From an uncultured Candidatus Rokubacteria bacterium (GTDB taxonomy: Bacteria > Methylomirabilota > Methylomirabilia > Rokubacteriales > CSP1-6): a stretch of DNA of 64,000 nt. The notes beneath the pieces are model-generated. The model made no database searches and was not told where the DNA came from. It was given only the letters and a program-made list of their open reading frames with translations. Location of the stretch: positions 736,001 to 800,000 of the forward strand of contig CAVYTA010000005.1 of the NCBI GenBank assembly GCA_963771355.1, given 5' to 3'. Positions 1 through 64,000 of this stretch are shown here, piece after piece. Numbering within the stretch: the stretch's first letter is position 1; every line of letters starts with the position of its first letter. The position numbers and the translations under genes were made by a program.

Positions 1-78
1 ATCATGAACGACGAGGCCCGGGGCAAGAACCTGCCGCTCTGGCGCGAGTGGTTCACGGCCAATATCGTCAAGAAGTGA
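1..78 (+). CDS. 3' end of an upstream gene, probably the ABC substrate-binding protein (partial)
   Basis: Frame 1 is open (IMNDEARGKNLPLWREWFTANIVKK*). Its TGA overlaps the GTG of the permease (GTGA). The product is inferred from context only. Confidence 0.5.
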   Translation: MMNDEARGKNLPLWREWFTANIVKK

Positions 79-1637
79 GGTTCTTTCTCACCCCCGCCTT
101 CGTCGTGCTCGCCGTGTTCGGGGCGGCCCTCGCCGCCCTGTTCCGGTGGAGCCTGCTCGAGTTCGTGCCGGGCTCGCTGCAGACGGGCGGGCTCACCCTC
201 GCCAACTTCCGCGCGGTGCTGGCGGGCCAGTACGTGGACGCGGTGTGGGACACGCTGATCCTGAGCGCGCTGACCACCGTGCTGACCCTGGTGGGAGCCT
301 ATCCGGTGGCCTATGCGCTGGCGCGGACGCCGTCGCGCCGCGTGCGCTCGGCCCTCCTGGTCCTCACCCTGGCGCCCTTCTTCACCGGCGCGATCGTGCG
401 GACCTATGCCTGGGTGCTGGTGCTCGGCAACACCGTGGTCACCTGGCCCATCCCCATGCTCTTCACGGAGCGCGGCGTCCTCGTGGGCCTCGTCCACTTC
501 TCCCTGCCGACCATGATCCTCATCCTCGCCGCCGCCTTGAGTCACATCGATCCCGTCTACGAGCGCGCGGCGGCAAGCCTCGGGGCCTCTCCCGCGCGCG
601 TCTTCCGCCGCGTGACCCTGCCGCTGTCCATGCCGGGCATCGTGTCCGGCGGGCTCATCGTCTTCGCCTGGACGCTCTCCGCCTTCCCCACGCCGGAGCT
701 GCTCGGCGGCGGCAAGGTGAAGATGATCGCCAACGTGGTGAAGGACCTTGGGCTCGACTCCTTCAACTGGCCGGGCGCGGCGGCCTTCGCCATGGTGACG
801 CTCGCCCTCACCCTGACACTCCTCATGGGGCTGGGGCGGCTCACCGGCCGGCCGCGCGGCATGATGCTGCGCCTGGCGGTGCTCGCCCTCGTGGCCTTCA
901 TGACGGTTCCCACCGTCGTGGTCATCGCGGTGTCCTTCAACCCCACCGCCATCCTCTCGTTTCCCCCCGCCGGCTTCTCCTGGCGCTGGTACGTCAACGT
1001 GCTCACCTATCCGCAGTTCCAGCGCGCCGCGCTCAATAGTCTGGTGGTGACGGGCGGCGCGGTGGCCCTGGCGCTGCCCATCGGCACTTTGGCCGCGCTG
1101 GCGCTGGAGCGCGGCCGGCTACGCGCGCCCAATGTCTGGGCCGCGCTGCTGCTCTCGCCGCTGGTGGTGCCGGGCGTGGCGGCCGGCCTCGGCTTCCTCA
1201 TCCTCGCCGCCGCCGCCGGCCTCCTCCGGAGCCGCGTCGTGCTCATCGTCGCCCACGTGGCCCTGGTCCTGCCGTTCGTGGTGCGCTCGGTGTGGGTGAG
1301 CGTGCGCAACCTGGATCCGACGCTCGAGCGCGCCGCGGCGAGCCTGGGGGCGACGCCGTGGCGCACGTTCTTCCGGGTGACCCTGCCGCTGCTGCGACCG
1401 GGCCTGTTCGCGGCGCTCCTGTTCGCGGTGGTGGTGTCGGCCAACGAGTTCGTGGTCTCGCTCTTCATCTCGAACCGCGTCACCGAGATCCTGCCGGTGG
1501 CGATGTTCAGCTACGTGGTCAACTACACGGATCCCACCATCGCCGCGCTGTCGAGCCTCTTCATCCTGGCTACCTTCTTCCTGGTCTGGCTCGCCGACCG
1601 CTATCTCGGTCTCGGCCGGGTGTTCCTCCAGCACTGA
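75..1637 (+). CDS. ABC transporter permease, PotB+PotC-like, two modules in one ORF (fusion may be an artefact)
   Basis: Two EAA-loop motifs (ERAAASLGAS, ERAAASLGAT) and many TM helices. An internal ATGATG at 861 marks the start of the second module. Confidence 0.85.
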   Translation: MRFFLTPAFVVLAVFGAALAALFRWSLLEFVPGSLQTGGLTLANFRAVLAGQYVDAVWDTLILSALTTVLTLVGAYPVAYALARTPSRRVRSALLVLTLAPFFTGAIVRTYAWVLVLGNTVVTWPIPMLFTERGVLVGLVHFSLPTMILILAAALSHIDPVYERAAASLGASPARVFRRVTLPLSMPGIVSGGLIVFAWTLSAFPTPELLGGGKVKMIANVVKDLGLDSFNWPGAAAFAMVTLALTLTLLMGLGRLTGRPRGMMLRLAVLALVAFMTVPTVVVIAVSFNPTAILSFPPAGFSWRWYVNVLTYPQFQRAALNSLVVTGGAVALALPIGTLAALALERGRLRAPNVWAALLLSPLVVPGVAAGLGFLILAAAAGLLRSRVVLIVAHVALVLPFVVRSVWVSVRNLDPTLERAAASLGATPWRTFFRVTLPLLRPGLFAALLFAVVVSANEFVVSLFISNRVTEILPVAMFSYVVNYTDPTIAALSSLFILATFFLVWLADRYLGLGRVFLQH

Positions 1638-1638
1638 C

Positions 1639-2736
1639 ATGGCCAAGGCGGTCCCAAAGGCTGTGCCAAAGGCGGTGGTAGAGCTCCAGGGCTGCACGCG
1701 CGCGTACGGGACCGTACGCGCGGTGGAGGCGCTCGATCTCGCGGTGGTCGAGGGCGAGTTCCTCTCGCTCCTCGGCCCGTCGGGCTGCGGGAAGACGACC
1801 ACGCTCAACCTGATCGCGGGCTTCGTCGAGCCCACCGCGGGGCGCATCCTCATCGACGGCGAGGACGTGACGGGCCGCCCCGCCCACCTCCGGGGCCTCG
1901 GCGTGGTGTTCCAGTCCTACGCGCTCTTCCCGCATCTGTCCGTCTTCGAGAACGTGGCCTTCGGGCTGCGTGAGCGGCGCGTCTCCAGCGCGGAGATCAA
2001 CCGGAAGGTGGGGGAGGCCCTCGCCCTGGTGCGCCTGGAGGGTCGGGAGCGCCAGCGGCCCGCGGAGCTGTCCGGCGGCATGCAGCAGCGCGTGGCCCTG
2101 GCCCGCGCGCTGGTCTACCGGCCGCGCGTGCTGCTGCTCGACGAGCCGCTGGCCGCGCTGGATCGCAAGCTTCGCGAGGAGATGCGCGACGAGCTGCGCG
2201 CCATCCAGCAGTCGGTCGGCATCACCACCGTCTTCGTGACCCATGATCAGGCGGAGGCGCTCGGGCTCTCGGACCGGATCGCGGTGATGAGCCATGGACG
2301 CATCGAGCAGCTCGGCGCCCCCCGCGAGATCTACGAGCGCCCCGCCACGCGCTTCGTGGCCGACTTCATCGGCGCCTCTACCGTGCTGCGGGGCACGGCC
2401 GCGGGAGGGGACGCGGTGGCGCTGGGCGGCGGGGCCACCGTCCGGCTGGCCGCCGGCCGCGCGCTGCGGGCGGGGGAGACGGTCGACCTCGCGATCCGGC
2501 CCGAGCGCGTGCGCCTGGCGGCGGGCCCCGCGGATAACGTGGTGGCGGCGCAGATCGAGGGGCTCGTCTACCAGGGATCCCAGACGGACGTGACGGCGCG
2601 GCTCGCCGACGGCCAGCGTGTGCTGGTGTTCGTCGTCGAGCCCGCGCCCATGCCGCTGGCGCGGGGACAGACGGTGCATCTGCTCCTGCCCGCCGATGCG
2701 TTCATGGTGCTCAGCGGCGCGGGAGTGACGCCGTGA
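1639..2736 (+). CDS. ABC transporter ATP-binding protein, PotA/spermidine-putrescine family
   Basis: Walker A GPSGCGKT, LSGGMQQR signature, Walker B LLLDEP, C-terminal TOBE-like region. Confidence 0.93.
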   Translation: MAKAVPKAVPKAVVELQGCTRAYGTVRAVEALDLAVVEGEFLSLLGPSGCGKTTTLNLIAGFVEPTAGRILIDGEDVTGRPAHLRGLGVVFQSYALFPHLSVFENVAFGLRERRVSSAEINRKVGEALALVRLEGRERQRPAELSGGMQQRVALARALVYRPRVLLLDEPLAALDRKLREEMRDELRAIQQSVGITTVFVTHDQAEALGLSDRIAVMSHGRIEQLGAPREIYERPATRFVADFIGASTVLRGTAAGGDAVALGGGATVRLAAGRALRAGETVDLAIRPERVRLAAGPADNVVAAQIEGLVYQGSQTDVTARLADGQRVLVFVVEPAPMPLARGQTVHLLLPADAFMVLSGAGVTP

Positions 2737-3227
2737 CCGGCGCCGCGCGCATCGTCGCGGGGCTCGAGTCCGCCGGGGTCACGCTGGCCGCCTCCGTGCC
2801 CGACACCTGGATCGGCCGGCTCATGGCGGAGGTGCGCCGCTCGCCCCGCATCCGCACCGTGGACGTGGCGCGCGAGGAGGAGGCGGTGGCGGTGGCCTGC
2901 GGCGCCAACCTCGCGGGCGGCCGCGGCGCGGTGCTCATCCAGAACGCGGGGCTGCTGAACTGCGGCGGCATTCTCGGCGGGCTGGTGGCGCTCTACCGGC
3001 TGCCCTGCTTCTTCATCGTGTCGCTGCGCGGCGACGCGCGGGACCCGATCTTCTATCACCAGCCCAAGGGCAAGGTGACCGAGGCCACGCTGAAGGCCTG
3101 GGGCCTGGCGTATGCCCTCGCCGACAGGTCGGGCGACCTCGCGGCCCAGGTTCGTACGGGTGTCGAGGCGGCGGCCGCGGCGCGCGCGCCCTATGTGCTG
3201 CTGATCAGCGGGGAGGACCTCGCGTGA
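2733..3227 (+). CDS. TPP-dependent decarboxylase alpha subunit (ComD/sulfopyruvate or phosphonopyruvate decarboxylase-like)
   Basis: SVPD, REEEAVAVACGA and IQNAGL motifs of the pyrimidine-binding domain. Confidence 0.8.
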   Translation: MTGAARIVAGLESAGVTLAASVPDTWIGRLMAEVRRSPRIRTVDVAREEEAVAVACGANLAGGRGAVLIQNAGLLNCGGILGGLVALYRLPCFFIVSLRGDARDPIFYHQPKGKVTEATLKAWGLAYALADRSGDLAAQVRTGVEAAAAARAPYVLLISGEDLA

Positions 3228-3778
3228 CCGGCCGCAAGCCCTTCCTCGACGCGCTCGTCGCCTGGCTCCGCGCGGAGGACGTGCTCATCTCGTGTCTCGG
3301 CGCCAATGCGCGATGGCTGCCGCACCTGCGGGTCCGCTCGCCCGTCTTCGCCATGTGCGACTCGATGAGCGCGGCCATTCCGCTCGCGCTGGGCGTCGCC
3401 TTGACGCGACCCGACCGCCACGTGGTGGCGCTGGAGGGCGACGGCTCGCTCCTGATGAGCCCGAACGTGCTGGCCACGGTGGCGGCGGCACGGCCCGCCA
3501 ACCTCACCATGATCCTCTGGGTGAACGGGTACTACGAGTCGTCCGGGGGGCAGGCGCTGCCCGCGGCGCCGGTGGACTGGCCGGCCCTGGCGCGGGCCGC
3601 CGGCATCGCAAAGGTGGAGACGGTGACGGAGCCGGGCAGGCTCGCGCGAGCGCTGGACGCGGCGCGCGCCGCCGGCGAGCCCGCGGTGCTGGTGCTGCCC
3701 ATCGCCTTCGATCCCGCCGAGGAGATCCCGCCCTACTCGGAGCGCCCGGAGGAGATCACGGCCCGCTTCCGGCTCTAG
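3224..3778 (+). CDS. TPP-dependent decarboxylase beta subunit (ComE-like)
   Basis: TPP motif EGDGSLLM...N, followed by YESSGGQ. Translationally coupled to the alpha subunit. Confidence 0.8.
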   Translation: MTGRKPFLDALVAWLRAEDVLISCLGANARWLPHLRVRSPVFAMCDSMSAAIPLALGVALTRPDRHVVALEGDGSLLMSPNVLATVAAARPANLTMILWVNGYYESSGGQALPAAPVDWPALARAAGIAKVETVTEPGRLARALDAARAAGEPAVLVLPIAFDPAEEIPPYSERPEEITARFRL

Positions 3779-4408
3779 GGGAGCGGACACTCCGCGCCCG
3801 TCTCGGCCCATGCTCGAATCAGCGCCGCGAAGGCCCCGTGCGTCCCAGGGGGAGGCCGGCGCCCCTTTCCCGGCGCCCACGCCCAGATCACGAGCGCATC
3901 GTTCGTCACGTGGGTGACGAGATCGTCGATGCTGCGGCTGCCGTTCTTGTCCGGGTCCTTGAGCTGGACGCAGATCCTCGGAGAGCGGGAGCCCGCGCAA
4001 GCCCATGGAGGCCGGCGCGAGATTCCAGCCGGCGAGCCCGGGCATGCCGACCGCGTCGTAATTGGCATCCTGATGACAGGCCGGGCAGCGGAGGCCGGGC
4101 GCGCCGAGGCCGTCGGCGCCGCGCCGCACCGCCGGCTGATGGGGTACTCCCTCATCGCCCTGCCGAGCGCGATCGTCTCCGGCGTGGCAATTCCGACATC
4201 GCGGATGCTGGAAGACCTTGCCGGCCTCGACGAAGAGGGCAATCGAGCGCTGGGTCCGGTCGACGATGGAGGCGAAGGCCTCGGGCCCGCGCAGCGCGGC
4301 GGCGTCCTGAGCGCGGGCTGCGCGAGGGGCGCCGCCGCCGGCGAGCGCGGTGACGGCGATGGCGGCGGCCACGATGGCCGCGTACCCTCCCCGGGCGCGC
4401 GCGGTCAT
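3775..4408 (-). CDS. Secreted diheme cytochrome c associated with IorAB (frameshift near 3977)
   Basis: Signal peptide and two CxxCH motifs (CRNCH, CPACH). One extra G in GAGGATC joins the N-terminal frame to [12 protein letters not shown]...GAECPLP*. Confidence 0.75.
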
Positions 4409-6574
4409 GACGGCCTCGCGCCGCCGCCGGCGAGCCGGGAAAACGGCAGGCGATGGACCGGGCGGCCGCTGAGCGCGAGCCAGGCATTGGCGACCGCCGG
4501 CGCGATGGGCGGCACGCCGGGCTCACCGACCCCCGTGGGCGGCGCCGCCGAGGGCACGATGTGCACCTCGACGCGCGGCATCTCGTCGATGCGCAGGATC
4601 CGGAAGTCGTGGAAGTTGGACTGCTGCACCCGCCCGTCGACCACGGTGATCTCGCTCCAGAGTGCCGAGCCGAGGCCGAAGCCGATGCTGCCCTCCATCT
4701 GCGCGCGCACGACGTCGGGATTCACCGCGATGCCGCAGTCCACCGCGCAGACGACGCGCTCGACCCTGGGGAGGCCATCGCCGTCGCGCGACACCTCGGC
4801 CACCTGGGCCACGACGCTCCTGAACGACTCGTGCAGGGCCACGCCCCGAGCGCGCCCGGGCGGCAGCGGCTGGCCCCATCCGGCCTGGCGCGCGGCCAGG
4901 TCCAGCACCCCCAGGTGACGGGGATGGCCCTGCAGCAAGGCGCGGCGCGTGTCCACGGGATCACGGCCGGCGGCGCGGGCCACCTCGTCCAGGAAGGTCT
5001 CGGTGGAGTACGCGGTATGCGTGCTGCCCACCGAGCGCCACCAGAGCACGGGGATGCCCACCGTGGTGGTGTGCAGCTCCACGGCGATGTTCGGGATGGC
5101 ATAGGGCAGATTGGCGGCGCCCTCGACGGAGGTGAGGTCGATCCCGTCCCGGATGCGAAGGGGAGCGAGCGGCGTCCCCGTGACGAGAGACTGTCCCACG
5201 ATCCGGTGTTCCCACGCCACGATGCGACCGCCCCCATCCAGCCCCGCGCGCAGCCGGTGTACGTAGAGGGGCCGATAGGAACCGCCCTGGATATCGTCCT
5301 CGCGGGTCCAGATGAGCTTGATCGTCCGCGCGCCGCCCGAGCGCCTTGGCGACGCTGGCCGCCTCGACCGCCACGTCGCCGCGCGCTGTGGAGCGGCGGC
5401 CGAAGCTGCCGCCGGCGAGGAGGGTGTGGATGCGCACTTTGTCGGACGGGAGGCCGAATACCGCCGCGACCGCCTGCTGCTCGATGATCGGGGTCTGGGA
5501 GGCAATCCAGACCTCGCACCCGTCCGCGCCGAGCCTGACCACGCAGTCGAGCGGCTCCATGGGAGTGTGCGCGAGGTACGGGAACTCGTAGACGGCCTCG
5601 AGCACCCGGGCCGCGCCGGCCAGCGCCGCCTCCGGGTCACCCTGCCGGCGCGCCCGCGCGCCCGGCTGCGCGGCGAGCACACGGTAGGCGGCGTAGAGCT
5701 CCGCGCTCCCCCGCCTCTCGGCGGCGGTCTCGTCCCAGTCGATGCGCAGGGCGCTCCGGCCCTTGATGGCGGCCCAGGCGCCTCGCGCGACCACGGCGAC
5801 GCCGGACGGGACCGGCACGACGTCGGTCACGCCGGGCACCCGCCGCGCCGCCGAGGCATCGAACGACTTCACGGTGGCGCCGAATCGGGGCGGGCGCGCG
5901 ATGACGGCGGTGAGCATGTCGGGCAGGCGGACGTCGTACGTGTACTCCGCCGAGCCGGTCGTCTTGGCGCGCGAGTCCACCCGGGGCGCGTGCCGCCCGA
6001 TCAGCTTGAAGTCCTTCGGGTCCTTGAGGGTGACCTGGGCCGGGGGCGTCTGCCGGGCCGCGTCGGACGCCAGCTCGCCGAAAGTGGCGCGGCGGCCGCT
6101 CGCCGCATGCGCGAGCACGCCCCGGTCCACCGTGATCTCCCCGGCCGGCACCTTCCAGCGCTGTGCCGCCGCCGCGATCAGCATGGCGCGGGCGGTGGCG
6201 CCGGCCCGGCGGAGCTGCTCCCAGGAATTGGCCATGGACGTGCTGCCGCCGGTGCCCTGCATCGGGCCCCAGGCCAGGTTGTTGTAGCGCGCGACGTCGA
6301 TGGGCGCCTCCTCGACGCGGATCTGCGACCAGTCGGCGTCGAGCTCCTCGGCCAGGAGGGTCGCCAGTCCGGTATGCGCGCCTTGCCCGAGCTCGATGTG
6401 CTTCGCGATGATGGTGACGGTATTGTCCGGCGCGATCCGCACGAAGGCGTTGGGCGCGAGCACGGCCGGCGCCGCCGTCCCGCCCTGAGCGGACGCCCGA
6501 TCGAGGCGCAGGCCGATCACGAGCCCCATCCCGGCGACCGCCCCGCTCACGAGGAACTGGCGGCGGCTCGGCAT
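4405..6574 (-). CDS. iorB: Xanthine dehydrogenase family molybdopterin-binding subunit, IorB-like (frameshift near 5338)
   Basis: Tat motif [30 protein letters not shown] and GVGEPG motifs. Split across two frames by one extra G. Confidence 0.85.
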
Positions 6575-7026
6575 CACAAGGTCTTCGCCGCCTCGTGAAT
6601 GGCGGCGCGGATGCGGACATACGTGGCGCAGCGGCAGAGGTTGCCGGTCATGGCCGCGTCGATGTCGGCGTCGGTCGGTCTGGCGACCTCCGAGAGCAGC
6701 GCCACCGCCGACATGATCTGGCCGGACTGACAGTACCCGCACTGCACGACGTCCAGGCGGTTCCACGCCTCCTGGACGGCCTGCGCGACCTTGCCCGATA
6801 CGCCTTCGATGGTGGTGACTCGACGGCCCTCGGCCGCGGTGACGGGCGTCACGCAGGAGCGGACCGCCTGACCGTCGAGGTGCACCGTGCACGCGCCGCA
6901 CTGGGCAGCCCCGCAGCCGTACTTGGTCCCGGTGAGCCCGAGCTCCTCGCGCAGCACCCAGAGGAGCGGTGTGTCGGGGTCGGGCGCCACCTGAACCGCG
7001 CGGCCATTGACGTGGAAGGTCGCCAT
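6574..7026 (-). CDS. iorA: (2Fe-2S)-binding subunit, IorA-like
   Basis: [18 protein letters not shown] and NLCRC motifs. Confidence 0.92.
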
Positions 7027-7044
7027 GACAGTCTCCCGCAGCCG

Positions 7045-8034
7045 TCAGCGGCCGGCGCGGCCGGCCGCGCCCACCGCGTCCAGCAGCGGTTCCGGCGTAT
7101 CCGGATTGATGGAGCAGTCGGGCCCGAGGAGCAGCCAGCGCCCGCTCATCTCATCGAGGGCGCGCCCGGTGCGCGCCACGAGCTCGTCGGCCGACAGGGA
7201 CGCGATCTCGGGCTTGGCGGGAAGCCCGCCCACCACCGCGCGTCCCGTGCGCTCGTGTACGGTGGCCAGGCTCGGATTGCCCGCCACGGTGGCCCAGGAA
7301 AACGCCGTCACCGGATAGTCAACGAACTCCTCGAGGAGGATGCCGCTCCCGCAAATGTGCAGCAGGTTGAAGGGTGCCATCACCACCGATCCCAGCACGC
7401 GCAGATCCCAGGGCCGCTGCCAGCGCCGGCACTCATCCGCCGACATGAGCGACCGGGTGGCGACATTCGTGGCGTAGAAGAGCCCGTCGGCGCCGGCGGC
7501 GACGCAGGCCCGGGCGTACTCGGCGAGCGTATCCGTCATCACGCCCAGCGCATGCTCGGTCTCGCGGGGCGCCGAACGGGCCAGCGCCAGGGCCTGATCG
7601 CGGCCGCCGTGGCAGAGCATGGGCAGGACCATCATGGGCGCGAAGATGGTCCAGATGATGGGCACGTCCGGCCCGACGCCGGCGCGAATGAGGCGCAGCG
7701 CTTCGAGCTGCTCCCCAAGAGCCCCCGCGTGCGGGTCGGCGGGACGCAGCCGCGCGAGATCCGCCGCGTCCGCCACCGGCGCCCGCGTCACCGTGAAGGG
7801 CCGTGCGCGATCGTCGGACGGCGCATAGGTGAGCCCCCACATCTCCGCGAAGCACTGGGCACGCGACTGCGGCTTGAGGAAGTCCCAGTCGAAGCGGTGG
7901 AGGAGCCGCCGCGTCTCCTCCGCCAGCCCCTTCGCGGAGTTCTCGGTGGCGAAGTTGTGGAGCCAGAACGCCAGGGGCACGCGGTCCACCGGGGCGCCCC
8001 GCAGCGCCGCCATCACCCGCTCGCGCTTGGTCAT
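7045..8034 (-). CDS. Uroporphyrinogen decarboxylase (UroD/MtaA-like) family protein
   Basis: N-terminal MTKRERVMAALRGAPVDRVP, HICG motif, C-terminal LGPDCSI. Confidence 0.75.
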   Translation of the reverse strand: MTKRERVMAALRGAPVDRVPLAFWLHNFATENSAKGLAEETRRLLHRFDWDFLKPQSRAQCFAEMWGLTYAPSDDRARPFTVTRAPVADAADLARLRPADPHAGALGEQLEALRLIRAGVGPDVPIIWTIFAPMMVLPMLCHGGRDQALALARSAPRETEHALGVMTDTLAEYARACVAAGADGLFYATNVATRSLMSADECRRWQRPWDLRVLGSVVMAPFNLLHICGSGILLEEFVDYPVTAFSWATVAGNPSLATVHERTGRAVVGGLPAKPEIASLSADELVARTGRALDEMSGRWLLLGPDCSINPDTPEPLLDAVGAAGRAGR

Positions 8035-8053
8035 GGGCGGGAGGGTACCACGG

Positions 8054-8884
8054 CTACATCTGGCCGAAGAAGGCGAGGTACTCCGCGCGCAGGAAGCGCT
8101 CCAGCAGGAGCAGGAGCACGGCGCCGGGGACCATCAGCACCAGCGCGGTGACCGACGCGATCTGCAGCTCGTAGCCGATCGACGCCGTGTACATGTAGAC
8201 GGGCAGGGTGGTGACGAAGGGCGCGCCCACGAGCAGCGTCCCCGTGAACTCGTCGAGCGAGTAGAGGAATACGAGGAGCGCGCTGGCCACGATGCCGGGC
8301 ACGGCGAGCGGGAGCGCGATTCCCAGGAAGGCGCGCGTGGTGGAGGCGCCGAGGTTCCAGGCCGCTTCCTCCAGCTCGGGCGCGATGGCGCGGAACACCG
8401 CCGTCATGGTCCAGACGGCGAAGACGAGGCCGCCCACCAGATGCACGAGCACCACGCCCGGCACGGTACCGGCCAGGCCCCAGCGGTAGAACTCGCGCGT
8501 GGCGCTGGCGAACACCGGGAGCTGCGGGAAGGCCTGGGGGAGCAGGAACAGCAGGAGCACCACCGTCCGGCCGCGGAAGGCGAGGCGGGCCAGCGCGTAG
8601 CCGAGCGGCACCGCCAGGATCAGCGCGAGCACCGTCACCACCGTCGCGACGACCAGCCCGGTGCGCAGCGGCTCCAGGAAATCGCCCGTCGCCATTCGCG
8701 CCCAGTACCGAAGCCCGAAGCGCTGGGGCCAGGGGCTGCCCGCCGTCCACCGTTCGGCCAGCGACCACACCACCAGGCTCGCCAGCGGCCCCGCCACCAC
8801 GAAGGCTGCGACGGCCAGCGCGGCGGCCCGCCCGACGAGTCGGCCGAGCCGGGGGGACGGGCCGGAGACGGGCCCGTCAGCCAT
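8054..8884 (-). CDS. ABC transporter permease
   Basis: EEAAWNLGAS EAA motif and TM helices. Confidence 0.88.
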   Translation of the reverse strand: MADGPVSGPSPRLGRLVGRAAALAVAAFVVAGPLASLVVWSLAERWTAGSPWPQRFGLRYWARMATGDFLEPLRTGLVVATVVTVLALILAVPLGYALARLAFRGRTVVLLLFLLPQAFPQLPVFASATREFYRWGLAGTVPGVVLVHLVGGLVFAVWTMTAVFRAIAPELEEAAWNLGASTTRAFLGIALPLAVPGIVASALLVFLYSLDEFTGTLLVGAPFVTTLPVYMYTASIGYELQIASVTALVLMVPGAVLLLLLERFLRAEYLAFFGQM

Positions 8885-9650
8885 GCCGCCCGGACGTCAG
8901 TCGGCGGACGTAGACGAGCGCCGCGCCCATGGCCAGCAGGTACGCCACCACGCCGAGCGCCGAGGCGGTGGCGAAGTCGCCGTGCTGGCCGAAGCGATAG
9001 TAGACGTCGATCATCAGCATCTGCGGGCCCCCGCCCCGTCCCATCATGAGCGGGATCGAGAACGACGCGAGCATCGAGGAAAAGATGAGGATCGTGCTCA
9101 CGGCGAGGGAGGAGGCGGCCATCGGCACCAGCACGTCGCGCGTCACCCGCCCGGTGCCCGCCCCGAAATTGCGCGCCGCCTCGAGATAGCTCTCGTCGAC
9201 GGATCGAAAGGCCCCCAGGAGGAGCAGGACAGCAAGGCCCAGGTGCTTCCAGGCCAGGGCCACCGCGATACCGCCCCATGACGAGGAGAACCCCGGCACG
9301 TAGGGGCTCATGAAGACGCGCAGCGCGTGGCCGACCACGACGAACGGCACGAACAGCGGCACCTTCAGGAGAAACTCGACCGGTCCGAACGCGCGGGCCC
9401 GGAGCCAGCCGCAGGCGGGGATGGCGACCGCGAAGGTGAGGGCGGTGCCCGCCGCCGCCACGCCGACGGTGTAGGCGACGTCGACGGCGTAGAGCCGGCG
9501 GACGGTCTCGTAGTTGGCCAGCGTGAGGGCGCCGTCGCGAGTGAAGCTGGCGGCGACCGAGGCCGCCAGCGGCCACAGGAACACGAAGCCCAGGACGGCC
9601 AGCGCCGGCGCGCAGAGGGCGGCCCAGAGGAAGCGCTCGGCGACGGTCAG
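8877..9650 (-). CDS. ABC transporter permease (start uncertain, possibly CTG)
   Basis: EAARNFGAG motif. The CTG at 9650 overlaps the stop codon of the SBP gene. Confidence 0.82.
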   Translation of the reverse strand: MTVAERFLWAALCAPALAVLGFVFLWPLAASVAASFTRDGALTLANYETVRRLYAVDVAYTVGVAAAGTALTFAVAIPACGWLRARAFGPVEFLLKVPLFVPFVVVGHALRVFMSPYVPGFSSSWGGIAVALAWKHLGLAVLLLLGAFRSVDESYLEAARNFGAGTGRVTRDVLVPMAASSLAVSTILIFSSMLASFSIPLMMGRGGGPQMLMIDVYYRFGQHGDFATASALGVVAYLLAMGAALVYVRRLTSGRHG

Positions 9651-10774
9651 CGCACGATCTCCTCGTACGCCAGCGTGATCAGGTCGTGGTACTCCTTGAT
9701 CGGCATCTGCCGGGAGTACCGGGCCAGATCGGATGCGCTCACGCCCTTGAAGAGGAGCTCCTTCGCCTTGGGGCTGATGAGGGGCAGCACGCGGTCGGCG
9801 TCGACGCCCGGATACCAGCCGAAGCGCTCGACGATGGCCTTGGCCTGGACCTCGGGCGTGGCGACGTAGTCGATGTAGCGCACCGCCGCCTCGCGGTTGG
9901 CCGCCTCCCGGGGCACCACCAGGTAGAGCGGGTAGATCGGCAGCCCCGGCGCGATCAGCGAGGGCGTGATCGACGGGTCCATCCGGCCTTCGTTCTTCCA
10001 GGCGACCAGCTGGTCGATCCAGACCGCGCCCATCCAGATCTCGCCGCGATTGAGCGCATCGAGGGTGCCGGCGTTGCCGTTCGTGATGAACGCATCGCGG
10101 TTGAAGTCGCGGAGGGCGGTCACGGCTCCGCGGATCGCCCCTTCCCGGGCCTTGTCGAAGGGGCCCTGCGTGAGCTGCGTGTAGAGCCCGGTCTTCCAGT
10201 ACACCCAGCCCATGGTGAAGCCGACGCCCGACACGCCGCCCTTGATCCCGTTGTAGCCGAATTTGCCGGGGTTGGCCTTGGCCCAGGCGGCGAGATCGTC
10301 GAAAGACTTCGGCGGCGCGGGGACCTTGGCCGGGTTGTAAGCGATGGCGATCTGGTTCTGGAACATCGGCACCACGTAGCCGTCGACCTTGACGCCGAAC
10401 GCCTCCTTGACCTCGGCGCCCTTCACCAGGGCCGCGTGCTTCATCTGCGGCACGTAGGCGTGGAGCAGCCCTTCCTTCACCATCTGCGAGGCCACCGCCA
10501 TGCTCACGAGGGCGACGTCGATGTCCCAGTCCTTGCGGCCGGTGTCGGCCTGCGCCTTGATCTTCGTGTAGATGGCGCGGCTCGCCGGCTCGCCCGTGCC
10601 CGTGCCCACCACGTTCAGATCGACGTCGGGCGCCTGGGCCTTGAACCCGGGACCGAGCAGCGTCTTGTGCACCTCGACCACGTTCACGTCGGCGCCGATC
10701 GCCACGTTGAGCCGGGTGGCGGCGGACGCCGGCAGCGCCAGGACGAGCAGCAGGGTCAAGAGTCTGACGAGCAT
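9647..10774 (-). CDS. ABC extracellular solute-binding protein (PotD/thiamine-like fold)
   Basis: Signal peptide, IAYNPAKVPAPPKSF motif, lies in an ABC operon. Confidence 0.85.
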   Translation of the reverse strand: MLVRLLTLLLVLALPASAATRLNVAIGADVNVVEVHKTLLGPGFKAQAPDVDLNVVGTGTGEPASRAIYTKIKAQADTGRKDWDIDVALVSMAVASQMVKEGLLHAYVPQMKHAALVKGAEVKEAFGVKVDGYVVPMFQNQIAIAYNPAKVPAPPKSFDDLAAWAKANPGKFGYNGIKGGVSGVGFTMGWVYWKTGLYTQLTQGPFDKAREGAIRGAVTALRDFNRDAFITNGNAGTLDALNRGEIWMGAVWIDQLVAWKNEGRMDPSITPSLIAPGLPIYPLYLVVPREAANREAAVRYIDYVATPEVQAKAIVERFGWYPGVDADRVLPLISPKAKELLFKGVSASDLARYSRQMPIKEYHDLITLAYEEIVR

Positions 10775-10824
10775 CGCGGATGTCTCCTTGTGCGCGGGCC
10801 GCCATGGGTCCGGCGGCTCCGCGT

Positions 10825-11871
10825 TCAGCGTTCGGTGTCCTCGTACACACGCAGGCGGTCCGGCGCGACCCGGACCGTCACCGGGCCTTCCCCGACCGGC
10901 TCGGGGCTGTCGGCCATGAGCAGGGCGTCGCCCACCCGCACGTAGTGGCGATAGAAGGCGCCGAGAAACAGCCGTTCCTCGACGTGCCCGGCCAGCGCGC
11001 TCCCATCACCTCCGGCCGCGCTTCTCGGCTCGAGCGTCACATCGGACGAGCGCACCACGACCACGACGGCGCCGCGCGCCCGCCCGTCGTACCGCAGGCA
11101 GTGGCCGGCCACGTGGAGCGAGCCGGCCTCCACCCGCCCCTCGAACCGGGTGCCCACGCCCAGGAAGTCGGCGGCGAACACGCTCGCCGGGCGGCGGTAG
11201 ACGTCCTCCGGCGCGCCCACCTGCACGACCCGGCCGGCGTGCAGGAGCACGACCCGATCGGCAATGGCGAGCGCCTCCTCCTGGTCGTGGGTGACGTAGA
11301 TGGTGGTGATGCCCACGCGCCGCTGCAGGCGGCGCACCTCGACCCTCAGGCGCTGGCGCACCTTGGCGTCCAGGTTCGACAGCGGCTCGTCGAGGAGGAG
11401 CACCCGCGGCTCCACCACCAGCGCGCGCGCGAGCGCCACTCGCTGCTGCTGGCCGCCCGACAGCGCGCCCGGCTTGCGGCGGGCGACCGCCTCGACGTCG
11501 CCGATCTCGACGAGCGCGAGCGCGTCGAGCGCGCGGCGCCGGATTTCAGCGGCGGCGACGCGCCGGAGCCGCAGGCCGTAGGCGACATTGTCGAACACGG
11601 TCATGTGGGGCCAGAGCGCATAGCTCTGGAACACCATCGCCGTCCCGCGCCCCTGCGGCGACGTCCCCGTCACGTCCTCGCCGGCGAATCGGATGGCGCC
11701 CGCGTCCACCGAGACGAACCCGGCGATGGACCGCAACAGGGTGGTCTTGCCGCAGCCCGAGGGACCGAGGATCGCCGACAGGCGTCCGGCCTCGAACTCG
11801 AGCGTCACGTCGCGAAGGGCCTCGACCTGGCCGTAGCGCTTGCGGACGCCCTCCACGGTCACGGGGATCAT
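10825..11871 (-). CDS. ABC transporter ATP-binding protein
   Basis: GPSGCGKT, LSGGQQQR and LLLDEP motifs. Confidence 0.92.
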   Translation of the reverse strand: MIPVTVEGVRKRYGQVEALRDVTLEFEAGRLSAILGPSGCGKTTLLRSIAGFVSVDAGAIRFAGEDVTGTSPQGRGTAMVFQSYALWPHMTVFDNVAYGLRLRRVAAAEIRRRALDALALVEIGDVEAVARRKPGALSGGQQQRVALARALVVEPRVLLLDEPLSNLDAKVRQRLRVEVRRLQRRVGITTIYVTHDQEEALAIADRVVLLHAGRVVQVGAPEDVYRRPASVFAADFLGVGTRFEGRVEAGSLHVAGHCLRYDGRARGAVVVVVRSSDVTLEPRSAAGGDGSALAGHVEERLFLGAFYRHYVRVGDALLMADSPEPVGEGPVTVRVAPDRLRVYEDTER

Positions 11872-11919
11872 CGGCGAGAGTCTAGCGCGTCGCGGCGAGC
11901 TCCGCGCGTGACGGCACGA

Positions 11920-12447
11920 CTACGAGAGCCACGTGCGAGCCCGCGCGCCGACCCGGCCGCGGGTCCGCCCGGCGGCGGCCAGCGCGCGGGCCACGGCGTC
12001 CTCGGGGGACCGTGCCACGACGATGGGCACCCGGCGGCCGTCCGGCTGCCGCAGCCGCCAGGTCCGGAGGCCGATCACCGGGATGCCGAACTTGAGGGCC
12101 AGCGCGATCTCCGAGAGGGTGCCGTACATCCCGCCCACCGCGATCACCGCGTCGCAGGAGCGGACCAGGATCACGTTGCGCGCCTGGTCCATGCCGGTGA
12201 CCACCGGGATCTGCACCCAGCGGTTGGCCCCGCCGCGGTCGAACCCGGGAAGAACACCGACGACGGTCCCGCCCGCCTGGGCCGCGCCGCGCGAGGCGGC
12301 TTCCATGACCCCGCCGCGACCGCCGGTGAAGAGCACCGCGCCCGCGGTGGCGATGGCTCGCCCGATGCGCTCGGCGGCGGCGGCGGTTCGCCTCGAGCAG
12401 GCGCCTTCGCCGATGACGGCGACCTGGCGGATCACGGCGGAAGACAT
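11920..12447 (-). CDS. TIGR00725/LOG (SLOG superfamily) protein
   Basis: TGGRGGVMEAASRGA, ARNVILV and GGMYGTLSEIALA motifs. The true start may be the GTG at 12435. Confidence 0.85.
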   Translation of the reverse strand: MSSAVIRQVAVIGEGACSRRTAAAAERIGRAIATAGAVLFTGGRGGVMEAASRGAAQAGGTVVGVLPGFDRGGANRWVQIPVVTGMDQARNVILVRSCDAVIAVGGMYGTLSEIALALKFGIPVIGLRTWRLRQPDGRRVPIVVARSPEDAVARALAAAGRTRGRVGARARTWLS

Positions 12448-12535
12448 AGCGCCGCGCCCTCCGGCGTGTCAAGGCGGGTCTGAACTACCACCACATCTGG
12501 GGTGGGACGGAGACTCGGGCTACCGCATCTTGAGA

Positions 12536-12573
12536 TTGCCAGCACTCAACACTTGATGTGTAATCAGATTCAC
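12536..12573 (+). promoter_or_regulatory. Sigma70-type promoter of imuA with overlapping near-palindrome (candidate operator)
   Basis: TTGCCA-N17-TGTAAT. GTGTAATCAGATTCAC (12558-12573) overlaps the -10 and start region in an AT-rich stretch. Confidence 0.55.
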
Positions 12574-12597
12574 TCAGCGCGCCCAGGTATCTATTCA

Positions 12598-13245
12598 ATG
12601 GCCATAGCGAAAGAGTCCTTGCCCCCGCCAGGGTGGGGTCTCGAGAGCATCGCCTCCATGCTGGAGGCGTTTCCCCGAGGCCAGCTCAGCGAGATCATCG
12701 GCCCGCGGTCCGCGGGAGGCAGCAGTCTCCTCACCGCGCTCCTGGCCCGGGCGACCGCCGCCGGCGACCTCGTCGCCCTCGTCGACGGCGCCGACGCCTT
12801 CGACCCCGCGGGAGCGGCCGCCGCCGGCGCCGAGCTGCGCTCGCTGTGCTGGGTGCGCGGGGGCGGCCGGCTCGATGCCGCCTGCCGGGCGGCGGAGCTA
12901 CTCGCGCGCTGCGAGGGCTTCGCGTGGGTGGCCCTCGATCTCGCCGCGGACCTGACCGGTCCCGCCCGGATGCCGCCGACGTTCGCGCCGGCCACCTGGA
13001 TACGGCTGCAGCGTGCGGTGCGCGACACGCCCACCCGGCTCATCGTCCATGCCTCGCGGCATCTCGCGGGGAGCGCGGCCGCGCTCGTGCTGGGGGTGGA
13101 GCGGGGGCCGGCGCGCTGGATGGGCTCGCCCCGCCCCCGTCGGCTCGACGGCCTGGGCTCGCGCGTGCGCGTGCTGCGCGCCCGCCCACCGGCTCCCATC
13201 GTGGGAGGGAGCGGGAAGGAATGGGTGATCGCGTGGCGGCTCTGA
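12598..13245 (+). CDS. imuA: ImuA / RecA-like mutagenesis accessory protein
   Basis: FPRGQLSEIIG, degenerate P-loop GPRSAGGSS, ALVDGADAFDP, WIRLQRA. Directly upstream of imuB. Confidence 0.8.
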   Translation: MAIAKESLPPPGWGLESIASMLEAFPRGQLSEIIGPRSAGGSSLLTALLARATAAGDLVALVDGADAFDPAGAAAAGAELRSLCWVRGGGRLDAACRAAELLARCEGFAWVALDLAADLTGPARMPPTFAPATWIRLQRAVRDTPTRLIVHASRHLAGSAAALVLGVERGPARWMGSPRPRRLDGLGSRVRVLRARPPAPIVGGSGKEWVIAWRL

Positions 13246-14750
13246 GGCGGCTCGGCTGTCTCCTCGTGCCCGGCTTCGCCGCCGCGGCGGCGGTGCGGGC
13301 CGAGCCCGCGCTCGCCGGACAGCCGCTGGTCATACTCGACGAGGCGCGTCCCGGGCGGCTGGTGCGCGAGACCAGCGCGGCGGCGCGCGCCCTGGGCATT
13401 GTCCCCGGCATGACGGAGGCGGCGGCGCTGGCGCGGCCGGCCCGCGTGATCTGCCGCGAGCGCGTGGCCGCCCACGAGGCCGCGGCGCAGGCGGCGCTGC
13501 TGGAGGTGGCGCTCGCGCATTCGCCCCGCGTGGAGGAAGGCGGTCCCGGCGAGGTCTATCTCGACACGGCCGGTCTCGGCGCGCTGTTCGGCGACGAGGC
13601 GGCGCTGGCGCGGCGGCTCGCGGCGGCGACGGCCGCGGCGGCCCTGCCCGCGCGGGTGGGCATCGCGGGCAGCCGCGTCGCCGCGCATCTCGCCGCGCGC
13701 TGGGGCGCGGGCGCGGAGTGCGTCCCGCCCGAGGGCGACGCCGCCTATCTCGCTCCCGCGCCGCTGGGGCTGCTGGGTCTGCCCGTGGAGCTGGCGCGAC
13801 GGCTGGAGCGCTGGGGGCTCCGCACCCTCGGCGAGCTCGCGGCCCTGCCCGCGCGCGAGCTCTTCGAACGGCTCGGCGCCGACGGGCCGCGGCTCCAGGC
13901 GCTCGCGCGCGGCGAAGACCCGCGCCCGCTCTTGCCCTGGCGGCCTCCACGCTCCTTCGAGGAGACGCGAGAGCTGGACTGGGCGGCGGACAATCTCGAG
14001 CCGCTCTTCGCCCTCTTCGCCGAGCTGGCCGACCGTGTCTGCGTGCGGCTCGAGGAAGAGGCGCTGGCCGCCGACCTCTTCGAGTGGTCATGCCATGTGG
14101 CGGCCGGGCGTGGGCCGGGGCGCGAGGTGCACGGCTCCTTCGTCCCGCCCGTGCCCACGCGTGAAGCGGGCGCGGTGATGGCCGTGCTCCGCGCCACCCT
14201 CGCGGCCACCCCGCCCACCGGCGCGGTGACGGCGCTCATGCTCCGCGCCCAGCCGGTGCGTGTGCTCGCGGCGCAGGAGCCGCTGGCGGGCGAGCCGCGG
14301 CCGAGCCCGCGCGCGCTGGCCGAGACCATCGCGCGGGTCATCGGGGTGGTGGGCGCCGGCAATCTCGGCGTGCCCGTGCTCCTCGACACGCATCGCCCCG
14401 ACGCGATCCGCCTCGAGCCCCTCAATGTCCTCGCCCAGGCCCTCGCCCATGTGCCTTCTCCGCCCGGAGGAGGAAACGGGCCGGGGGAGGGCGGAGTCCT
14501 CGCCCTCCGCCGGCTCCGCCCGCCGCGGCCGGCGCAGGTGCGTCTCGTGGGCGGCCGGCCGGTGCATCTTCGCTCCGGTGGGCTCGCGGGCGCCATCGTG
14601 GCCAGCGCGGGGCCGTGGCGCGTATCGGGCGAGTGGTGGCGGGAGAGCCGCTGGGGCGCGGATGAATGGGACGTGGAGCTCACCGACGGCACGCTCGGCC
14701 GCCTGGCCCATGACGGCTCCGCCTGGGTGCTCGAAGGCGTGTACGACTAG
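13233..14750 (+). CDS. imuB: ImuB, Y-family polymerase-like protein (catalytically inactive type)
   Basis: ARALGIVPGM, SPRVE...VYLD, RWGLRTLGELAALP, C-terminal GPWRVSGEWW...EGVYD. Confidence 0.85.
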   Translation: MAALRRLGCLLVPGFAAAAAVRAEPALAGQPLVILDEARPGRLVRETSAAARALGIVPGMTEAAALARPARVICRERVAAHEAAAQAALLEVALAHSPRVEEGGPGEVYLDTAGLGALFGDEAALARRLAAATAAAALPARVGIAGSRVAAHLAARWGAGAECVPPEGDAAYLAPAPLGLLGLPVELARRLERWGLRTLGELAALPARELFERLGADGPRLQALARGEDPRPLLPWRPPRSFEETRELDWAADNLEPLFALFAELADRVCVRLEEEALAADLFEWSCHVAAGRGPGREVHGSFVPPVPTREAGAVMAVLRATLAATPPTGAVTALMLRAQPVRVLAAQEPLAGEPRPSPRALAETIARVIGVVGAGNLGVPVLLDTHRPDAIRLEPLNVLAQALAHVPSPPGGGNGPGEGGVLALRRLRPPRPAQVRLVGGRPVHLRSGGLAGAIVASAGPWRVSGEWWRESRWGADEWDVELTDGTLGRLAHDGSAWVLEGVYD

Positions 14751-14760
14751 AGGCGTGAAC

Positions 14761-15912
14761 ATGGACATCCGGCCCTTCCAGGTGAATATCCCCCAGCCCG
14801 CGCTCGACGACCTGCGGGCCCGTCTCGCCCGCACCCGCTGGCCGGACGAGGTTCTCGCCGCGGGCTGGGACTACGGCGCGAACCTCGCCTACATGCGGGA
14901 GCTCGTGACGTACTGGGGCAGCGGCTTCGACTGGCGGCGGGAGGAGCGGGCAATGAACGCGCTGCCGCACTTCCGAGCCGACGTGGAGGGGGTGGGCATT
15001 CACTTCATCCACTTGCGGGGCCGGGGGCCGGCCCCGATGCCGCTTCTCATCACGCATGGCTGGCCGAGCTCCTTCGTCGAGATGCTCGCACTGATCCCCC
15101 TTCTCGCCGATCCCGGCGCTCACGGGGGCGATCCCGCCGATGCCTTCGACGTGGTGGTGCCGTCTGTGCCCGGCTTCGGATTCTCGGACCGGCCGGGGCG
15201 GGGCATGACGCGGAGCCGCGTGGCGGGACTCTGGGCGCGGCTCATGGACGGCCTGGGCTATGCGCGCTACGTCGCGCACGGCAACGATATCGGCGCGGTG
15301 ATCTCGGGCTGGCTGGCCCACGACGCGCCCGAGCGGCTGATCGCGCTGCACACCTTGATGCCGACCTTCCCGTCGCCGGTGATCGGCGCGGACGTCCAGC
15401 CCCTCACCGAGGCAGAGCGCGCCTTCGCCGCGCTCCAGGCGCGCTGGATGCAGGACGAGGGCGGCTACAACCTGATCCAGGAAACCCGGCCGCAAACCCT
15501 GGCCTATGGCCTCCACGATTCCCCCGCCGGGCTGGCCGCGTGGATCGTGGAGAAGTGGCGCGGGTGGACCGATCCCGCCGGGGAGGTGGAGCGCTACTTC
15601 TCGAGAGATCTTCTCCTCGCCAATATCACGCTCTACTGGCTCACCGAGACCGTCAATGCCGCGAACCGCTCGTACTACGAGCGGGCGCGCGAGCCGCGCT
15701 CGATCACGACACGCATCGCCGTCCCCACCGGAGTGGCCCTCACCACGGAGGACATCCAGCGCCCGCCACGGGAGCGCGCCGAGCGGAGCTACGCCGACAT
15801 CCGCCGCTGGGTGGAATTCCCGCGCGGCGGCCACTTCATCGCCGCCGAGGAGCCGGCGCTCCTGGCCGCGGAGCTGCGGGAATTCTTCCGGCCGTTCCGG
15901 ACCGTGCGCTAG
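14761..15912 (+). CDS. Epoxide hydrolase (microsomal EH-type alpha/beta hydrolase)
   Basis: EHN domain (DDLRARLARTRWP), HGWPSS, GNDIGA nucleophile, GGHFIAAEEP. Confidence 0.92.
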   Translation: MDIRPFQVNIPQPALDDLRARLARTRWPDEVLAAGWDYGANLAYMRELVTYWGSGFDWRREERAMNALPHFRADVEGVGIHFIHLRGRGPAPMPLLITHGWPSSFVEMLALIPLLADPGAHGGDPADAFDVVVPSVPGFGFSDRPGRGMTRSRVAGLWARLMDGLGYARYVAHGNDIGAVISGWLAHDAPERLIALHTLMPTFPSPVIGADVQPLTEAERAFAALQARWMQDEGGYNLIQETRPQTLAYGLHDSPAGLAAWIVEKWRGWTDPAGEVERYFSRDLLLANITLYWLTETVNAANRSYYERAREPRSITTRIAVPTGVALTTEDIQRPPRERAERSYADIRRWVEFPRGGHFIAAEEPALLAAELREFFRPFRTVR

Positions 15913-15914
15913 TC

Positions 15915-16820
15915 ATGGCCCGCCCCGCCATCACCGTCCTCGTCACCGACATGGACAATACCCTCTTCGACTGGCTCGAGATGTGGCGCACCGCCTTCGG
16001 CGCCATGCTCGATCGGCTCGTGATCGATAGCGGCCTCCCGCGCGAGACCCTGGAGGAAGAGCTGAGCGCGGTGCACCGGGAGCACGGCACCACGGAGTAC
16101 GCCTTCGCCATCCAGGCGCTGCCCTCGCTGCGCGCCCGCCATCCCGGGGAGGACCTGCCCACGCGCTACGCCGCCGCCATCAAGGCCTATCGCACCGCGC
16201 GCCGCGGAACGCTAAAGCTCTATCCCGGCGTCCTCGACACCCTGCGGGCGCTGCGGGCGGCAGGGACGCGGGTGGTGGCGTACACGGAGTCGCGCGCCTT
16301 CCACGCGAGCTACCGCGCCCGCGCGCTCGGTCTGGACGGTGTGCTCGACGCCCTCTATTCGCCCCCCGATCACGCGCTGCCCGACGGGCTCCGCCTCGAT
16401 GACATCCGCCGCTACCCCCCGGAGCACTACGGCTTCCGGCACACCGTGCACCGGCACACGCGGGAAGGCGCGTGGAAGCCCGACGCCGCGGTGCTGCTCG
16501 ACCTGCTGCGCGGCGACCTCGGGGCCGAGCCCGGCGAGGCGGTGTACGTGGGGGACAGCCTGGTCAAGGACGTGGCCATGGCGCAGGCGGCGGGAGTGGC
16601 CGACGTGTTCGCCCGCTACGGCGACGTCCGCGGCCGGCCCGGCTACGATCTGTTGCGACGGGTGTCCCACTGGACGCCCGCCATGCTCGCCGGCGCGGAG
16701 CGCCTCGCGGAAGCCGACGTGCGCCCCACCCATGTGCTGAAGTCCGGCTTCGCCGAGCTCCTCGACCTGATCGAGCCGCGCCGCTTCACCCCGCGCCGCG
16801 GTGACGGTCAGTCGGAATAG
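15915..16820 (+). CDS. HAD family hydrolase
   Basis: Motif I TDMDNTL, KPD, motif IV YVGDSLVKDV. Confidence 0.85.
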   Translation: MARPAITVLVTDMDNTLFDWLEMWRTAFGAMLDRLVIDSGLPRETLEEELSAVHREHGTTEYAFAIQALPSLRARHPGEDLPTRYAAAIKAYRTARRGTLKLYPGVLDTLRALRAAGTRVVAYTESRAFHASYRARALGLDGVLDALYSPPDHALPDGLRLDDIRRYPPEHYGFRHTVHRHTREGAWKPDAAVLLDLLRGDLGAEPGEAVYVGDSLVKDVAMAQAAGVADVFARYGDVRGRPGYDLLRRVSHWTPAMLAGAERLAEADVRPTHVLKSGFAELLDLIEPRRFTPRRGDGQSE

Positions 16821-17053
16821 AAGTGTGGGCGCAGATCTTCTTCGGGGACGAAGCGAGCCGCCTGGCGAAAGATCGCCCGGCACGTACCGGTGTCGAGCTC
16901 GGGATGGGAAGGGACAGTCAGCGTCTGTGTCGTTCCGTCGGTCAGGACACGACGGAGCTTGATGTGGCTTCCACGTTGTGAGTGAACGGTGAAACCGAAG
17001 CGACCGAGAATTACGACGATCTCCGCGCCAGAGAGGCGCCGGAGCCTAGGCAT
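16808..17053 (-). CDS. hicA: HicA family toxin
   Basis: GFTVHSQRGSHIKLRR...TVPSHPELDTGT, with the conserved GSH. Confidence 0.9.
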   Translation of the reverse strand: MPRLRRLSGAEIVVILGRFGFTVHSQRGSHIKLRRVLTDGTTQTLTVPSHPELDTGTCRAIFRQAARFVPEEDLRPHFYSD

Positions 17054-17279
17054 GCGTCGGCAGGAGCTCCATGGTGACGAGGACGGTCGGGTTCGGTACG
17101 AGACCGAGGGATGCGAGATCTTCGCCGTCGAGATGGAGAGCGACGGCTTCCCCGAGGTTCTTCGTTACCTGATCCAGCGTCTGTCCCTGGGTGACGACCG
17201 GGATCTCGAGGCATTCGGCCACGTACCCCGACTGCTCGCCCTGACGGATCACCGCCTTGATCGTGTGCTGGAGCATCAA
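17046..17279 (-). CDS. hicB: HicB family antitoxin (short form, no DNA-binding domain)
   Basis: GYVAECLEIPVVTQGQTLDQVTKNLGEAVALHL. Overlaps hicA. Confidence 0.88.
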   Translation of the reverse strand: MMLQHTIKAVIRQGEQSGYVAECLEIPVVTQGQTLDQVTKNLGEAVALHLDGEDLASLGLVPNPTVLVTMELLPTHA

Positions 17280-17321
17280 CGTCCCCCTTGTTGGACTCTA
17301 GTATAGCGTAGGGCGCGCGCC

Positions 17322-20300
17322 ATGTTCGTCGAGCTGCATGCCCGCAGTGCCTTCAGCTTCCTCGAGGCGGCGGCTTTGCCCGAGGAGCTGGCCGAGCGGG
17401 CGGCCGCGCTCGAGCAGCCGGCGCTGGCCCTCCTCGACCGCGACGGGCTCTACGGCGCGCCGCGCTTCTACCGCGCGGCGACCCGCGTCGGAATCAACCC
17501 CTTGGTCGGAGCGGAGGTCACGCTGGCGGAGGGCGGCCGGCTGCCGCTGCTGGTGGAAAGCCCCGAGGGCTATCAGAACCTCTGTCGGCTCCTCACCAAG
17601 ATGAAGATGCGCGCCTCCTCCAAGGACACCGGGGCGGCTACGCTCGACGAGATCGCCGAGCACGCGGTGGGGCTGGTCTGCCTCACGGCGGGCGAGGACG
17701 GGCCCGTGGCGCTGGCGCTGGAGGCCGGCGGCGCCCCCGCGGCGCGCGCGCTGCTCGACCGGCTCACCGGCGTCTTCGGCCGCGGCAATGTCTATGCCGA
17801 GCTGCAACGCCACTTCCGCCGCGCGGAGGAAGCGCGCAACGAGTGGCTGCGGGGGGCGGCGGCCACGCTCGGCCTGCCGCTCCTCGCCACCAATGCGCCC
17901 GCGCATGGCCGAGCGCGGCCAGCGGCCGCTCCTCGACGCGCTCACCTGCATCCGGCATCACACCACCCTGGATCGCGCGGGCCGGCTCCTCGCCGACAAT
18001 AGCGAGCGCCATCTGCGGCCTACGCGCGAGGTGGAGCGCCTCTTCGCCGACTGCCCCGACGCGGTGGCCAATAGCGGCGAGCTCGCCATCCGTCTGGCCT
18101 TCACTCTCAAGCACCTCGGCTACCGCTTTCCCGACTATCCGCTGCCGCCGGGGCAGACGCCCATCGGCCTCCTTCGCCACCTCGCCGAGGAGGGACGCCG
18201 GGCGCGCTATGGCGACGGCGAGCTCGCGGAGCGGGCGCGGCAGCAGATCGCGCGCGAGCTGGAGCTCATCGGCCGGCTCGACCTTCCCGGCTATTTCCTC
18301 ATCGTCTGGGACATCGTCCAGTTCTGCCGCGCCGAGGGCATTCTCGTGCAGGGGCGGGGCTCGGCGGCGAACAGCGCCGTCTGCTACGCGCTCGGCATCA
18401 CCGCGGTGGACGCGGTGGGCATGGATCTGCTCTTCGAGCGCTTCCTCTCCGAGGAGCGTGGGGAGTGGCCGGACATCGACCTCGACCTGCCCAGCGGAGA
18501 CCGGCGCGAGCGGGTGATCCAGTACGTCTACGAGCGGTACGGCCGTCTGGGCGCCGCCATGACCGCCAACGTCATCACGTACCGTGGTCGGCTGGCGGCG
18601 CGCGAGGTCGGCAAGGTGCTGGGCCTGCCCGCCGACCTCATCGAGCGGCTGAGCGGGTTCGTGACGGACTTCGAGTTCAAGGATCCGGGCGACACCCTCC
18701 TCGCGCACCTCGCCGCCGCCGGCTGCGATCCCGCCCACCCGCGCATGCAGGTGTTCGCCGCGCTCTGGTCGGCCATCCAGGATCGCCCGCGCCACCTCGG
18801 TCAACACTCGGGCGGCATGGTGATCTGCCAGGGACGGCTCGACGCGGTGGTGCCGCTCGAGCCCGCCACCATGCCCGGCCGCTCCGTCGTCCAGTGGGAC
18901 AAGGACGACTGCGGCGCGTTGGGCATCGTGAAAGTCGATCTCCTGGGGCTCGGTATGATGTCGCTGCTCCAGGACGCGATCGAGATGATCTCCGCGCGGG
19001 GCGGCGCCGTGGACCTGGCTCATCTGCCGCCCGACGATCGGGCCGTCTACGACATGCTGAAGCGCGCCGACACCGTCGGCGTCTTCCAGGTGGAGAGCCG
19101 GGCGCAGATGGCGACGCTGCCACGCCTGCGCCCCGAGCGTTTCTACGACCTCGTGGTGCAGGTGGCCATCATCCGGCCGGGGCCCATCGTGGGCGACATG
19201 GTGCACCCCTATCTCCGCCGCCGCGCCGGCCGCGAGCCGGTGACAGTGCCGCATCCGACGCTCGAGCCCATCCTGCGGCGCACGCTCGGCGTGCCGCTCT
19301 TCCAGGAGCAATTGCTCCGCATGGCCATGGCCACCGCCGGCTTCACCGGGGGCGAGGCCGAAGAGCTGCGCCGCGCGCTGGGCTTCAAGCGCGCCGCCCG
19401 CGCCATGGCCGACATCGAGGGCAAGCTCCGCGCCGGCATGGCGCGCCAGGGCATCACCGGCGAGCCGGCGGAGGCCATCATCCGTTCCATCACCGCCTTC
19501 GCGCTGTATGGCTTCCCCGAATGCGTGGTCGGCGAGACGCGGGTGATCGACGCCGATACGGGGCGCCGTGTAAAGATCGAGGACGTGGTGGCCGGGCGGG
19601 TCCCGCTCACCCACACGCTGGCCTGTGATGAAGACCTGCGCATCCGCAAGCGGCGCGTGCTCGGCGCGACGGCCAGCGGCCAGCGGATGGTTTACCGTGT
19701 TCGTACCGCGCTGGGCCGCGAGGTGACGGCCACCGCCGAGCACCCGCTCCTGACCCTGGACGGCTGGCGTCCCCTCGGCCACCTGCGTGTGGGGGATGAC
19801 ATCGCCGTGGTCTCCGATCCCATGCCGGATGCGAAGGTCGATTGGGATCCCGTCACCGCGATCGAGCCGGTGGGAATGCAGGAGACCTACGATCTCTCCG
19901 TCGAAGAGGACCATAACTTCATCGCCAATGACGTCGTCGTGCATAACTCGCATGCGGCCAGCTTCGCGCTCCTGGCCTATGCCAGCACTTACCTCAAGGC
20001 GCATCACCCGGCGGCCTTCTACGCGGCGCTGCTCAACAACCAGCCCATGGGCTTCTACCACCCCGCCACCATCGTGCGAGACGCCCAGCGTCACGGGCAG
20101 GTGATCCGCCCCATCGACGTCACGTGCTCGGGCTGGCTCTGCGCCATCGAGACGGACAGCGCGGTGCGGCTCGGACTCCGCTACGTGAAGGGATTGCGTG
20201 AAGATGCGGGCAAGCGCCTCGAGGCGGCGCGCCTCACGCGCCCCTTCGACTCCGTCGCCGATCTCGTGCGCCGCGGCGACGTCAATCGCGAGGAGCTGGC

Positions 20301-20859
20301 GCGCCTGGGCGAGGTGGGCGCGCTCGGCGGGCTGGGCCTCGAGCGGCGCCAGGCGCTCTGGGAAGGGGAGCGGGCCATCCGGCCGACGGGGCCGCTCTAT
20401 GCCGGGTTGCCCGATCCGCCGTCCCCCTCGCCGCTGCGGCCCATGACGGAGGAGGAAGAGGTGGTGGCCGACTACGCGGGCACGGGCCTGTCGGTGGGGC
20501 CGCACCCGATGGCACTGCGGCGCGCCGGGCTCGCCAAGCGGGGCGTGACGCGCGCCGCCGAGCTCGCCGATCGGCCGCATGGGAGCGCGGTGCGCGTGGC
20601 GGGAGCGGTGGTGGTGCGCCAGCGCCCGGGTACCGCGAAGGGCTTCGTCTTCCTCAACCTCGAGGACGAGACCGGCCTCATCAACGTGATCGTGCGCCCG
20701 CAGCACTTCGCCCGCTACCGCGAGCTCCTCACCGGCGAGCCCTTTCTCCTCGTGGACGGACGCCTCCAGCACGAGGACGGGGTGATCTCGGTGCGCGCCG
20801 ATCGCCTCCAGGCGCTCGCGGTCCGCCTGGGCGCCTTGCCCTCGCACGACTTCCACTGA
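17322..20859 (+). CDS. dnaE2: Error-prone DNA polymerase DnaE2 (ImuC) containing an intein; frameshift near 17899
   Basis: PHP domain FVELHARSAFSFL, GRGSAANSAVCY, PDIDLD, RQRPGTAKG and C-terminal SHDFH (S[RH]DF[HR] type, typical of DnaE2). Confidence 0.93.
19522..19947 (+). mobile_element. Mini-intein (142 aa, no homing endonuclease) in DnaE2
   Basis: Starts CVVGETRV (block A), has TAEHPLL (block B TxxH) and YDLSVEEDHNFIANDVVVHN (blocks F/G), with +1 Ser. Removing it restores YGFPE|SHAASF. Confidence 0.95.
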
Positions 20860-20885
20860 TCCCCGAAATTCCTTACACTGACGCC

Positions 20886-22916
20886 ATGCCGAACGCGCTC
20901 CGGGTCGTCCGCACCATGTGCCCGATGAATTGCCATCCCACGCTGTGCGGCATGCTGGTGGAGGTGGACGGCGACCGCCTCGTCTCCGTGAAGGGCGATC
21001 CCGACAACCCGGATAGCCAGGGGTTCCTCTGCGTCCGGGGGCACGCCTCGCGCGAGATCATCGGCAACCCGCAGCGCCTCCTGCGCCCTCTCGTCCGGCC
21101 CCGCCGCGACGCCGGCTGGCGCGAGGCCACCTGGGACGAGGCGCTCGACCTCATCGCCGCGCGGATGCAGGCGGCCGGGCGCGAGGCGGTGGGGATCTGG
21201 AGCGGGCATGGCGCCTTCGCCAACAACTACGGCACGCGCGTCAACTCACACCTCATGCGCCGCTTCGCCAATCTCTGGGGCTGCCAGTGGTGGAACCCCA
21301 CCATGATCTGCTGGGGCCTGGGCGCCTTCGGGCTCGGTCTCACCGGCGTGCTCGAGGCCAATACCAAGGAGGACATGGGCGCGCACGCGGCCTTCATTCT
21401 CCTCTGGGGCGCCAACCTCGCCAGCCAGCCCAATACCGGCCGGCACCTGGCGGCGGCGCGGCGGCGGGGCGCGCACGTGGTGACGGTGGACGTGCGCACC
21501 ACCGAGGCGGCGGCCCAGTCGGACGAGGTGCTGTTGCTCCGGCCGGGCACGGATGCGGCGCTCGCACTGGGCATGATGCACGTGATCGTGGACGAGGGGC
21601 TCCACGACCGCAACTTCGTCGCGCGGCACACGGTGGGCTTCGACGCGCTCGCCGCCCACCTGCGGACGCACACCCCGGCATGGGCGGCGGAGGTGACGGG
21701 CATCGCCGCCGAGCGCATCGCGGCGCTGGCGCGTCGCTACGCGACCACGCGGCCGGCCTCGATCGTGCTGGGTGGCTCATCCATGCACAAGGGGTCCAAC
21801 GGCTGGCAGGGCGCGCGCGCGGTGGGCTGCCTGCCCGCGCTCACCGGCAATGTCGGCATCGCCGGTGGTGGCTTCGGCCCGCGCCACGGGGCGCGGAGCC
21901 ACGGCCAAGAGCTCAACGACATCACCCTCATGGATCGCCGGCCCCCCGGCCGCTACGTGCCGAACCAGATGCCGCGGGTCACCGAGGCGCTGGAGGACGG
22001 TCGCCTCCGCGCCCTGCTCCTCTTCGGCACCGACATGCTCTCGTCCTACGCGGATGCGGGTCGGCTCGCCGAGGGGATGGCCCGCGCCGATCTCGTGGTG
22101 AGCCACGATCTCTTCCTCAACGACACCGCGCGCCGCTTCGCCGACGTGGTGCTGCCGAGCACGTCCTGGCTGGAGGAGCTGGGCTGCAAGAGCACCAATA
22201 CCCATCTCTACCTGATGGACCCGGCGCTGCCGCCGGCCGGGGAATCTCGCACGGTGGCCGAGGTGCTGCGGGGGCTGGCCGGCCGCCTCGACGTGGGCGG
22301 TTTCTATCCCTGGGCGGACGCGGCGGGCGTGCTCGACGCGCTCATCGACCATCCCGCGACCGGGCATGCCACGGTGGCGGCGATGCGGGCCGAGGGCGGA
22401 ATCCGGGCCCTGCGCATCTCCCACGTGGCGCATCCGGACCTGGTCTTCCCCACGCCGTCCGGCAAGGTGGAGCTCGTGTCCGAGCGCGCGGTGAGCCTCG
22501 GGCTGCCGGCCTTGCCCGTCTACGAGCCGCTGCCGGATTCCCCCTTTCCGCTGACTTTTCGTCAGGGACGTACGCTCACGCAGTTCCACGGGTTCTACGA
22601 TCACGGGCGGGCGCTGCCCACCCTGGCCCGGCTGGACCCCGAGCCCGTCCTCTGGATTTCCCCCGACGACGCGGCGGCACGGGCGCTGGAGGACGGCGCG
22701 CCCATCCGGATCTTCAACGAGCGGGGCGAGTTCAGGGCCCGCGCGCGGACCACGGATCAGGTGCCGCCGGGCACGGTCTGGATGCGGGACGGCTGGACGG
22801 GGCTCAACCGTCTCACCGACGGCGAGGCCGCCATTCCAGACATCGCGGTGGATTCATTCGGATTTTCCGGCGGTCAGGCTTCCTTCGACGCCCGGGTCGA
22901 GGTCGCACACGCCTGA
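20886..22916 (+). CDS. Molybdopterin (bis-MGD) oxidoreductase, cytoplasmic
   Basis: N-terminal Fe-S cysteines CPMNCHPTLC...LCVRG, RPGTDAALA, FPTPSGKVE, C-terminal dinucleotide-binding domain. No Tat signal. Confidence 0.9.
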   Translation: MPNALRVVRTMCPMNCHPTLCGMLVEVDGDRLVSVKGDPDNPDSQGFLCVRGHASREIIGNPQRLLRPLVRPRRDAGWREATWDEALDLIAARMQAAGREAVGIWSGHGAFANNYGTRVNSHLMRRFANLWGCQWWNPTMICWGLGAFGLGLTGVLEANTKEDMGAHAAFILLWGANLASQPNTGRHLAAARRRGAHVVTVDVRTTEAAAQSDEVLLLRPGTDAALALGMMHVIVDEGLHDRNFVARHTVGFDALAAHLRTHTPAWAAEVTGIAAERIAALARRYATTRPASIVLGGSSMHKGSNGWQGARAVGCLPALTGNVGIAGGGFGPRHGARSHGQELNDITLMDRRPPGRYVPNQMPRVTEALEDGRLRALLLFGTDMLSSYADAGRLAEGMARADLVVSHDLFLNDTARRFADVVLPSTSWLEELGCKSTNTHLYLMDPALPPAGESRTVAEVLRGLAGRLDVGGFYPWADAAGVLDALIDHPATGHATVAAMRAEGGIRALRISHVAHPDLVFPTPSGKVELVSERAVSLGLPALPVYEPLPDSPFPLTFRQGRTLTQFHGFYDHGRALPTLARLDPEPVLWISPDDAAARALEDGAPIRIFNERGEFRARARTTDQVPPGTVWMRDGWTGLNRLTDGEAAIPDIAVDSFGFSGGQASFDARVEVAHA

Positions 22917-22972
22917 ACCCGCGGTGCTAGAATCACCATCCAAATAGGGGCGAGGACTCACGAGGGGGATCG

Positions 22973-23362
22973 ATGCCGATCTACGAGTACGAGTGCGGAG
23001 GCTGTCGACGGCGAGTCAGTCTGCTCGTCCTGACTCCCTCCCGGGCCGCGGACCCCCGATGTCCGCGCTGTGGCAGCGCCGAGCTCACGCGGCTCATGTC
23101 CCGCTTTGCCACCGTGAAATCCGAAGATGCCCGCCTCGACTCGCTCTCCGACCCCTCCACCTATGGTGACCTCGACGAGAACAACCCCGCCTCGATGGCC
23201 CGCTTCATGAAGCGCATGGGCGACGAGATGGGCGAGGATCTCGGCGAGGACGTGGACGCGGCCATGGACGAGGCGATGGCCGAGTCCGGCGAGCCGGAGC
23301 CGGAGGCGAGGCGAGCGGATATGGAAACTGGGACGGATACGGGATCCGAGGACCAGCTCTAG
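22973..23362 (+). CDS. FmdB family zinc-ribbon protein
   Basis: MPIYEYECGGC...CPRCGS followed by an acidic tail. Confidence 0.88.
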   Translation: MPIYEYECGGCRRRVSLLVLTPSRAADPRCPRCGSAELTRLMSRFATVKSEDARLDSLSDPSTYGDLDENNPASMARFMKRMGDEMGEDLGEDVDAAMDEAMAESGEPEPEARRADMETGTDTGSEDQL

Positions 23363-23368
23363 GCACCC

Positions 23369-24349
23369 ATGAAGATCCAGACCCTTCCCGGCCTCGAGGC
23401 CCTCGACGCGGGCCGCTGGAACACGCTGCTCGCCCTCTCGGCCCAGCCCTCGGTGTTCATGACCTGGCAGTGGCAGGCCGCGTGGCTGCGCGCCTTCGGC
23501 GGGCGGCCGCTGCAGCTCCTGTCCGCCTCCGACGCGACCGAGTCCCTGGTGGCGGTGCTCCCGTTGCACGAGGCAGAGCCCGGGCTCTGGCGCATCGTGG
23601 GCGGCGTGGACGTCTCCGACTATCTCGATCTCATCGCGGCGGCGGGACGCGAGGAAGAGGTGTGGGAGGCACTGCTGCAGCATCGCGCGGCGGATCGTTC
23701 CGTGTGGCATCTCCGCGGCATCCGCGCCGAGTCGCCCACGGCCGAGCGGCTGCCCGGCCTCGCTCCCGCGCACGGCCTCACCGTGGCGGTGGAGCGCGAG
23801 GAGCGATGTCCCGTGCTCCGGCTGCCCGAGAGCTGGGACGCCTATCTGGCGATGCTCTCCGGCAAGGACCGCCACGAGCTGCGCCGGAAGATGCGGAAGC
23901 TCGAGGCCGAGCTGCCGGACGTCCGCGTGCGGAGCGTCATCGGGGGCCCGGGCTGGGACGAGGCGCTGGGCCAGTTCCTCCATCTGCACCGGCTCTCGCG
24001 CACGGGCAAGGCCAAGTTCATGGACGAGACGATGGAGCGCTTCTTCCGCGACGCGCTCGGGGCCCTCGCGGCCGAAGGGTGGGCACGACTCTGGTTCCTG
24101 GACTCGGCGGAGGTGCCGGTGGCCGCCTTCATCTGTACCGAGTACGGATCCAGCGTGGGCCTCTACAACTCCGGCTTCGATCCCGTCCACGCCCGTCTTG
24201 CCCCCGGCATCGTGCTCCTCGGCCACGTAGTCCGCGACGCCATCGAGCGGCGCGTCCCCGTCTTCGACTTCCTGCGGGGCGAGGAGCCCTACAAGTACGC
24301 CTTCGGCCCGGTGCCCACGGATCTCCTCAGCGTCCGGGTGGCGCCGTGA
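23369..24349 (+). CDS. GNAT family acetyltransferase (CelD/BcsL-like)
   Basis: SDYLD, YNSGFDP and FDFLRGEEPYKY motifs. Confidence 0.85.
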   Translation: MKIQTLPGLEALDAGRWNTLLALSAQPSVFMTWQWQAAWLRAFGGRPLQLLSASDATESLVAVLPLHEAEPGLWRIVGGVDVSDYLDLIAAAGREEEVWEALLQHRAADRSVWHLRGIRAESPTAERLPGLAPAHGLTVAVEREERCPVLRLPESWDAYLAMLSGKDRHELRRKMRKLEAELPDVRVRSVIGGPGWDEALGQFLHLHRLSRTGKAKFMDETMERFFRDALGALAAEGWARLWFLDSAEVPVAAFICTEYGSSVGLYNSGFDPVHARLAPGIVLLGHVVRDAIERRVPVFDFLRGEEPYKYAFGPVPTDLLSVRVAP

Positions 24350-25596
24350 ACCTGCGCATCGCGGTGCTGTCCGTTCACACCTGCCCGCTGGCCGCGCTGG
24401 GCGCCAAGGAGACGGGCGGGATGAACGTGTACGTGCGCGAGTCCGCGCGCGAGCTGGGTCGGATGGGCGTGCAGGTGGATGTGTTCACCCGCTCGCAGGA
24501 TCCGGGCATCCGCCGCATCGTGCCCCTCGGGGACAATGCGCGGGTGATTCATCTTCCCGCCGGGCCTCAGCGGCCGATGCCGCGCGAGGTGGTGCACCAG
24601 CACCTGTCCGAGTTCGTGGCCGGCATCGACGAGTTCCGCGAGACCGAGGACATCGGCTACGACCTCATCCACGCGCACTACTGGCTGTCCGGCGTGGCCG
24701 CGCTCGAGCTGCGGGAGCGGTGGGGCGCGCCGGTGATCCAGATGTTCCACACGCTGGGACGGCTGAAGAACAGCGTGGCGCGGGCGCCCACCGAGCTCGA
24801 GCCCGAGCTCCGCATCACGGAAGAGACCCGCATCGTCCGCGACGTCGACCGCATCGTCGCCGCCAACGTGGTGGAGCGCGCGCATCTCGTCTGGTACTAC
24901 GGGGCGGTGGCCGAGCGCATCGCGGTCATTCCCTGCGGGGTGGACACCGAGCTGTTCCAGCCGCTGGGCGCGGCCGCGGCCAAGGATCTCCTCGAGCTGC
25001 CCCCGGAGCCCTTGCTCCTCTACGTGGGGCGGCTCCAGCCGATCAAGGGCCTGGAGACGCTGCTGGAGGCCATGACCCGCCTGCGCCAGGACGCGCGGCT
25101 CCTCATCGTGGGCGGCGACCAGGACGAGCCCGAGAACGGCCACGGGGAGTATCTGCGCGGGCGGGTCGGGGCCCTCGGCCTCGGGGAGCGGGTCCACTTC
25201 CTGGGGGCCCAGCCCCAGCAGCGGCTCCGCCTCTTCTATGCCGCGGCCGATGCCACCGTGATGCCGTCCTACTACGAGTCCTTCGGCATGGTCGCGCTGG
25301 AGGCCATGGCCTGCGGCAGCCCGGTGGTGGCCTCACGCGTCGGCGGCCTCACCACCACGGTGCGCGACGGCGTGACCGGCTTCCTCGTCCCCGAGGGCGA
25401 CGCGGGCGCGCTGGCCGAGCGGCTCACCACCGTGCTCGGCGACGCGCGCCTGCGCGCGCGTCTCGGCCGCGAAGCCACCCGCTGGGCCGCGGAGCACCGC
25501 TGGCCCTGCGTGGCGGAGAAGGTGTGCGGCCTCTACGCGGAGCTGCGGCCCGCCGCCTCCCAGCATCTCGGCCACGCGCGCTGCACCCGCAGCTAG
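24346..25596 (+). CDS. GT4 glycosyltransferase, MshA-like
   Basis: SVHTCPLAALG..TGGMNVYV, HAHYWLSG, FHTLG, ESFGMVALEAMACG. Confidence 0.88.
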   Translation: MNLRIAVLSVHTCPLAALGAKETGGMNVYVRESARELGRMGVQVDVFTRSQDPGIRRIVPLGDNARVIHLPAGPQRPMPREVVHQHLSEFVAGIDEFRETEDIGYDLIHAHYWLSGVAALELRERWGAPVIQMFHTLGRLKNSVARAPTELEPELRITEETRIVRDVDRIVAANVVERAHLVWYYGAVAERIAVIPCGVDTELFQPLGAAAAKDLLELPPEPLLLYVGRLQPIKGLETLLEAMTRLRQDARLLIVGGDQDEPENGHGEYLRGRVGALGLGERVHFLGAQPQQRLRLFYAAADATVMPSYYESFGMVALEAMACGSPVVASRVGGLTTTVRDGVTGFLVPEGDAGALAERLTTVLGDARLRARLGREATRWAAEHRWPCVAEKVCGLYAELRPAASQHLGHARCTRS

Positions 25597-25650
25597 GCCG
25601 TCGTCAGGCCGAGCTCGCCGCGCCCCTCACCCCCGCCCAGGAGACGAGCG

Positions 25651-26316
25651 ATGGAGCTCTACGACGTGATGCGGACGACGTTTTCCTCGCGCGAGTTCAC
25701 CGCCGACGCGGTGCCGGACGCGTTGCTCGCCAAGATCCTGGACAATGCCCGGTTTGCTCCGAGTGGGGGCAACCGCCAGGGCTGGCGCGTCATCGTGGTT
25801 CGGGACCCCGCCACGCGCCAGGCGCTCTCCGCGCTGGCCGCGCCCGCGGCGAAGCGGTATGCCGCACAGGTGCAGGCGGGCGAGAGCCCGTGGAATACCG
25901 TGCATCCAACCAAGGTCGATGACGCGACGATCGAGCGCACGCCGCCGCCCGCCCGGCTCACCGAGCCGTTCTCCAAGGCGCCCGTCGTGCTCGTGGTCTG
26001 CGTCGATCTCCAGGTGGTGGCCTCGATGGACCAGCTCCTGCCCCGTGTGGGCGTCATCAGCGGGGCGTCCATCTACCCCTTTGTCTGGAATATCCTGCTC
26101 GCGGCGCGTCATGAAGGGCTGGCCGGCACCATCACCACGCTGGCGGTGGCGCAGGAGCCGAAGCTTCAGGCCTTGCTCGGCATTCCCTCCCACGTGGCGG
26201 TGGCGGCGGTGATGCCCATGGGCCGGCCGGTGGCGCGGCTGACCAAGCTCAAGCGCAAGCCGGTGCCCGAGATCGCCATGCTCGAGCGCTGGGGCGGGAC
26301 GCCGCTCGCCGGCTGA
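25651..26316 (+). CDS. Nitroreductase family protein
   Basis: RTTFSSREF, APSGGNRQGW and NILLAARHEGL motifs. Confidence 0.88.
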   Translation: MELYDVMRTTFSSREFTADAVPDALLAKILDNARFAPSGGNRQGWRVIVVRDPATRQALSALAAPAAKRYAAQVQAGESPWNTVHPTKVDDATIERTPPPARLTEPFSKAPVVLVVCVDLQVVASMDQLLPRVGVISGASIYPFVWNILLAARHEGLAGTITTLAVAQEPKLQALLGIPSHVAVAAVMPMGRPVARLTKLKRKPVPEIAMLERWGGTPLAG

Positions 26317-26410
26317 GGACCCGCCGGGGAGGCGTCGCCGCGTCGAGCGAGGAGGAGCCGGCGGAATCGTGCCGGGGCGCGTCGGGACGCTTGTGCTAGA
26401 CTCCCGGCCG

Positions 26411-27403
26411 ATGGACGTCCTGCTGGACGTGCGTGACCTACATACCCAGTTCACCACCTCGGGCGGCGTGGTCCGCGCGGTGGACGGCGTGTCGTGGGAC
26501 GTGCGCCCCGGCGAGACGGTGGCCCTGGTCGGCGAGTCCGGCTGCGGCAAGAGCGTGAGCGCGCTGTCCGTCATGCGCCTCATCGCCGCGCCTGCGGGCC
26601 GCATCGTGAGTGGTCAGATCCTGTTCAAGGGCCGCGATCTCCTCGCCCTGTCCGAGGACGAGATCCGGAAGGTACGCGGCCGCGAGATCGGCATGATCTT
26701 CCAGGAGCCGATGACCTCGCTCAATCCCGTGCTCACCATCGGACGCCAGCTCACCGAGACACTGGAGATCCACCTCGGCATGACCCCCGCGCAGTCGCGC
26801 GCGCGGGCGGGGGAGATCCTCGGGCTCGTGGGTATCTCCGACGCCGAGCGGCGGCTGCGTCAATACCCGCACCAGTTCAGCGGCGGGATGCGGCAGCGGA
26901 TCATGATCGCGATGGCGCTGTCCTGCAATCCCCCGCTCATCCTCGCCGACGAGCCCACCACTGCGCTCGACGTCACCATCCAGGCCCAGATCCTCGAGCT
27001 CCTCAAGGACCTCTCGCGCAAGCTCGGCGCGGCCATGCTCATCATCACCCACAACCTCGGCGTGGTGGCCCGCTACGCCGACCGGGTGAACGTGATGTAC
27101 GCGGGCCGCATCATAGAGCGGGGGACTGCCCGGGAAATCTACGCCAATCCGCGGCACCCCTATACCCTGGGGCTGCTCCGATCGGTGCCGCGGCTGGACG
27201 AGCCTCGGAAGTCTCGGCTCGACCCGATCAGCGGTCAGCCGCCCGATCTCACCCGGCTACCCCCCGGCTGCGCCTTCGCGCCGCGCTGCGCTTTCGTAGT
27301 CGAGCGGTGCCGGGCCGAGCGGCCGGAGCTCCTGACGGTGGCGGATGCTCATACCTCGGCTTGCTGGGAAACCGACCGCCTGGCCGTCAAGGTACCCGCG
27401 TGA
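26411..27403 (+). CDS. oppD: Oligopeptide/dipeptide ABC ATP-binding protein
   Basis: [20 protein letters not shown], Cys-rich C-terminus. Confidence 0.9.
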
Positions 27404-28377
27404 ACGAGGCGCCGATCCTCGAGGTCAGGAACCTCGTCAAGCACTTCCCCATCGGCGGGGGCATCTTCGGCGGCGAGGCGGCCGTGGTCAAGGCGGTGGA
27501 CGGGGTGAGCTTCTCCATCCGCCGCGGCGAGACCCTGGGCCTGGTAGGGGAGTCCGGCTGCGGCAAGACGACCACCGGCCGCTGCATCCTGCAGCTCGAG
27601 AAGCCGACCTCGGGCGAGATCATCTTCGAGGGGCGCGACCTCGCCACCCTGACCGGGGGCGAGCTGCGGAAGGTCCGGCGCCGGCTCCAGGTGATCTTCC
27701 AGGACCCCTACAGCTCGCTGAATCCGAGAATGACGGTGGGGCAGATCATCGCCGAGCCACTGGGCGTCCACGATATCGTCCCGGACCGCGCCGCCCGGGC
27801 CGCTCGCGTCCGGGAGCTGCTGGGCCATGCCGGCCTCCTGCCCGCGATGGCCCTCCGCTACCCGCACGAGCTGTCCGGGGGCCAGCGCCAGCGGGTGGGG
27901 ATCGCACGCGCGCTGGCGATGGAGCCGGCCCTCATCGTGTGCGACGAGCCGGTCTCGGCCCTTGACGTCTCCATCCAGGCTCAGATCATCAACCTGCTCG
28001 AGGAGCTTCAGGCCGAGTTCGGTCTCACCTATCTGTTCGTCGCGCATGATCTGTCCGTGGTGCGGCACATCTCCGACCGGGTAGCGGTGATGTACCTCGG
28101 CAAGATCGCCGAGATCACCGACCGGAAGACCCTCTACGAGAGCCCTCTGCACCCCTATACCCAGGCGCTCCTCTCGGCGGTGCCCATCCCGGATCCGGCG
28201 GTGGAGGCGGGACGGGAGCGCATCGTCCTGGGCGGCGAGGTGCCGAGCCCTCTCAACCCCCCCTCGGGGTGCGTCTTCCATCCCCGCTGTCCCATCGCCG
28301 TGGACGACTGCCGGCGCGAGGTCCCCCTCCTGCGAGAGATCCGAGCCGATCACCGGGTGGCCTGCATCCGGGTGTGA
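27400..28377 (+). CDS. oppF: Oligopeptide/dipeptide ABC ATP-binding protein
   Basis: [29 protein letters not shown]. Confidence 0.9.
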
Positions 28378-28380
28378 CGC

Positions 28381-28410
28381 TTGACAGAGGATGGGCCGAA
28401 TCGCTAAGGT
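28381..28410 (+). promoter_or_regulatory. Internal sigma70-type promoter for the SBP gene
   Basis: TTGACA-N18-TAAGGT. Confidence 0.5.
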
Positions 28411-28495
28411 ATGGCAAGCGATTGGAACTTCAGGCTCACCCCGCGCATTCAGTCGAAAAGTGATCCATTCTCGCGATCTCAAGGGGGAGGTACGT

Positions 28496-30097
28496 ATGAG
28501 AGCGTTCCGGAACCGCTCCATGCTGCTGCTGGCTCTCGCGGCGATCAGCGTGGGTGTTGCCCTACCGGCAAGCGCCCAGGACAAGCCGCGATCCGGCGGA
28601 GAGCTCGTCTTCGCAGTGCCCTCGGAGCCACCCAGCTACGACGGCCATCAGGAAGAGACCTTCGGGTTGACTCACCCCATCGCGCCGCACTACAGCACCC
28701 TCCTCCGCGTGGACCCCTTCGACAAGACGGGGACCAAGCCGGTGGGTGATCTCGCCGAGTCCTGGGTGATCGCGAAGGATGGCCTGACCTACACCTTCAA
28801 GCTCCGCCGCGGCGTGAAGTTCCACGACGGCGGCGAGATGACGTCCAAGGACGTCAAGGCCTCCTACGACAAGATCATCTTCCCGCCGCAGGGCATGAAG
28901 TCCTCGCGCCAGGCCATGTACCAGGCCGTCGAGGCGGTCGAGGCCCCGGACGCGCACACCATCCGATTCCGGATGAAGTGGCCGGAGTCCTCGTTCATGC
29001 TCAACCTCGCATCACCGTGGAACTTCATCTATCGGGCGGAGGTCCTCACCAAGGACATCCACTGGTACGAGAAGAACATCAACGGCACGGGTCCCTTCAA
29101 GTTCGTCGAGCACGTGAAGGGCTCGCACTGGGTGGGCAAGAAGAATCCGGACTACTGGGACAAGGGGAAGCCCTATCTGGACGGCTACCGGGCCCTCTTC
29201 ATCTCCTCGTCGTCCGCGCAGGTGGCGGCGGTGCGGGGTGAGCGGGCGCATATCCAGTTCCGCGGGTTCACGCCGGCCGACCGGGACAGCCTCGTCCAGG
29301 CGCTGGGTCCCAAGATCACCGTGCAGGAGAGTCCCTGGGACTGCGTGCTGATGGTCGCGATGCATCACGAGAAGAAGCCCTTCGACGACAAGCGGGTCCG
29401 CCGCGCGCTCTCACTCGCTCTGGACCGCTACGAGGCCTCCAAGAACCTCTCCAAGATCGCCATCGTGAAGGACGTGGGCGGCATCCAGGTGCCCGGCACC
29501 CCGTGGGCCACGCCGCCCGACGAGCTCGAGAAGCTGGCCGGATACGGACGGGACATCGCCAAGTCCCGCGCGGAGGCCAAGCGGCTCCTCAAGGAAGCGG
29601 GCGTTCCCGAGGGCTACTCCTTCACGTTCAAGAATCGGGGGATCCCGCAGCCCTACGAGCCCGTCGCCATCTGGATGATCGACCAGTGGCGGCAGATCGG
29701 GCTCAACGTGAAGCAGGAGGTCATCGAGGCCTCGGCCTATCACCCCATGCTCAAGCGGGGCGACTTCGAGGTCGCGATGGATTTCGCCTGCGGGTTCATC
29801 GTCGAGCCGGATCTGGACCTGCACCGTTTCGTGACCACGTCCGACGCCAACTACGGCAAGCACAAGGATAAGCTCATCGACGAGCTCTTCCAGAAGCAGG
29901 CGCGCGCCCTCGATCCCGCGGAGCGGCGAAGCCTCCTCCGGGCGCTGGAGAAGCGGCTGATCGACGAAGAGGTCCACGTGTTCTACACGCTCCAGTGGCA
30001 CCGCATCATCCCGCACAGCGCCAAGGTGAAGGGCTGGACGGTCACGCCCAGCCACTACCTGAACAACCAGCTCGACACCGTCTGGCTCTCCGAGTAA
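28496..30097 (+). CDS. ABC substrate-binding protein, family 5 (peptide/nickel)
   Basis: SD GGAGG, signal peptide, LAESW...YTFKLRRGVKFHDG, GTGPF. Confidence 0.92.
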   Translation: MRAFRNRSMLLLALAAISVGVALPASAQDKPRSGGELVFAVPSEPPSYDGHQEETFGLTHPIAPHYSTLLRVDPFDKTGTKPVGDLAESWVIAKDGLTYTFKLRRGVKFHDGGEMTSKDVKASYDKIIFPPQGMKSSRQAMYQAVEAVEAPDAHTIRFRMKWPESSFMLNLASPWNFIYRAEVLTKDIHWYEKNINGTGPFKFVEHVKGSHWVGKKNPDYWDKGKPYLDGYRALFISSSSAQVAAVRGERAHIQFRGFTPADRDSLVQALGPKITVQESPWDCVLMVAMHHEKKPFDDKRVRRALSLALDRYEASKNLSKIAIVKDVGGIQVPGTPWATPPDELEKLAGYGRDIAKSRAEAKRLLKEAGVPEGYSFTFKNRGIPQPYEPVAIWMIDQWRQIGLNVKQEVIEASAYHPMLKRGDFEVAMDFACGFIVEPDLDLHRFVTTSDANYGKHKDKLIDELFQKQARALDPAERRSLLRALEKRLIDEEVHVFYTLQWHRIIPHSAKVKGWTVTPSHYLNNQLDTVWLSE

Positions 30098-30108
30098 CCG
30101 GCCCCGAG

Positions 30109-30140
30109 GCGCCCCGGCCGGGTCCTCCCGGCCCGGGCGC
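30109..30140 (+). terminator. GC-rich stem-loop after the SBP gene (mRNA stabiliser or attenuator)
   Basis: 14-bp stem with one mismatch and a TCCT loop. No U-tract. Confidence 0.4.
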
Positions 30141-30158
30141 GGAGCGTTCCGGCGTGGC

Positions 30159-31112
30159 ATGACGAAGTACCTGGTGAAGCGCTTTCTGCTGATGTTTCCC
30201 ACCCTGCTCGGGGTGGCGATCTTGATCTTTTTCCTCATCCGCATCGTGCCCGGTGACGTGGTCGAGCTGCGCCTTGCCGGCGACAGCGGCGCGGTCAACG
30301 CGAAGGTGCTCGCCGACGAGCGGGCGAAGCACGGGCTCGACCGTCCGGTGTGGCAGCAGTTCCTGAACTGGCTCTGGGGCGCGGTGCGGCTGGACTTCGG
30401 CACGTCGATGTGGACGGGCGCGCCGATCTACGAGGAGATCAAGCTCCGGTTCGCCCTGTCCCTCCAGGTCGCGATCATGGCGACCGTGGTGGCGGTGCTT
30501 CTCGCCATTCCTCTGGGAGTGATCTCCGCGATCAAGCAGGACACGTGGATCGACTATGCAGTGCGTATCTTCTCGATCGCGGGCCTCGCGACCCCGTCCT
30601 TCTGGCTCGGCATCGTCTTCATCCTCAGCATGCTCATCATCTTCAAGTGGCTGCCCCCCATGGTCTACACCCCCTTCTGGGTGAACCCCTGGCAGAACCT
30701 CCTCCAGCTCATCTGGCCCGCCCTCGCGGTCGGCTACCGCTATTCGGCGGTAGCGACCCGGATGACCCGCTCGGCGATGCTCGAGGTGCTGCGCGAGGAC
30801 TACATCCGCACCGCGCGCGCCAAGGGGCTGGTGGAGAAGCTGATCCTCTCGCGCCACGCGCTGAAGAACGCCATGCTGCCGGTGGTGACGGTGGTGTGCC
30901 TCGAGTTCGCGTTCTTGCTGGGCGGGCTCGTCGTCACCGAACAGGTCTTCAACCTCAACGGGCTCGGCCTGCTCTTCGTGCAGGCGGTGGCCCATCGCGA
31001 CTACACTCTCGTCCAGGCCCTCGTGATGATCGTGGCCGGCTTCTTCATCGTGGTCAACTTCGCGATGGATATCCTCTACGCGTGGCTCGACCCGCGCATC
31101 CGGTTCCGATAG
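30159..31112 (+). CDS. oppB: Peptide ABC permease
   Basis: EDYIRTARAKGL, HALKNA and YAWLDPRIR motifs. Confidence 0.92.
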   Translation: MTKYLVKRFLLMFPTLLGVAILIFFLIRIVPGDVVELRLAGDSGAVNAKVLADERAKHGLDRPVWQQFLNWLWGAVRLDFGTSMWTGAPIYEEIKLRFALSLQVAIMATVVAVLLAIPLGVISAIKQDTWIDYAVRIFSIAGLATPSFWLGIVFILSMLIIFKWLPPMVYTPFWVNPWQNLLQLIWPALAVGYRYSAVATRMTRSAMLEVLREDYIRTARAKGLVEKLILSRHALKNAMLPVVTVVCLEFAFLLGGLVVTEQVFNLNGLGLLFVQAVAHRDYTLVQALVMIVAGFFIVVNFAMDILYAWLDPRIRFR

Positions 31113-31139
31113 ACGGGCAGAGGTCGCCGGAGATCAACC

Positions 31140-32047
31140 ATGGCGATCAACATGGCGATCCCACCGACGTCGTCCCACTCGCGGTCGAGGAGGCGCCGTC
31201 GCGCTCCTGGCTGTCGGGAATGCGCGAGTTCGTCCGACGGCGTCCGCTCGGAGCCATCGGCGCGGCGGTGGTGGTCCTCATGATCGTGGTGGCCGCCTTC
31301 GCGGGAGTGCTCGCGCCCTACGACCCCGTCGCGGTGGATTTCGGCGCCATGCTCGCCCGGCCCTCGGCCCTGCACTGGCTGGGTACCGACGCCTTCGGCC
31401 GGGACGTGCTCTCGCGGCTGATCTTTGGCTCGCGCACCGCACTCTTCGTGGGCTTCGGGGCCGCTTTCGTCGGCGCGACGGCGGGGGCCATCCTCGGCGT
31501 CGGCAGCGCCTACTTCGGCGGACGGCTGGATCTCTACCTCCAGCGGCTCATGGATATCTTCCTCTCGTTCCCGCTCATCATCCTCGCCCTGGCCATCGTC
31601 GCCATCCTCGGCAATGCGCTTCACAACGTCATCATGGCAATCACGATCCCCATGATCCCACGCTGCGCGTTGGTCATTCGGTCCTCCGCGCTCTCCATCC
31701 GCGAGATGCCCTACGTGGACGCGGCGCGGGCGGCAGGGTTCGGGCATGGCCGCATCATCCTGCGCCACATGCTGCCAAATGTGATGGCCCCCTACCTCAT
31801 CCTGCTCACCGCCTTCCTCGGCCAGGCCATCCTGCTCGAGTCCTCCCTGTCCTTCCTCGGTCTGGGCGTCCAGGAGCCCACCGCGGCATGGGGCCTCATG
31901 CTGAGGGGTGCCGCCGTCGAGTTCGCCGAGACCGCGCCGTGGATGGCGATCTTCCCGGGCCTTGCCATCAGCCTCGCCGTCTTCGCGTTCAACCTCTTCG
32001 GCGACTCCCTCCGCGACGCCCTCGATCCCAAGCTCCGCACCCTGTAG
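31140..32047 (+). CDS. oppC: Peptide ABC permease (start uncertain: ATG 31220 in frame, or ATG 31140 with a 1-nt indel)
   Basis: HWLGTDAFGRDVLSR, YVDAARAAG and GDSLRDALDP motifs. Confidence 0.88.
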
Positions 32048-32061
32048 GGGCCTGGAATCGC

Positions 32062-32090
32062 TTGACACTCCTGGGGTGGATTGGTACAAC
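32062..32090 (+). promoter_or_regulatory. Sigma70-type promoter of ferredoxin
   Basis: TTGACA-N17-TACAAC. Confidence 0.6.
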
Positions 32091-32167
32091 TACGTCGGTT
32101 TGTTCGGGCACCGGGCCGGCGAACCCACTGCGATTCCCGGCGGAACCGGTCATTCAGGGAGGCATCA

Positions 32168-32434
32168 ATGACGTATATCATCGCGGAGCCCTGTATCAAC
32201 GTGAAGGACAAGGCCTGCGTCGAGGTCTGTCCCGTGGACTGCATCTATGAGGGCAAGGACATGCTCTACATCCATCCGGATGAGTGCATCGACTGCGGCG
32301 CTTGCGAGCCCGTGTGCCCGGTGAAGGCGATCTTCGCCGAGGACGAGACACCCGCGAACTGGAAGAACTACATCGAGACGAACAAGCAGTTCTTCAAGGA
32401 CAACCCGGGCGTCAAGCCCGCCACCAAGGCCTGA
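32168..32434 (+). CDS. fdxA: Ferredoxin, 7Fe FdxA-type
   Basis: CINVKDKACVEVCPVDC and CIDCGACEPVCP. SD GGAGG. Confidence 0.9.
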   Translation: MTYIIAEPCINVKDKACVEVCPVDCIYEGKDMLYIHPDECIDCGACEPVCPVKAIFAEDETPANWKNYIETNKQFFKDNPGVKPATKA

Positions 32435-32460
32435 GCGCGGCTCCGGCCGCGCGCGGCACC

Positions 32461-32488
32461 GCGGGGACCTGGAAGCACAGGTCCCCGC
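32461..32488. repeat. Perfect 11-bp inverted repeat (terminator or upstream activator site)
   Basis: GCGGGGACCTG-GAAGCA-CAGGTCCCCGC. Confidence 0.6.
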
Positions 32489-32621
32489 AAGTATGTCCGG
32501 GGCCCGCGCCGCGCCGGTTGCCCTGTGGCGCGGGCATCGCCATCACCGCATTGCACAGACCGCGGTGCATCACTCCGACGTCGGCGACGCCATCCTCGCG
32601 AATTCGTGAAGGCCGGAGCGG

Positions 32622-32636
32622 TGGCACGCGCCTTGC
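32622..32636 (+). promoter_or_regulatory. Sigma54 (-24/-12) promoter
   Basis: TGGCAC-GCGCC-TTGC, an exact TGGCAC-N5-TTGC match 15 nt upstream of the ATG. Confidence 0.7.
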
Positions 32637-32651
32637 CATTCTCCCCGCCGT

Positions 32652-32927
32652 ATGCGTTCTCAATTGGTCGTCCAAGCGCCACTCCCGCCGCCGCCCGCGC
32701 CCAAGCAGGGACCCGGCTTTCACGGGGCGGTGACCGAATTCAAGCGGCGGCTCATCGAGGCCACGCTGGTCCAGCTCGGGGGCAACCGCACGCGCACCGC
32801 GCGCGCCCTCGGGCTCCAGCGCACCTATCTCCTGCGCCTCATGCGGGAGTTCGGCGTCAACGTCCCCCGCCGCGACGGGCCCCCGCGCGCGCCCAAGGAG
32901 GCGGACGGAGCCGCGAGGCGGCACTAA
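32652..32927 (+). CDS. Stand-alone Fis-type HTH protein
   Basis: FKRRLIEATLVQLGGNRTRTARALGLQRTYLLRLM (HTH_8-like). Confidence 0.8.
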   Translation: MRSQLVVQAPLPPPPAPKQGPGFHGAVTEFKRRLIEATLVQLGGNRTRTARALGLQRTYLLRLMREFGVNVPRRDGPPRAPKEADGAARRH

Positions 32928-33046
32928 CTTTTCGATCCCCTCGCGGTTCGGTGTGCTATCTGACGGTCATGCCACCGCCATCGAGCAGTCTTCCGGGGAT
33001 GGGGACGACCCTGGCCTGGCCGGCGTGCTCGGGCAGGGGCGCGAGG

Positions 33047-34708
33047 TCAGCGATACGCAGGGTCGCCGGCGAGGAGGCTGATCCCGCTCAGCCCGGCCGG
33101 CGGCTGACGTCCCAGCAGCTCCGCCATGGCGGGCACGACGTCGAAGGCCGAGCGCACCCCTCGATCGCCAGGCGCGAGCCCGGGTGCTACGACGTAGGCC
33201 ATGCCGTGGCGGCCGGTGTGGCCGCCGGTGCGCCGCAACGCTGCCGGTCCGATCAGGCCCAGGCGCGGATGCTCGAGGGCGGTGGCGACGCCCCGCCAGA
33301 CGACGAGCAGGTCGGATTCGGAGCCGGACAGAGCCAGGGGGTCTCGGGTCGAGGCGCGCTCGATGTCCTCCACCGCCGGCTCGCCGGTGCGAGGATCGCG
33401 GCACTCGCGGAGCAACGTCTCCAGCGCTCGACAGGTTTCCTCGTATCGGGAGGGCTCCACCACGCCGTCCCGCTCTCGGCCGCGCAGGTTGACGCGAATG
33501 CGCCCATCGTAGAAGGAAGGGAGCGCGAAGGCGGGCATCCGGGGCCAGTGCAGCGCGTAGCGGGCGGCCGGCTGCCAGGCGAGATCCAGTCGCGCGCTGG
33601 TGGCGGCTCCTGATTGCCAGCTCGCCGCGCCCGCCCGCGCGCCCTTGAGCGCGGCCTTCACGGGTGCGGGCAGCCATCTCTTCGCCAGCGAGCGGAACCC
33701 ACTGGAGGGCGGCGGCGCCGGCGGCGCCGCCGGCCGGGGAACCCACCCCTTGCTCGACGTCCCCCAGCTGTCTTCCTCGTCCAGGATGGGCACGGCTCGA
33801 GGCGCGGCTGTCCAGGCCCCGGGCACGGTGAGCAAGCCATGGCCGAAGGCGTGACGATAGAGCAGCTCCGGCAGGAGGACCATGGACTGGACGTCGGAGT
33901 GGTTGGGGCCCATTCCCCCCATGGCGAAGGCGACGATTGCCGCGTCTCCGGCCGCTCGGATCAGCTCGCCCACCATTCGATCAAGGGCTCGGTGCACGTC
34001 GAGGACGGCCTTGGTCGCCGCCGTCGCCGAGGGGTGGAGGTGAAGAGGATGGGTGGGATCCACGCCGTGCCACAGCCCTTCCACGGTGCCGTGCACCTCG
34101 CCGGCCACCGCGATGAAGAGGTCCCAGTCGGGGAGCCGCTCCGCCATCAGCCATCGCGCCGCGCGGGTGCGCACGTCGAGGGCGTGGGTGAGCGCCTCCC
34201 CCATCGCCTGGCTGCGCGTCGCCGAAGGCCAGGGGAGTCCGTAGGTCCACGGCGAGGCAGGGTAGCGCCCGAATCGTTCCTCGAACTCGCCCAGCAACCC
34301 GCCGGGACGGCCCGCCGCGACCGTTCCCGGATCGTGAGCGCCCCACGCCACGATCCCGCGGGTCTTCTGCGCGCGGCGGAGGTCCACGTAGGGCGTGTCG
34401 AAGACAACGACGCGCCGGTCGAGACGGCTCCACCATGGGTCGAAGCGGGCGCCCTCCTGCCATACGCGATAGCTGGTCGGATCGAATTCCACCGCGGCCC
34501 AGCGACGGGCCGCGTCGGGCGAGAGCCCGGACGCGACATGCTCCCACGCCAGCCCCGTGCGCTGCGCGGAGCCATGATCGAGCAGGAAGCGCGCCGCGCG
34601 CCGGCGCAACTCGGCGAGGGCGGGCATCTCCCCCGCGGCCATGAGCCGCTCGGCGAAGGTCACCTCCAGGCCATCGAGGCCGATGGCAAGCACGCGCCGA
34701 TCTGGCAT
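33047..34708 (-). CDS. Alkaline phosphatase superfamily / type I phosphodiesterase-like protein
   Basis: VLAIGLDG, RVNLRGRERDG and TGGH...DVVP motifs. Confidence 0.78.
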   Translation of the reverse strand: MPDRRVLAIGLDGLEVTFAERLMAAGEMPALAELRRRAARFLLDHGSAQRTGLAWEHVASGLSPDAARRWAAVEFDPTSYRVWQEGARFDPWWSRLDRRVVVFDTPYVDLRRAQKTRGIVAWGAHDPGTVAAGRPGGLLGEFEERFGRYPASPWTYGLPWPSATRSQAMGEALTHALDVRTRAARWLMAERLPDWDLFIAVAGEVHGTVEGLWHGVDPTHPLHLHPSATAATKAVLDVHRALDRMVGELIRAAGDAAIVAFAMGGMGPNHSDVQSMVLLPELLYRHAFGHGLLTVPGAWTAAPRAVPILDEEDSWGTSSKGWVPRPAAPPAPPPSSGFRSLAKRWLPAPVKAALKGARAGAASWQSGAATSARLDLAWQPAARYALHWPRMPAFALPSFYDGRIRVNLRGRERDGVVEPSRYEETCRALETLLRECRDPRTGEPAVEDIERASTRDPLALSGSESDLLVVWRGVATALEHPRLGLIGPAALRRTGGHTGRHGMAYVVAPGLAPGDRGVRSAFDVVPAMAELLGRQPPAGLSGISLLAGDPAYR

Positions 34709-34781
34709 CGTCCGAGTCTCCTCGACATGCAGTCTAACGCAACCTGGACGTCGCCGCGGGACGGGGCTCCGGCTCGGCCCC

Positions 34782-34872
34782 GCTGACCCCCCATGCTGAC
34801 CCCCCATGCTGACCCCCCATGCTGACCCCCCATGCTGACCCCCCATGCTGACCCCCCCATGCTGACCCCCAT
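34782..34872. repeat. Tandem repeat, 7 x GCTGACCCCCCAT (13 bp; last two copies have C7 and C5)
   Basis: Counted directly. The last copy supplies the first two bases of the GT2 ATG. Confidence 0.97.
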
Positions 34873-35812
34873 GGATGTCTCCGTTGTCGTCTGCACCTAC
34901 AACCGCGCCCCGTCACTCGGCCTCACCCTCCGATCCCTCGATGTCCAGGTCACGCCCGACCTCACGTGGGAGGTCGTGGTCGTCGACAACAACTCGGCCG
35001 ATGCCACCCGCACCGTGGTGGACGCGTTCGCCGCTACGGCACGGATCCGGGTGCGGTATCTCTTCGAGCCGCGCCAGGGCCTGAGCCATGCGCGCAATAC
35101 CGGGATCGCCCATGCCAGGGGCGCCATCCTCGCCTTCACCGACGACGACGTGCGCCCGGGTCCGGACTGGGTGGGTGGACTGACCCGCGCCCTGCGGGAG
35201 ACGGGCGCGGACATCGTCGGTGGGCGCATTCTTCCCGCCTGGGACCACCCGCCTCCGCCCTGGCTGGTGGCCCGCCCATTCCTTCGCGGTCCCCTCGCCA
35301 TCATGGAGCACGCGGTGCCTGGACCCGTGGTGGAGGCCACCGGGATCCCCAACGTCTGGGGAGCCAACATGGCGTTCCGGCGAGAGGTGTTCGACCGCGT
35401 CGGGCTGTTCGACCCGAGGCGGGGTGTGACGGGGCGGAAACTGTACCGGGGCGAGGAGGTGGAGCTGGTGAGGCGAGCGCTGGCCGCCGGCTGCCGGGTG
35501 GTCTACGACCCTCGCGTCGTGGTCTGGCATCGCATCGCGGCCCGCCGGATCCGCCGGCGGTATATCTCCCGGCTCTACTTCGACTGGGCCGAGGGCAATG
35601 TCCTCGCTCAGGCTCCGCCCCCGGGCCGCCTGCTACTCGGCGTGCCGCCCTCTCTGTATCGAAGAGCGGCCCACCGGCTCGGCGGCTGGCTATGGGCCGC
35701 GGCCCGCCAGCGTCCGGACACGCTGGATCGATGGCTCGAGAGCTGCGAGGCCGCCGGGTGCGTCTGGGGACTGTGGAAGCATCGCTTCAAGGGCCCGGCG
35801 AGGCCGAGCTGA
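34871..35812 (+). CDS. GT2 family glycosyltransferase
   Basis: VSVVVCTYNR, VVDNNS, GLSHARN, FTDDD, GANMAFRR. Confidence 0.92.
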   Translation: MDVSVVVCTYNRAPSLGLTLRSLDVQVTPDLTWEVVVVDNNSADATRTVVDAFAATARIRVRYLFEPRQGLSHARNTGIAHARGAILAFTDDDVRPGPDWVGGLTRALRETGADIVGGRILPAWDHPPPPWLVARPFLRGPLAIMEHAVPGPVVEATGIPNVWGANMAFRREVFDRVGLFDPRRGVTGRKLYRGEEVELVRRALAAGCRVVYDPRVVVWHRIAARRIRRRYISRLYFDWAEGNVLAQAPPPGRLLLGVPPSLYRRAAHRLGGWLWAAARQRPDTLDRWLESCEAAGCVWGLWKHRFKGPARPS

Positions 35813-35870
35813 GGTCCGCCTCGCGGGCTCGCCTCCGAGGCGGTGCTATGGCGGTGCTATAAATGAATGC

Positions 35871-36641
35871 GTGGCCCTGAAGAGAGCGCAGAGCGCGAAT
35901 CAGGTCAAGGCATGGCGCCGGGCCCGGCGCGCGCAGCTCGTGGCGCGGCGGTTGGCGGTCGGTGCCGCCACGCGGCGGCGCTGGAGCGCGACCATCGTCG
36001 ACTTCCTGCGCACGGGCTTCCCCTCGCTGGCGGCGAGGACCACCATCGGTGTCTATGCGCCATTCCGTGGGGAACCCGACGTGCGCGCCGCCGTCGATCA
36101 CTGGCGCCGGGCCGGCGCGACCACGGCGCTGCCGGTGGTGGTGTCGCCGGGCGCGCCGCTCGAATTCCGGGCCTTTGGGCCGGGCGTTCGCATGCGCAAA
36201 GGGGTATTCGGGCTGCCCATCCCGCAAGGAAGCCCGGTGGTGACACCGCAGGCGCTGCTCATCCCGTCGGTCGGCTTCGATGCCGCCGGCTACCGACTCG
36301 GTCATGGCGGCGGCTATTTCGACCGCACCCTGGCCGCACTGGCCCCGCCACCGCTCAAGATCGGGATCGCGTTCGAGCTGTCTCGGATCGCCACCATCCG
36401 ACCCCAGGCGCATGACATCGCGATGGATTTCATCGTGACGGAAGCCGGCATCCACGCGGTCACCGCGGCCGGACTCGAGCTCGTCAGCGACAGCCGTCGG
36501 ATCGGTGCGATCACCCGTGCGCTGCGGACCAGGCGCGGCGGCCGGGTCATCGCGCCGGCGCCAGCCGATGTGGTCGCCGACGAGGTCCGTGGGTGCGCGT
36601 CGCCGCCGTGCTATGCGCATGAGTTCGGGCTTGACGACTGA
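35871..36641 (+). CDS. 5-formyltetrahydrofolate cyclo-ligase
   Basis: YAPFRGEPD, GFDAAGYRLGHGGGYFDRTL, HDIAMDFIVTE. Confidence 0.88.
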   Translation: MALKRAQSANQVKAWRRARRAQLVARRLAVGAATRRRWSATIVDFLRTGFPSLAARTTIGVYAPFRGEPDVRAAVDHWRRAGATTALPVVVSPGAPLEFRAFGPGVRMRKGVFGLPIPQGSPVVTPQALLIPSVGFDAAGYRLGHGGGYFDRTLAALAPPPLKIGIAFELSRIATIRPQAHDIAMDFIVTEAGIHAVTAAGLELVSDSRRIGAITRALRTRRGGRVIAPAPADVVADEVRGCASPPCYAHEFGLDD

Positions 36642-36718
36642 CGTCCGCCGCCGGGACGGGCCGCCGCACGCGCCCAAGGACGTTGACACCCACCGCGCAC
36701 CCGCCCGACAATGATTGC

Positions 36719-37846
36719 GTGAGTGACGTCTGGATCGCCGGGGCCGGCATGACGCGCTTCGGGCGGCGCAGCGAGAGTCTTCCGGATCTCATGGCCGAGG
36801 CCGCCCAGCTGGCGCTGGCGGATGCCCGGATCGAGCGGCCGGACGCCATCGTGGTGGGGGCCATGAACCCCGAGGAGTTCACGGGGGACGGAAACCTGGG
36901 GTCCCTGATCAATACCCACCTGGGCCTGAGCCAGTCACCCGCCCTGCGAGTGGAGACCGCGACCTCGTCCGGACTCGCCGCCCTCTACGCAGGATTCGCC
37001 GGGATCGCCGCCGGCTTGCATCGGAGCATCCTGGTGGTGGGCGGCGAGAAGATGACCCATGTGTCCACGCCCCGGGCGTCGGAGATCATCGGGCGCTCCA
37101 TCGACCCCCACGAGCGGCGCTACGGCACCACCATGCCGGCGCTGGCCGGCCTGATCACGCGCGCCGCCATGCACAAGCACGGGCTCACGCTGAAGGAGTT
37201 CTCGCAGGTGGCGGTGAAGAACCACGCCAATGCAAGCCGCAATCCCTACGCGCATTTCCAGGAGCCGGTGTCGCTGGAGGAGGTCATGGAGAGCCGCATG
37301 GTGGCCGATCCCCTGCGTCTCTACCATTGCTGTCCCATCTCGGACGGCGCCGCGGCGGTGGTGCTGAGCGCCGATCCCACGCCGGTGCGGGTGGCGGGGA
37401 TCGGGCAGGGAACGGATACCATCGCCGTCCGCTATCGCTCCGATCTCACTTCCTTTCGCGCCACGCGGGTCGCGGCGCAGGCGGCCTATCGCATGGCGGG
37501 CTTCGGCCCGGAGCGCGTGGACGTCGCCGAGCTGCACGACGCGTTTTCACCGTTCGAGATCATCTCGCTCGAGGACACCGGCCTGATCCCCGTCGGCAAG
37601 GCGGGGCGGGCCACGCTCGAGGGGCAGACGGCGCTCGACGGCCGGCTGCCCGTGAATCCCTCGGGTGGGCTCAAGGCGCGGGGCCATCCGCTGGCCGCCA
37701 CCGGCATCGGGCAGCTGGTCGAGCTGACCTGGCAGCTGCGCGGTGAGGCGGGCTCACGTCAAGTCGACGCAAGGGTCGGGCTCGTCCAGTCCATCGGCGG
37801 GCTCGCCACCAACAACTGGATCGTCCTCCTGCAGGCCGGACGGTGA
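36719..37846 (+). CDS. Thiolase superfamily protein (SCP-x type) lacking the acyl-accepting Cys
   Basis: CCPISDGAAA, ELHDAF and NPSGGLKARGHP motifs. VETATSSG stands in place of VEnACaSG. Confidence 0.85.
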   Translation: MSDVWIAGAGMTRFGRRSESLPDLMAEAAQLALADARIERPDAIVVGAMNPEEFTGDGNLGSLINTHLGLSQSPALRVETATSSGLAALYAGFAGIAAGLHRSILVVGGEKMTHVSTPRASEIIGRSIDPHERRYGTTMPALAGLITRAAMHKHGLTLKEFSQVAVKNHANASRNPYAHFQEPVSLEEVMESRMVADPLRLYHCCPISDGAAAVVLSADPTPVRVAGIGQGTDTIAVRYRSDLTSFRATRVAAQAAYRMAGFGPERVDVAELHDAFSPFEIISLEDTGLIPVGKAGRATLEGQTALDGRLPVNPSGGLKARGHPLAATGIGQLVELTWQLRGEAGSRQVDARVGLVQSIGGLATNNWIVLLQAGR

Positions 37847-38274
37847 TCGAGACCACCCTGCCCGCTTCCCGGTGTCCGCGCTGCCGGCGGCTCATCGTCC
37901 CGCCCGCGGCCCGTTGCCCCGACCACGGCGATCGGATGGAGGCGGCCGGGGTGCCGAACACGGGGGAAGTGGTGTCCTTCACTTCCCTGCATTCGCCTCC
38001 CGAAGGCTTTCGGTCGCCGCTGCACATCGCGCTGGTCGAGCTGGAGGGCGGCGCGCGGCTCTTCTGCCACGGAGAAGAGACGCGCGGGGTGAAGATCGGC
38101 TCGCGGGTGGCGGTGGAGAACGTGGATTCGGTGTTCTATTTCTCGCACATGGGGTACGCGGACCGGGCGCGGATGTTCTGGCGGCGCGCGGGAGCCCGCG
38201 GTGAGAAGGTCGCCGCCATCAGCAAGAGCCTCGTGCAGGGACTCTTCAAAGGGAGATCGCGTGGCCAAGGCTAA
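37843..38274 (+). CDS. DUF35-type Zn-ribbon/OB-fold protein
   Basis: CPRC...CPDH, GEVVSFT, ALVELEGG. Coupled to the thiolase-like gene. Confidence 0.82.
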   Translation: MIETTLPASRCPRCRRLIVPPAARCPDHGDRMEAAGVPNTGEVVSFTSLHSPPEGFRSPLHIALVELEGGARLFCHGEETRGVKIGSRVAVENVDSVFYFSHMGYADRARMFWRRAGARGEKVAAISKSLVQGLFKGRSRGQG

Positions 38275-39517
38275 GTCTCGTTCGCTTGCGAGGAAGAGGC
38301 GGGCGCCGGCGGCGCGTCGCGCCGTTCCGTCCCGGCCGCCCCTGGCCGGCATCCGCGTGGTCGACCTCACCCGCGTGCTCGCGGGGCCCTTCTGCGCCAT
38401 GGCGCTCGGCGACATGGGGGCGGAGGTGATCAAGATCGAGGAGCCCGGCAAGGGCGACGACACGCGCGGCTGGCCGCCCTTCGCGGGCGGTGAGGCCACC
38501 TACTTCATGGCGGTGAACCGCAGCAAGCAGAGCCTCACCCTGAACCTCAAGGCGAAGGAGGGTCAGGCCATCCTCCGCGGCCTCATCGCGCGGGCCGACG
38601 TGGTGCTGGAGAACTTTCGCCCGGGGACCATGGAGCGGCTGGGCTTCGGCTACGACTCGCTCCGGAAGACGAACCCGCGCCTGGTGTACTGCTCGATCTC
38701 GGGCTTCGGCGAGAGCGGGCCCGAAGCCTCACGGCCCGGGTACGACCTCATCGTGCAGGGTGAGTCGGGGGTGATGGACCTCACCGGCTTCGCGGACGGC
38801 CCGCCGGTCAAGGTCGGCAACTCCATCGCCGACCTGGTGGCCGGCCTGTCCGCCGCGCACGGCATCACGCTGGCGCTCCTGTCCCGCGCGCGCAGCGGGA
38901 AGGGTCAGAAGGTCGAGATCGGCATGCTCGACCAGATGGCGGCGCTGCTGACCTATCAGGCGGGGCTCTACTGGAACGGCGGCGGCCGGCCCGCGCGGCG
39001 GGGGAACGCGCACCCGTCCATCGTCCCCTACGAGGTGTATCAGGCGAAGGACGCCTATCTCACCCTCGGCGTGGCCAACAACTCGCTCTTCGAGCGGTTC
39101 TGCGGCGCGCTCGGCCGGCCGGAGCTGGCCCGGGACCCGCGCTTCGACACCGAGGCCAAGCGCGTGGCCAACCGGGACACGCTCAATCCGATCCTCAACG
39201 CCGAGCTGGGCACGCGTCCGGCGGCCGAGTGGCTGGAGCGCTGTGACAAGGCCGGCGTCCCCGCGGGGAAGATCAAGACGGTGGCCGAGGTGTGCGAGAG
39301 CGAGCATCTCAAGGCGCGGGGCATGGTGGTCTCGCTGCCGCATCCCAAGGCCGGCGCGGTCACCATGATGGGCGTGCCCATCCGGCTCGGGGACACGCCG
39401 GGGGCGGCGACGATCCCCCCGCCGCTGCTGGGCCAGCACACCGAGGAGATCCTGACCGGGCTCCTTCGCTACCCGCGCGCCAAGGTGGCCGCGCTGCGCG
39501 CGGCGGGAGTGGTGTAG
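38261..39517 (+). CDS. Class III CoA-transferase (CaiB/BaiF)
   Basis: PLAGIRVVDLTRVLAGP, ENFRPG, GYDLIVQ, PLLGQHT. Confidence 0.93.
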   Translation: MAKAKSRSLARKRRAPAARRAVPSRPPLAGIRVVDLTRVLAGPFCAMALGDMGAEVIKIEEPGKGDDTRGWPPFAGGEATYFMAVNRSKQSLTLNLKAKEGQAILRGLIARADVVLENFRPGTMERLGFGYDSLRKTNPRLVYCSISGFGESGPEASRPGYDLIVQGESGVMDLTGFADGPPVKVGNSIADLVAGLSAAHGITLALLSRARSGKGQKVEIGMLDQMAALLTYQAGLYWNGGGRPARRGNAHPSIVPYEVYQAKDAYLTLGVANNSLFERFCGALGRPELARDPRFDTEAKRVANRDTLNPILNAELGTRPAAEWLERCDKAGVPAGKIKTVAEVCESEHLKARGMVVSLPHPKAGAVTMMGVPIRLGDTPGAATIPPPLLGQHTEEILTGLLRYPRAKVAALRAAGVV

Positions 39518-39581
39518 GCCCGCTCCGGCCCGCGGCGGGAAACTTGACTCCCCTCGGGGCCTTCCCCATGATGGGTGACCC

Positions 39582-41171
39582 ATGACACGGCTCATCAAGC
39601 TCTACGACACCACGCTCCGCGACGGCACGCAGGGCGAGGGCGTGGCCTTTTCGATGGAAGACAAGGTCCGGATCGCCCAGCGGCTCGATGCCTTGGGAAT
39701 CCACTATATAGAAGGGGGCTGGCCCGGCTCCAACCCGAAGGACCTGCGCTTCTTCAAGCGCGTGCAGGGCGCCGTGTTCAAGACGGCCAAGATCAGCGCC
39801 TTCGGCGCCACGCGCCGGCCGGGCGTCCGTCCACAGGAAGATCCGAACCTCCAGGCCCTCGTGGAAGCGGGGCCGCCGGTCGTCACCATCTTCGGCAAGT
39901 CGTGGGACTTCCACGTCACCGCGGCGCTCGGCACCACGCTCGAGGAAAACCTCGCCATGATCGGCGACTCGATCACCTACCTCCACAAGCACTTCGAGGA
40001 AGTCATCTACGACGCCGAGCACTTCTTCGACGGCTTCAAGCGGAATCGCGAGTACGCGCTGGCCACCCTGCGGGCGGCGGAGGCGGCGGGCGCGCACTGC
40101 CTCGTCCTCTGCGACACCAACGGTGGCAGCGTGCCGCACGAGATCGTCGAGATCCTCCGTGCCGTGAAGCAGGTGGTGAAGCCGTCCAGCCCGCTGGGCA
40201 TCCACGTCCACAACGACACCGAGTGCGCGGTGGCGAATACCCTCGCCGCGGTGTCCGAGGGCGTGAACCACGTGCAGGGCACCATCAATGGCTACGGCGA
40301 GCGCTGCGGCAACGCCAACCTCATCTCCATCATCCCCAACCTCATGCTGAAGATGGGGCTGGACAGCCTCCCCCCGGAGAATCTCCGCGACCTCCGCGAG
40401 GTGTCGCGCTTCGTCTCCGAGCTGGCCAACCGCAAGCCGTGGGCGTCGCAGCCCTATGTCGGCGACTCGGCCTTCGCCCACAAGGGCGGCATCCACGTGT
40501 CCGCGGTGCTCAAGCACCCCGACACCTACGAGCACGTCGATCCCGAGGTGGTGGGCAATCACCGGCGCGTGCTGGTCTCCGAGCTGTCGGGCCAGTCCAA
40601 CGTGCTCTGGAAGGCGCGCGAGTACGGGATCGATCTGGACAAGAACACCCCCGACGCGCGGCGCATCCTCGAGATGCTCAAGCGGCTCGAGGACGAGGGA
40701 TTCCAGTTCGAGGGGGCGGAGGCCTCGTTCGAGCTGCTGATGGAGCGGGCGCTCGGCAATCACCGGCCCTACTTCGAGCTGCAGGGCTTCCGCGTCATCG
40801 TGGAGGAGCAGGGGAGCGGCACCGAGCCCGTGGCCGAGGCCACCGTGAAGCTCCGCGTGAAGGGCATCGAGGAGCATACCGCCGCGTCCGGCAACGGCCC
40901 GGTCAACGCCCTCGACCACGCGCTCCGCAAGGCGCTGGAGGACTTCTATCCGAACCTGCGCCAGATGAGCCTGCTCGACTACAAGGTGCGCATCCTCGAC
41001 GAGTCCAAGGCCACCGCGGCCAAGACCCGCGTGCTGATCACCTCGGGCGACGGCGACGAGACCTGGGGCACGGTGGGAGTGGCGGACAACATCATCGAGG
41101 CCTCCTGGCAGGCGCTGGTGGACTCCGTCGAGTACAAGCTCCGACGGGACGAGCGGCGCGGCCAGCGCTGA
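39582..41171 (+). CDS. cimA: Citramalate synthase
   Basis: [27 protein letters not shown], LeuA regulatory domain, WGTVGV..NIIEASW. Promoter TTGACT-N17-CATGAT. Confidence 0.92.
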
Positions 41172-41184
41172 TCAGTCGCCGCGG

Positions 41185-41646
41185 TCAGCGGCCACGGCCC
41201 TTCCGCCAGGCCGCGATGTCCCGGGCGTGCTCCGCGTAATGATGACGGCTATTGCCGTCCACGAGCTTGTAGGCCGTCCGCTCGGGCACCACGCGGTCCT
41301 CGGGCAACGCCCGCGCCGCGCGGAGAAAATCGGCGTGAGCGGCGTCGAGCTCCTTGACGATGTCGGCGGTGGTCCACGTGGCCTTGGCGGCGGCGAACTT
41401 CGCGTTCCACGCGTCGAAGTCCGAGTAGGATACCCCTTCGGTGAAGGGCTTCTCGCCCCGGGCCAGCCGCTCGACCCCCGGAAGCATCTCGCGGTGCCAG
41501 CCGGAGATGTGGCTGAGGATCTCGCGCACGCTCCAGGTTCCGCACCACACCTCGCGCATGTCGGCCTCGCTGAGGCCCGCGATCGCGCCCTTGAGTCCCT
41601 GGAACTCCGTCTCCGCTCCCTCGAGCAGCTCACTCTTGGCCGACAT
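41185..41646 (-). CDS. DinB/ClbS-DfsB family four-helix bundle protein
   Basis: WSVREILSHISGW...HHYAEHARDI. Confidence 0.8.
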   Translation of the reverse strand: MSAKSELLEGAETEFQGLKGAIAGLSEADMREVWCGTWSVREILSHISGWHREMLPGVERLARGEKPFTEGVSYSDFDAWNAKFAAAKATWTTADIVKELDAAHADFLRAARALPEDRVVPERTAYKLVDGNSRHHYAEHARDIAAWRKGRGR

Positions 41647-41657
41647 GGAGGCCCTCC

Positions 41658-42095
41658 TCAGGCAAGCCCCCGAGGGGACAGGCGCTTGTAGAACAGCAGC
41701 TCCCGCACGCCCTGGGGCAGGTTGTCGATGTAGCCGCTGGGCGAGAAGCCCAGCGCGGTGTGCATCTGGATGGAGGCGGCGTTGGTTTCCTCGGTGGAGG
41801 AGAACACCCGCGGCGAGAGCGAGACCGTCTCCACGGTGCGATAGAATTCACGGGCGATGCCCTTGCGCCGGAAGTCCTCGCGGACGACCACGAGCGAGAC
41901 GAAGGTGCACTGGAACCAGTCCGTGCGATAGGCCAGGAAGCCGACCACTTCCCCCTCGGCGTCCGCCACCATGATCTGATGCCGCTCGAAGTGAGACTTC
42001 ACGAAGGTGCCCGCTCGGTCCGCCCCGATCACGGCGGCGGCGAGCTCCGTGCACGGCGTCGCATCGGCGAGGCGCGGAAGACGGATTTCGATCAT
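41658..42095 (-). CDS. GNAT family N-acetyltransferase
   Basis: VREDFRRKGIA and N..S..MHTALGF motifs. Confidence 0.82.
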   Translation of the reverse strand: MIEIRLPRLADATPCTELAAAVIGADRAGTFVKSHFERHQIMVADAEGEVVGFLAYRTDWFQCTFVSLVVVREDFRRKGIAREFYRTVETVSLSPRVFSSTEETNAASIQMHTALGFSPSGYIDNLPQGVRELLFYKRLSPRGLA

Positions 42096-42122
42096 GGCGG
42101 GGCCGGAGTCATTGTAGCGCGG

Positions 42123-42878
42123 CTACCGGGCGGTGAAGTCGAGGAGCAGCGCGGCGTGATCGGACAAGGCCGGCGTGGGGCGGACGCCGGGGCGCCGCCG
42201 GCCCCACTCGTAGCGGACGGCGCCCAGTGAGGGAAGCAGTTCCCCGTTGATGAAGGCCTGGTCCAGGCGGAACCCGTTCCCGGCGTTGGGTGAGTACCAC
42301 GTATAGGCGCGCGCCTCGCCCTGCAGGTGCCGGAAGCCGTCGCGCCACCCCGCGTGCTCCAGCCCGTCGATCCAGCCGCCCTCGCGAGCGTTGAAGCCCA
42401 CCCGGCAGGTGGGGGCCTCGTCGAGCCCCGGCCGCCCTGAGTTGGTGTCGCCGATGAGGACGGCGGGGCCGTGGGCCCACGCTTCCGCCAGGCGCAGCAC
42501 CGCGTCGAGAAACGGCCACTTGCGGCCGGTGTCCCGATTGGGCACATGCATGGCGCCGAGCGTGAAGGGAGCCGGGCCCGCCACCTCGGCGAGGAGGAAG
42601 CGGGCCGGCTCGTCGGGCACCCGGTGCGCCAGCACGCGGCGGAGGGGCCAGCGCGAGGCGACGAGCAGGGCATTGACGCCGGCCCGGCCGGGGTCGGCGG
42701 TGGTGGCCTGGTGGACGAGCCCCTGCTCGCCCAGCGCGGCAGCCAGTGCCGCGCTGGGCGGAGTGGCGCGGAACTCGCAGAGCGCCACCACGTCCGGCGT
42801 CCAGCGCGAGAGCTGGCGGGCGAGCGCCGGCACGCGCGTGCCGCCCCCTGCCCGGATATTCCAGCCGATGAGGCGCAG
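42123..42878 (-). CDS. Endonuclease/exonuclease/phosphatase (ExoIII-like) family protein, probable CTG start
   Basis: LRLIGWNIRAGG, LCE, GDTNSG, YTW, RLD and SDHAA motifs. Confidence 0.82.
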   Translation of the reverse strand: MRLIGWNIRAGGGTRVPALARQLSRWTPDVVALCEFRATPPSAALAAALGEQGLVHQATTADPGRAGVNALLVASRWPLRRVLAHRVPDEPARFLLAEVAGPAPFTLGAMHVPNRDTGRKWPFLDAVLRLAEAWAHGPAVLIGDTNSGRPGLDEAPTCRVGFNAREGGWIDGLEHAGWRDGFRHLQGEARAYTWYSPNAGNGFRLDQAFINGELLPSLGAVRYEWGRRRPGVRPTPALSDHAALLLDFTAR

Positions 42879-42888
42879 CGGCCGCCTC

Positions 42889-43584
42889 TCAGTACGTCCC
42901 GGGGCGGATTTCCTTGTAGACCGCCTTGAGCTTGTCCGCGGTGAAGTCGGGGCTCTGGCACATGGAGATGATGCGCTTCTCCATGGCCTCGACCTTGGCG
43001 ATGGCGTCGGGGATCCCGGTGGCGATGTCGTGGGGGATGGTGACCACGCCGTGCTGGTCGCCGTGGATCAGATCGCCCGGCTTGACGAGCACGCCGCCGA
43101 CCTTGACGGGAATGCCGAAGTCCACCATGTGCACGTTGGCGTGGGACACCGAGACGTGGGCCGCGCAGAACTGAAAGTTGAGCGCGCGCACCTCGTCGAG
43201 GTCGCGCACGGAGCCGTCCGTCACCACGCCCACGCAGCCGAGCGCGCGGTGGATGTTCGCCTGCACCTCACCCCACTGCGCGCCCTGCCCGCGGGGATCG
43301 TCGAGATCGTGCACCACGATCACCCGCGGGGCGGGGATGGACAGGATGAAGTCCCACCACCCGAAGAGGCTCGCGCGGTGCCCCTCGATGGGCCCCTGCT
43401 CGGCGCGGATGAGGGCGGTGCAGGCATAGCCCACCATCGGCCCCATCTCCGGGAAGAGCGCCTTGATCTCCGAGGACAGGTTGCCCTGCTCGCGGGGCCG
43501 CACGTTGAACGTCTCGATGGCATTGGCCACGCTGGGGCTGGTGATCTTCCGGAGGGCGGTGACTTGCGGCGGCGTCAGCGGCAC
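42889..43584 (-). CDS. RraA/HMG aldolase family protein
   Basis: WGEV, GVVTDGSVRDLDE, PGDLIHGDQHGVV. SD AGGAG precedes the GTG. Confidence 0.87.
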   Translation of the reverse strand: MPLTPPQVTALRKITSPSVANAIETFNVRPREQGNLSSEIKALFPEMGPMVGYACTALIRAEQGPIEGHRASLFGWWDFILSIPAPRVIVVHDLDDPRGQGAQWGEVQANIHRALGCVGVVTDGSVRDLDEVRALNFQFCAAHVSVSHANVHMVDFGIPVKVGGVLVKPGDLIHGDQHGVVTIPHDIATGIPDAIAKVEAMEKRIISMCQSPDFTADKLKAVYKEIRPGTY

Positions 43585-43600
43585 GGCGGTCTCCTTTGCG

Positions 43601-44827
43601 CTAGTGAGTCGGGGTGAGCGCCGCCTCGATGGCGGCGAGATCGGGCGCCACGGTGTAGAGCGGGCCCGCCTCGTCGTCGGCGCCGGCGGGCTGCTTGAGG
43701 CCATGCCCGGTGACGACGCAGACGACGAGATCGGTGGGACGAATGCGGCCCTCGCGGCGGAGACGCGACGCGACGGCGATGGGCGCCGCCGCCGAGGGCT
43801 CGCAGTAGATGCCGGCGGTGCGGGCGAGGAGCGACTGGGCGGCGAGCAGGTCGGCGTCGGTGGCGCTGGCGGCTACCCCGCCGGTCCGGCGCACCGCGTC
43901 CAGGCAGCGCCAGCCCAGCTGCGGCGCGCCCACCGCGATGGCCTGGGCCACGGTGCTGGCGGCGGTGACGGGCGCGACCTCGTCGCGGCCGGCCTCGAAG
44001 GCCCGCGTGATGGGATCCGCGGCGGTGGGCTGGGCCGCGACCATGCGCGGCACCCCGCGCGCCCAGCCCAGCGCCACCAGCTCGCGCCAGCCCTTCCAGC
44101 AGGCGGTGACACCGAGGCCGCCGCCGATGGGGTGCAGCATCCAGTCCGGCGTCTCCCCGCGAAGATCCTCCCACGTCTCGAAGGCGTAGGACTTCTTGCC
44201 CTCGTTCCGCCAGGGATTGGTGGAGAGGCAGGAATACCAGCCGAAGGCCTTGAGCGCCTCCTTGAACAGCGCGGCGGTGGCGTCATAGTCGGCCTGCACC
44301 GCGAGCACGGTGGCGCCGTGGGCGCGGGCCTGGACGATCTTGGCCGGCGAGGTCGCCGCCGGCACCATCACCACGCAGGGCAGCCCGGCGGCGGCCGCGT
44401 AGGCGCCGACCGAGGCGGCGTGGTTGCCGCTGGAGGACACCGCCACCACCCGCGCCCCCACGGTGCGCGCGTGGGTGAGGGCCACCGTGACCGAACGGTC
44501 CTTCAGGGACCCGGTGGGGAGCACGGTATCGTTCTTGACCCACAGCCGCTCGATGCCCACCGCCTGCGCCAGCCGGGGCGGAAGGAGCAGCGGCGTGTCG
44601 CCCTCGCCCAGCGTCACCGCGCGGCTCGGATCCACCGGCAGGAACTCGTGCCACCGCCATAGACCGCGCGGGCGCCGGCGGATCTTCTCCGCGAGGCTCG
44701 GCTTGACCAGCCGCAGGTCCGGCTCGATCTCCATCACGGTGCCGCAGCGCCCGCAGACTGCAGGCGGGCCGGTGAGATCGCCCGGCTCCTGACAGCGCGG
44801 GCAGGCGAGCCGCGCCGGAAAGCCCAT
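43601..44827 (-). CDS. thrC: Threonine synthase
   Basis: N-terminal Zn ribbon, LGEGDTP, PTGSLKDR (PLP Lys), SSGN, TGHGLK. Confidence 0.85.
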   Translation of the reverse strand: MGFPARLACPRCQEPGDLTGPPAVCGRCGTVMEIEPDLRLVKPSLAEKIRRRPRGLWRWHEFLPVDPSRAVTLGEGDTPLLLPPRLAQAVGIERLWVKNDTVLPTGSLKDRSVTVALTHARTVGARVVAVSSSGNHAASVGAYAAAAGLPCVVMVPAATSPAKIVQARAHGATVLAVQADYDATAALFKEALKAFGWYSCLSTNPWRNEGKKSYAFETWEDLRGETPDWMLHPIGGGLGVTACWKGWRELVALGWARGVPRMVAAQPTAADPITRAFEAGRDEVAPVTAASTVAQAIAVGAPQLGWRCLDAVRRTGGVAASATDADLLAAQSLLARTAGIYCEPSAAAPIAVASRLRREGRIRPTDLVVCVVTGHGLKQPAGADDEAGPLYTVAPDLAAIEAALTPTH

Positions 44828-44840
44828 CAGATCGCGCCCA

Positions 44841-49232
<4,392 letters not shown>

Positions 49233-49242
49233 GACGCGCGGA

Positions 49243-50304
49243 TCACCTGTAGCCAGCGCGATCGGCGAGCTTGGTGGCGGCGGCCTGGAACTCGCCGGCG
49301 GCGGCCACGTTGATGTCGTCCTGCCGGAACTTGCCCCACTTGGCGATGACGGGGTTCACCGACGCCTGCGGGTTCGCCGGATACTCGAAGTTGGAGTCGG
49401 CGAACATCTGCTGCGCCTCGGGCGAGGTGAGGAACTCGAGCAGCTTGACCGCGTTCGCGCGGTTCTTGGCATTGGCGGTGATGCCGGCGCCCGAGATATT
49501 GACATGGGTCCCGGTGGTCTGCTGATTCGCCCAGAAGGCCGCCACCGGGAAGGTGGGGTCCTTGGCGAGGATGCGCCCGAGATAGTAGGTATTGGTCAGC
49601 CCGACGTCGCACTGACCGGCCGCGATGGCCTCGAGGATCTTGGTGTCGCCGTTGATGAGCGTGGGATTGTTCGCCACCCAGCCCTTGACCACCTGCTCCA
49701 CCTTGGGCTCGCCGCTCCGCTTGATCATGGTGGCGAGGAAGGACTGGTTGTACACGTAGGTCGAGGTGCGGAGGCAGATCCGGTTCTTCCACTTGGGATC
49801 GGCCAGCGCCTCGTAGGTCGACAGCTCTTCCGGCTTCACCTTGGCGGTGTTGTACATGATGGTGCGCGCGCGCACCGTGAGCGCCGTCCACCGCCCTTCG
49901 GGGTCGCGCAGGTTCGCGGGCACGTTGGCGGCGATCTCGGGCGAGTCCATCCGGGAGAGGAGGCCGGCCCGGCCGGCGTTCCAGAGATTGCCCGCGTCCA
50001 CCGTGATCAGGACGTCGGCGGGAGTCTTGTCGCCCTCGGCCTTCAGCCGGTCGAACAGCTCGGAGGTATTGCCGCCGAAGCTCTTGACCTGGATGCCGGT
50101 CTTCTTGGTGAAGGCGTCAATGGCCGGCTCCTGGCCATACTGCGACCGGGCCGAGTACACCACCACCTCGCCGGCGCCGGCGGCGAAGCTCTGCGCGCCC
50201 GTGCCGGCCATCCCCGCTCCCCCTACCATGGTCAGGGCCAGCAGCAGCGCGAGTGCACCGGTGGCCGCCCGCTCCCTCGTCGTGCTGCTCGTCGAGCTCT
50301 GCAT
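49243..50304 (-). CDS. futA: Fe3+ ABC substrate-binding protein (FutA/FbpA-like)
   Basis: VVYSAR, TPADVLITVDAGNL, NTYY (Fe-ligand tyrosines), GTHVNISG. Confidence 0.88.
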   Translation of the reverse strand: MQSSTSSTTRERAATGALALLLALTMVGGAGMAGTGAQSFAAGAGEVVVYSARSQYGQEPAIDAFTKKTGIQVKSFGGNTSELFDRLKAEGDKTPADVLITVDAGNLWNAGRAGLLSRMDSPEIAANVPANLRDPEGRWTALTVRARTIMYNTAKVKPEELSTYEALADPKWKNRICLRTSTYVYNQSFLATMIKRSGEPKVEQVVKGWVANNPTLINGDTKILEAIAAGQCDVGLTNTYYLGRILAKDPTFPVAAFWANQQTTGTHVNISGAGITANAKNRANAVKLLEFLTSPEAQQMFADSNFEYPANPQASVNPVIAKWGKFRQDDINVAAAGEFQAAATKLADRAGYR

Positions 50305-50367
50305 GTCGGGTCTCCCTAGTGCCTGGGTTGATCGGGGCCGTGGCGGCCCCCTTGGCCTCGCTGGCAG

Positions 50368-50398
50368 TAAGGTAACCCTAACTAAGACGAGCTGTCAA
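50368..50398 (-). promoter_or_regulatory. Promoter of the Fe3+ ABC genes with an overlapping DtxR/IdeR-like box
   Basis: Minus strand TTGACA-N18-TACCTT. TAAGGTAACCCTAACTAAG (50368-50386) matches TWAGGTWAGSCTWACCTWA at 15/19 positions. Confidence 0.7.
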
Positions 50399-50400
50399 CC

Positions 50401-51447
50401 CTAACGGGTGACCTTCGACGGGGCGGCCTTGGCGCGCGCCTCGGCCAGGAGCGTCTTGACCTGGTCGTGCTCGGCACCGCGCGGCACGAGCACGAGGAAG
50501 CGCTCCCAGGCGCGCGCGGCGCCCGCATAGTCCCCCTTGGCCTCGGCCAGGACCTGCCCCCGGAAGAAGTGGGCGGGCGGATAGTTCGGGTCGATGGCCA
50601 GCGCCTTGTCGAAGGTCTCCAGCGCGGCGTCGGCATGCCCGCCGAGGGCGACGATATAACCCAGATGGCTCATCGCATTCACGTTACGGGGATCCCGCTT
50701 GAGCACCGCCTGGTAGGCGGCGATGGCTTCCGAGTACCGGCCGGCGAAGAGGCTTTGCCGCGCCGCCTCGAGCATGCCGGCCAGCATCTCGGGCGAGAGC
50801 GGGCGCGCCGGACCCGCGCCCGTGGGGTCGCCGGGGGACACCGGCCCGCCCGGCGACGCGGGACTGCCCGGCGACGCGGGACCGCTCGGCAATGCGGGAC
50901 CGCTCATCGCGCCCGGCGAGCCGGGCGCGGCGACCACGCCTCCGGGCGCGGGCGCCATCGGGTCAGGCTCGGTATAGCGGCCCACGCTCACGCCGAGGAG
51001 CACGCCGAAGGCGAGTAGCAGCACGGCGCCCACCCCGAGCGCGACCGGGCGGTGGGTCCAGCTTCGTCCACCTGCGGCCGCCCTGGCGGTCGCGCGGGGC
51101 CCGTCGGCGCGGGGGGCGGACGTCGGTGGCGGGGCGAGCGGACCCAGGGCGTCCAGCGCGCCCAGTACCGCCGCCGCGCGCGCTTCATAGGCATCGCGGA
51201 GGCCGCGGTAGTCGTCCTCGGAAAGATGGCCGGCCTCGTGGTCGAAGTCGAGCTCGCGCAGCGCCCGATAGATCGCGGTCCGCTCCTCGCCGAGCTCGAG
51301 GCGGCGATCGGTCGCCCCGCTGGACGATCCGATGGCGGTTTCCGGCATCTCGCGGCCCGCGCCGGCGCCGCGCAGCAGGGGCCACAGCACGAGCCCGGCG
51401 GCGGGCACCGCGAGGAGGACAATGGGCAGCAGCTGGGCGACCGTCAC
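50401..51447 (-). CDS. ccmI: Cytochrome c biogenesis TPR protein CcmI/CycH-like
   Basis: TM helix, IYRALRELDFDHEAGHLSEDDY, Pro/Gly linker, TPRs. Confidence 0.75.
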   Translation of the reverse strand: MTVAQLLPIVLLAVPAAGLVLWPLLRGAGAGREMPETAIGSSSGATDRRLELGEERTAIYRALRELDFDHEAGHLSEDDYRGLRDAYEARAAAVLGALDALGPLAPPPTSAPRADGPRATARAAAGGRSWTHRPVALGVGAVLLLAFGVLLGVSVGRYTEPDPMAPAPGGVVAAPGSPGAMSGPALPSGPASPGSPASPGGPVSPGDPTGAGPARPLSPEMLAGMLEAARQSLFAGRYSEAIAAYQAVLKRDPRNVNAMSHLGYIVALGGHADAALETFDKALAIDPNYPPAHFFRGQVLAEAKGDYAGAARAWERFLVLVPRGAEHDQVKTLLAEARAKAAPSKVTR

Positions 51448-51908
51448 GAGTCGAGCTCGGCCATCTCCCGCCGGATGCGCTCGCGGGTGGCCTCGTCCAC
51501 CGCGGCCGGCGGCGCGGCGGCCGACCGCCGGCTCCAGCGGCGCATGGCGAGGCCCACCAGCACCAGGCCCAGGGCCAGGCCCACGAAGGGAACGACCCAC
51601 ACGAGGAGATCGAAGCCGTGGCGGGGCGGCGCGAGCAGGATCCACGTGCCGTACTTCTCCACGAAGTACGCGGTGACCTGCTCCGGGGTCTCGCCCGCGG
51701 CGAGCCGCTCGCGGACGATGGCGCGCATCTGATTGGCGGTTTCCGACGGCGAGTCGGCCACCGAGAGGCTCTGGCACACCACGCAGCGGAGATTGGCCGC
51801 CACGTCACGCACCTGCTCCTCGGTCACCGTCCGCCCGGGCGGCGCGGCGCCGAGCGCGGCCACCGCGACCATCGTGAGGCCCGTCAGGAGGAGAATCCGT
51901 CGCGTCAC
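51444..51908 (-). CDS. ccmH: Cytochrome c biogenesis protein CcmH
   Basis: LRCVVCQSLSVADS and YGTWILLAPP motifs. Confidence 0.92.
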   Translation of the reverse strand: MTRRILLLTGLTMVAVAALGAAPPGRTVTEEQVRDVAANLRCVVCQSLSVADSPSETANQMRAIVRERLAAGETPEQVTAYFVEKYGTWILLAPPRHGFDLLVWVVPFVGLALGLVLVGLAMRRWSRRSAAAPPAAVDEATRERIRREMAELDS

Positions 51909-52435
51909 GACTTCTCGGCCAGCAGGCGCTCGACCTGCGCGCGAACCATCTCGTCGGAGACCGCGCCCACCTTGCGCTCTCGGATCCGCCCGGCGCGGTC
52001 GATGAAGAAGGTCTCGGGCACCCCGTAGACACCGTACTCGACGGCGACGCGCCCGCCGGTGTCGGCGGCGTTGGGAAAGGTGAACTCGAACTGGCTCATG
52101 AATTTCCGCGCCGCCTCGTCCTTGTCCTGGATATTGATGCCGACGAGGGTCACGCCGCGGTCCCGATACTCGCGCCAGGCCTTCTCGAGCACCGGCGCCT
52201 CCTCGTAGCAGGCGGGAATGCACCACGACGCCCAGAAATTCACCACCACCACCCGGCCGCGCAGGCTCTCGAGCGAGAGCGGCGTGCCCGCGAAGCTGGT
52301 GAGGGTGAAGGGCGCGGCGGGCTTGCCCAGCAGCGTGGAGGGCAGCTGGCGCGGATCGGTGCGGAAGCCGTAGGCCAGCAGGACGAGGAGCGGCAGCACC
52401 GCGACCGGGATGAGCCAGCGGAGGTGACGCGTCAC
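51905..52435 (-). CDS. ccmG: Thiol:disulfide interchange protein CcmG/TlpA
   Basis: [10 protein letters not shown] and [13 protein letters not shown] motifs. Confidence 0.9.
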
Positions 52436-54387
52436 GCCGGTTTCCTCCCCTCGGGCAGGACCGCGAGGGCGGCTCCCAGGGTGAGGATGAACCCGCCGAT
52501 CCACAGCCAGGAGACCATGCGGTTCACCTGCACCTTGACGGTGGCCTGGGAGCCGTCGCGGGCGAAATCGCCCAGCACCAGATAGACGTCCTCGATGAAG
52601 CCCAGCCGGTAGTCCACGTAGGCGATCGGCGTCTGCTCCTGCGGGTAGAACTTCTTGGCCGGGTAGAGGACGGTGGGCCGCCGCGCCCCGTTGGCCACCG
52701 TGAAGGTCCCGGCCACCTTGAAGTGGTTCGACTCCTCGGAGGCGGCGAGGCTGTCGAAGCGGACCTTGTAGCCGGCCAGCTCCACGCTCTCGCCTCGGGA
52801 GAGCGTGGCCTCGGTCTGCCGGGACCAGGCCTGCGAGCCGGCCACGCCGAGGGCCACCACGAGAATGCCCAGGTGCACCACGAAGCCGCCGTAGCGCCGG
52901 TTCTGGCGCACGAGGAGGCCCCAGGTGGCGGACCCCCAGCCGGCGCCGCCGCGCCGGCGGGTCCGGGCGGCGCGCGCGAAGTCCAGCACCATGGTGCCGG
53001 TGACGAACACCACCAGCGCCATGCACAGGAGCACCAGCGCATTGCCCACGCCCAGCGCCCACAGCACCACCGCGGCGACCACGCCCGCGAGCACCGGCTT
53101 GAGGAAGTTGCGGCGGAGGTTGTCGGCGGAGGCGCGCCGCCAGGCGATGAGGGGCCCCACGCCCATGAGGAAGAGGAGGCCCAGGAACAGCGGGATGTTC
53201 ACGAGATTGAAGAAGGGCGCGCCCACGCTCACCTTGGTCCCGCGCAAGGCCTCCGAGAGGAGCGGGAAGATGGTGCCGAAGAAGACGGTGAAGCTGGCGG
53301 CCACGAGGAAGACGTTGTTGAGGAGAAAGGCGGACTCGCGCGAGAGGATCGAGTCGAGCTCGCCCTGGCCCTTGAGGCGCTCCACGCGCCAGGCCAGCAG
53401 CGTGAAGGAGCCCAGCAGCACCAGCGCCAGGAAGGCGAGGAAGAACATGCCGATGGAGCCCTGGGTGAAAGCGTGCACGGATCCGATGATCCCGGAGCGG
53501 GTGAGGAAGGTGCCGAAGAGGGTGAGGCCGAAGGTGAGGATGATGAGGGTGAGGTTCCAGAGCTTGAGCATGCGCCGCCGCTCCTGGATCATCACCGAGT
53601 GCAGGAAGGCGGTGCCGGTGAGCCAGGGCATGAAGGCGGCGTTCTCCACCGGATCCCAGGCCCAGTAGCCGCCCCAGCCGAGCACGTGATAGCTCCACCA
53701 GCCGCCGATCAGGAGGCCCAGCGAGAGGAAATACCAGGCCACGATGGTCCAGCGGCGCGTGATGGTGATCCACTCCTCGCCGGTGCGTCCGAGGCAGAGC
53801 GCGGCGATGGCGAAGGCGAAGGGCACCGTGAAGCCGGTGAAGCCGAGGTAGAGCGCCACCGGGTGCGTGATCATCCCGGAATCCTCGAGCAGCGGGTTGA
53901 GGCCGCGCCCGTCCGCGGGCACCGGGCTCAGCCGCTCGAAGGGGGGGGCGGGCCCGGCCATGACGAGGAGGAAGAAGGCCAGCACGCCCAGCATCACCGC
54001 CAGCACCCAGGGATAGAGGGTGGGCTGGCGGCGCCGGTAGCGGAGCACCACGATGGAGGTGTAGAGCCCGAGCATCCATGCCCAGAGGATGATGGAGCCT
54101 TCCAGCGCTCCCCACACCGCGGTGATCCGGTAGTAGAAGGGCGTGCCGAGATTGGTGTTGGAGGCCACGTAGCGGATGGAGAAGTCGAAGGTGAGGAAGG
54201 CGTACGCGAGCAGCAGCAGCGCGGCGGTGATGAGGGCCCACACGCCGACGGCGGCCCGCTCGGCGGAGACCACGAGGGCGAGCCGCCCGCTGCGCGCGCC
54301 CAGCGCGGCCGCGCCGGCGCCCCAGAGCGCGAGGCCTAGGCCGATGGCGGTCAGCGCATAGCCGATCTCGGGCGCGCCGATCGTCAC
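52432..54387 (-). CDS. ccmF: Heme lyase CcmF
   Basis: WGGYWAWDPVEN (WWD domain), HP, SVHAF. Confidence 0.95.
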   Translation of the reverse strand: MTIGAPEIGYALTAIGLGLALWGAGAAALGARSGRLALVVSAERAAVGVWALITAALLLLAYAFLTFDFSIRYVASNTNLGTPFYYRITAVWGALEGSIILWAWMLGLYTSIVVLRYRRRQPTLYPWVLAVMLGVLAFFLLVMAGPAPPFERLSPVPADGRGLNPLLEDSGMITHPVALYLGFTGFTVPFAFAIAALCLGRTGEEWITITRRWTIVAWYFLSLGLLIGGWWSYHVLGWGGYWAWDPVENAAFMPWLTGTAFLHSVMIQERRRMLKLWNLTLIILTFGLTLFGTFLTRSGIIGSVHAFTQGSIGMFFLAFLALVLLGSFTLLAWRVERLKGQGELDSILSRESAFLLNNVFLVAASFTVFFGTIFPLLSEALRGTKVSVGAPFFNLVNIPLFLGLLFLMGVGPLIAWRRASADNLRRNFLKPVLAGVVAAVVLWALGVGNALVLLCMALVVFVTGTMVLDFARAARTRRRGGAGWGSATWGLLVRQNRRYGGFVVHLGILVVALGVAGSQAWSRQTEATLSRGESVELAGYKVRFDSLAASEESNHFKVAGTFTVANGARRPTVLYPAKKFYPQEQTPIAYVDYRLGFIEDVYLVLGDFARDGSQATVKVQVNRMVSWLWIGGFILTLGAALAVLPEGRKPA

Positions 54388-54830
54388 TGACGGACCTGGC
54401 TGCCGCGCAGGGACTTCAAGAGCTCTTGATAGCCGGGCGCGGCGCCGTCGTGAGGCGCCTTGTACTCCTCGGAGTGCTTGGCGAGAATGCTCGACGCCCG
54501 GAAGAAGCCCTCGCCGCTCCAGGCGCCTTCCACCACCGCGCCCCGACCCTCGGCGAAGAGATCGGGAGGCGGCCCGACGTGTCGCACCGGCACCGCCGCC
54601 TGGCCGTCCGACAGCACGAAGCGGAGGTCGAGCGATTTGGGCTCCCACTTGAGGCTGCCCGGCTGGACCATGCCGCCCAGGCGATAGCTCTTGCCCGGAG
54701 CGGGCGCGGCCAGGAGCTCCGTCGGCGTGACGAAGTAGACGAGGGACTGGGTCACGCCCGCGTAGATGAGATAGGCGAGGGCGACGAGGATGACGAGCCC
54801 GCCCACGAGAAACTTCGCGCGGCGCTTCAT
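54384..54830 (-). CDS. ccmE: Heme chaperone CcmE
   Basis: RLGGMV, PDLFAEG, LAKHSEEY (HxxxY). Confidence 0.94.
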   Translation of the reverse strand: MKRRAKFLVGGLVILVALAYLIYAGVTQSLVYFVTPTELLAAPAPGKSYRLGGMVQPGSLKWEPKSLDLRFVLSDGQAAVPVRHVGPPPDLFAEGRGAVVEGAWSGEGFFRASSILAKHSEEYKAPHDGAAPGYQELLKSLRGSQVRQ

Positions 54831-54985
54831 CGGATGGCCGCCTTTCCGGGGGCCGCCGCCCGCGGGCTCCGGGGTCGGGCGTCGAGCGCGCGCCGCCGGC
54901 GGGCGAGGTGTCGCCAGTAGCCCAGGAGCGCCGCCGCGGAGAGGCCGTAGGCGGCGAGGACATAGCCCCAGTGGTCGGGCATCAT
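54827..54985 (-). CDS. ccmD: Heme exporter protein CcmD
   Basis: WGYVLAAYG, a TM helix and a basic tail, between ccmC and ccmE. Confidence 0.8.
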   Translation of the reverse strand: MMPDHWGYVLAAYGLSAAALLGYWRHLARRRRALDARPRSPRAAAPGKAAIR

Positions 54986-55653
54986 CGGCGTGTCTCCGGC
55001 ACCCACGCGTCCTCGAGGCGCGCGAGCTCCACGCGGCGGAGGAGGAGGTAGAGAAAGAGAAGGGTGAAGGCGACCCAGTTCACGAACAGCGCCGCCGCGA
55101 TGGGCCCGGCGATGGGGGAGGGCTCCGGTCCGAGAATGGTGGAGGGCTGGTGCAGCGCGCGCCACCACTTCACGGAGAAGTGCACGATGGGAATGTTCGC
55201 GGCGCCCACGATGCCGACCACGGCGGCGATGCGGGCGCGCCGCTCGGGCTCGTCCACCATGGCGCGCAGCAGGAGGTAGCCCACGTAGACGAGGAACAGC
55301 ACCGCGGTGGAGGTCAGCCGCGCGTCCCAGGTCCACCAGGTGCCCCAGGTGGGCTTGCCCCAGATGGAGCCGGACACGATGGTGACTCCGGTGAAGAGGA
55401 CGCCGAGCTCGGCGGCCGCCCCGGCCAGCCGATCCCAGCCCGCGCGCCCGGTGGCGAGCGCGCCGATGCTCCCCACCAGGACGAGACCGAAGGCGAGATA
55501 GGCCGTGAGCACCGCGGGCACGTGGACGTACATGATGCGCTGGACATTGCCCTGTACGGCTTCGCGCGGGGCATACCCGAAGCCTGCCGCCAGCCCGGCG
55601 GCGAGGGCCAGGAGGGCGAGCCCGCCCAGGATTCGTGTGGCGCGCGCGCTCAT
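54982..55653 (-). CDS. ccmC: Heme exporter CcmC
   Basis: YVHVP, WGKPTWGTWWTWDARLT, WWRALHQ. Confidence 0.95.
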   Translation of the reverse strand: MSARATRILGGLALLALAAGLAAGFGYAPREAVQGNVQRIMYVHVPAVLTAYLAFGLVLVGSIGALATGRAGWDRLAGAAAELGVLFTGVTIVSGSIWGKPTWGTWWTWDARLTSTAVLFLVYVGYLLLRAMVDEPERRARIAAVVGIVGAANIPIVHFSVKWWRALHQPSTILGPEPSPIAGPIAAALFVNWVAFTLLFLYLLLRRVELARLEDAWVPETRR

Positions 55654-56330
55654 GCGTCCAGGACGAACTCGAAGGTGAGGAGCCCGATCACGAGATAGAC
55701 GAGGTCGGCGCCGGCCAGCAGCCGCAGCCAGGCGGCGGCGTCCCCCAGCGGCTGTCCCGCCAGGACGATCTGCGTGGCGCTGACGGTGGCCAGCAGCACC
55801 GGGACCTGCACGGGCAGGAGCAGGACGGGAAAGAGCAGCTCGCGGGCCCGCACGCCGGCGGTGAGCGCGGCGAAGAGCGTGCCCACGGTGGCCAGCCCCA
55901 GCGTCCCCAGCGCGAGCACGACGGCAAGGGGCCCCGCCACGCTCACGAGGTCCACGTTGTAGAACAGGCCGAACAACGCCAGGATCACCACCTCCACCGC
56001 GCCCATCACCACCAGGTTGGCGGCCAGCTTGCCGAGGTAGATCGCCGACTTGTCCCCGGGCGTGAGCCGCAGGCCGTCCCAGCAGTCATTGTCCCGCTCC
56101 GCCACGAAGCTGCGCCCGAGGCCGAGCAGGCCCGCGAGCACGAAGCCGAGCCAGAGCAGCCCGGGCAGCGCCGCGTGCAGCCGCTCCCGATCAGGGCCCA
56201 GCGCGAACTGGAAGAGGAAGAGGAGGAGCAGCGCGAAGAAGAGAAGGGCGTTGAGGCTCTCCTTCGACCGCCGCTCTACCAGCAGGTCCTTCCACAGCAC
56301 GATCCAGGTGCGGCGGGCGTAGGCGATCAT
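55650..56330 (-). CDS. ccmB: Heme exporter CcmB
   Basis: WKDLLVERRS, IYLGK, LFPVLLLP. Confidence 0.92.
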   Translation of the reverse strand: MIAYARRTWIVLWKDLLVERRSKESLNALLFFALLLLFLFQFALGPDRERLHAALPGLLWLGFVLAGLLGLGRSFVAERDNDCWDGLRLTPGDKSAIYLGKLAANLVVMGAVEVVILALFGLFYNVDLVSVAGPLAVVLALGTLGLATVGTLFAALTAGVRARELLFPVLLLPVQVPVLLATVSATQIVLAGQPLGDAAAWLRLLAGADLVYLVIGLLTFEFVLDA

Positions 56331-57037
56331 GGCGCCCCCGCGCCCTCGACCATGGCGTCATAGACGCGATGCAGCTCGTCGAGGGCCAGGCCGGCGGTGG
56401 GCCGGTCGAGGAGGACGCGCCCGCTCGCGAGGATGATCACGCGGTCCGCCACCGCGAGCCCGCCGCCGAAGCTATGCGTGGTGAGGACCACGGTGCCCCC
56501 CGCCGCCTTGAAGGCCAGCAGGAACTCGACGAGCCATTTCTGCCCGTGGCGATCCAGGCCGGTGAAGGGCTCGTCGAGGAGCAGCAGCGGTACCCGTCCC
56601 AGGGTGACGCGCGCGAGGCCGAGCCGTCGCTTCATCCCCGCCGAGAACGTGCGGGCCCGCTCGTCCGCCACCGCCTCCAGCTCGACGGCCTGCAGGCGCT
56701 CCCGCAGGTGCGCGGGCGAGGCGTCGAGGCCGCCCATCACCCCCCAGAAGCGGAGGTTCTCCCGCGCGGTGAGATCCTCGTACACGAAGGAGCCGTGCGC
56801 CACCATCCCCACCTGGGCGCGCACCGCATCCGGATCCCGGAGCGCATCGACGCCACCCACGCGGAGGCTACCCGCGCCCGGGCGCACCAGTCCCGCCAGG
56901 ATGCGGAGCAGGGTGGTCTTGCCGGCGCCGTTCGGGCCGAGCAGGGCCAGACACCGGCCGGCGGGCAGCGCCAGCGAGACGTCGTCGAGCACGAGCGTCG
57001 CGCCGTACGACTTCCGGAGACCCGCGGCTTCGATCAC
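56327..57037 (-). CDS. ccmA: Heme ABC exporter ATPase CcmA
   Basis: GPNGAGKT, FSAGMKRR, LLLDEPFTGLD. Confidence 0.9.
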   Translation of the reverse strand: MIEAAGLRKSYGATLVLDDVSLALPAGRCLALLGPNGAGKTTLLRILAGLVRPGAGSLRVGGVDALRDPDAVRAQVGMVAHGSFVYEDLTARENLRFWGVMGGLDASPAHLRERLQAVELEAVADERARTFSAGMKRRLGLARVTLGRVPLLLLDEPFTGLDRHGQKWLVEFLLAFKAAGGTVVLTTHSFGGGLAVADRVIILASGRVLLDRPTAGLALDELHRVYDAMVEGAGAP

Positions 57038-57042
57038 GTCAC

Positions 57043-57077
57043 AAAAAAAGGAGGGAGACGGTGCATCGTCTCCCTCC
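57043..57077 (-). terminator. Rho-independent terminator after htpX
   Basis: Minus strand GGAGGGAGACG-ATGCAC-CGTCTCCCTCC-TTTTTTT. Confidence 0.88.
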
Positions 57078-57091
57078 GAGGCGATGTCGGC

Positions 57092-57952
57092 TCAGCGGGA
57101 GGGAGCCATGGCGCGAAGCCGCGCGATACGCTCCTCGACCGACGGATGCGTCGAGAAGAGGCTCTGCAGCATGCCGCCGCGCAGGGGATTGACGATGAAC
57201 AGATGGGCGGTGGCCGGCGTGGCGTGCATGGGCATGGCCTTGGACGCCATCTCCAGCTTCTCCAGGGCCTCCGCGAGCCCCCACGGCTTGCCGGCGATCT
57301 GCGCCCCGGTGGCGTCCGCGTGGAACTCCCGCGCCCGCGAGATCGCCAGCTGCACCAGCATGGCCGCGATGGGGGCGACGATGGCGAGGAGGAGGGTGCC
57401 GAACACGCCCCCGCCGTGGCCCTCGTCGTCGCTGTCCCGCCGCCCGCCGCCGAAGATCGCGGCGAACTGGGCCATCTGGGCCAGGTAGGTGATGGCCCCG
57501 GCCAGGGTGGCGGCGATGGTCATGATGAGCGTGTCCCGGTTCTTCACGTGCGACAGCTCATGGGCGATCACACCTTCCAGCTGGTCGCGGTCGAGAATGC
57601 GCAGAAGACCTTCCGTCACCGCGATCGCCGCGTGTTCCGGGTTGCGGCCGGTGGCGAAGGCATTGGGCGTGTCGCCTGGGATGATGTACACCTTCGGCAT
57701 GGGAATGCCGGCCCGGGTCACGAGGTTCCGCACGATCCCGTAGAGCTGGGGAGCCTGTGCCTCATCCACGGGCTGGGCCCGGTACATGGCCAGCACCATC
57801 TTGTCCGAGAACCAGTAGCTGACGAAGTTCATGACCAGAGCCAGGCCGAAGGCCATGATCATGCCCTGCTGGCCTCCGAGAGCCTGGCCAATCAGTACGA
57901 CGAGACAGGTGAGGACGGCGAGCAGCAGTCCGGTTTTAAAGACATTTCCCAT
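57092..57952 (-). CDS. htpX: Zinc metalloprotease HtpX
   Basis: PNAFATG, HELSH, SRARE, THPS. Promoter TTGACG-N17-TAGCAT. Confidence 0.95.
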
Positions 57953-58030
57953 GGCGATCGACCTCCCGATCGCATGCTAACAGCCACCCCCCCGACCGTC
58001 AAGCAACCGCCGTCCCAGGGGCATTTTGGG

Positions 58031-58059
58031 TTGACATCCCTATACCCCGAGCATATACT
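58031..58059 (+). promoter_or_regulatory. Near-consensus sigma70 promoter of the yceD-rpmF-fab operon
   Basis: TTGACA-N17-TATACT. Confidence 0.8.
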
Positions 58060-58114
58060 GGCCCGGTTGTTGAAAAATCCCTTGTTTGTCGAATCTTTAA
58101 CCGAGGTTTTGCCC

Positions 58115-58627
58115 ATGATCATCCGGCTCTCCGAGATTCCCGCCGAGGGCATCCGGATCGACGGACCCGAGGCCTTTCCGCGTCCATTCGCCGACCCCAC
58201 CTGGACGCTCGACGGGGTGGCGCTGGCGCTGGAGAAGGACGCCGACGCCGTCTTCGTCCGGGGCACTCTCGAAGCCCGCGTCCCGCTGGTGTGCGGTCGC
58301 TGTCTGGAGCCGTTCGACCTCCACGTGTCACAGGAGGTCGACACGCGTTTTCTTCCCGCGCCGGAGGGCCGGGCGGAAGAGCGCGAGCTCGCCTCCGACG
58401 ATCTGGAAACCGACGTGTACGCCCACGACCAGCTGGATCTGGGCGCGCTGGTGGAGACCGAGACCACCTTGGCGCTGCCCATGAAGCCGCTCTGCCGCGA
58501 GGACTGCCGGGGGCTGTGCTCGGTGTGCGGCGGAAACCGAAACGTGACGGCCTGTGCCTGCCCCGAGCCCGCCTCCGCTTCACGCTGGGCGCCACTGAAG
58601 GGCCTCGCCGACCGACTCCCACGATAG
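58115..58627 (+). CDS. yceD: DUF177/YceD family protein
   Basis: CGRCLEP and PMKPLCREDCRGLC motifs. Upstream of rpmF. Confidence 0.9.
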   Translation: MIIRLSEIPAEGIRIDGPEAFPRPFADPTWTLDGVALALEKDADAVFVRGTLEARVPLVCGRCLEPFDLHVSQEVDTRFLPAPEGRAEERELASDDLETDVYAHDQLDLGALVETETTLALPMKPLCREDCRGLCSVCGGNRNVTACACPEPASASRWAPLKGLADRLPR

Positions 58628-58640
58628 GAGCCCAACGCCC

Positions 58641-58823
58641 ATGCCGCTGCCCAAGCGACGTCACTCGAGAACTCGCGGCAAGAAGCGCCGCACGCACTAC
58701 AAGATGGTCGCGCCCACCCGCTCCGTCTGCCCACAATGCCGCGAGGTGAAGCTCCCGCATCAGATCTGCCCGCACTGTGGCTTCTACAAGGGACGCGAGG
58801 TTCTGACCGTCGAGGGTGAGTAG
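58641..58823 (+). CDS. rpmF: 50S ribosomal protein L32
   Basis: MPLPKRRHSRTR, CPQC...CPHCGFYKGR. Confidence 0.97.
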   Translation: MPLPKRRHSRTRGKKRRTHYKMVAPTRSVCPQCREVKLPHQICPHCGFYKGREVLTVEGE

Positions 58824-58845
58824 CGTCCGCGCCGGGCCTTCGCCC

Positions 58846-59871
58846 ATGAAGATCGCGCTCGATGCCATGGGAGGCGACTTCGGGCCCGCGGTGGTCGTGG
58901 AAGGCGCCGTGGTGGCCGCCCGCGAGCTCGGGGTGTCCTCGGTGCTGGTGGGTGACAAGGCCGCGATCGAGCGCGAGATCGTCCGGCTGGGGGCCCAGGA
59001 GCTCCCGCTCAGCATCCGCCATGCCTCCCAGGTGGTGAGCATGGCGGAGTCGCCGGTGCAGGCGCTCCGCCGCAAGCGCGACTCCTCGCTCCGCGTGGCC
59101 GCCGAGCTGGTGAAGGACGGCGAGTGTCAGGCGCTCGTCTCCGCCGGCAATACCGGAGCCGCCCTGGCCATTGGCATGTTCGTCCTCGGCGTCCTCCCCG
59201 GCGTCGAGCGCCCCGCCATCGCCACCACGCTGCCGAGCCTGGCCGGATACACCGTCCTCATCGACTCCGGCGCCAACGTGGACCCCAAGCCCCGCCACCT
59301 CTTCCAGTTCGCGGTGATGGGGCACGTCTATTCGCGCGACATCGTCGGCAAGGATCATCCAAGAGTGGGTCTTCTCTCGGTGGGTGAGGAAGAGGGCAAG
59401 GGAAACGAGCTGGTCAAGGACACCTTCGAGAGCCTGCGCGGCTCGTCGCTGAACTTCATCGGCAACATCGAGGGTCGCGACATCTACAACGGACGGTGCG
59501 ACGTGGTGGTGACGGACGGCTTCACCGGCAACGTGTGCCTGAAGGTGTCCGAGAGCCTCGCGGAGATGCTGACCTCCATGATCCGCGAGGAGCTGACGCG
59601 GGACGTGCTGTCCAAGGCGGGCGCGGTGCTCGCGCAGCGTGCCTTCGCGCGCATGAAGCGACGGGTGGACTACACCGAGATGGGGGGGGCGCCACTGCTC
59701 GGCATCAACGGTGCCTCCATCATCTGCCACGGCGCCTCGCCGGTGAAGGCGATCAAGAACGCGCTGCGCGTGGCCACCGAGTGGGTTCGCAACGACGTCA
59801 ACGACCACATCAAGACCGCGCTCGAGGCCGAATCGGTCCTCGCCGAGGGGCGCGAGGGAGGCCGCGAATGA
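58846..59871 (+). CDS. plsX: Phosphate acyltransferase PlsX
   Basis: IALDAMGGD, SAGNTGA, DGFTGN. Confidence 0.97.
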   Translation: MKIALDAMGGDFGPAVVVEGAVVAARELGVSSVLVGDKAAIEREIVRLGAQELPLSIRHASQVVSMAESPVQALRRKRDSSLRVAAELVKDGECQALVSAGNTGAALAIGMFVLGVLPGVERPAIATTLPSLAGYTVLIDSGANVDPKPRHLFQFAVMGHVYSRDIVGKDHPRVGLLSVGEEEGKGNELVKDTFESLRGSSLNFIGNIEGRDIYNGRCDVVVTDGFTGNVCLKVSESLAEMLTSMIREELTRDVLSKAGAVLAQRAFARMKRRVDYTEMGGAPLLGINGASIICHGASPVKAIKNALRVATEWVRNDVNDHIKTALEAESVLAEGREGGRE

Positions 59872-60848
59872 AGCGTGCCAAGATCGTGGGCGTGGGCGCT
59901 TACGCTCCCAAGCGGATCCTCACCAACGCCGAGCTGGAGAAGATGGTGGACACGTCGGACGAGTGGATCGTCCAGCGCACCGGCATTCGCGAGCGCCACA
60001 TCGTCGACGAGAGCGAGGCCACCTCCGATCTCGCCCTCCGCGCCGCCCAGCAGGCGCTGGAGCGCGCGGGGGTGGAGCCGGGCGAGATCGACTTCATCGT
60101 GGTGGGGACCACCACCGGCGACATGGCCTTCCCCACCACCGCCAACATCCTCCAGCACCGCCTGGGCTGCCGCAACGCGGGCTCCATCGACGTCTATGCC
60201 GCGTGCGCGGGTTCCGTGTACAGCCTCTCCGTCGGCGCGCAGTACATCCAGACCGAGAAGTACCGCACGGTGCTGTGCGTGGGCGCGGAGTGCCTGTCGC
60301 GCATCACCGACTACACCGACCGCGGCACGTGCATCCTCCTCGCCGACGCGGCGGGGGCGGTGGTGCTCCGTCCGTCGGAGGACGAGTCCGGCCTCATCGA
60401 CACCGATCTCTACTCCGACGGAAAGTACTGGGAGTTCCTCTACCAGCCGGGAGGCGGCGCGCGGCATCCCGCCACCCACGAAACGGTGGACAAGCGGATG
60501 CACTTCGCGAAGATGAAGGGGAACGAGGTGTTCAAGGTGGCGGTCCGGATGTTCGGCGAGGCCGCCGAGCGCATCCTCACCCGCAACGGCTTCACCTCCG
60601 ACGACCTCGATCTCTTCATCCCCCATCAGGCCAATCTCCGGATCATCGAGGCGGCGGTGAAGCGCCTCAAGGTCCCGATGGACAAGGTCATGATCAACGT
60701 GGACCGCTACGGGAACACCGGTGCCGCCTCCGTCTATGTCGCGCTGGAAGAGGCCTGGTCGTCCAAGCGGCTCAGCACCGGCGATCTCGTGCTCCTCGCC
60801 GCCTTCGGCGGCGGCTTCACCTGGGGCGCCGCGCTCCTCCGCTGGTAG
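59868..60848 (+). CDS. fabH: 3-oxoacyl-ACP synthase III
   Basis: RTGIRER, AACAG, PHQAN, YGNT, FGGGFTWG. Confidence 0.96.
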   Translation: MKRAKIVGVGAYAPKRILTNAELEKMVDTSDEWIVQRTGIRERHIVDESEATSDLALRAAQQALERAGVEPGEIDFIVVGTTTGDMAFPTTANILQHRLGCRNAGSIDVYAACAGSVYSLSVGAQYIQTEKYRTVLCVGAECLSRITDYTDRGTCILLADAAGAVVLRPSEDESGLIDTDLYSDGKYWEFLYQPGGGARHPATHETVDKRMHFAKMKGNEVFKVAVRMFGEAAERILTRNGFTSDDLDLFIPHQANLRIIEAAVKRLKVPMDKVMINVDRYGNTGAASVYVALEEAWSSKRLSTGDLVLLAAFGGGFTWGAALLRW

Positions 60849-60855
60849 GCCCCGC

Positions 60856-61800
60856 GTGAGCATCGCGTTTCTTTTCCCGGGACAGGGGTCCCAGGCGGTG
60901 GGCATGGGCCAAGATCTGGCGCAGGCGTCGGCCGCCGCCGCCGCGGTGTGGAAGGAGGCGGATGCCGCGCTGGGCTTCCCGCTCTCGCGGCTGGCGTTCG
61001 AGGGCCCGGAGTCGGACCTCGCCCTCACCGCCAACACCCAGCCCGCCGTCCTCACCGCCAGCGTGGCCGCCGCCGCCGCGCTTGCCGAGCACGGCATCCG
61101 GCCGGGCCTCGCCGCGGGTCATAGCCTGGGGGAATACTCCGCCCTGGTGGTGGCGGGCGCGCTCGACTTCGCGGAGGCGGTGCGCCTGGTGCGGCGTCGC
61201 GGCGAGTTCATGCAGGAAGCGGTGCCGGTGGGTATGGGCGCCATGGCCGCGCTCCTCGGCGTCGAGCTCGCGGTGGCGGAGGAAGCGTGCGCGGCGGCCG
61301 CCCAGGGTGACGTGGTGGGAGTGGCCAATATCAACTCGCCGGGCCAGATCGTCATCGCCGGACATCGCGGCGCGGTGGAGCGGGCGGTGAAGGCGGTGGC
61401 CGAGCGCGGGGGCAAGAAGAGCATGCTGCTCCCGGTGAGCGCGCCTTTCCACTGTGCCCTCATGAAGCCGGCGGCGGACCGGCTCGCCGCCGAGCTCGAG
61501 CGCCTGCGAGTGTCCGCGCCGCGCTTCCCGGTGGTTCGCAACGTGGATGCGGGGGTCACCACCACCGCCGAGGAGGTGAAGCCGTTCCTCGTGCGCCAGG
61601 TGGCCAGCCCGGTGCGGTGGACGGACGGCCTCGCGCGCCTGGCCCGCGAGGGGGCGGACGTGTGGATCGAGGTCGGCCCCGGCCGGGTGCTCACGGGGCT
61701 GCTCAAGCGCACCCTGGACGGGGCGCGCGGTCACTCCGTGGAAGACGTCGCGTCGCTGGAGAAGACGCGGGAGGCGGTGACGGGCGGGGCCGGCGCGTGA
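60856..61800 (+). CDS. fabD: Malonyl-CoA:ACP transacylase
   Basis: [19 protein letters not shown]. Confidence 0.96.
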
Positions 61801-62549
61801 CGGACACCAAGCCGCTGGCAGGCCGGGTGGCGATGGTCACCGGCGGGACGCGCGGGATCGGCCTGGCCATCGCCCGGCTGCTGGCAGACGACGGGGCTTC
61901 CGTGGTAGTCTCTGGCCGCGATCCGGGCCGGCTCGAGAGCGCGGCGAAAGAGCTGGAAGCATTGGGGGCAAGCGTGCTCGCGGTGGCGGCGGACGCGGCC
62001 AAGCGCGAGGATGCGGATCGCTTGGTGGAGGCCGCCCGGGAGCGCTTCGGCCGCATCGACGTGCTCGTGAACAACGCAGGCATCACCCGGGACCAGCTGC
62101 TCGTGCGGATGAAGGACGACGACTGGGACACGGTGATGGAGACGAACCTGCGCGGCGTGTTCCTCATGACGCGCGCGGTGGGGAAGGTGATGATGCGGCA
62201 GAAGAGCGGCCGCATGATCAACATCTCGTCGGCGGCGGGGGCGATGGGGAATCCGGGGCAGGTGAACTACTCCGCGGCCAAGGCGGGCGTGATCGGGCTC
62301 TCCAAGGCGGCGGCGCGCGAGCTGGCGCATTGGAACATCCTGGTCAACGCGGTGGCGCCGGGGCTCATCGAGACGGACATGACGGCGACGATCTCGGCCG
62401 AGGCCCGCGAGGGCCTCATGCAACAGGTCCCGCTGAAGCGGATCGGAACGGCGAGGGAGGTGGCCGAGGTCGTGCGGTTCCTGGCCGGGGACGGGGCCGG
62501 ATACATCACCGGCCAGGTCATCCACGTCAACGGCGGACTGTACATGTAA
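61797..62549 (+). CDS. fabG: 3-oxoacyl-ACP reductase
   Basis: [21 protein letters not shown]. Confidence 0.96.
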
Positions 62550-62617
62550 CGTCGCGCGCGGCGCGCGACGACTCACGCGGGGATGGCGGCACCACAGCGT
62601 GCCATGAGGAGGTGTTG

Positions 62618-62854
62618 ATGACCAAGCCAGTAGACGAGCGGGTGAAGGAGATCATCTGTGACAACCTCGGCGTCCGGCCGGACGAGGTCGTGGCGGAGGC
62701 GAAGTTCATCGAGGACCTGAATGCCGACTCTCTCGACACGGTGGAGCTGGTGATGGCCTTCGAGGAGGAGTTCGGGCTCGAGATCCCGGACGAGGACGCG
62801 GAGAAGATCACCACCGTGGGTGATGCCGTCCGCTACATCAAGGAGAAGGTCTGA
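62618..62854 (+). CDS. acpP: Acyl carrier protein
   Basis: [29 protein letters not shown]. Confidence 0.97.
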
Positions 62855-62862
62855 GCGGGACG

Positions 62863-64000
62863 GTGGACAAGACACGCGTCGTCATCACCGGCCTCGGGGC
62901 GGTGACGCCGCTCGGCAATACCGCCGAGGAATTCTGGACCTCCCTCACCCAGGGCAAGTCCGGGATTGGGCCGATCACGCGCTTCGACTCGACGGGCTTC
63001 GGCACGCGGATCGCGGGGGAGGTCAAGGGCTTCGACGCGCTCAAGTACGTCGACAAGAAGGACGACCGCAAGCTCGACCTCTACCTCAAGTACGCGCTCG
63101 CGTGCGCGGTGATGGCGGTGGAGGATGCCGGGCTCGACCCTGCCAAGGAGGATGGGAACCGCTTCGGCGTCCTGGTGGGCTCGGGCATCGGCGGTCTCGG
63201 CACGCTGCTGGACTCTCACAAGACGCTCCTCGACAAGGGGCCGGACCGCGTCTCGCCGTTCTTCATCCCCATGCTCATCATCAACATGGCGTCCGGTCTC
63301 ATCTCCATGCGCTTCGGCGCGCGCGGCCCGAACTCCTCCGTGGTCACCGCCTGCGCGACCGGGAATCACGCCATCGGGGACGCCACCCGCATCATTCAAC
63401 GGGGCGACGCCGACGTGATGATCGCGGGGGGCGCCGAGGCCATCATCATCCCCCTCACCATCGCGGGCTTCTGCCAGATGAAGGCGATGTCGACGCGGAA
63501 CGACGAGCCCACCAAGGCCTCTCGGCCGTTCGACGCCGAGCGCGACGGCTTCGTGGCCGGGGAGGGCGGTGGCCTGGTGGTGCTGGAGTCGCTCGAGCAC
63601 GCTCGGCGCCGCGACGCGCGGATCTATGCGGAGGTGGTCGGCTACGGCATGACGGGTGATGCCCACCACATGACCGCCCCCGATCCCGAAGGGGACGGCG
63701 CCGCGCGCGCGATGGCGGCCGCGCTGAAGGACGCGGCGCTGGAGCCCTCCGCGGTGGGGTACATCAACGCCCACGGGACCTCGACTCCCTACAACGACAA
63801 GTTCGAGACCATCGCGATCAAGCGGGTGTTCGGCGAGCATGCCAAGCGGCTGCCGGTGTCCTCCACCAAGTCCATGACCGGCCACCTCCTCGGCGCGGCG
63901 GGCGGGATCGAGGCGGTCGCCACCACGCTCACCATCTACCACGGCGTGCTGCCGCCCACCATCAACTACGAGAAGCCGGATCCCGACTGTGACCTCGACT
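62863..64000 (+). CDS. fabF: 3-oxoacyl-ACP synthase II (partial, runs off the window)
   Basis: [30 protein letters not shown]. Confidence 0.95.

Follow-up and report, generated by a model that had tools for sequence, protein, structure and literature searches.

The window (the whole stretch of 64,000 nucleotides analyzed here) carries on its forward strand dnaE2, a DNA polymerase gene that is split by a mini-intein, with imuA-like and imuB genes upstream. The genes are laid out as follows, with the intein itself, which lies between the two exteins, given further below:

12502..13245, + strand: imuA-like gene with a RecA fold (Pfam RecA PF00154, E 2.3e-7; 31 bits, cut-off 27); the coordinates are the extent of the open reading frame, and the start codon is provisional
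13221..14750, + strand: imuB, Y-family polymerase-like (Pfam IMS PF00817, E 5e-18; translation), with the ATG of MGDRVAAL as its inferred start
17322..17900, + strand: 5' part of dnaE2 with the PHP domain, MFVELHARSAFSFLE...LLATNAP, reading frame 1 (translation; the first 194 residues are 96% identical to the intact 1178-aa homologue P0003)
17898..17900, + strand: CCC run in which a single surplus C puts dnaE2 out of frame (G002 orthologue and public-run contigs)
17902..19521, + strand: remainder of the dnaE2 N-extein, i.e., palm, thumb and finger up to FALYGFPE, reading frame 2 (Pfam DNA_pol3_alpha, E 5.9e-74; DNA_pol3_finger, E 1.5e-50)
19948..20859, + strand: dnaE2 C-extein, SHAASFAL...SHDFH and the stop codon, with HhH and OB fold (Pfam HHH_6 and tRNA_anti-codon; translation)

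Scores against protein family models identify the host as the error-prone polymerase DnaE2/ImuC: it reaches 1092 bits against NF004225 (error-prone DNA polymerase; cut-off 939) but 513 bits against the DnaE1 equivalog NF004226, under the cut-off of 1002. Epoxide hydrolase, HAD and hicAB genes lie between the imuA-like/imuB pair (12502-14750) and dnaE2, and in two relatives, G020 and G010, a tblastn search places imuB directly upstream of dnaE2. An open reading frame of 1030 aa on the opposite strand (17764-20856) was set aside as a high-GC artefact, with every domain match on the + strand. RNA-library contigs span both intein junctions (X16, 19486-19869; X17, 19744-20108), but we do not count them as proof of transcription because DNA may occur in such libraries. 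At third codon positions the intein has a GC content (GC3) of 0.838, and the minimum over all 142-codon windows of the exteins is 0.887, a difference in keeping with a mobile element.

In the assembly, the dnaE2 reading frame is not intact, and the two gene halves are in different frames. The window reads CCC at 17898-17900, where the G002 orthologue (99% nucleotide identity) reads CC and where the contigs of all four DNA runs (four studies) and of the one RNA-library run covering the site have one base fewer; one DNA-run contig of 281 nt is identical to the window apart from this gap. Because all five public runs covering the site are without the extra base, the extra C is probably an assembly error. 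Across the break, intact homologues read LLATNAPR(M/L)AE...RPLLDALTCIR, and homologues with 97% identity and lower have an intact frame of 1178 aa, which is exactly what deleting one base would give here. If the extra C were real, dnaE2 of this strain would be a pseudogene: translation would stop at 18002 after ~226 residues, exteins and intein would not be produced as one protein, and the intein would never be made in a full-length precursor. The CCC of the window itself and the separate frames speak for this, none of the public runs compared is established as the source of the window assembly, and dnaE2 is broken in some relatives, with several breaks of the frame and TGA codons within it in G010 and an intein without its block B region in G026. 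However, the extra base is absent from every near-identical sequence (the G002 orthologue, the DNA-run contigs and the RNA-library contig) and lies in a homopolymer run, the more distant homologues are intact, and the 1084 codons downstream are open and without further disabling changes. We consider a pseudogene rather unlikely. Programmed frameshifting at 17898 was dismissed, as close relatives are without the base and no slippery heptamer was seen at GCGCCCGCG. For annotation, dnaE2 is best read as a single 1178-codon gene with an intein, and the frameshift is doubtful.

Translation of 19522-19947 gives 142 residues without a stop, beginning CVVGETRV and ending VVVHN, with FALYGFPE before and SHAASFAL after. 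The sequence-only reading had described a 142-codon in-frame insert with Cys1, TxxH, a terminal His-Asn and Ser+1, and the translation bears out each of these. The intein and its motifs are:

19522..19947, + strand: mini-intein of 142 residues, a class-1 HINT splicing domain free of endonuclease (translation, HMMs, PDB matches, model)
19522..19524, + strand: codon of Cys1, the block A nucleophile (translation; invariant in 36/36 aligned DnaE2 mini-inteins)
19732..19743, + strand: block B, T71-A-E-H74 (translation; T71 and H74 invariant in 36/36)
19810..19842, + strand: linker VSDPMPDAKVD, 11 residues, where congeners have a LAGLIDADG endonuclease domain of ~281 residues (alignment with the G004 and G007 inteins)
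19891..19914, + strand: the region D124...H131, which we take to be block F (translation; each of the two residues kept in 90% or more of the 36 sequences)
19942..19950, + strand: block G His141-Asn142 and Ser+1 of the C-extein (H141 and N142 invariant in 36/36, Ser+1 nearly invariant)

A second conserved cysteine, Cys35, is present in at least 90% of the 36 aligned DnaE2 mini-inteins. The check with intein HMMs proposed in the sequence-only reading gave scores over the cut-off for all three profiles: Pfam PF14890 Intein_splicing (E 4e-18; 66.1 bits, cut-off 35.8), TIGR01445 intein_Nterm (53 bits, cut-off 24.5) and TIGR01443 intein_Cterm (33.2 bits, cut-off 15.6). In a phmmer search of the PDB, DnaB and RecA mini-inteins match the insert with E values of 3e-20 to 1e-16, and by these scores the intein match is far above chance level. 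An AlphaFold2 model of the insert (pLDDT 97, pTM 0.89) has as its best Foldseek match the splicing domain of the Mtu RecA intein, 3ifj (TM 0.92, rmsd 1.7 A). Pfam finds the splicing domain PF14890 only, and no endonuclease domain, in the 142-residue insert; together with the 11-residue linker at the endonuclease position, this agrees with the earlier claim that a homing endonuclease is missing. The boundaries are exact because in relatives seven DnaE2 loci free of the intein read uninterrupted across the site, YGFPESHAASFAL in six and YGFPEAHAASFAL in G011, with the pattern YGFPE[S/A]HAASFAL. These loci and the flanking residues also uphold the claim that the insert splits the YGFPE|SHA finger motif; the insertion point is between Glu and Ser, equivalent to K758|S759 of E. 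coli DnaE in an alignment. Sequence and model thus confirm 19522-19947 as a genuine class-1 mini-intein in DnaE2.

A precursor DnaE2 whose finger motif is still interrupted by the intein would be inactive. In the predicted splicing pathway, Cys1 would undergo an N-S acyl shift, the thioester would be passed on to Ser+1, Asn142 would cyclize with the aid of His141, and an O-N shift would link YGFPE to SHAAS, giving a normal polymerase of 1036 residues. In six pairwise comparisons, dN/dS was 0.11-0.34 for the intein and 0.09-0.45 for the flanking exteins, and these codon comparisons show purifying selection acting on intein and exteins alike. Intact catalytic residues and purifying selection are the two grounds on which we infer constitutive splicing, and the intein is likely active in splicing as predicted. 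It is conceivable that loss of the endonuclease by internal deletion harmed the fold, in which case the mini-intein would be splicing-dead and DnaE2 permanently interrupted and non-functional even in the correct frame; the 385-aa intein of the relative G026, which has lost its block B region, lends this some color. However, the catalytic residues are all present in the window copy and invariant across the 36 mini-inteins, the model shows the whole HINT fold and superimposes to 1.7 A on an engineered, splicing-competent Mtu RecA mini-intein, and dN/dS is far under 1 for intein and exteins, unlike in a dead gene. We therefore regard a dead intein as extremely improbable.

How is this intein distributed? 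Among 41 related genomes, nine have an intein at the DnaE2 site, of which five are mini forms, two are full forms of 423/424 aa, one is the 385-aa form of G026, and one is large and broken; most of the remaining genomes have an intein-free DnaE2. The survey of dnaE2 orthologues called for by the sequence-only reading turned up all of the main states within one genus, at the same HAD-dnaE2-molybdopterin locus. Here, alleles are intein-free in G001, G006 and contig 10 of G002, carry LAGLIDADG inteins of 423/424 aa in G004 and G007, and carry mini forms (142/143 aa) in G000, contig 13 of G002 and G003. We considered whether the two dnaE2 copies of G002 are paralogues and dismissed this; their flanking genes are the same, so the bin is composite and the copies are alleles of a single locus. 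The public runs that contain the intein form also contain joints without it (19521 to 19948/19951).

Beyond these relatives, 54 of 251 species genomes of the phylum match the intein, 51 of them with an identity of at least 55%. The 54 comprise 32 that are contiguous, one that is nearly so (query 1-132), 17 that are N-terminal only with a large insert next to them, one fragment and three distant ones. From the best 120 of 500 database matches we extracted 116 DnaE2 inteins, all at YGFPE|C...HN|SH, with sizes of 137-425 aa: 71 at 163 or less, 7 at 193-224, 11 at 320-403 and 27 at 422-425. This gradation of sizes, from 425 down to 137 aa, is a decay series. DnaE2 inteins at GFPE|C with 56-60% identity are also found, among the matches listed, in one MAG each of the Gammaproteobacteria and the Kofleriaceae; the contig search behind such cross-phylum examples covered at least 600 stretches with three confirmed, and it serves as a source of examples, not as an estimate of distribution.

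The mini form appears to be the larger form minus its endonuclease. Excluding the gap, it has 77% identity to the 423/424-aa inteins of the congeners, and the absent part is exactly the endonuclease block, in which G004 and G007 match PF14528 LAGLIDADG_3 (E 2.8e-15). Over the splicing domain, the window mini-intein has 83% and 82% identity to G004 and G007 (132 and 131 aligned codons). Mapped on the splicing-domain tree, the mini versus endonuclease-bearing state needs 27 changes by parsimony, and at least six are forced by well-supported (starred) branches; read from this tree, endonuclease loss has recurred many times among DnaE2 inteins. The intein dS against G004/G007 (0.88-0.91, over only 131-132 codons) exceeds the extein dS (0.44-0.63), which fits horizontal movement of the intein.

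The sequence-only reading had gone further and proposed that the intein could act as a post-translational switch on mutagenesis. In the form considered here, the intein would have been domesticated such that splicing, and with it active DnaE2, is gated by a cue, e.g., redox through a Cys1-Cys35 disulfide, metals, ssDNA, heat or DNA damage. If conditional splicing were true, it would bear on the control of mutagenesis, as a gate opening DnaE2 only under stress in soil Methylomirabilota. Several observations are in keeping with such a role. The intein is in a conserved finger motif where the precursor is presumed inactive, and Cys35 is kept in the mini-inteins and also in the 423/424-aa forms. 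Deep mini-only clades persist under purifying selection (tree, dN/dS), and together with the conserved Cys35 they could equally mark a domesticated conditional intein. In addition, two inteins of other repair proteins, those of Mtb RecA (PMC11377839) and of Pho RadA (PMC4513877), are reported to splice conditionally.

However, Cys35 was not gained on domestication, because it is present in the mobile, endonuclease-bearing forms, and purifying selection on splicing residues is expected for any intein in a needed gene. A host-beneficial element is expected to be retained across a lineage, whereas this one is in 9/41 relatives and matches only 54/251 phylum genomes, with empty sites in congeners. 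Intein-free, full and mini alleles occur together at one locus within a single genus and also share metagenomes, and the size series is continuous with repeated endonuclease loss. Because patchy distribution and endonuclease loss, which had been set beforehand as evidence against a regulatory role, are what we found, the regulatory reading is unsupported. The comparative data make conditional splicing unlikely, and we hold a domesticated switch to be very doubtful. Judged by its distribution, the intein is most likely an ordinary selfish element rather than a mutagenesis switch. Altogether, our reading, to which we give a probability of roughly 0.85, is that the 142-residue mini-intein, predicted to self-splice constitutively, is what is left of a selfish mobile intein after loss of the LAGLIDADG homing endonuclease.

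Where might this remnant have come from? This genome's DnaE1 carries its own intein, of 421 aa, at YGFNK|C...HN|SHA, and the 423-aa DnaE2 intein is collinear with it (30% identity, E 8e-41). The nearest relatives outside DnaE2, among 1.84 billion representatives, are DnaE1-site inteins (41-48%), followed by DnaB inteins (33-36%). In the careful tree, whose rows are matches of a search begun from a DnaE2 intein, DnaE2-site inteins form one clade (100/100) that groups with DnaE1-site inteins, apart from DnaB and P-loop inteins. DnaE1-site inteins need two changes on this tree and never form a single group in 200 bootstrap trees, which shows, for the sequences sampled, the DnaE2 family nested within DnaE1-site inteins; which of these are its exact sister group is supported by a star in the quick tree only, not in the careful one. 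A DnaE1 intein at the homologous YGFNK|SH site may thus have jumped once into the paralogue DnaE2, a direction that depends on rooting with DnaB and P-loop inteins. The DnaE2 intein would then have spread by homing, also across phyla, and in many lineages, including that of the window, the endonuclease would have been lost by internal deletion. In this history the intein would persist because imprecise loss would destroy the YGFPE|SHA motif. The intein has apparently moved between two paralogous genes at a homologous motif, and both are occupied in this one genome. With its empty, full, partly deleted and mini alleles, the locus illustrates the homing cycle cleanly in nature.

A hot spot for inteins in the finger domain of C-family polymerases was described by Novikova et al. 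in 2016 (PMC4760082). In one supplementary file of that study, "DnaE2" and "error-prone" have zero occurrences, and its list could still hold DnaE2 cases. We found no paper describing a DnaE2/ImuC intein in the literature searched, where the passages seen mention excised inteins or the cyanobacterial split gene only, nor one describing the 423/424-aa DnaE2 inteins of the congeners. Annotation pipelines already label such DnaE2 intein proteins. Against that literature, DnaE2/ImuC is a new host paralogue, but the kind of element is known and this example of it is ordinary: a mobile intein that has decayed, hosted by a replication/repair protein in a hot spot already recognized in C-family polymerases. 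The modest value of the finding lies in the host, in the homing cycle displayed at one locus and in the annotation of dnaE2.

Among the closest known counterparts are the contiguous LAGLIDADG inteins of replicative DnaE1 at YGFNK|SH, which have an exactly homologous insertion point and share Cys1, the HN|S junction and Ser+1 with the window intein. They differ in that the window host is the paralogue DnaE2/ImuC, with YGFPE in place of YGFNK, and in that the window intein has lost its endonuclease and belongs to a separate 100/100 clade. Others are the 423/424-aa DnaE2 inteins of G004, G007 and many Methylomirabilota/Rokubacteria metagenome proteins, with the same gene, site and locus as the window; these retain the ~281-residue endonuclease block with two LAGLIDADG motifs, where the window copy has its 11-residue linker. 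In fold and size, the window intein resembles the Mtu RecA and Ssp/Npu DnaB mini-inteins (3ifj, 2in0, 1mi8, 6frh and 4o1r), which are also class-1 HINT domains of ~140 residues, although in other host proteins and at other sites. These are its best structural matches (TM 0.88-0.92, 32-39% identity). The RecA and Ssp DnaB minis were presumably engineered by endonuclease deletion, whereas the deletion in the window intein is natural. The suggestion that this is a compact intein of biotechnological use looks weak by the same comparison: with a length of 142 aa and the Mtu RecA mini-intein 39% identical to it, the intein is ordinary, the best-matching chains having 137-158 aa.

The cyanobacterial split DnaE intein (Ssp/Npu) likewise has a HINT fold in the same C-family finger motif. 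Its site was claimed to be four residues upstream, and this holds, the native junction of the Npu intein being given as AEY|CFNK in PMC3759424. It is split into two genes, has Cys+1 and resides in the replicative DnaE1, whereas the window intein is contiguous with Ser+1. The two have only 16-24% identity in structural alignment (TM 0.75-0.86), and because of this low identity we do not consider them allelic. Finally, the Mtb RecA (PMC11377839) and Pho RadA (PMC4513877) inteins, which reportedly splice conditionally, lie in DNA-damage-response proteins that need splicing for activity, as DnaE2 would here. Compared with these conditional inteins, the distribution of the window intein favors a selfish element.

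The error-prone polymerase gene dnaE2 (imuC) of the window contains a mini-intein, and the sequence-only reading's observation of it was confirmed in every detail. The main polymerase frame has Pfam matches to DNA_pol3_alpha (E 5.9e-74), the finger domain (E 1.5e-50), HHH_6 and an OB fold, with PF14890 (Intein_splicing) sitting among these domains. In NCBIfam the host is error-prone DNA polymerase NF004225 (1092 bits versus a cut-off of 939), and it scores below the DnaE1 equivalog cut-off.

Features of the window around dnaE2
Upstream of dnaE2: imuA-like gene, RecA fold (domain search)
Upstream of dnaE2: imuB, IMS domain (domain search)
14260-16820, plus strand: epoxide hydrolase gene and HAD hydrolase gene, between imuB and dnaE2
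16808-17277, minus strand: hicA toxin gene (Pfam HicA_toxin, E 3.3e-14) and apparent hicB antitoxin gene
From 17322, plus strand: 5' part of dnaE2, first 193 codons (MFVELHARSAFSFLE...), PHP domain, in another frame than the remainder
17605-20859, plus strand: main part of dnaE2, C-family polymerase frame (Pfam, NCBIfam)
19522-19947, plus strand: mini-intein, 142 residues (translation, HMMs, PDB matches, model)
Downstream of dnaE2: molybdopterin oxidoreductase gene (domain search)

Translation of 19522-19947 gives 142 residues, CVVGETRV...TATAEHPLL...DHNFIANDVVVHN, between exteins (the flanking DnaE2 parts) that read FALYGFPE before the intein and SHAASFAL after it. On their own, these residues match PF14890 (E 4e-18) and exceed the cut-offs of both TIGR01445 and TIGR01443, so the intein/Hint HMM check proposed earlier is positive for all three models. 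Their PDB matches are DnaB and RecA mini-inteins (E 3e-20 to 1e-16), and the AlphaFold2 model (pLDDT 97, from an input alignment of 36 sequences) gives a TM-score of 0.92 and an rmsd of 1.7 Å when superposed with the splicing domain of the Mtu RecA intein. Pfam detects no endonuclease domain within these residues, as the earlier reading had claimed. In relatives, seven DnaE2 loci that lack the intein run straight across the site with an uninterrupted YGFPE[S/A]HAASFAL, so the boundaries of the 142-codon in-frame insertion first proposed are exact. Aligned to E. coli DnaE, the N-extein runs up to 756/757 and the C-extein starts from 758 with Ser-His, which puts the insertion between the equivalents of K758 and S759.

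The dnaE2 frame is broken in the assembly, which was missed in the sequence-only reading. The frame of the 5' part meets a stop at 18002, and the window has one surplus C in its run at 17898-17900 compared with the 99%-identical orthologue of a related genome, G002. Taking this base out gives LLATNAPRMAERGQRPLLDALTCIR, the reading of intact homologues, and a gene of 1178 codons, exactly as long as the 97%-identical database homologue P0003. One base is missing at the same run in contigs of four DNA runs from four studies (4/4; none tied to the source assembly), a 281-nt contig from a public run equals the window sequence except for a one-base gap there, and the sole RNA-library contig across the run is also one base short. 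The surplus C could be a genuine strain-specific frameshift, but set beside these contigs this is unlikely, and we put the probability of an assembly error at roughly four in five. A long opposite-strand ORF over dnaE2 was rejected as a high-GC artefact with no domain support.

In the window's genus, the epoxide hydrolase and HAD hydrolase genes part the imuA-like gene and imuB from dnaE2. In related genomes G020 and G010, imuB adjoins dnaE2 directly upstream, and the mutasome cassette is therefore taken to have been split in the window's genus. The hicA/hicB pair comes after the HAD gene, and only about 44 nt separate it from the dnaE2 start. It is an insertion seen in the lineage of the window's genome (G000) and G002: by tblastn, hicA is present only in the lineage of G000 and G002 contig 13, and is absent from G001, G004, G006, G007 and G002 contig 10.

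By the names of the closest database proteins, the organism belongs to Methylomirabilota / Candidatus Rokubacteria. Among 41 related genomes (G000 included), nine have an intein at the DnaE2 site. Three allelic states are found in the window's genus at one locus, from the HAD gene to the molybdopterin oxidoreductase gene.

Intein alleles at the DnaE2 site
Mini-inteins: G000, 142 aa; G002, 142 aa; G003, 143 aa; G037, 145 aa; G020, 139 aa
Full inteins (with endonuclease): G004, 423 aa; G007, 424 aa
Same locus, mini-intein: G000, G002 contig 13, G003
Same locus, full intein: G004, G007
Same locus, no intein: G001, G006, G002 contig 10

The large inteins bear two LAGLIDADG motifs (PF14528, E 2.8e-15). 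The 385-aa intein of G026 (C256) keeps its endonuclease, but a stretch of about 38 residues with block B (TxxH) is missing from it. Splicing of this intein is predicted to fail, in which case dnaE2 there would stay interrupted. The dnaE2 of G010 (C44), with its large intein, is interrupted by several frame breaks and in-frame TGA codons, and is either a decaying gene or poorly assembled. The two dnaE2 copies of G002 were rejected as paralogues, since both share the same flanks and are thus two alleles in one bin. This bin is probably composite, with the alleles with and without intein on two contigs. On contig 13, a 367-bp insertion (locus L004, 4459-4825) lies just ahead of the last dnaE2 codon and stop, and the 5' part differs from the window by five 1-bp indels. 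The intein-free DnaE2 of G013, G015, G017 and G023 have other gaps, of about 40 to 340 codons, farther downstream in the match near query residues 788-851; such gaps may mark other insertions, and in G023 perhaps another site for an intein.

With a threshold of E 1e-15, the intein has a match in 54 of the phylum's 251 species genomes, and identity is ≥55% in 51 of these. By type, 32 matches are contiguous, one almost so (query 1-132), 17 confined to the N-terminal part with a large insert next, one a fragment and three distant, the last counted irrespective of host gene. Within the window's family, 48 of 158 other genomes match, scattered within genera (e.g., 6/12, 14/21, 4/17). Public runs with the intein allele also hold contigs joining 19521 directly to 19948/19951, i.e., empty sites. 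A search of 5.8 billion proteins (E ≤1e-5) gave 500 matches, and the best 120 yielded 116 inteins, every one at YGFPE/C...HN/SH (slashes mark junctions); the other four are truncated proteins. Lengths of these 116 are 137-163 aa (n=71), 193-224 (n=7), 320-403 (n=11) and 422-425 (n=27). On a quick splicing-domain tree of 130 columns, in which many forks are unresolved, mini and endonuclease-bearing states require 27 changes, and well-supported branches force no fewer than 6 of these. The mini-intein is 77% identical to its congeners' 423/424-aa inteins outside the gap, with an 11-residue linker where those hold about 281 residues. At 0.838, GC3 of the intein is lower than in any 142-codon extein window (0.887-0.951), and intein dS versus G004/G007 (0.88-0.91) is above extein dS (0.44-0.63), both of which hint at an intein history separate from the host gene.

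Altogether, the allele distribution and size series are a textbook homing cycle. The sequence-only reading had proposed a possible switch on mutagenesis and named beforehand, as a pattern that would refute such a role, patchiness with recent endonuclease loss; this is what we find among congeners, across the phylum and in the size series. Empty, endonuclease-bearing and mini alleles coexist among the dnaE2 orthologues it suggested surveying, which speaks against a regulatory role. The comparative data thus lend that role no support, and we consider it improbable.

In 36/36 aligned mini-inteins, C1, T71, H74, H141 and N142 are invariant, and Ser+1, D124 and H131 are nearly so. From these residues we infer canonical class-1 splicing, in which Ser+1 would be the second nucleophile; splicing is predicted to be constitutive. 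A second cysteine, Cys35, is shared by at least 90% of the 36 and also by endonuclease-bearing forms, and would be the only lead towards a putative redox trap. In six pairwise comparisons, dN/dS is low for both intein (0.11-0.34) and flanking exteins (0.09-0.45), indicating purifying selection on polymerase and splicing domain alike.

Both DnaE paralogues of G000 are occupied by inteins at the homologous motif, the second being in the replicative DnaE1.

Contig 6, about 1002623-1003885 (L015:2624-3886), minus strand: DnaE1 intein, 421 aa, LAGLIDADG, YGFNK/CLTADT...AVHN/SHA

This intein aligns collinearly with the 423-aa one of DnaE2 (30% identity, E 8e-41). When the latter was scored against 1.84 billion representatives, the 76 full-length matches of the best 150 examined comprised 3 DnaE2 (53-56% identity), then DnaE1 proteins cut at YGFNK/C...HN/SH (41-48%), and behind these DnaB inteins (33-36%) and P-loop-site inteins. 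The careful tree, by maximum likelihood, has 80 rows (75 of the 76 plus five from loci; one N-terminally truncated row left out); in it, DnaE2-site inteins form one clade (100/100) and group with DnaE1-site inteins, apart from DnaB and P-loop inteins. Two changes are required for the DnaE1-site rows, which form a single group in 0/200 bootstrap trees. With the root assumed on the DnaB side, this tree therefore implies a single jump from DnaE1 to DnaE2, the exact DnaE1 sister group being supported only in the quick tree. Two MAGs from outside Methylomirabilota, one of Gammaproteobacteria and one of Kofleriaceae, have endonuclease-bearing DnaE2 inteins at GFPE/C (56-60% identity to the window's intein, N-terminal part), which indicates that the element crossed phyla.

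A third intein of G000, about 462 aa long and LAGLIDADG-bearing (contig 6, about 2015820-2017205; L028:1821-3206, plus strand), lies in an NAD-dependent epimerase/dehydratase, with GDP_Man_Dehyd and Epimerase matches in Pfam. Its apparent first residue is Ser, with putative boundaries RIFN/SIPGNE...CCHN/TYGPRM.

We found no published description of a DnaE2/ImuC intein in the literature searched; automatic annotation already calls such proteins 'intein/homing endonuclease' or 'LAGLIDADG family homing endonuclease'. In their available text, Timinskas et al. 2013 (PMC3919608) and a 2019 Y-family study (PMC6511836) excise inteins ahead of analysis and say nothing more on them. Novikova et al. 2016 (PMC4760082), in the portion available, count 116 Pol III alpha inteins, lumping DnaE2 with DnaE1, and describe a hot spot of insertion points within a 75-residue finger-domain stretch, of which the split cyanobacterial inteins are one point. 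The window's mini-intein is real and well formed, and its kind is thoroughly known; its host paralogue is apparently undescribed. The cyanobacterial split DnaE intein cited in the earlier reading is placed as stated there: the native Npu DnaE junction, given as AEY/CFNK in the available text of PMC3759424, is four residues upstream of the DnaE2 intein site.
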